20,000 nucleotides of DNA. It comes from an uncultured virus (IMG/VR IMGVR_UViG_3300029305_002833). Taxonomy: Duplodnaviria > Heunggongvirae > Uroviricota > Caudoviricetes. Positions 1-20,000 of the stretch are shown here, piece by piece (position 1 is the stretch's first letter; each line of letters opens with the position of its first letter). Location: IMG/VR virus record IMGVR_UViG_3300029305_002833, one strand, 5' to 3'. Both the position numbers and the translations under genes were made by a program. The notes under the pieces are model-generated. The model saw only the letters and a list, made by a program, of their open reading frames with translations. It did not search any database and was not told where the DNA came from.

Positions 1-1
1 C

Positions 2-97
2 AAGGCGGAAAGGATGGCCAAAAAATACGCGGGGGGGGGTATACCTGGTCAGCTTAATATACTGGATTTCTGCAATGAGTGCGAAACGGAGGAATGA
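2..97 (+). CDS. 3' end of a hypothetical protein (partial; ...KKYAGGGIPGQLNILDFCNECETEE*)
   Basis: Frame 2 is open from the window edge to TGA 95-97, which overlaps ATG 94 of the next gene (ATGA coupling). A GQLNILDF-type tail is common in phage proteins. Contains a G9 tract at 31-39. Confidence 0.6.
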   Translation, partial: KAERMAKKYAGGGIPGQLNILDFCNECETEE

Positions 98-852
98 GCA
101 TGGATGACCGGATGATCGTGGTGTACGCGGCGAGCAGGAACCTCTATCCTGTATTGCCGATGGCTTACATGAGCCTGCTGAAGCACAACCCGGAGGCGGC
201 GGTGGTTTGTTTGATCGAGGACGACGAACTGCCCTATGAGGTGCCAGGGAATGTGGGGACGGTGAACGTATCGGGGCAGGAGTGGTTCGGGGAGGATTGC
301 CCGAATATCAAGACCAATTTCACGTATTTGAGCCTGTTGCGGGTGTGCTATACGAAGCTGTTTCCGGGATATGACCGGGTGCTCCAGCTGGACGTCGATA
401 CCATTGTGAATGACAGTCTGATGCCGATTTGGAAGATCGACATGGGCGGGAAGTATTTCGCGGCGGTGCCGGAGCATTTGAGCAAATGGAAGCCGTATGG
501 GAAGGATTACAGGAACGTGGGCGTCTGCGTGTTCAATCTCAAACAGATGCGAGAGGATGGGGTGGACGATGAACTGATCCACTTCCTGAATACCAACAAG
601 GTGCCCTACATTGACCAGGACGCGCTGAACTGGCTGAACGCTAAGAAGGGCGGCGACAAGGCGCTGGCGCTGGGAGTGCGGTACAACGAGTGTTTTGTGA
701 CGGGAGAGACATTACGCCCAGCTGTGGTTCACGCAGCCGGGACCCGCAACTGGTTTGTAAACCTTGACGAGCAATATCGCGGAAGTTACTGGAAGCCGTA
801 TGAGAAGTATTGCCAGGTTGAAGCCTGCCGTGCTGCCGGGATTCATTGCTGA
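94..852 (+). CDS. Glycosyltransferase family 8 (GT-A fold)
   Basis: Motifs LQLDVDTIV (DxD), NVGVCVFNL, DQDALN and HAAG. GGAGG at 88-92 suggests a start at ATG 94 or 100 rather than GTG 79. Confidence 0.9.
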   Translation: MSMDDRMIVVYAASRNLYPVLPMAYMSLLKHNPEAAVVCLIEDDELPYEVPGNVGTVNVSGQEWFGEDCPNIKTNFTYLSLLRVCYTKLFPGYDRVLQLDVDTIVNDSLMPIWKIDMGGKYFAAVPEHLSKWKPYGKDYRNVGVCVFNLKQMREDGVDDELIHFLNTNKVPYIDQDALNWLNAKKGGDKALALGVRYNECFVTGETLRPAVVHAAGTRNWFVNLDEQYRGSYWKPYEKYCQVEACRAAGIHC

Positions 853-855
853 TAG

Positions 856-890
856 AAAAAGCCGGTAGTTTATCGGCTACCGGCCTTCTT
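856..890 (-). terminator. Intrinsic terminator of the RHH gene (possibly bidirectional)
   Basis: Stem GCCGGTAG (861-868) / CTACCGGC (877-884). On the minus strand it is followed by TTTTT, and on the + strand by CTTCTTT. It overlaps the RHH stop codon. Confidence 0.75.
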
Positions 891-1031
891 TGCATCGACG
901 TGATCTTGCAAAACCTTGATGATGTAGTTGTTGAAACTGCGGCCATCTGCCTTTGCGAGTTCTTCCAGTTCCGCTTTCAGCGTTTTCAGAATCACCAGGT
1001 TTGCCCGTACCTTGTCCGGTGAAATGCTCAT
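870..1031 (-). CDS. Arc/ribbon-helix-helix DNA-binding protein (53 aa)
   Basis: MSISPDKVRANLVILKTLKAELEELAKADGRSFNNYIIKVLQDHV fits the RHH strand-helix-(GRS.N)-helix pattern. RBS AAGGGGG lies 7 nt before ATG 1031. The same protein is encoded at 7794-7958. Confidence 0.88.
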   Translation of the reverse strand: MSISPDKVRANLVILKTLKAELEELAKADGRSFNNYIIKVLQDHVDAKKAGSR

Positions 1032-1052
1032 GGTATCGCCCCCTTCGGGCAG

Positions 1053-1081
1053 ATGATAGCACAGATTCAAAGTGTTGTCAA
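1053..1081 (-). promoter_or_regulatory. SigmaA-type promoter for the RHH gene
   Basis: The minus strand reads TTGACA (1081-1076), 17-nt spacer, TATCAT (1058-1053), with a TGn extension. Conserved in copy 2. Confidence 0.85.
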
Positions 1082-1093
1082 GTTACGTAACTT
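1080..1093. promoter_or_regulatory. Putative RHH operator, perfect 14-bp palindrome AAGTTACGTAACTT
   Basis: Perfect palindrome abutting the leftward -35. The core TTACGTAA recurs at 1140-1147 and a partial GTGCGTAA lies at 1118-1125. All are conserved in copy 2. Confidence 0.7.
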
Positions 1094-1108
1094 TTAACAT
1101 ATGGATAA

Positions 1109-1147
1109 TTACAGAAAGTGCGTAATAGTGATATAATTATTACGTAA
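1109..1147 (+). promoter_or_regulatory. Extended -10 promoter for the HNH gene with an operator at the predicted +1
   Basis: TGaTATAAT (TATAAT at 1132-1137), weak -35 TTACAG (1109-1114), TTACGTAA at 1140-1147. Confidence 0.7.
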
Positions 1148-1165
1148 GAAAAAGGGGGCGAGGAT

Positions 1166-1846
1166 ATGGAACGGTTCAAGGATATTAGTGGACAGCAGTA
1201 CGGGAAACTGACTGTTATTGAGTATTCAGGGAACAATTCACAGGGAACAGCATTATGGAGATGCAGATGTACATGCGGCAATGAACGGATAGCGGTTGGA
1301 AGCATGTTGAGAAATGGAACTGTGACAATGTGCGTGGCGTGTTCACGACGTGAAGCAGCCCGCAAAAACGCAGAGAAGCCGACCACGATCCGCAACAAGA
1401 GATTGCACAGCATATTTGCTGGCATGAAGAACCGTTGCAACAATCCTAACCAGATCAATTACAAGGATTACGGCGCACGAGGCATTGACATTTGTGATGA
1501 ATGGAGCGACAGGAAAGAAGGGTATCGAAGATTCGAAAAATGGGCACTTGCGAATGGCTACAAAGACGGTTTGACCATTGACAGAATCGACAATTCAAAA
1601 GGATATAGCCCGGAAAATTGTAGATGGGTAAGCAGAAGTGTACAAGCAATAAACAGGCGCAAATGGTACAACAAAACAGGCGAACGCGGAGTATACACCA
1701 GACAATATAAAAACGGAATTACATATGAAGTCTGTGTTTTTGTAAATAAGAAAAGGATATATGTTGGATACTACCATACGATTGAAGAAGCGGCGGCAGC
1801 GCGGAAGGCCGCAGAGTTGAAGTATTACGGAAAGGTGCTGGATTAG
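1166..1846 (+). CDS. HNH-type homing endonuclease with one N-terminal Cys/Zn repeat and a C-terminal AP2 domain
   Basis: WRCRCTCG...CVAC repeat; [15 protein letters not shown]...[19 protein letters not shown] nuclease core; AP2-like GERGVY...[30 protein letters not shown]. Confidence 0.85.
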
Positions 1847-1854
1847 AGGCGCGA

Positions 1855-2736
1855 ATGAAGATCGGACTACATGACAGCGACAGGACTGGGTTTCCGAACT
1901 TGGCGCTGATGAAACTGTCCGCGTGGCACAAGGCGCGGGGCGATGAGGTTTCGTGGTGGGTGCCGATGCTGGAATATGACCGGGTGTATTCGTCCAAGGT
2001 GTTCACGTTCACGCCGGAGAATCCGTACCTTCCTGAAAATACCGTGAGGGGGGGTACGGGGTACGGCATATTGGACGAGCTGCCGTCGGAGATCGACGCC
2101 ATGTTCCCGGATTACAGCATCTATCCGAAGTGCAGACACGCCATCGGGTTTCTGACGCGGGGGTGCATACGGCGGTGTCCGTGGTGCATCGTGCCGAAGA
2201 AGGAGGGGATGATCCGGCCCAACCGGACATGGCGGGAAGTCAAGCGGCCTGACAGCCGGGACATCGTGTTCATGGACAACAATGTGCTGGCGTCGTCGCA
2301 CGGCGTCGCCCAGATGGTGGACATGATCGGGAAGGATGTGCGGGTGGACTTCAACCAAGGGCTGGACGCGCGGCTGATTGATGATGATGTGGCGGAAATC
2401 CTGTCGAGGCTGAAATGGATAAGGTTCATTCGCATGAGCGCGGACACGGACGCGATGCTGGACGTGGTGCTTGGGGCCATCGACAGGCTGGGGAAGGTCG
2501 GCGTGAAGCCCTACCGGGTGTTCGTGTACGTGTTGGCACAGGACGTGGATAGCGCCGAGCGGCGGTGTATCGCGCTGCGGGAGGCAGGGGCGGAGCCGTT
2601 CTGCCAGCCCTACAGGGACTTCACGACGAACGCGGAGCCGCCGGTGGAGTTGAGGCAACTGGCGCGGTGGGTGAACGACAAGGCGATATTCAAGACGGTG
2701 AGGACGTTTGGAGAGTACAGGGCGAGGAAGGGATAA
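1855..2736 (+). CDS. Radical SAM protein (phage FPNLALMK family)
   Basis: CxxxCxxC motif TRGCIRRCPWC, N-terminal FPNLALMKLSAWHK, plus DNN and DFNQGLDARL motifs. Confidence 0.88.
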   Translation: MKIGLHDSDRTGFPNLALMKLSAWHKARGDEVSWWVPMLEYDRVYSSKVFTFTPENPYLPENTVRGGTGYGILDELPSEIDAMFPDYSIYPKCRHAIGFLTRGCIRRCPWCIVPKKEGMIRPNRTWREVKRPDSRDIVFMDNNVLASSHGVAQMVDMIGKDVRVDFNQGLDARLIDDDVAEILSRLKWIRFIRMSADTDAMLDVVLGAIDRLGKVGVKPYRVFVYVLAQDVDSAERRCIALREAGAEPFCQPYRDFTTNAEPPVELRQLARWVNDKAIFKTVRTFGEYRARKG

Positions 2737-2739
2737 CGG

Positions 2740-3339
2740 ATGAATATTGAGAAGTTCAATTTCCCGGTCCTGCGGTTTGTGGAGCTTGCGGAAAAGACCG
2801 AGGATGAACTGCGGCGATTCATAATTGACAACGATGCAAGCAGCTTTCTGGTATGCCTGCGGGCAAAATATTCCCGGGATAAGGAATGGGAATATATGAT
2901 CGAGTTTTGCCGGCAATACGAGTACGACGGGATCATGTGGGAGATGGACTGGTTCGAGGGCCAGCAGCTGGTGGAATACCTGGGGATTTGCCCGGTGCCG
3001 GGTTGGTATGGCGGGAAGGTGGAGAAGTTTGCTGAGATTATTGAAAAGGCGGAGAAGGTAAAGACGACACTTTTGAACCGGGAGCTGTGCCCTTATTGCC
3101 ACAGCGCCTATCAATACCATCCCGAAGGGTCGATTCACGGCAAGCTGGTGGCGTTCAAGCCCACGGCGAGCCCGACGGATTTCAAGGACTGGGAGATTTG
3201 GCTGCACGAAGGGGAGACGCCATGCATGATGTGCTTTGACCGGTTCGGCAGCGGGGCGTATATCGACATCAACTATTGCCCGATGTGCGGGAGGGATTTG
3301 AGGGGTGAAGGCGATGGAGCGAATGACATGCCGGGATGA
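2740..3339 (+). CDS. Hypothetical protein with a C-terminal Zn-ribbon
   Basis: CPYC...INYCPMCGRDL; starts 3 nt after the upstream stop. Confidence 0.7.
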   Translation: MNIEKFNFPVLRFVELAEKTEDELRRFIIDNDASSFLVCLRAKYSRDKEWEYMIEFCRQYEYDGIMWEMDWFEGQQLVEYLGICPVPGWYGGKVEKFAEIIEKAEKVKTTLLNRELCPYCHSAYQYHPEGSIHGKLVAFKPTASPTDFKDWEIWLHEGETPCMMCFDRFGSGAYIDINYCPMCGRDLRGEGDGANDMPG

Positions 3340-3730
3340 AACCGGGCGGGCGCGGATGACGCTGTACGGCAAGCGGATGTATGGTTCGACGCAGGCCACG
3401 GCGGATTGCGTTTGCAAGCTGGAAGAGGCGCTGGAAAGGCTGGCGGTTCCGCGGGTGATGCCGCTGGAAGAAGTGGCGGCGTTGCCGAATGGCAGCGTCG
3501 TGTGGCTGGAGGATTGCGATAAGCCGGATGTGATCGCGGGAATAGTGATGGATGAACTGATTACCACACGCGAATTGGGCTCTGTTGTTGTGCTGATCTA
3601 TTTCGTGGTTGTGCGCGGCAGTGGGCTCATCGACCGGGTGACCGCGAGCGCCGAGGATTACAAGATACGCTGGCGGTGCTGGACAGGGGAGCCGAGCAAG
3701 GAACATAGGGAGGCGGAAAAGTGGAACTGA
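3314..3730 (+). CDS. Hypothetical phage protein
   Basis: Codon bias matches neighbours; C-terminal WRCWTGEPSKE motif typical of phage hypotheticals. Start uncertain (3305, 3314 or 3323). Confidence 0.7.
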   Translation: MERMTCRDETGRARMTLYGKRMYGSTQATADCVCKLEEALERLAVPRVMPLEEVAALPNGSVVWLEDCDKPDVIAGIVMDELITTRELGSVVVLIYFVVVRGSGLIDRVTASAEDYKIRWRCWTGEPSKEHREAEKWN

Positions 3731-3861
3731 GGCTTGAACCTGTGATTGAGGGACATCCCTACCCGAAACTGTACGGCGGCTATCGCTGCCGTGTGAATGG
3801 CGAATGGTACGACTGCGATCGGTACGGCAACATTACCGACAGGCGATACAAGGGGCGGTGA
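3721..3861 (+). CDS. Small hypothetical protein (46 aa, MELRLEPVIEGHPYPKLYGGYRCRVNGEWYDCDRYGN...)
   Basis: Not in the ORF track. GGAGG at 3709-3713 lies 7 nt before GTG 3721; the ORF fills the gap between genes. Confidence 0.6.
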   Translation: MELRLEPVIEGHPYPKLYGGYRCRVNGEWYDCDRYGNITDRRYKGR

Positions 3862-3868
3862 AAAGGGA

Positions 3869-4525
3869 ATGAGCAATATCATGATCTGCGTGCCGACGCT
3901 GGACAGGGTGGATGCCAGCTTCTTTGCGAGCGTGCTGGGGCTGCGGTACGATGGGGCGCACAGGTACGCTTGGAACGTGAAAAGCAATTCTATGGTGTAC
4001 GATGCACGCAACGCGTTCGCGTTGGAGGCCATCAACGGGAAGTATGACTATTTGGTGTTCCTGGATTCGGACATTGTGATGGAGCCGGACACGGTGATCC
4101 GGCTGGTGGAGGACATCGAGCAGAGCGGCGCGGACCTGGTGACGGGGATTTATTTCAAGCGGCGGCTGCCGACGTCGCCGGTGATTTACAGGCATATCGA
4201 CTGGTATGAGGACGAGGTGCTGGGGGCGCAGGAATCGGCGGAGGTCTATGAGGACTGGCCGGAGAACGGGGGGCTGTTTGAGATCGAGGGCTGCGGTATG
4301 GGGTGCTGCGTGATACGGGTCGGGATGCTGCCGGAGGTGGTGGCGGCGTTCAGGATTTCGCCATTTACGCCGTTGCCGCGGCTTTCAGAGGATTTGAGCT
4401 TCTGCTGGCGGCTGAAGAAGCTACGGAAGCGGATGGTGTGCGATCCTGGGATATTGCCTGGCCATGCTGGGTTGATGGTTTACAGGAAGCAGGATTGGGA
4501 CAGGCAGAGGGAGGCGGAAGGATGA
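3869..4525 (+). CDS. Glycosyltransferase family 2-like (GT-A fold)
   Basis: IMICVPT...ARN...LVFLDSD (DxD)...GCGMGC...SEDLSFC...GHAG. Likely start is ATG 3869. Confidence 0.85.
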   Translation: MSNIMICVPTLDRVDASFFASVLGLRYDGAHRYAWNVKSNSMVYDARNAFALEAINGKYDYLVFLDSDIVMEPDTVIRLVEDIEQSGADLVTGIYFKRRLPTSPVIYRHIDWYEDEVLGAQESAEVYEDWPENGGLFEIEGCGMGCCVIRVGMLPEVVAAFRISPFTPLPRLSEDLSFCWRLKKLRKRMVCDPGILPGHAGLMVYRKQDWDRQREAEG

Positions 4526-4725
4526 TAATGCTTGACGTTCGGGATTATTGCCATGATTGCCAGATGTTTAAGGCAGATGTGGATAAGATGCCGGCGCGTA
4601 CAAATTCGGGAAGGATTTTTGATACGGTGATACGCTGCAAGAGAGCGGTTGCCTGTCGGGAGATTCACAAGATGTTTGAGAGGCAGAACGACAAATGCCA
4701 GGGGTTTATGGGACCGACGTTTTGA
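4522..4725 (+). CDS. Small Cys-rich hypothetical protein
   Basis: ATGA-coupled to the upstream stop; MIMLDVRDYCHDC...C...C. Confidence 0.65.
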   Translation: MIMLDVRDYCHDCQMFKADVDKMPARTNSGRIFDTVIRCKRAVACREIHKMFERQNDKCQGFMGPTF

Positions 4726-4734
4726 GGCGAGAAG

Positions 4735-5187
4735 ATGCTTGAATTGAGACCATGCGATTTCCAGACGGCGCGGGACTTTGTACGGTTGAACCATCGGCAC
4801 AACAAGCCGCCTGCGGGCCATAAGTTTTCTGTGGCGTGCTATGACGGGGACAGGCTTTGCGGGGTGTGCATGGTGGGCAGGCCGGTGAGCCGGTTTCTGG
4901 ACGACGGGCTGACGCTGGAGGTCAACCGTTGTTGCACGGACGGGACGCGGAACGCCTGCACGATGCTGTATGGCGCGGCGACGCGGGCGGCAAAGGCGCT
5001 GGGGTATAAGCGGCTGGTGACGTACACGCTGCAAAGTGAGCCGGGGACGAGCCTGAGGGCGTCTAACTGGAAATTTTGCGGGGGGGGGTACGGAGGAACG
5101 CATTGGAATGGCGCGAGGTACGCGCAGTTTGAGCAGATGGAGATTCCGATGTCGGAGATGAAGGTGAGGTGGGAGAAGGAATTATGA
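4735..5187 (+). CDS. XF1762-family protein (Mom-like GNAT fold, putative DNA-modifying acyltransferase)
   Basis: HRHNKPPAGHKFS, GRPVSRFLDDG.TLEVNR.CTDGTRNAC.MLYGA, and TYTL..E.G.SLRA.NW motifs. Confidence 0.8.
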   Translation: MLELRPCDFQTARDFVRLNHRHNKPPAGHKFSVACYDGDRLCGVCMVGRPVSRFLDDGLTLEVNRCCTDGTRNACTMLYGAATRAAKALGYKRLVTYTLQSEPGTSLRASNWKFCGGGYGGTHWNGARYAQFEQMEIPMSEMKVRWEKEL

Positions 5188-5321
5188 GAAACAGTGACAT
5201 TCTGAGGCTTGTGATTATGCTGATTGCGGCGGCCATCATGGTGCCGCTTGGGATATGGTGGATAAAGCTGATTGTGGAGTCGGATTTACCAACGTGGTTG
5301 AAGGTCATGCTGTTGAGGTGA
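5184..5321 (+). CDS. Small membrane protein (45 aa)
   Basis: Not in the ORF track. ATGA coupling; MRNSDILRLVIMLIAAAIMVPLGIWWIKLIVESDLPTWLKVMLLR has a hydrophobic helix. Confidence 0.65.
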   Translation: MRNSDILRLVIMLIAAAIMVPLGIWWIKLIVESDLPTWLKVMLLR

Positions 5322-5539
5322 TGGAGATGATCTGGTCGATACTTCGCTGCGCGGGGTCGGTGGCCCTGGGCGTGGTGATCGGGGAGTGGATTGACAGGCG
5401 GCGGTGCTGGCGGTATGGGGCCTATGGCAGCGGCGAGGTGCTGCGGGCTCGGCTGTTCTGCAAGCATCAATGGATGCGGTTGGGCAACATGGAGCAGCGG
5501 TGCGAGAAGTGCGGGCTGTACAGGAGGTATGTGGGGTGA
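5321..5539 (+). CDS. Hypothetical protein with an N-terminal hydrophobic segment and a CxH...CxxC motif
   Basis: TGATG coupling; LFCKHQW...RCEKCG. Confidence 0.6.
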   Translation: MEMIWSILRCAGSVALGVVIGEWIDRRRCWRYGAYGSGEVLRARLFCKHQWMRLGNMEQRCEKCGLYRRYVG

Positions 5540-5543
5540 GGAT

Positions 5544-5717
5544 ATGAAACTGACCAAAAAGAAGATCAAGACCATTGTGGAGCGCGTGACGCAGGCGGTT
5601 ACGGAGAAACAGGTCGAGGCGACGGTGGAGATTTCGCCGGAGAACATTCACATCAGCATCAGCCCGTGGAAGCCGTTTGAGATGAAGTGCCCGTATGACA
5701 AGGGGGCGAGGACGTGA
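5544..5717 (+). CDS. Hypothetical protein
   Basis: MKLTKKKIKTIVERV...; GAGG before ATG 5544. Confidence 0.6.
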   Translation: MKLTKKKIKTIVERVTQAVTEKQVEATVEISPENIHISISPWKPFEMKCPYDKGART

Positions 5718-5938
5718 GGCTGATCGATGCGGATGCGCTGCCGATTGTAGCGCGAGGCAAAAATCATCACAGAAAATATGTATTTGCCGATATTACAGAT
5801 GCACCCACCATCGACGCTATCCCGGTGGAGTGGCTGCGGGAATTTGACCTGTACTATGCTGGGATTAGCGATGGAACGAAGTACATGAACGAGCTTGTTG
5901 AAGCATGGCAGAAGGGACAGGAGGCGCAAGATGGCTGA
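5714..5938 (+). CDS. Conserved phage hypothetical protein (MRLIDADAL...APTIDA family)
   Basis: Characteristic MRLIDADAL and DAPTIDAIPVEW motifs. Confidence 0.75.
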   Translation: MRLIDADALPIVARGKNHHRKYVFADITDAPTIDAIPVEWLREFDLYYAGISDGTKYMNELVEAWQKGQEAQDG

Positions 5939-6278
5939 ATTCGTACAGACAATGAAGGACTGGCGCAGGATGTGCATGGCGATGGAGAGATTGCGCCCGG
6001 ATGATCCATGTGCCGGATGCCGCTTGGAGGGATATGGGTGCCCGGCAATCTACGAGGATAATAGCCATGTGGATTATTCCGACGTTGCGAGAAACGTCAC
6101 GGCATGGGCTGCAGAACACCCGGAGCCGGTGTATCCGACGTGGTGGAGTTGGTTGATTGACCAAGGGGTTATAGAAAAAGGGTCTACATACACAGGAGCA
6201 TTTGACCAACTTAAAACGAAATCCATCAGCGCCGAGCTCGCGGAGAAGCTGGAGATTGAGCCGAAACCGCAGGTGTAG
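5931..6278 (+). CDS. Conserved phage hypothetical protein
   Basis: GGAGG before ATG 5931; MAEFVQTMKDWRRMC...C..C...WAAEHPEPVYPTW. Confidence 0.75.
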   Translation: MAEFVQTMKDWRRMCMAMERLRPDDPCAGCRLEGYGCPAIYEDNSHVDYSDVARNVTAWAAEHPEPVYPTWWSWLIDQGVIEKGSTYTGAFDQLKTKSISAELAEKLEIEPKPQV

Positions 6279-6301
6279 CGAAGCGGTAAGGAGGGATAGC
6301 G

Positions 6302-7525
6302 ATGAAAGAAAATATCATGGAAATCAGGGGCAAGCATGGAACTGCGGTTTGCTTTGCGAAGATCATAGAGGACAGCGCCATAGAACAGATTCGGCGTATG
6401 TGCGATTATGATTTTACAGAAAACTGCCGTATCCGCATTATGCCGGACGTACACGCCGGGAAAGGATGCACCATCGGCACGACCATGACGATCAGGGATA
6501 AGGTTGTACCGAATATCGTTGGCGTTGATATAGGCTGCGGCATGTATTGCGTCAAGCTGGCGCAATCAGACATCGACCTGAAAGCCCTTGACTCGGCGGC
6601 GCACTTCATACCGTCCGGCATGAACGTATGGGAGCACAGGGTCGGCAAATTCGACCTACAGGCTCTGAGATGCTATCGTCATCTGCGGGACACAGATCGG
6701 CTTGAACGCAGTTTGGGGACGCTGGGCGGAGGAAATCACTTTATCGAGGTTGATCGTGGGAGCGACGGGGCGCTGTACCTTGTGATTCACTCCGGGAGCC
6801 GCAACCTCGGGAAGCAGGTGGCCGAATACTACCAGAATGTTGCGATCCGCCTTAACGCGGGGATTGAAAACTACGACAAGCGAAAGGAAGCCCTCGTCGC
6901 GGAATACAAAGCGGCTGGCCGGCAGTCTGAAATCCAGGCGGCACTTAAAGCGCTGAAGGAGGAAAAGAAGGAACGCACAATCCCGGATGATCTGTGCTAC
7001 GTGTACGGGAAACACCTTGAAGATTACCTGGCGGACGTGGTTGTGTGTCAGAAATACGCCCGCCGGAACCGGGAATTGATGGCCGAAATCCTCATGGAGA
7101 TGGCGGGAATTGTCGGGGTGGAATCGTTTCATACCATCCACAATTACATTGATACGGATGAAATGATTCTGCGAAAGGGCGCAATCGCCGCGCACAAAGG
7201 CGAGAGGGTGCTCATACCCATCAACATGCGGGACGGCAGCGTGCTTGCCATCGGGCGCGGGAACCCGGATTGGAACTATTCAGCGCCCCACGGCGCGGGC
7301 CGGATTATGTCACGGGCGGCGGCAAGGTCGAATCTGACCGTTGAAGCGTATGAAGAATCCATGCGGGGCATATACACGACATCCGTCAACGCAGGCACGA
7401 TAGACGAAGCGCCCATGGCGTATAAGTCTTTGGCGGACATCATGGATGTGATCGAAGCATCCGTGGACGTGGTTGACGTGATGAAGCCGATATTCAACTT
7501 CAAGGCGGTGGAGAAGGAGGGATAG
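6302..7525 (+). CDS. rtcB: RtcB family 3'-phosphate/5'-OH RNA ligase
   Basis: MPDVHAGKGCTIG, GVDIGCGM, GTLGGGNHFIE, HSGSR, HNY, RKGA, SAPHGAGR and DEAPMAYK. Confidence 0.95.
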   Translation: MKENIMEIRGKHGTAVCFAKIIEDSAIEQIRRMCDYDFTENCRIRIMPDVHAGKGCTIGTTMTIRDKVVPNIVGVDIGCGMYCVKLAQSDIDLKALDSAAHFIPSGMNVWEHRVGKFDLQALRCYRHLRDTDRLERSLGTLGGGNHFIEVDRGSDGALYLVIHSGSRNLGKQVAEYYQNVAIRLNAGIENYDKRKEALVAEYKAAGRQSEIQAALKALKEEKKERTIPDDLCYVYGKHLEDYLADVVVCQKYARRNRELMAEILMEMAGIVGVESFHTIHNYIDTDEMILRKGAIAAHKGERVLIPINMRDGSVLAIGRGNPDWNYSAPHGAGRIMSRAAARSNLTVEAYEESMRGIYTTSVNAGTIDEAPMAYKSLADIMDVIEASVDVVDVMKPIFNFKAVEKEG

Positions 7526-7526
7526 C

Positions 7527-7730
7527 GTGAAGGATATTGAAAAGGATTTCAAGTTGAACTGGCTGGACGAAAAGCAAATCTTTCGGATCAGTGAAATCAA
7601 CGAATGTGCGAAAAGCCTTGCGGCGATGATCGAGAGCGCTTGCCCGGATGGGCGGGAAAAGGCGCTGGCGTATACAAAACTTGAGGAGTGCGTGATGTGG
7701 GCGCGGGCGGCGATTGCAAAGGAGGTATGA
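7527..7730 (+). CDS. Acb2/Tad1-like helical hairpin protein (candidate cyclic-nucleotide sponge)
   Basis: CPDGREKALAYTKLEECVMWARAAIA resembles the RExxLAxTKLEExxMW hairpin of Acb2/Tad1-type proteins; RBS GGAGG. Confidence 0.65.
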   Translation: MKDIEKDFKLNWLDEKQIFRISEINECAKSLAAMIESACPDGREKALAYTKLEECVMWARAAIAKEV

Positions 7731-7732
7731 AC

Positions 7733-7775
7733 GTGGTCGATTACATTCTGAACAGGGACGAAAACGGGATGGTGC
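7733..7775 (+). pseudogene. Truncated 5' stub of the gene at 9586 (MVDYILNRDENGMV), interrupted by cassette 2
   Basis: GGAGG at 7721-7725 lies 7 nt before GTG 7733. Fourteen codons align without gaps to MTEYTLNRNEQGMV at 9586. The frame then runs into the cassette and stops at TAG 7817-7819. Confidence 0.75.
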
Positions 7776-7780
7776 GAAAA

Positions 7781-7817
7781 GAAAAGCCGGTAGTCACTTC
7801 CGGCTACCGGCCTTCTT
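7781..7817 (-). terminator. Intrinsic terminator of RHH copy 2
   Basis: Stem GCCGGTAG (7786-7793) / CTACCGGC (7804-7811), followed by TTTTCTTTT on the minus strand. The stem matches copy 1 but the loop differs. Confidence 0.75.
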
Positions 7818-7958
7818 AGCATCGACGTGATCTTGCAGAACCTTGATGATGTAGTTGTTGAAGCTGCGGCCATCGGCCTTTGCCAGTTCTTCCAGCTCCG
7901 CTTTCAGCGTTTTCAAGATCACCAGGTTTGCCCTTACCTTGTCCGGCGAGATGCTCAT
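7794..7958 (-). CDS. Arc/ribbon-helix-helix DNA-binding protein (54 aa), copy 2
   Basis: Same 53 aa as 870-1031 plus a terminal K; same RBS. Confidence 0.88.
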   Translation of the reverse strand: MSISPDKVRANLVILKTLKAELEELAKADGRSFNNYIIKVLQDHVDAKKAGSRK

Positions 7959-7979
7959 GGTATCGCCCCCTTCGGGCTG

Positions 7980-8074
7980 ATGATAGCACAGTTTCAAAGT
8001 GTTGTCAAGTTACGTAACTTTTAACCTATGGATAATTACAGAAAGTGCGTAAAAGTGATATAATAGTTACGTAA
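7980..8074. promoter_or_regulatory. Divergent promoters and operators, copy 2
   Basis: Minus-strand TTGACA (8008-8003)-17 nt-TATCAT (7985-7980); palindrome AAGTTACGTAACTT at 8007-8020; TGaTATAAT (TATAAT at 8059-8064); TTACGTAA at 8067-8074. Confidence 0.8.
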
Positions 8075-8092
8075 GTAAAAGGAGGCGAGATT

Positions 8093-8935
8093 ATGGGAAA
8101 GGTCAAGGATTTGACGGGCCGCAGGTTTGGAAAACTGTTAGTTCTTGGAGTTGGCGAGAAAACACACGACGGAAGAAATCAATGGAAATGCAAGTGTGAC
8201 TGTGGAATGGAAACGCTTGTAATAACAGGAAACCTTTCAAGCGGACATACGAAAAGTTGTGGCTGTTGGAAAGAATCTATTCGCAATGATTTGACAGGGC
8301 GTAGATTTGACATGCTGGAAGTTATTTCATACGCGGGAAGGGACAACAGAAACAAGCCGCTTTGGACGTGCAAATGTGATTGTGGAAACACAACGGTTGT
8401 AAACAGTTCGGCGTTGGTGACAGGGAACACAAAAAGCTGTGGTTGTCTTAGATTGCTTGGCAATAATACAATACACAGAATGTCATATACGAGGTTGTAT
8501 TCTATCTACAACAGTATGATCAGGAGATGTTATGAAGAGGGGACTACCGGCTATGAGAACTATGGTGGAAGAGGCATTAGCGTATGTGACGAATGGCGAG
8601 AAAAATCTATAGGCATGATAAGGTTTTTCGATTGGGCGTTTGCAAACGGATATACAGATGAACTGACACTTGACAGGATTGATGTTAATGGAAATTATAG
8701 CCCGAACAACTGTCGCTGGGCGAATCGTTCAATGCAATCATTCAACAGAAGAAACAGCCAGAGCAGAACCGGAGCTCGTGGTGTAGACTACCAAGATAGA
8801 TACGGTGGAAGATATATTGCGAGAATTGGATATCAGAACCAGAATATATATTTGGGTTCATTCAAAAGAATAGAAGATGCGATTGAAGCACGCAAAAAGG
8901 CAGAGATGAAATATTTCGGAATGACATTGAATTAG
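8093..8935 (+). CDS. HNH-type homing endonuclease with two N-terminal Cys/Zn repeats and a C-terminal AP2 domain
   Basis: Two DLTGRRF...W.CKCDCG...G.TKSCGC repeats; [12 protein letters not shown]...[21 protein letters not shown]2-like GARGV...YIARI...IYLGSF...[18 protein letters not shown]. Confidence 0.87.
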
Positions 8936-8946
8936 GAGGATTTACG

Positions 8947-9582
8947 ATGAAAGAGATCAAGCCGATTGAGACAGAGTACAACGGGTATCGGTTCAGAAGC
9001 CGGTTGGAAGCGCGGTGGGCGGTGTTTTTTGATGCGGCTGGGATTGAATACCAGTATGAGCCGGAAGGGTTTGATTTGGGTGGTGGATATTATTATCTTC
9101 CTGATTTCTTTCTTCCTCAAATTGAACTCAGAGACAATAGAATTGGGTTATATATTGAAGTAAAAGGCGTTCTTTCAGAAGATGACAAACAGAAAATAAG
9201 GCTGTTTTCTGGTGAAGAAGTATACAAAGACGGGAAAATACAAAGTGCAGATGATTATTGGTATTACAAATGCGAAGCGCCGGATGAAAGCTATCCGATT
9301 ATGTGCGTCGGACAAATCCCACAGGGTTTTGATGGCGGTTGGACGTGGCATGAAGCTAACGAAGATGAGTATTATTATTGGACATTTGCACATATTGATG
9401 GCGATGAATACTGGTGTGATTTTTACAAGAAGAAGAACGGAAATGTATGCGTGTGTGGTCCGGACAATGATTACATGATGGACAATGGTTTAGAAGGTTT
9501 CTATGCCTTTAATGATGCTTTTAGAATAGCCCGACAAGCCCGATTTGAACACGGAGAAAAGCCGAGAGTAAGGAGGAATTAG
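8947..9582 (+). CDS. PD-(D/E)XK-fold nuclease-like phage protein
   Basis: YNGYRFRSRLEARWAVFFD...YEPEGF...YLPDF...IEVKG, C-terminal ARFEHGE. RBS AGGAGG; AT-rich. Confidence 0.75.
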   Translation: MKEIKPIETEYNGYRFRSRLEARWAVFFDAAGIEYQYEPEGFDLGGGYYYLPDFFLPQIELRDNRIGLYIEVKGVLSEDDKQKIRLFSGEEVYKDGKIQSADDYWYYKCEAPDESYPIMCVGQIPQGFDGGWTWHEANEDEYYYWTFAHIDGDEYWCDFYKKKNGNVCVCGPDNDYMMDNGLEGFYAFNDAFRIARQARFEHGEKPRVRRN

Positions 9583-9585
9583 TCA

Positions 9586-10098
9586 ATGACAGAATACACG
9601 TTGAACAGGAATGAACAGGGTATGGTGCATTATCTGTACAAGAACGATGGCAAACATCCATATGTCGGATATTGCAAGTGGGAGAGCGCCAGGTGGATGC
9701 TGGAGAACGACAGGTCGCGGGAATTGCGGATGTCGGAGGAGTACGAGGGGTTTCCGCTGACGGCGGATGGGGTTTATTTCTTTGACGGGGCGGTGCGGAC
9801 TGGTGATGCTGCGGTGTCAGATGGGGGAGCCAGCGTTCCCGCTGCGGTGTCAGATGGGGACGGTTCTCCCGGTCACACCGATGCTTGCGGTGGGCGATGC
9901 GGCGGCGGAATGATCGAGGGCGAGGGCGGTGACGGTGTGACAGATGAGAACCGTCCCCACATGACACCTTCGCTGCCGTCGGCGGCGGACGGCAGCGAAA
10001 GCGCTGCGCCGGGGTGCGGGAAGGACTGGTGCGAGATTCCGGAAGCGGCGGAGAGGCCGAGGCGGAAGAAGAGGACGAAGGATGTGGCGTGCGAGTGA
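9586..10098 (+). CDS. Hypothetical protein; globular N-terminal ~70 aa plus a repeat-derived low-complexity tail
   Basis: AGGAGG at 9571-9576. The 5' part is AT-rich and the 3' part consists of palindromic repeats. Confidence 0.7.
   Translation: MTEYTLNRNEQGMVHYLYKNDGKHPYVGYCKWESARWMLENDRSRELRMSEEYEGFPLTADGVYFFDGAVRTGDAAVSDGGASVPAAVSDGDGSPGHTDACGGRCGGGMIEGEGGDGVTDENRPHMTPSLPSAADGSESAAPGCGKDWCEIPEAAERPRRKKRTKDVACE
9808..9999. repeat. Cluster of direct and inverted repeats inside a CDS
   Basis: GCTGCGGTGTCAGATGGGG twice (9808, 9841); inverted pair GGGGACGGTTCTC (9856-9868) / GAGAACCGTCCCC (9946-9958); perfect 12-bp hairpin TTCGCTGCCGTC / GACGGCAGCGAA (9969-9999). Confidence 0.8.
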
Positions 10099-10370
10099 TG
10101 ACCGTTAGGGATGTTGTCAACCAAATCCATGCGCTGGAGCGCAACCTGGAGATGATTGACGCGGCGCAGCGTGCGGGGTTTGACCTGAATGTGACCGTGG
10201 AGCAGATTGACGCTACCAGGCGTGAAATCGAGCGGCTGTATGCCCTGGAGATCGGCGGCGTCAATGTGCAACTGGGAGCCATGCGTGCTTGTGATGAACT
10301 GCGGGGCATGGTGGAGGATATCGTGAAGAGCGCCTATGAGCGGGTGTTCGGAGGGCAAGAAGATGGGTGA
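10098..10370 (+). CDS. Hypothetical helical protein
   Basis: TGATG coupling; MTVRDVVNQIHALERN... Confidence 0.65.
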   Translation: MTVRDVVNQIHALERNLEMIDAAQRAGFDLNVTVEQIDATRREIERLYALEIGGVNVQLGAMRACDELRGMVEDIVKSAYERVFGGQEDG

Positions 10371-10418
10371 CGCAGAGAATCGGACGAAGGGCGCGGTTTG
10401 TGAGTAGGAGGTACGGGA

Positions 10419-10655
10419 ATGGATGTGAAGAGGTGCGACCGGTGCGGGTTGGTCTATGACTATGACTTTGGGAAAAACGCGATGGGCACGTCGTTTCTGC
10501 TGATTACCGATGAGACGATCGACAAGCTCAGGGACAGGAGCAAAATCTATTACATGCTGGATGGCACTCCGACGCGAGTTATGGACATCTGCCCTGTGTG
10601 CGCGAAGGATTTCAAGAAGTGGTTTGAGCGCATGGGAAAGCGGGTGACGAAGTGA
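10419..10655 (+). CDS. Zn-finger hypothetical protein (CDRCG...CPVC)
   Basis: AGGAGG RBS; two CxxC pairs; similar pattern to 16863-17063. Confidence 0.75.
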   Translation: MDVKRCDRCGLVYDYDFGKNAMGTSFLLITDETIDKLRDRSKIYYMLDGTPTRVMDICPVCAKDFKKWFERMGKRVTK

Positions 10656-11005
10656 TATATGATCCGGGTTTGGGTGAGGCAATGTCCCGCGCGGCGGAAA
10701 TTGACGCGGCGAAGCTGGAAGCGGAAGATGCCGTAAAGGCGTATATTGACCGGTGCTTTTCGATGATCGGGACGTTGCCGAAGTACATGACGCTGCGTGA
10801 ACAGGCAAGGAAACTGGTGATGGATGGAAGGAATTGCGATGAAGTGATTCGGCTGAAATCCATGGCGCACAATCTGCGGCATATGGCTGAAAACGAGAAG
10901 CCGGTCAATGAGAATGAGGTGTTGCGCAACGCGGCGAACGTCATGGAAAATGCGGTGCGGCGCATTCACGAACTGGAATACATGATATTGGAGATGACGG
11001 AATGA
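10652..11005 (+). CDS. Hypothetical protein
   Basis: GTGA and ATGA coupling on both sides; consistent codon bias. Confidence 0.7.
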   Translation: MIYDPGLGEAMSRAAEIDAAKLEAEDAVKAYIDRCFSMIGTLPKYMTLREQARKLVMDGRNCDEVIRLKSMAHNLRHMAENEKPVNENEVLRNAANVMENAVRRIHELEYMILEMTE

Positions 11006-11412
11006 CGCGGAAAGAGATCATTGAGCACATGAAGGTGATGAGGCAGAACGCGGCCAAGATGGATGAAGTGATGATGTATGTGATGACCAAGAAGGATTGC
11101 GAGGTTGTCATGGCGGCGGCGGAGATTCTGACGGCGCGGCCTGCGATACATATTCACAAGGAATATCCGGAGCATGAGTGGAAGAGGAAGGAAAACGGCG
11201 AGATCGACGATTGTGCATTTGATACGGATTATCACAACGGCCCGGTGTGCGTCAGGTGCTGGGATTCGTTTTGCATCTGGTGTGAACCAAATGGGTTTGA
11301 GACACACAAGCGTTGCGTCGTTGACTGGTACGAGTGCCCGGAGTGCGGTGGGAAGGTGCCCCAAAGGCAAGAGCATTGTGCGCACTGCGGAAAGGGGATT
11401 GTCTGGGAATGA
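11002..11412 (+). CDS. Hypothetical Zn-ribbon protein
   Basis: CVRC, CIWC, CPECG and CAHCG motifs. Confidence 0.75.
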   Translation: MTRKEIIEHMKVMRQNAAKMDEVMMYVMTKKDCEVVMAAAEILTARPAIHIHKEYPEHEWKRKENGEIDDCAFDTDYHNGPVCVRCWDSFCIWCEPNGFETHKRCVVDWYECPECGGKVPQRQEHCAHCGKGIVWE

Positions 11413-11780
11413 GCGATTACATCATCGCCGTGGACTTCGACGGCACGCTGTGCGAGAACGCCTGGCCGGGGATTGGGGAGGCCCGTGCGGGGGTCATTGA
11501 TTATGTGCTGGGGCAGCAGATGACCGGGGCGAAGATCATTCTGTGGACGAACCGGCGGGGCGAGAAGCTGGAAGAGGCGGTCAGGTGGTGCGCGGCGCGG
11601 GGGTTGGCGTTTGACGCGGTGAATGAGAACCTGCCGGAGGTGATCGAGCGGTTCGGCGGGGACACGCGGAAGGTGTTCGCGCATGAATATCTGGACGACA
11701 GGGCCGTGCTGCCGGATACGGTGGAGAAGAAAAGGCGCAGGATCAGCGGAAGGGCTGTGAGGAACCGGGGGAGGCTTTAA
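11409..11780 (+). CDS. Capless HAD-superfamily hydrolase (BT0820-like)
   Basis: IIAVDFDGTL (DxDxT), IILWTNR, FDAVNENLPE and RKVFAHEYLDDRA; start ATG 11409. Confidence 0.85.
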   Translation: MSDYIIAVDFDGTLCENAWPGIGEARAGVIDYVLGQQMTGAKIILWTNRRGEKLEEAVRWCAARGLAFDAVNENLPEVIERFGGDTRKVFAHEYLDDRAVLPDTVEKKRRRISGRAVRNRGRL

Positions 11781-11806
11781 GACACGTATGAAGGGAGTAT
11801 TAAAGC

Positions 11807-12199
11807 ATGGAATGGCGGACGATGACGGCGAAGCAACTGGCGGAGCGGTTGGACGGGCGGGAATATCTGAATGAGATCACGCCCCAGGAGGAGCGGGAGG
11901 CCGAGACCAACGGGCTGGTGGCGGTGTATGGCTACAGCGACGACAACGTGGAACTGGCCGGGGCGATCAGTGACGAGATCGGCGCGTGGGAAGGCGTGGT
12001 GTTACACGTGGACAAGGACGGCGAGGTGTTTGCCGGGGAGAAGGACGCGCCGAATAAGATCGAGGCATACTGGTTCGGGCCGGATACCGAAGTGCCGTGG
12101 ACGTTCAGAACGGAGATTCCACATGAGACGTTCAACATCTATGAGGACGGGGAATTGTTCTGCGTGGGGATCGTGTTCATGATGGAGGATTTGAAGTGA
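11807..12199 (+). CDS. Conserved phage hypothetical protein
   Basis: LAERLDGREY...GLVAVYGYSDD...IPHETFNIYEDGELFCVGIVF. Confidence 0.75.
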   Translation: MEWRTMTAKQLAERLDGREYLNEITPQEEREAETNGLVAVYGYSDDNVELAGAISDEIGAWEGVVLHVDKDGEVFAGEKDAPNKIEAYWFGPDTEVPWTFRTEIPHETFNIYEDGELFCVGIVFMMEDLK

Positions 12200-12405
12200 T
12201 GGAGGGTTTGAAGCGTTGCCCGTTTTGCGGTGGAGAAGCGAGATTGCAAGCGAACATGTGGCCCAGGTTCGTGTATTGCACGTCGTGTTATGCGCGGACG
12301 ACAAATTGCACCGCGTTTGGAACGCAGGCAGGTGCAGAGCAAGCCATTGAGGCGTGGAACAGGAGGGTGAAGGATGGGCAAGAAACACAGGGAGCTGCTG
12401 GCTGA
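12196..12405 (+). CDS. Lar-family (restriction alleviation-like) Zn-ribbon protein
   Basis: LKRCPFCGG...CTSC...AIEAWNRR. Confidence 0.8.
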   Translation: MMEGLKRCPFCGGEARLQANMWPRFVYCTSCYARTTNCTAFGTQAGAEQAIEAWNRRVKDGQETQGAAG

Positions 12406-12739
12406 GTGGCAGGAGCGGCTGGGATTGCAGGACTGGCGGATCAGGCTGAAGCCGAAGTGCAGGCCGGAGGAGATGGCGCTGGAAAACTGCGTGGGATGTA
12501 CGGACTGGAGTGAGACGGTCAAGACGGCGCGTATCGAGATCATGGACCCAGCGTATTACGGAGAGCGGATTGTGCCCTTTGACTGGGAAAAGACGCTGGT
12601 GCATGAGCTGCTGCACCTGAAGACGTGCCTGGTGTCAAGCAACGTGCCGGAATTGCAGGAGCGGGTGATGCACCAGATGATCGACGATCTGGCGCGGGCG
12701 TTTGTGAGCGCGAAGCGGTGCGGAGGTGGCGGGAAGTGA
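12374..12739 (+). CDS. HExxH zincin-like metallopeptidase domain protein
   Basis: WQERLGLQDW...EKTLVHELLHL. Confidence 0.7.
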   Translation: MGKKHRELLAEWQERLGLQDWRIRLKPKCRPEEMALENCVGCTDWSETVKTARIEIMDPAYYGERIVPFDWEKTLVHELLHLKTCLVSSNVPELQERVMHQMIDDLARAFVSAKRCGGGGK

Positions 12740-12975
12740 AATTCTGCTTTGGGGACATCGTGGTGGTGCGGGGAAACCTGATCGGCGTGGTGGTGAAGGC
12801 GTGGATGCGCTATGCGCACGACGGGAAAACCACGCACGAATATGAGGTCTATGTGCGCATGAGCAGGCAGATCGAGCAGTTCCGGGAGGACGAGATGGAG
12901 CGGTACATGGTGCGACATAAGGAGCTGGATGAGCAGGAGATGGAATGGCAGCAAAACGCGGTGAGGGGGATATGA
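12736..12975 (+). CDS. Conserved phage hypothetical protein
   Basis: GTGA coupling after GGAGG; MKFCFGDIVVV...IGVVVK.W...YEVYVR. Confidence 0.7.
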   Translation: MKFCFGDIVVVRGNLIGVVVKAWMRYAHDGKTTHEYEVYVRMSRQIEQFREDEMERYMVRHKELDEQEMEWQQNAVRGI

Positions 12976-13319
12976 TGGGCGAAATGAAGTTGAAGCGGTG
13001 TCCGTTTTGCGGGAGTGAAGCCGAGTATTTGCAGACTAATTGCGATGCGACGGATCACCGTTCGGTGGTGATGTTCTTCAGAATTTGCTGCCACAAGTGC
13101 AATGCGTCGCCGGATGACGCCTGGGGAATGCTAGAGGTCAGGCTTGTGACGGGCGGAGAGTTGGTCATTATAAGCGATGACAGGCCAAGCGCAGAGAAGG
13201 CATGGAACAGGAGGGGTTTTGATGACGGGGAAACAGCCGATGAGCCGGGAGATCAGGACGGCGCAGGCCGTGCGGGAGGATGCGGGGCGGTATCTGCGGG
13301 CGCGGTTGATTTTGAATGA
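12972..13319 (+). CDS. Lar-family Zn-ribbon protein, second paralog
   Basis: LKRCPFCGS...CHKC...AEKAWNRR; the tail overlaps the next gene. Confidence 0.75.
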   Translation: MMGEMKLKRCPFCGSEAEYLQTNCDATDHRSVVMFFRICCHKCNASPDDAWGMLEVRLVTGGELVIISDDRPSAEKAWNRRGFDDGETADEPGDQDGAGRAGGCGAVSAGAVDFE

Positions 13320-13467
13320 TTTGCGGGAGAAGCACCTGGCCGGGAAGATCACCTATGACGAGTGCAAGGCGCTGATGGCCCGGGCCATTGAGGGGGACGT
13401 GGACGGGGCCGTGATGGGGCTGGCGATGTTGCTGAGGAGGCGGGAATTGGAGGGGATGGGGCTGTGA
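13222..13467 (+). CDS. Hypothetical protein
   Basis: GGAGG before ATG 13222; GDVDGAVMGL motif. Confidence 0.65.
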   Translation: MTGKQPMSREIRTAQAVREDAGRYLRARLILNDLREKHLAGKITYDECKALMARAIEGDVDGAVMGLAMLLRRRELEGMGL

Positions 13468-13904
13468 AAAAGGTGTATTTGATCATGGCCGGCGAGTATT
13501 CCGACAGGCGTTGCGCGGGGTGGTGCTCCACGGAGGAGGAGGCGCGGCGAGTCTGCGCGGCGAGGAACAGCGCCGGCGGGCATGGCGGCGATTGGTATGA
13601 GGTTGAGGAATGCGAGTGCCTGGACGGGTCGGTTGCGGGGGATGTGCGCGCGGGGTGGACACATCGGTTTGAATTTGTCAGGGGCGCGGATGGATGGCGC
13701 AAGCGGTGGGGTGGATATGCGTATCTGAACAGCAGGCACGCGCCGGTGGTTAAGGAGCGGCCCGTATTCGATGGGTGGAGAAGAGACGCGTGGTGCGTTG
13801 ATGTGCGCGTGTGGCGGAAGGACGAGGATGCGGAGGCGGCGCAGAAGGCGGCGCTGGACGCGCTGTATGCATACCTGGCGAAGAAAGAGGGTGTGATGGC
13901 GTGA
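13464..13904 (+). CDS. Hypothetical phage protein
   Basis: MKKVYLIMAGEYSD...STEEEA motif; coupled on both sides. Confidence 0.75.
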   Translation: MKKVYLIMAGEYSDRRCAGWCSTEEEARRVCAARNSAGGHGGDWYEVEECECLDGSVAGDVRAGWTHRFEFVRGADGWRKRWGGYAYLNSRHAPVVKERPVFDGWRRDAWCVDVRVWRKDEDAEAAQKAALDALYAYLAKKEGVMA

Positions 13905-13996
13905 TGATGAGCGTTTGGCATCTGGCGTGGATCGTGCCGGTGAGCGCGGGGGTGGGGTTTTTCGTGGCGGGGCTGTTTCGGGCAAACAACAGATAG
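13904..13996 (+). CDS. Small membrane peptide (MMSVWHLAWIVPVSAGVGFFVAGLFRANNR)
   Basis: TGATG coupling; single hydrophobic segment. Confidence 0.55.
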   Translation: MMSVWHLAWIVPVSAGVGFFVAGLFRANNR

Positions 13997-14005
13997 GAGG
14001 CTTGT

Positions 14006-14311
14006 ATGGCGTACATGAGGTGTGAGCAGGAGACCAGCATCGTCTGGGACGAGGAGGAGAAGGTGGCGCGGATTTATACGGCGTCGCCGGTGAGTATGCG
14101 GAAGCTGGATAAGCTGTGCGAGGATTATCCGGCGGAATATCAGAAGGTGTGGGAGGAGAAGGACCCGGATGGACGGGTCACGGCGGCCAGGTATCAGACC
14201 GGATGCAAGCGGGTGAAGTTTGTGAAGCCTGCCAGCGAGGCCAGGATTGAACAGGGGCGTAGGATCGCGGCGATGGCGGCGGAGAAAAGGAAGGGAGAAA
14301 TGAACGAATGA
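14006..14311 (+). CDS. Conserved hypothetical protein
   Basis: AGGAGG RBS; EQETSIVWDEEE..A.IYT.....RKLDKL. Confidence 0.75.
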   Translation: MAYMRCEQETSIVWDEEEKVARIYTASPVSMRKLDKLCEDYPAEYQKVWEEKDPDGRVTAARYQTGCKRVKFVKPASEARIEQGRRIAAMAAEKRKGEMNE

Positions 14312-14637
14312 CGCGGCAGAGGATGGTCGAGTTGCTTGAAATCGAGATGGAATGCGTTCGCCGGAATGGGTGCGGAGAATGCAATCGCGCCTGTCACATC
14401 TGCGATTTGCTTCAGGATGACACAGAACTGCATGAGATGTACGAAGAGGTGATCGCGCTGATGAAAGCGCAGGAACTGGTTGAAGCAAATTGCGAACATC
14501 GATGTAACAAATGCAAGTTTTACGAAGGTGTACATAATGTCATGGGCCATGCGCCATGTTCGTTATGGAAAATAAGTGGAGTTATGTGGAACGATTACTG
14601 CTCACGTTTCAATTTGTGGAAGGATGGTGAAGTATAA
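14308..14637 (+). CDS. Cys-rich hypothetical protein
   Basis: ECVRR...CNRAC..CDL and CNKCKFY...DYCSRF; ATGA coupling. Confidence 0.7.
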   Translation: MTRQRMVELLEIEMECVRRNGCGECNRACHICDLLQDDTELHEMYEEVIALMKAQELVEANCEHRCNKCKFYEGVHNVMGHAPCSLWKISGVMWNDYCSRFNLWKDGEV

Positions 14638-14803
14638 TGGATATGAGGGATACGACGTCTTGTGATTGCGGAGAAATGGACAAGTGTATTGTCGTTTGCT
14701 CGGCGGGCGGATTTGGGCTAAGAGGGATAAGGGGAAGGCACAAAGCGGGAAGAATTGGCAAGTGGTGTTAAGGGAAAACGGCAAAGATGGGTATGCAGGA
14801 GGG

Positions 14804-15064
14804 ATGAGCGTGGAGAATGTGGTGTATGCCAGCGAGCGGGTGGATATGGTGCATGGGCGGTGGATTTACATAGACCGTCAACGGAAGAGCTATCGGCAGT
14901 ATACGGGGTTTGACGCTGCGGGTGAGACGCACACGATCATGGTCTTGGAGGAAAGCAAGGGCAAAGAACCCTATTGTTCTGAATGTGGGGCGCAGGCGGC
15001 CGAGAGCTTCATGGATTTCTGCCCGCATTGCGGGGCGAAGATGGACGGGGAAGGGAGGACATGA
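14804..15064 (+). CDS. Zn-ribbon hypothetical protein (HGRW...CSECG...CPHCGAKMD family)
   Basis: AGGAGG just before ATG 14804; characteristic motifs. Confidence 0.75.
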   Translation: MSVENVVYASERVDMVHGRWIYIDRQRKSYRQYTGFDAAGETHTIMVLEESKGKEPYCSECGAQAAESFMDFCPHCGAKMDGEGRT

Positions 15065-15122
15065 TGGACTGGCCGGGATGGGATAAGATTGCTCAGAAGG
15101 CGGTGAAGAAGCGCTGGACGCG

Positions 15123-15362
15123 GTGACGGTGAATGTCGGCGGGCGCGATGTGCCGTTTCAGGAGTTGGCGGTGCTTCTGCGAGAGGGGAAGATCGTGGAG
15201 GTCGTGCGGTGCAAGGATTGTCGACACAGGGGCAGTAACGCGATATGCGTTAAGTTGTGGGTCGGGACAAAGGATAGTTTCTTTTGCGCATTCGGCGAAC
15301 GGATGGAAAGACAATGTCAAAGCGCATCGGCGGCAGATGGCGAGGGGAGTGGGTTTGGATGA
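15123..15362 (+). CDS. Cys-rich hypothetical protein (VEVVRCKDC...FC.FGER family); 5' end possibly frameshifted
   Basis: Characteristic motif; no good RBS at 15123. Confidence 0.6.
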   Translation: MTVNVGGRDVPFQELAVLLREGKIVEVVRCKDCRHRGSNAICVKLWVGTKDSFFCAFGERMERQCQSASAADGEGSGFG

Positions 15363-15667
15363 TCGTGATCGAGCGGGAATACATGGCGAAGATAATCCGG
15401 GCGCTGAAGGCGGCGATGAACAGCGAGGATTATGGGTATCGGACTGGGTACATCGTGGCGCTGTCCACCGTGGAGGGCGTGATGGCGGTGGCGCCGGAGT
15501 ATGACCTGGATAAGCTGTTCACGCCGGAGGAGGTGTGCGCGGAGATGGTGAAGCACGGGCAGGGGAATCTGGCCCGGTTTGACTGGGGAGAGACCATCAG
15601 GTATTCGCCCAGCGAGGTAATGAAGATTCTGAAGGGCGAACTGCCGCGGGAGCCGGAGGTAGAATAA
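15359..15667 (+). CDS. Hypothetical protein
   Basis: ATGA coupling at 15359; HGQ...F.WGETIRYSPSEV. Confidence 0.7.
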   Translation: MIVIEREYMAKIIRALKAAMNSEDYGYRTGYIVALSTVEGVMAVAPEYDLDKLFTPEEVCAEMVKHGQGNLARFDWGETIRYSPSEVMKILKGELPREPEVE

Positions 15668-15725
15668 ATAATATATTATGCCATGTATGATTCTTGTGGA
15701 TGGGTATACTTATACATAGTGAAAG

Positions 15726-15754
15726 TGGGACAGGAGAACCGTCCCTTTGTCCCA
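15726..15754 (+). repeat. REP-like hairpin A
   Basis: TGGGACA-GGAGAACCGTCCCTT-TGTCCCA (7-bp stem, 15-nt interior). Confidence 0.8.
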
Positions 15755-15782
15755 GGAGATCAAGGGGGAAGGCGGTGAGTGA

Positions 15783-16442
15783 ATGGCGGTGCGAAGGCTG
15801 CCAGGGAACCGGGAACGAAGGGGTTGCTTGAACCAAGAAAGGGGCATCATTGACGGCGTTGGGGAGTTTGGGATTCCGCAGCTGTGGCCGGAGTATGACG
15901 TGGCGGGGGTGGAGAAGTGGATCAGCTTCAACGAAGTGGGCGGATGCAGCGTGCCGGAGCGGACCGGGGTGCATTTCTTCATAGAGGATCATCTGTTTGA
16001 ACGGGTGTGGGCGAGGCCGGAGCGGTATGTGGCGGCTCTGGCGAAGTTTGCGGCGGTTTGTTCGCCGGATTTCAGCCCGTTCAGCGACTTTCCAAAGGCC
16101 TGCCAGGTGTGGAACCATTACCGCAAACACTGGTGCGGGTGGTGGTGGCAGCAGCACGGGGTGAAGGTGGTGCCGACGGTGACGTGGAGCAGTCCCGAGA
16201 CGCTGGAGTGGGCCTTTGACGGGGAGCCGGTGGGCGGCGTGGTGGCCATGTCGAGCGTTGGGATGTTTGATACGGTGGAGCATCGTCAGTGGTTGGTGGA
16301 CGGGTATCGGGAGATGGCGAGAAGGCTGGAGCCTGTGAAGGTGATCTGGAAGGGGAAGGTGCCGGAGGAATTGGCCGGGGACGGAAGGATTGAGCGGATC
16401 GAGAGCAGCCATTTGGAGAGGTTGCACGCACTGAGGAAATGA
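15783..16442 (+). CDS. DUF4417 domain-containing protein
   Basis: VHFFIEDH.FERVW..P..Y...SPDFS...QVWNHYRKHW.G.WWQ..G..V.PT..WS. Confidence 0.85.
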   Translation: MAVRRLPGNRERRGCLNQERGIIDGVGEFGIPQLWPEYDVAGVEKWISFNEVGGCSVPERTGVHFFIEDHLFERVWARPERYVAALAKFAAVCSPDFSPFSDFPKACQVWNHYRKHWCGWWWQQHGVKVVPTVTWSSPETLEWAFDGEPVGGVVAMSSVGMFDTVEHRQWLVDGYREMARRLEPVKVIWKGKVPEELAGDGRIERIESSHLERLHALRK

Positions 16443-16453
16443 GAAATCAGGAA

Positions 16454-16482
16454 TGAGTCAGGGAACCTGTCCCCGTGACTCA
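16454..16482 (+). repeat. REP-like hairpin B
   Basis: TGAGTCA-GGGAACCTGTCCCCG-TGACTCA (7-bp stem, 15-nt interior). Confidence 0.75.
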
Positions 16483-16500
16483 AACAAAGGAGGTAAGATC

Positions 16501-16797
16501 GTGGCGAAGAAGTGGAAACTGGAAGGGACGATTACATTTTATGCGCACGACTTTGTGAGCGATGCGAAGGACGAGGTCGGGGCGCTGGAGGATTTGCTGG
16601 CGGCGGGGTTGTTTGACAACGCGGTGTGTGGGATTCGGTTCAATGAGGAGAACTGCGGGTGCGAGGAGGCTGAGTGTGAATACGAGGACGCGGCAGAAGA
16701 TCAGGGCGGAGCTGCGGCGGAGGAACCCGGATGTGATGGCGACGCTGCGCATGGAAGGGCTGGGGTTGAAGCGGATACTGTTCGTGCCGAGGGGTGA
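16501..16797 (+). CDS. Hypothetical acidic protein
   Basis: AAAGGAGG precedes GTG 16501. Confidence 0.6.
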   Translation: MAKKWKLEGTITFYAHDFVSDAKDEVGALEDLLAAGLFDNAVCGIRFNEENCGCEEAECEYEDAAEDQGGAAAEEPGCDGDAAHGRAGVEADTVRAEG

Positions 16798-16942
16798 GAT
16801 GCGGGCGTACAGGGCGCGGTATGGGGATCTGATTGAGTTCTGGGAAGAGGAGGCGGAGGCAGGTGCCGAAGGTGATACTGTGCGACAGGTGCGGCAGGTC
16901 GACGATGGAGGACGCGGGGCGAACGAAGATTTGGCCGAATAA
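16676..16942 (+). CDS. Hypothetical protein
   Basis: GAGGAGG before GTG 16676; MNTRTRQKIRAELRRRNPD...; overlaps both neighbours. Confidence 0.55.
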   Translation: MNTRTRQKIRAELRRRNPDVMATLRMEGLGLKRILFVPRGEMRAYRARYGDLIEFWEEEAEAGAEGDTVRQVRQVDDGGRGANEDLAE

Positions 16943-17063
16943 GTGCAGATGGCGCAGGTTTGAGGTGGAGAAGAGGTTTGACAGCTGTCTGGACGCTGTT
17001 TATCTGTGTGGGGCGTGTTCCAGGGCTTTCAAGGCGTGGATGAAGCGGAAGGAGGCGGAATAG
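16863..17063 (+). CDS. Zn-finger hypothetical protein (CDRCG...LCGAC)
   Basis: GGAGG before GTG 16863; same pattern as 10419-10655. Confidence 0.7.
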   Translation: MPKVILCDRCGRSTMEDAGRTKIWPNKCRWRRFEVEKRFDSCLDAVYLCGACSRAFKAWMKRKEAE

Positions 17064-17711
17064 GTGGCGAAGGCTGGGAGCGGGTTTATGCGGGCCGCGG
17101 GCAGGGCGGCAAACAGTGTGCTGGCGAGGCGGGGCGGAAGCTGGACCGTGGCGAATTTGCAGGAGGCAAGGGAAGAGGTGCAGCGGCTGTACGGGAATGC
17201 GTATCGGAGCGTGAAGGGCGTGTTTGAGTATGATGGCCTTGGCCGGGTCAAAGGCGGCGGCGCCGGGTTCGGGCGGTTTGCGGATCGGGCGGAGGCGCTG
17301 GCGAAGCAGATTTCCAGGGACTTGCAGTTGGTGGACCGTGAGGCGGAAAGGCAGTACCGGGACATGCAGCGGTGGGCCAGCCGGATTTCAGCCAGTGCCC
17401 AGGAGCGGGAGGAGTTTGAGCGCACCAGCCGAGGCGGGATGAACTTTACCGGCAGGGGACGAAGCGGCGGCGATGCTTCGGAAGCGGCGCGGCAGATGGC
17501 CGGGCTGGGGCTGCTGTCCCATGAGGTGGCGGCGATGGGGAACAATGTGGACGTGATGAACGGGATTAACGACGCAATGAACGCGGTGAAGAGCAGGATT
17601 TACCGGGGCGTCAGCGCGAAGGACGCGCAGGACTTTGAGAGCGATATCTTTATGGGAATTTTGAAAGGGTATTCGGGGGTTGAGAGAGGGGCGGAACGAA
17701 GAAGGCGATAA
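17064..17711 (+). CDS. Hypothetical Gly/Arg/Ala-rich protein
   Basis: GGAGG RBS; 215-aa ORF with the local codon bias. Confidence 0.7.
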   Translation: MAKAGSGFMRAAGRAANSVLARRGGSWTVANLQEAREEVQRLYGNAYRSVKGVFEYDGLGRVKGGGAGFGRFADRAEALAKQISRDLQLVDREAERQYRDMQRWASRISASAQEREEFERTSRGGMNFTGRGRSGGDASEAARQMAGLGLLSHEVAAMGNNVDVMNGINDAMNAVKSRIYRGVSAKDAQDFESDIFMGILKGYSGVERGAERRRR

Positions 17712-17713
17712 GA

Positions 17714-17741
17714 GGTTAGGTTTTAGGGGTTAGGAGTTAGG
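17714..17741 (+). repeat. Heptamer tandem repeat (NNTTAGG)x4
   Basis: GGTTAGG TTTTAGG GGTTAGG AGTTAGG, intergenic. Confidence 0.8.
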
Positions 17742-17768
17742 GAATAGTGGACAGAACGGAGGGGTTTT

Positions 17769-17933
17769 GTGGAGCAGTTGAGCAGGGAGGACATCGGGGA
17801 ACTGGCAGGGGAAGTACTGAGGGCGATGGGTGTGGAGAAGGTGGAGATCGGCGAGGAAGAGAAGGCGGTTATTGAGGGGATCGCAGAGGCGTGGATGCGC
17901 AATAGGGCGCGGGAGAAGGACGAAGGGATATAA
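17769..17933 (+). CDS. Small hypothetical protein (54 aa, MEQLSREDIGELAGEVLRAMG...)
   Basis: Not in the ORF track. GGAGG before GTG 17769; stop TAA 17931-17933. Confidence 0.6.
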   Translation: MEQLSREDIGELAGEVLRAMGVEKVEIGEEEKAVIEGIAEAWMRNRAREKDEGI

Positions 17934-18011
17934 GTATTATATTATTATATTATAAGGGTATACTGTGTGTTTATCATACCTGTGGTGGTAGGTAGGAGAA
18001 TGGGAATAAAG

Positions 18012-18040
18012 TGGGACAGAGGAACCGTCCACTTGTCCCA
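18012..18040 (+). repeat. REP-like hairpin C
   Basis: TGGGACA-GAGGAACCGTCCACT-TGTCCCA, preceded by AAAG as in hairpin A. Confidence 0.8.
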
Positions 18041-18084
18041 AGTGGTTCAGCCAGGAGGAATTTTTTGGAGGGGATTGATGGAAT

Positions 18085-18822
18085 ATGATCGAACTGGCGC
18101 GGGTGCTGTACGGGTCGCAGAATTATGGGCTGGATGGGCCTGATTCGGACATGGATTACAAGGTGGTGCTGTGCCCGGAGTTTTCGGAACTGTACGAAGG
18201 GCGGATGTGCAAGCGCAACGAAGGGGAGCATTTGACCGGGATCGACGTGCGCAGGCTGCACGGGCTGCTGATGAACGGGAATCCGAACGCGGTGGAGCTG
18301 CTTTATTCGGTGGAGGCGCAGGTGCAGGATGAGGACTTTGGGCGGTATTTGGACTGTGCACGGATGATGTATCAAGGTGGGTATGTGGCGGCGGTGTGGC
18401 GGACGTTCTACGGGGCGCTGTATGGGATGGCCATGGCGGGCATTGACCACAACGTGGTCACGCCGAAGACGGTGGCGCGGGCGTTTTATATGCTGGAGAT
18501 GGCAAAGTGGATTGGGAAGAACGGCTTTGCCATCGACGAGGCAACTTACAGGGGCGTTGCGCCGGCGTTTCACCGTTTGGCGAGGAATATCCGGTTTGGA
18601 CATGATTTGCAGACGAAGGAAGCGGTGCTTCATGGGATCGCAGAAGATGTGCGGCGCGGGTTTGCGGAATGGAAGGCGGCGCTTCAGAACCGGGCGGACG
18701 CAGCCTGCGAAGGCGAGGACTGGAAGAGGGTCATTGTCGGGATGGACGAGGTGGCGCGGGCGATCGTGATGAAGCGGGCGCATGGGGAGATTGTCAGGCG
18801 GTGTGATGTAGGCAGCATGTAG
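18085..18822 (+). CDS. Pol-beta superfamily nucleotidyltransferase (RlaP/NrdC.11-like)
   Basis: LYGSQNYGLDGPDSDMDYK (GS...DxD) and GNPNAVELLYS. Confidence 0.8.
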   Translation: MIELARVLYGSQNYGLDGPDSDMDYKVVLCPEFSELYEGRMCKRNEGEHLTGIDVRRLHGLLMNGNPNAVELLYSVEAQVQDEDFGRYLDCARMMYQGGYVAAVWRTFYGALYGMAMAGIDHNVVTPKTVARAFYMLEMAKWIGKNGFAIDEATYRGVAPAFHRLARNIRFGHDLQTKEAVLHGIAEDVRRGFAEWKAALQNRADAACEGEDWKRVIVGMDEVARAIVMKRAHGEIVRRCDVGSM

Positions 18823-18915
18823 AATCATTCTACAGGGTATTTTATATTATATATATTATATATGGGGAATGGTTTTACTTATGGTGTATGTACGAAGAGA
18901 GGAACGAAGGCGACT

Positions 18916-19383
18916 ATGGCTGAGAAGAAGATCAAGATGATCCAGGAAGAACAGGCAAAGAACATCGCGGAAAGCATCAGGGCCGTGGCGGAACATATCA
19001 TTCAATGCGCTGACAACTATGCCAGGGGCATCAACGACGACACAATAGGTATCAAGATCACCATGGATTTCAGGGTCGATGCGCTGCCTACGGTGACGTT
19101 CACGCAGGATGTTTGCCCGCGGACTTGGATTAATGCAGTGCATGACGGGAGGTGCAGGATTTGGACGGAGGAGGGGCGAAGGGAGTTGTCTGAACCGATG
19201 GAGGAAGGGCTTTATTGCGTGGACGTTGCCGTGTTTAAGGGAGAACCCAACGCGGCGGACAGGGATGTAAGCGTCAAGGTATGGGCGCGTGACCGGGACG
19301 AAGCTGCGCAGAAGGCAAGGGAGATTGTGGGCAGAAGTGGCGAACGAGTCAAGGTTCTGCGCGTGTGGAGGGAACAGAAATGA
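18916..19383 (+). CDS. Hypothetical protein
   Basis: ORF after an AT-rich spacer; its C-terminal domain resembles the next gene. Start uncertain. Confidence 0.65.
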   Translation: MAEKKIKMIQEEQAKNIAESIRAVAEHIIQCADNYARGINDDTIGIKITMDFRVDALPTVTFTQDVCPRTWINAVHDGRCRIWTEEGRRELSEPMEEGLYCVDVAVFKGEPNAADRDVSVKVWARDRDEAAQKAREIVGRSGERVKVLRVWREQK

Positions 19384-19652
19384 GAGAAGGACAGAAAAGG
19401 CGGCTGTACGGCGTCGAGGTGGCCGTCGGCGACGGCGAAGGGAAGTGCGGGGAAATCACCAGGGCGCTGGTCAATGTGCTCGCCGCGAACGAAGGCGAAG
19501 CAGAACGCATGGCCATGAAGGTGTTTTTGAAAACCAGGGCCAGAAGGCGAAGACGCTGGCAGTGGGCCTGCGAACGAAGGAACGAAGGAACAGCGTCGAC
19601 GAACGAAGAACCTGCGAAGAGGAGGGGCCCGGGAACGAATGATTTTTTGTGA
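19380..19652 (+). CDS. Hypothetical protein, paralog of the preceding C-terminal domain
   Basis: ATGA coupling; RLYGVEVAV...VNVLAANEGEAERMA. Confidence 0.6.
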   Translation: MREGQKRRLYGVEVAVGDGEGKCGEITRALVNVLAANEGEAERMAMKVFLKTRARRRRRWQWACERRNEGTASTNEEPAKRRGPGTNDFL

Positions 19653-19808
19653 CTTCACGAAAATGGTCTATACAGGTATTACTTTATATAGCGTCTATCC
19701 TTTATTATACTTTTTATCTGCTATGATTATACTTGTAACTGTATAGTATATATTATACTTATAGTAAAGAGAATCCGTTTGCAAAGAAAGGAGTAGTGAC
19801 GCGATTTT

Positions 19809-20000
19809 ATGGCTATGGATAGGGTTAAAAACGAAGGCGGCAAGGTCGTCAGATTTGACGCGAAAAAGAATCGACAGAAGGTTCAGACCAACACAGAACA
19901 GGCCCCCAAAAAGCCAAGGGGCAGAAACGGAACCGGTACGGCGTCCATTGAAAAGAATACTACTGCTCGCCCAGAGGAGATCGCCCAGGCGGTCAGGAAC
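19809..20000 (+). CDS. 5' part of a basic protein (partial), possibly terminase small subunit
   Basis: Open to the window end (MAMDRVKNEGGKVVRFDAKKNRQKVQTNTEQAPKKPRGRNG...); follows a long AT-rich spacer with AAAGGAG. The function is guessed from position only. Confidence 0.45.
   Translation, partial: MAMDRVKNEGGKVVRFDAKKNRQKVQTNTEQAPKKPRGRNGTGTASIEKNTTARPEEIAQAVRN

Follow-up and report, generated by a model that had tools for sequence, protein, structure and literature searches.

A stretch of 20,000 nucleotides of DNA from an uncultured virus of the Caudoviricetes (the window) carries the probable scar of a homing-endonuclease cassette that entered a phage gene, here called X, through one-sided recombination. 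A native stub of X stands to the left of a modular, sporadic cassette, and X itself begins to the right with a foreign, chimeric 5' tract. This arrangement was seen in four runs. The cassette (7777-9585) is 1.8 kb long, has a low GC content and contains three genes. Donor allele, resident allele, breakpoint and crossover would all be preserved in one sequence. The features of the region, with window coordinates and strand, are as follows.

7527..7730, + strand: Acb2/Tad1-like anti-defence gene, the resident backbone adjoining the stub on the left (Pfam PF24729, E = 6e-16)
7715..7776, + strand: native X relic, with RBS, GTG and the first 44 coding bases (93.5% identity to the X start of locus L007)
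7777..7811, - strand: left end of the cassette, a U-tract and hairpin resembling an intrinsic terminator of the RHH gene (RNA fold)
7794..7958, - strand: Arc/RHH-like small DNA-binding protein, 54 aa (phrog_582 'Arc-like repressor', E = 1e-7)
7959..8092, no strand: divergent promoter region with the palindrome TTACGTAA twice, at 8010-8017 and 8067-8074 (promoter-like sites)
8093..8935, + strand: HNH/AP2-type homing-endonuclease-like protein, 280 aa (phrog_374 'HNH endonuclease', E = 3e-99)
8947..9582, + strand: PD-(D/E)xK nuclease-like protein, 211 aa, with a T7-endonuclease-I-like N-terminal domain (phrog_21138, E = 6e-41)
9570..9576, + strand: AAGGAGG, the RBS of the restored X, within the final codons of the PD-(D/E)xK gene (sequence reading)
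9586..9678, + strand: foreign, donor-type 5' tract of X, codons 1-31, a putative co-conversion tract (31/31 aa shared with protein P0026; GC 0.409)
9679..10098, + strand: resident part of X, codons 32-170 (nucleotide identity to loci L001 and L006; GC 0.657)

Two copies of the start of gene X

To the left of the cassette, GGAGG (7721-7725) is followed after a 7-nt gap by a GTG at 7733, 2 nt past the Acb2 stop codon, and the frame encodes MVDYILNRDENGMV. To the right, AAGGAGG (9570-9576) precedes an ATG at 9586 and the frame encodes MTEYTLNRNEQGMV. The two copies share 9 of 14 residues and both close with ATGGTGC (7769-7775 and 9622-9628). The RBSs, the start codons, the residue count and the common ending are all as given in a preliminary description of this DNA. 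At the nucleotide level, the stub and the new start are identical at 30 of 44 positions. A local alignment of one flank against the other gave z = 5.1, with a score that none of 300 shuffles reached.

Comparison with related loci identifies 7715-7776 as the displaced native 5' end of the 170-aa phage gene X. The stub with its RBS is 93.5% identical over 62 nt to the X start of L007 (E = 4e-20). Its 15 residues fit the X family consensus, with residue 15 (R) agreeing with the consensus MVRYLY, and VDYILNRDENGMVR was found in 17 of 38 X homologues. The homology to X ends at 7776 in all seven loci that align to the stub; L009 and L012, the other two of the nine related loci, have no match at the stub in this DNA comparison. 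The native stretch, which ends with ATGGTGCG at 7776, comprises 44 coding bases, that is, 15 codons minus one base. The split had earlier been placed after codon 14; the native sequence runs one base past the shared ATGGTGC. The dead ORF of the stub is 28 codons long, and its TAG (7817-7819) lies where the convergent RHH gene has its 3' end.

In 9/9 distinct related loci, X is uninterrupted and contains ATGGTGCGGTATCTG. The breakpoint lies in this 15-mer, identical in all nine, and the new allele of the window deviates exactly there, reading ATGGTGCATTATCTG where the related loci carry ATGGTGCGGTATCTG and the stub ends with ATGGTGCG. Possible microhomology at the left junction amounts to 0-2 bases at most. 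It had been predicted that an intact, cassette-free gene starting (M/V)VDYILNRDENGMVRYLY would be found directly downstream of the Acb2 gene. Such genes exist (17/38 proteins, locus L007), but the predicted position is not confirmed. The window is 98% identical to L001 in the Acb2 region (7512-7724), and in L001, the only relative with the same Acb2 gene (98%), three small ORFs separate Acb2 from X.

Contigs from all four runs (X2, X6, X7 and X8), which may stem from one sampling campaign, cross both junctions (7776/7777 and 9585/9586) with 0 differences. None of the contigs in these runs skips the cassette, which does not exclude an empty site, as contigs drop rare variants. No empty-site genome sharing this backbone was found, and the exact 25-nt junction of stub and cassette had 0 matches in IMG/VR. 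The GenBank phages yielded no relative of the region and a distant match for the RtcB gene only. Among the GTDB genomes there was no relative of X, and a degenerate pattern for the donor-type start was unmatched.

The restored gene X

The X gene that follows the cassette is complete (9586-10098) and has its own RBS and ATG. Its similarities indicate that it is a chimera, with codons 1-31 from a different X subfamily and the remainder from the local backbone. Codons 1-31 agree with P0026 at 31/31 residues, and codons 32-75 of P0026 at 22/40 only. Protein P0001 matches the X of the window at 19/31 residues and thereafter at 41/44. The same change is seen in the DNA, where the identity to L001 is 63/93 nt, then 108/117 and then 272/297; L006 matches the resident part at 113/117 nt. 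Past codon 31, X is 92-97% identical to the local backbone. The AT-richness that had been noticed in the right copy up to about 9680 is confirmed by a GC content of 0.409 in 9586-9678 against 0.657 in 9679-10098; the two nuclease genes have 0.42. The pattern of donor-type codons 1-31 followed by resident sequence is that of a co-conversion tract in the gene adjoining a homing cassette. The same chimeric junction is found in protein P0004 (30/31, then 38/43), with a different C-terminal background, and the NEQGMVHY start is present in five X-family proteins.

The preliminary description held that the element had inserted into X and had restored it with a diverged 5' end of its own, aligned over 14 codons. 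Insertion and a diverged, restored 5' end agree with our comparisons. The tract, however, points to a P0026-like donor X as its source and not to the element itself, and it extends over 31 codons (93 nt). X has no Pfam, PHROG or NCBIfam match and its structure model is poor (pLDDT 53.3).

The cassette

The hairpin at the left end of the cassette (-22.4 kcal/mol, z = -3.6) is followed by UUUUCUUUU and is kept in five cassettes; a simple terminator scan did not call it. The RHH protein, which has weak Pfam matches to Arc and RHH_5, is probably a repressor of the cassette. It is 100% identical in amino acid sequence to the RHH proteins of cassette 1 (873-1031) and of L007. Transcription of its gene diverges from that of the nuclease genes. 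Promoter-like sites on the two strands of the region between them match at 11/12 and 10/12 positions, and the region is kept in cassette 1 and L007. The two TTACGTAA palindromes are candidate operators.

The HNH/AP2-type protein consists of two Cys-rich repeats, a core and a C-terminal AP2 domain, and has no Pfam or NCBIfam match. In its structure model (pLDDT 82.7), the AP2 domain has a clear fold match (Z 7.0, rmsd 1.5 over 53 residues; Foldseek probability 1.0). Foldseek returned nothing at E <= 0.001 for the whole model. The core resembles the fold of the nuclease PacI only weakly (Z 4.8) and is not confidently placed. It carries an invariant R at the position where the catalytic H of HNH_3 would be expected. 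The HNH/AP2 family of the cassette has about 150,000 representative relatives.

The PD-(D/E)xK protein matches T7 endonuclease I at the E, PD and ExK positions, at E = 0.016, and also matches phrog_945 and phrog_9019 at about 1e-9. Its gene is 95-97% identical at the nucleotide level to copies behind other HNH genes on two other contigs, suggesting that it behaves as a separate mobile module (8894/8900-9563 in the window). No short C-terminal pieces of this protein turned up when they were looked for, a result that lends no support to its presence on the short contigs with the donor allele but is uninformative.

The distribution of the cassette is sporadic, as in homing cassettes: it is absent from the start of X in 9/9 related loci, and cassettes of the family occupy other sites. 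At three sites the RHH modules share 89-92% identity, whereas the HNH genes have 41-52% of their amino acids in common. These comparisons show a sporadic, modular mobile unit. It has its own expression signals, outside any intron or intein, with separate ORFs that have RBSs and with promoter-like sites on both strands. A transposon or integrase element was considered and rejected, as no such domain occurs in the three cassette proteins and the flank copies, at 30/44 positions, are not the identical target-site duplication expected of one. The phage group itself is highly mosaic, and gene order and content differ in every locus.

Five other instances of the cassette family have no flank duplication. 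Formation of the stub therefore appears to be an accident and not a built-in property. Another gene has mirror-image duplications of its end next to members of the same HNH family, in 9 of the 77 loci compared with the window. The family has about 285 loci in IMG/VR, and the quick scan for flank duplications was insensitive, the case in the window lying outside its top 14 rows.

Proposed mechanism and alternatives

In the one-sided homing event that we propose, a donor phage would have carried the RHH, HNH/AP2-type and PD-(D/E)xK genes as a cassette immediately upstream of its own X, a P0026-like allele with the start MTEYTLNRNEQGMVHYLYKNDGKHPYVGYCK. The resident X would have suffered its break at base 44 or close to it, within the 15-mer ATGGTGCGGTATCTG, and we infer that a cut by one of the two candidate nucleases began the event. 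On the right, homologous repair would have copied the donor, with a crossover back to the resident at about 9678, so that codons 1-31 would be donor-type. On the left, the donor would have had no homology beyond the cassette; this end would therefore have been joined illegitimately, at the outer end of the cassette in the U-tract of the RHH terminator. This join would have left the 5' end of the resident gene behind as a dead stub, with its RBS, its start codon and 44 bases. Because the donor tract supplies its own RBS and ATG, splicing would be unneeded. The CGG-to-CAT change at the breakpoint may protect the new allele. On the proposed reading, a free-standing nuclease cassette can enter an ORF without gene death or splicing, and the scar offers a concrete, testable target site, around the join of ATGGTGCG and GTATCTG, for an uncharacterised nuclease family.

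The same event could have happened elsewhere. It is possible, if somewhat unlikely, that stub, cassette and new start were formed as a unit in another lineage and arrived through homologous recombination on both sides, one crossover falling, on the left, at the conserved RBS boundary AAGGAGGTNTGAAC and the other, on the right, within X. The scar would then be older than the genome backbone, a difference that concerns the place of the event and not its nature. This would agree with the end of the L001 homology at 7724, shortly ahead of the stop codon of Acb2, with the likeness from 7715 onwards to the RBS boundary upstream of X in L003 and L007, where it lies behind a different gene, and with the chimeric junction that P0004 shares on another C-terminal background. 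However, no second genome with the stub-cassette junction was found, nor any IMG/VR match to the 25-nt junction. We consider it unlikely that a nuclease cut was not involved at all, and that ordinary mosaic recombination between two phages in the same cell, or between a phage and a prophage, was homologous inside X and illegitimate at the left edge of the cassette, with the nucleases as passengers. The mosaicism of the phage group would favour such an origin, and so would the fact that both nucleases are predicted ones, above all the HNH-type protein. Against it, the breakpoint falls in a 15-mer identical in 9/9 relatives, exactly where the new allele differs; the foreign tract directly adjoins the nuclease genes; and the same nuclease family is associated with gene-end duplications at another gene (9/77 loci).

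Other readings of the stub fit the data poorly. That it is a working small gene, for instance for a 28-aa peptide or as a translation coupling element of Acb2, is very unlikely: a good RBS and a GTG 2 nt past the Acb2 stop have been kept, but the last 13 codons lie antisense to the RHH terminator and the end of that gene, this tail had no homologue in sight, and the first 15 codons are the native X start. Even less credible is a cassette that acts as an intron or intein or is bypassed, with stub and downstream gene making one product. The stub and the new start do share a register, so that a homologous join would be in frame. Yet no Rfam family was found at E <= 1 in 7400-10200, the downstream gene is full-length and starts from an RBS and ATG that belong to it, the stub frame runs into its TAG at 7817-7819, and a convergent gene and the cassette's own promoters lie in between. 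The absence of splicing in the preliminary description is upheld by the same observations. An assembly chimera might be suspected from the metagenomic source and the second copy of the RHH module in the window; with both junctions crossed by contigs from 4/4 runs without a difference, its probability is negligible.

A bolder version of the homing event, which we regard as doubtful, is that gene-end replacement is regular in the HNH/AP2 family. Homology on the left would come from the stub and on the right from the recoded start, an arm that could not be cut, and the unit of stub, cassette and new start would home as a whole into naive gene copies. The PD-(D/E)xK gene, for its part, would parasitise the cassette at second order, homing to the 3' end that HNH genes conserve. 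If this were true, gene-end replacement would let the cassette family colonise coding sequence without an intron.

Relation to known systems

Our literature search did not find such a replacement of gene starts described in phages. The closest analogues are the fungal mORF hybrids and the intronless homing of T4. Fungal mitochondrial mORFs make gene hybrids in Allomyces macrogynus atp6 and in Glomus atp6, atp9, cox2 and nad3 (PMC3630166). In the cases that source describes, as in the window with its predicted enzymes, an endonuclease gene arrives with a foreign, diverged end of the host gene and the native end remains as a duplicate; the native copy is near to relatives (here 93.5% for the stub), and the inserted one has diverged, to 63.5% nt identity in Glomus atp6 (PMC3630166) and 30/44 in the window. 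The fungal examples concern the 3' end and LAGLIDADG or GIY-YIG enzymes, often as an in-frame fusion (PMC3630166), whereas the phage case shows none of these: it concerns the 5' end, the replacement supplies an RBS and a start codon, and the three genes of the cassette stand apart and come from other families.

In T-even phages, intronless homing of the free-standing SegF, SegG and MobE involves co-conversion and marker exclusion (PMC2988022, PMC2790892), and for T4 intron homing, experiments have demonstrated one-sided, illegitimate double-strand break repair on the side that lacks homology (PMC2988022). The likeness lies in a free-standing nuclease gene adjoining its presumed target, a co-converted flank, a sporadic distribution and an illegitimate junction on the side without homology (PMC2988022). 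In the T4 examples given there, in contrast, the nuclease gene sits between genes and no gene start is duplicated (PMC2988022). The cassette of the window also differs in its HNH/AP2-type and T7-endonuclease-I-like candidate nucleases and its divergent RHH regulator.

Stubs and chimeric starts of this kind can mislead gene calling and phylogenies. Homing-endonuclease insertions also split phage genes, as with mobE in Aeh1 nrdA and mobA in T4 gene 39/60 (PMC2988022). Like the window with its predicted enzymes, these cases have an endonuclease gene within coding sequence, and the host gene still works with no need of splicing (PMC2988022). The split genes described there make two working polypeptides (PMC2988022), whereas in the window X is restored as a single complete gene and the part that was displaced appears dead.

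Results

Cassette 2, a unit of three genes at 7777-9585, lies between two starts of X, a phage gene of 170 residues. The stub to its left is the displaced start; the intact reading frame begins to its right.

Features of the cassette 2 region and of cassette 1, the second RHH/HNH unit in the window
857-1846, cassette 1: RHH gene at 873-1031 (minus strand) and HNH/AP2-type gene at 1166-1846 (226 aa)
6302-7525, RtcB
7527-7730, Acb2/Tad1-like gene (PF24729, E = 6e-16)
7721-7725, ribosome-binding site of the stub, GGAGG
7733 (GTG) to 7817-7819 (TAG), stub frame, coding for MVDYILNRDENGMVR and then 13 unrelated codons
7794-7958, minus strand, Arc/RHH-like gene, 54 aa (phrog_582, E = 1e-7)
134 bp between the RHH and HNH-type genes, divergent promoter region
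8093-8935, HNH-type protein, 280 aa (phrog_374 'HNH endonuclease', E = 3e-99)
8947-9582, PD-(D/E)xK protein, 211 aa (phrog_21138, E = 6e-41; endonuclease and resolvase PHROGs at ~1e-9)
9570-9576, ribosome-binding site of the downstream X, AAGGAGG
9586 (ATG), start of X, 170 aa, beginning MTEYTLNRNEQGMVH

As the preliminary description noted, the two starts share 9 of 14 residues and both end in ATGGTGC; their DNA is identical at 30 of 44 positions. The stub was proposed to be the native 5' end of X, and the comparisons bear this out. Among nine distinct related loci from IMG/VR and JGI metagenomes, the X start aligns in DNA to window 7715-7776 (ribosome-binding site, GTG and 44 bases) in seven, with the best match in L007 (93.5% over 62 nt, E = 4e-20). 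In a large protein database, 38 homologues of X were found, none of them named or carrying a Pfam domain; VDYILNRDENGMVR is present in 17 and DENGMVRY in 24. The DNA alignments all stop at 7776, and therefore the native stretch ends ATGGTGCG, one base further than first placed. Around cassette 2, the flank duplication stands out from shuffled sequence (z = 5.1, reached by 0 of 300 shuffles); it is absent in five other cassettes, namely cassette 1 and those of L001, L014, L007 and L013 (z = -0.2 to 1.8).

The observation of a native stub, a cassette and a second X start is confirmed. Contigs of all four sequencing runs compared (X2, X6, X7 and X8), which are animal faeces metagenomes according to their records and may belong to one campaign, cross the junctions 7776/7777 and 9585/9586 with 0 differences, and no contig of these runs joins across cassette 2. 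No Rfam family matches at E ≤ 1 within 7400-10200, which argues that there is no intron.

Judged by sequence, the downstream X is a chimera. L001, whose Acb2 is 98% identical, is the nearest relative by backbone; the DNA of X matches it at 63/93 positions over bases 1-93, at 108/117 over bases 94-210 and at 272/297 beyond. Bases 94-210 match the related locus L006 at 113/117. Residues 1-31 are identical to the homologue P0026, of another X subfamily (LESAEWML...), at 31/31 positions and residues 32-75 at only 22/40, while the homologue P0001 gives 19/31 and then 41/44. The GC content is 0.409 at 9586-9678, 0.657 at 9679-10098 and 0.42 in the two nuclease genes. The foreign tract thus spans 31 codons, with a crossover at ~9678, rather than the 14 codons first supposed. 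Its source is the X allele of a donor and not the cassette itself. The motif NEQGMV[HR]YLYKNDGKH occurs in 6 of the 38 homologues: four have the LESAEWML body, to which this start is probably native, and two (P0004 and P0005) have the WESARWML body seen in the window. P0004 has the same chimeric junction with a different C-terminal background. An intact X directly after Acb2 had been predicted; it is not found in L001, the sole relative available with that Acb2. With these three corrections, the earlier interpretation, a splicing-free insertion into X that supplied a replacement start, is largely right in structure.

The cassette itself is, by sequence comparison, modular and mobile. The RHH module (RHH gene, terminator and divergent promoters; 7782-8131) recurs in cassette 1 at 857-1183 (90.9% over 329 nt) and just downstream of X in L007 (89%). 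All three encode an RHH protein of identical sequence (100%), and the HNH-type genes joined to these modules are only 41-52% identical in amino acids (41% between cassettes 1 and 2). All five aligned cassettes share the same starting hairpin. On the RHH strand this hairpin has a folding energy of -22.4 kcal/mol (z = -3.6), and UUUUCUUUU comes directly after it; the stub/cassette junction is the exact end of this U-tract. The PD-(D/E)xK gene, together with the final ~40 nt of the HNH gene before it (8894/8900-9563), recurs in two other contigs (L013/L014, 3450-4117). Across the three phages it is 95-97% identical in DNA, against 70-87% for the DNA around it. In each case it directly follows a conserved HNH/AP2-type 3' end, these HNH genes being different ones, and the next gene differs each time. 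This pattern suggests a mobile gene in its own right that targets the end of HNH genes.

Cassette 1 fits cleanly between two genes without flank duplication. In L007 (2848-3198 and 3187-4157), an RHH/HNH cassette lies directly downstream of X, and the X stop codon falls inside the hairpin that ends this cassette; X itself departs from other family members in its C-terminal third. The palindrome TTACGTAA occurs at 8010-8017 and 8067-8074, within or beside divergent promoter-like sites; both copies are kept in cassette 1 and L007 and are candidate RHH operators. Two further low-GC stretches, 14400-14700 and 19500-20000 (0.40-0.43 versus 0.55 for the whole window), were not assigned to RHH or HNH-type proteins by tblastn.

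At E ≤ 0.001, the HNH-type protein matches 152,806 representative relatives. Its model (pLDDT 82.7) contains two small Cys-rich β modules. An AP2 domain is clear at the C-terminus (Foldseek probability 1.0; Z 7.0 with an rmsd of 1.5 over 53 residues), and the core matches the HNH enzyme PacI only weakly (Z 4.8). In the conserved core motif, (I/L)DRI(D/N)..(G/K/R).Y.P.NCRW, an R sits at what we take to be the position of the catalytic H in HNH_3, so its nuclease activity is only putative. The PD-(D/E)xK protein has at least 7,849 relatives at E ≤ 1e-10. Its residues 16-91 align to T7 endonuclease I at only E = 0.016, with matching E, PD and E-x-K positions.

Translated similarity between flanks was scanned in the window and 77 IMG/VR loci of the HNH family (80 fetched; 3 with a flank < 150 nt left out). 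The best 14 rows include 9 of the 77 loci in two groups (L045; L053/54/55/57/62/65/70/72), in a crude scan that has out-of-frame low-complexity matches in other top rows and places the window's own case below the top 14. In these nine loci, the last ~25-30 codons of one gene are present in two diverged copies, one on either side of a small-regulator-plus-HNH cassette (2469-2527 and 3724-3782 in L045; 2581-2645 and 3882-3946 in L053); the copies are identical at 41/59 and 43/65 nt in the two groups. One copy is joined to the gene and the other is an orphan directly behind the HNH stop codon. None of 23 other loci carrying that gene has an HNH gene behind it.

Discussion

These sequences are most simply explained if the cassette was acquired once, from a donor in which it lay immediately upstream of that donor's X. 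The right junction would stem from homologous exchange within X, which left a 93-nt co-conversion tract, and the left one from an illegitimate join at the outer end of the cassette, because the donor would lack homology to Acb2 there. A similarly one-sided outcome is known from T4 intron homing, where one-sided homology leads to illegitimate double-strand break repair with microhomology junctions; co-conversion and intronless homing are treated in the same review (PMC2988022, in the part consulted). The breakpoint lies within ATGGTGCGGTATCTG, identical in 9/9 related loci, one with only 33% protein identity, and the new allele reads CAT instead of CGG. This would fit a nuclease target with a protective polymorphism; the acting nuclease could be either the HNH-type or the PD-(D/E)xK protein. 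The acquisition may have taken place in the present backbone, or the whole unit may later have moved into it via the conserved ribosome-binding site boundary.

The closest analogues are the fungal mitochondrial mORFs, in which a foreign C-terminus and an endonuclease ORF are inserted and the native C-terminus remains as a duplicate (PMC3630166, in the sections covered). These differ from the window in the gene end, enzyme family and host. The arrangement of the nine loci would be of this fungal type, a mirror image of the window's. The T4 free-standing endonucleases share the co-conversion logic but not the duplicated start, and the split genes (mobE in nrdA, mobA in gene 39/60) have a different outcome, as far as the excerpted review describes them (PMC2988022). 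The portions of the literature covered, including PMC10448857 and PMC8351571, hold no account of a phage nuclease gene next to which a gene start has been displaced and replaced by a foreign one.

The RtcB RNA ligase gene directly adjoins the Acb2/Tad1-like sponge gene (6302-7730); this pairing hints at a counter-defence block that abuts the insertion on its upstream side. The RHH modules at 857-1183 and 7782-8110 form a 329-bp direct repeat (90.9%) around ~6.9 kb that includes both genes. If the two modules recombined, this anti-defence block could be deleted or amplified; the SegB-driven amplification of anti-defence loci outlined in PMC13096335 offers a comparison.
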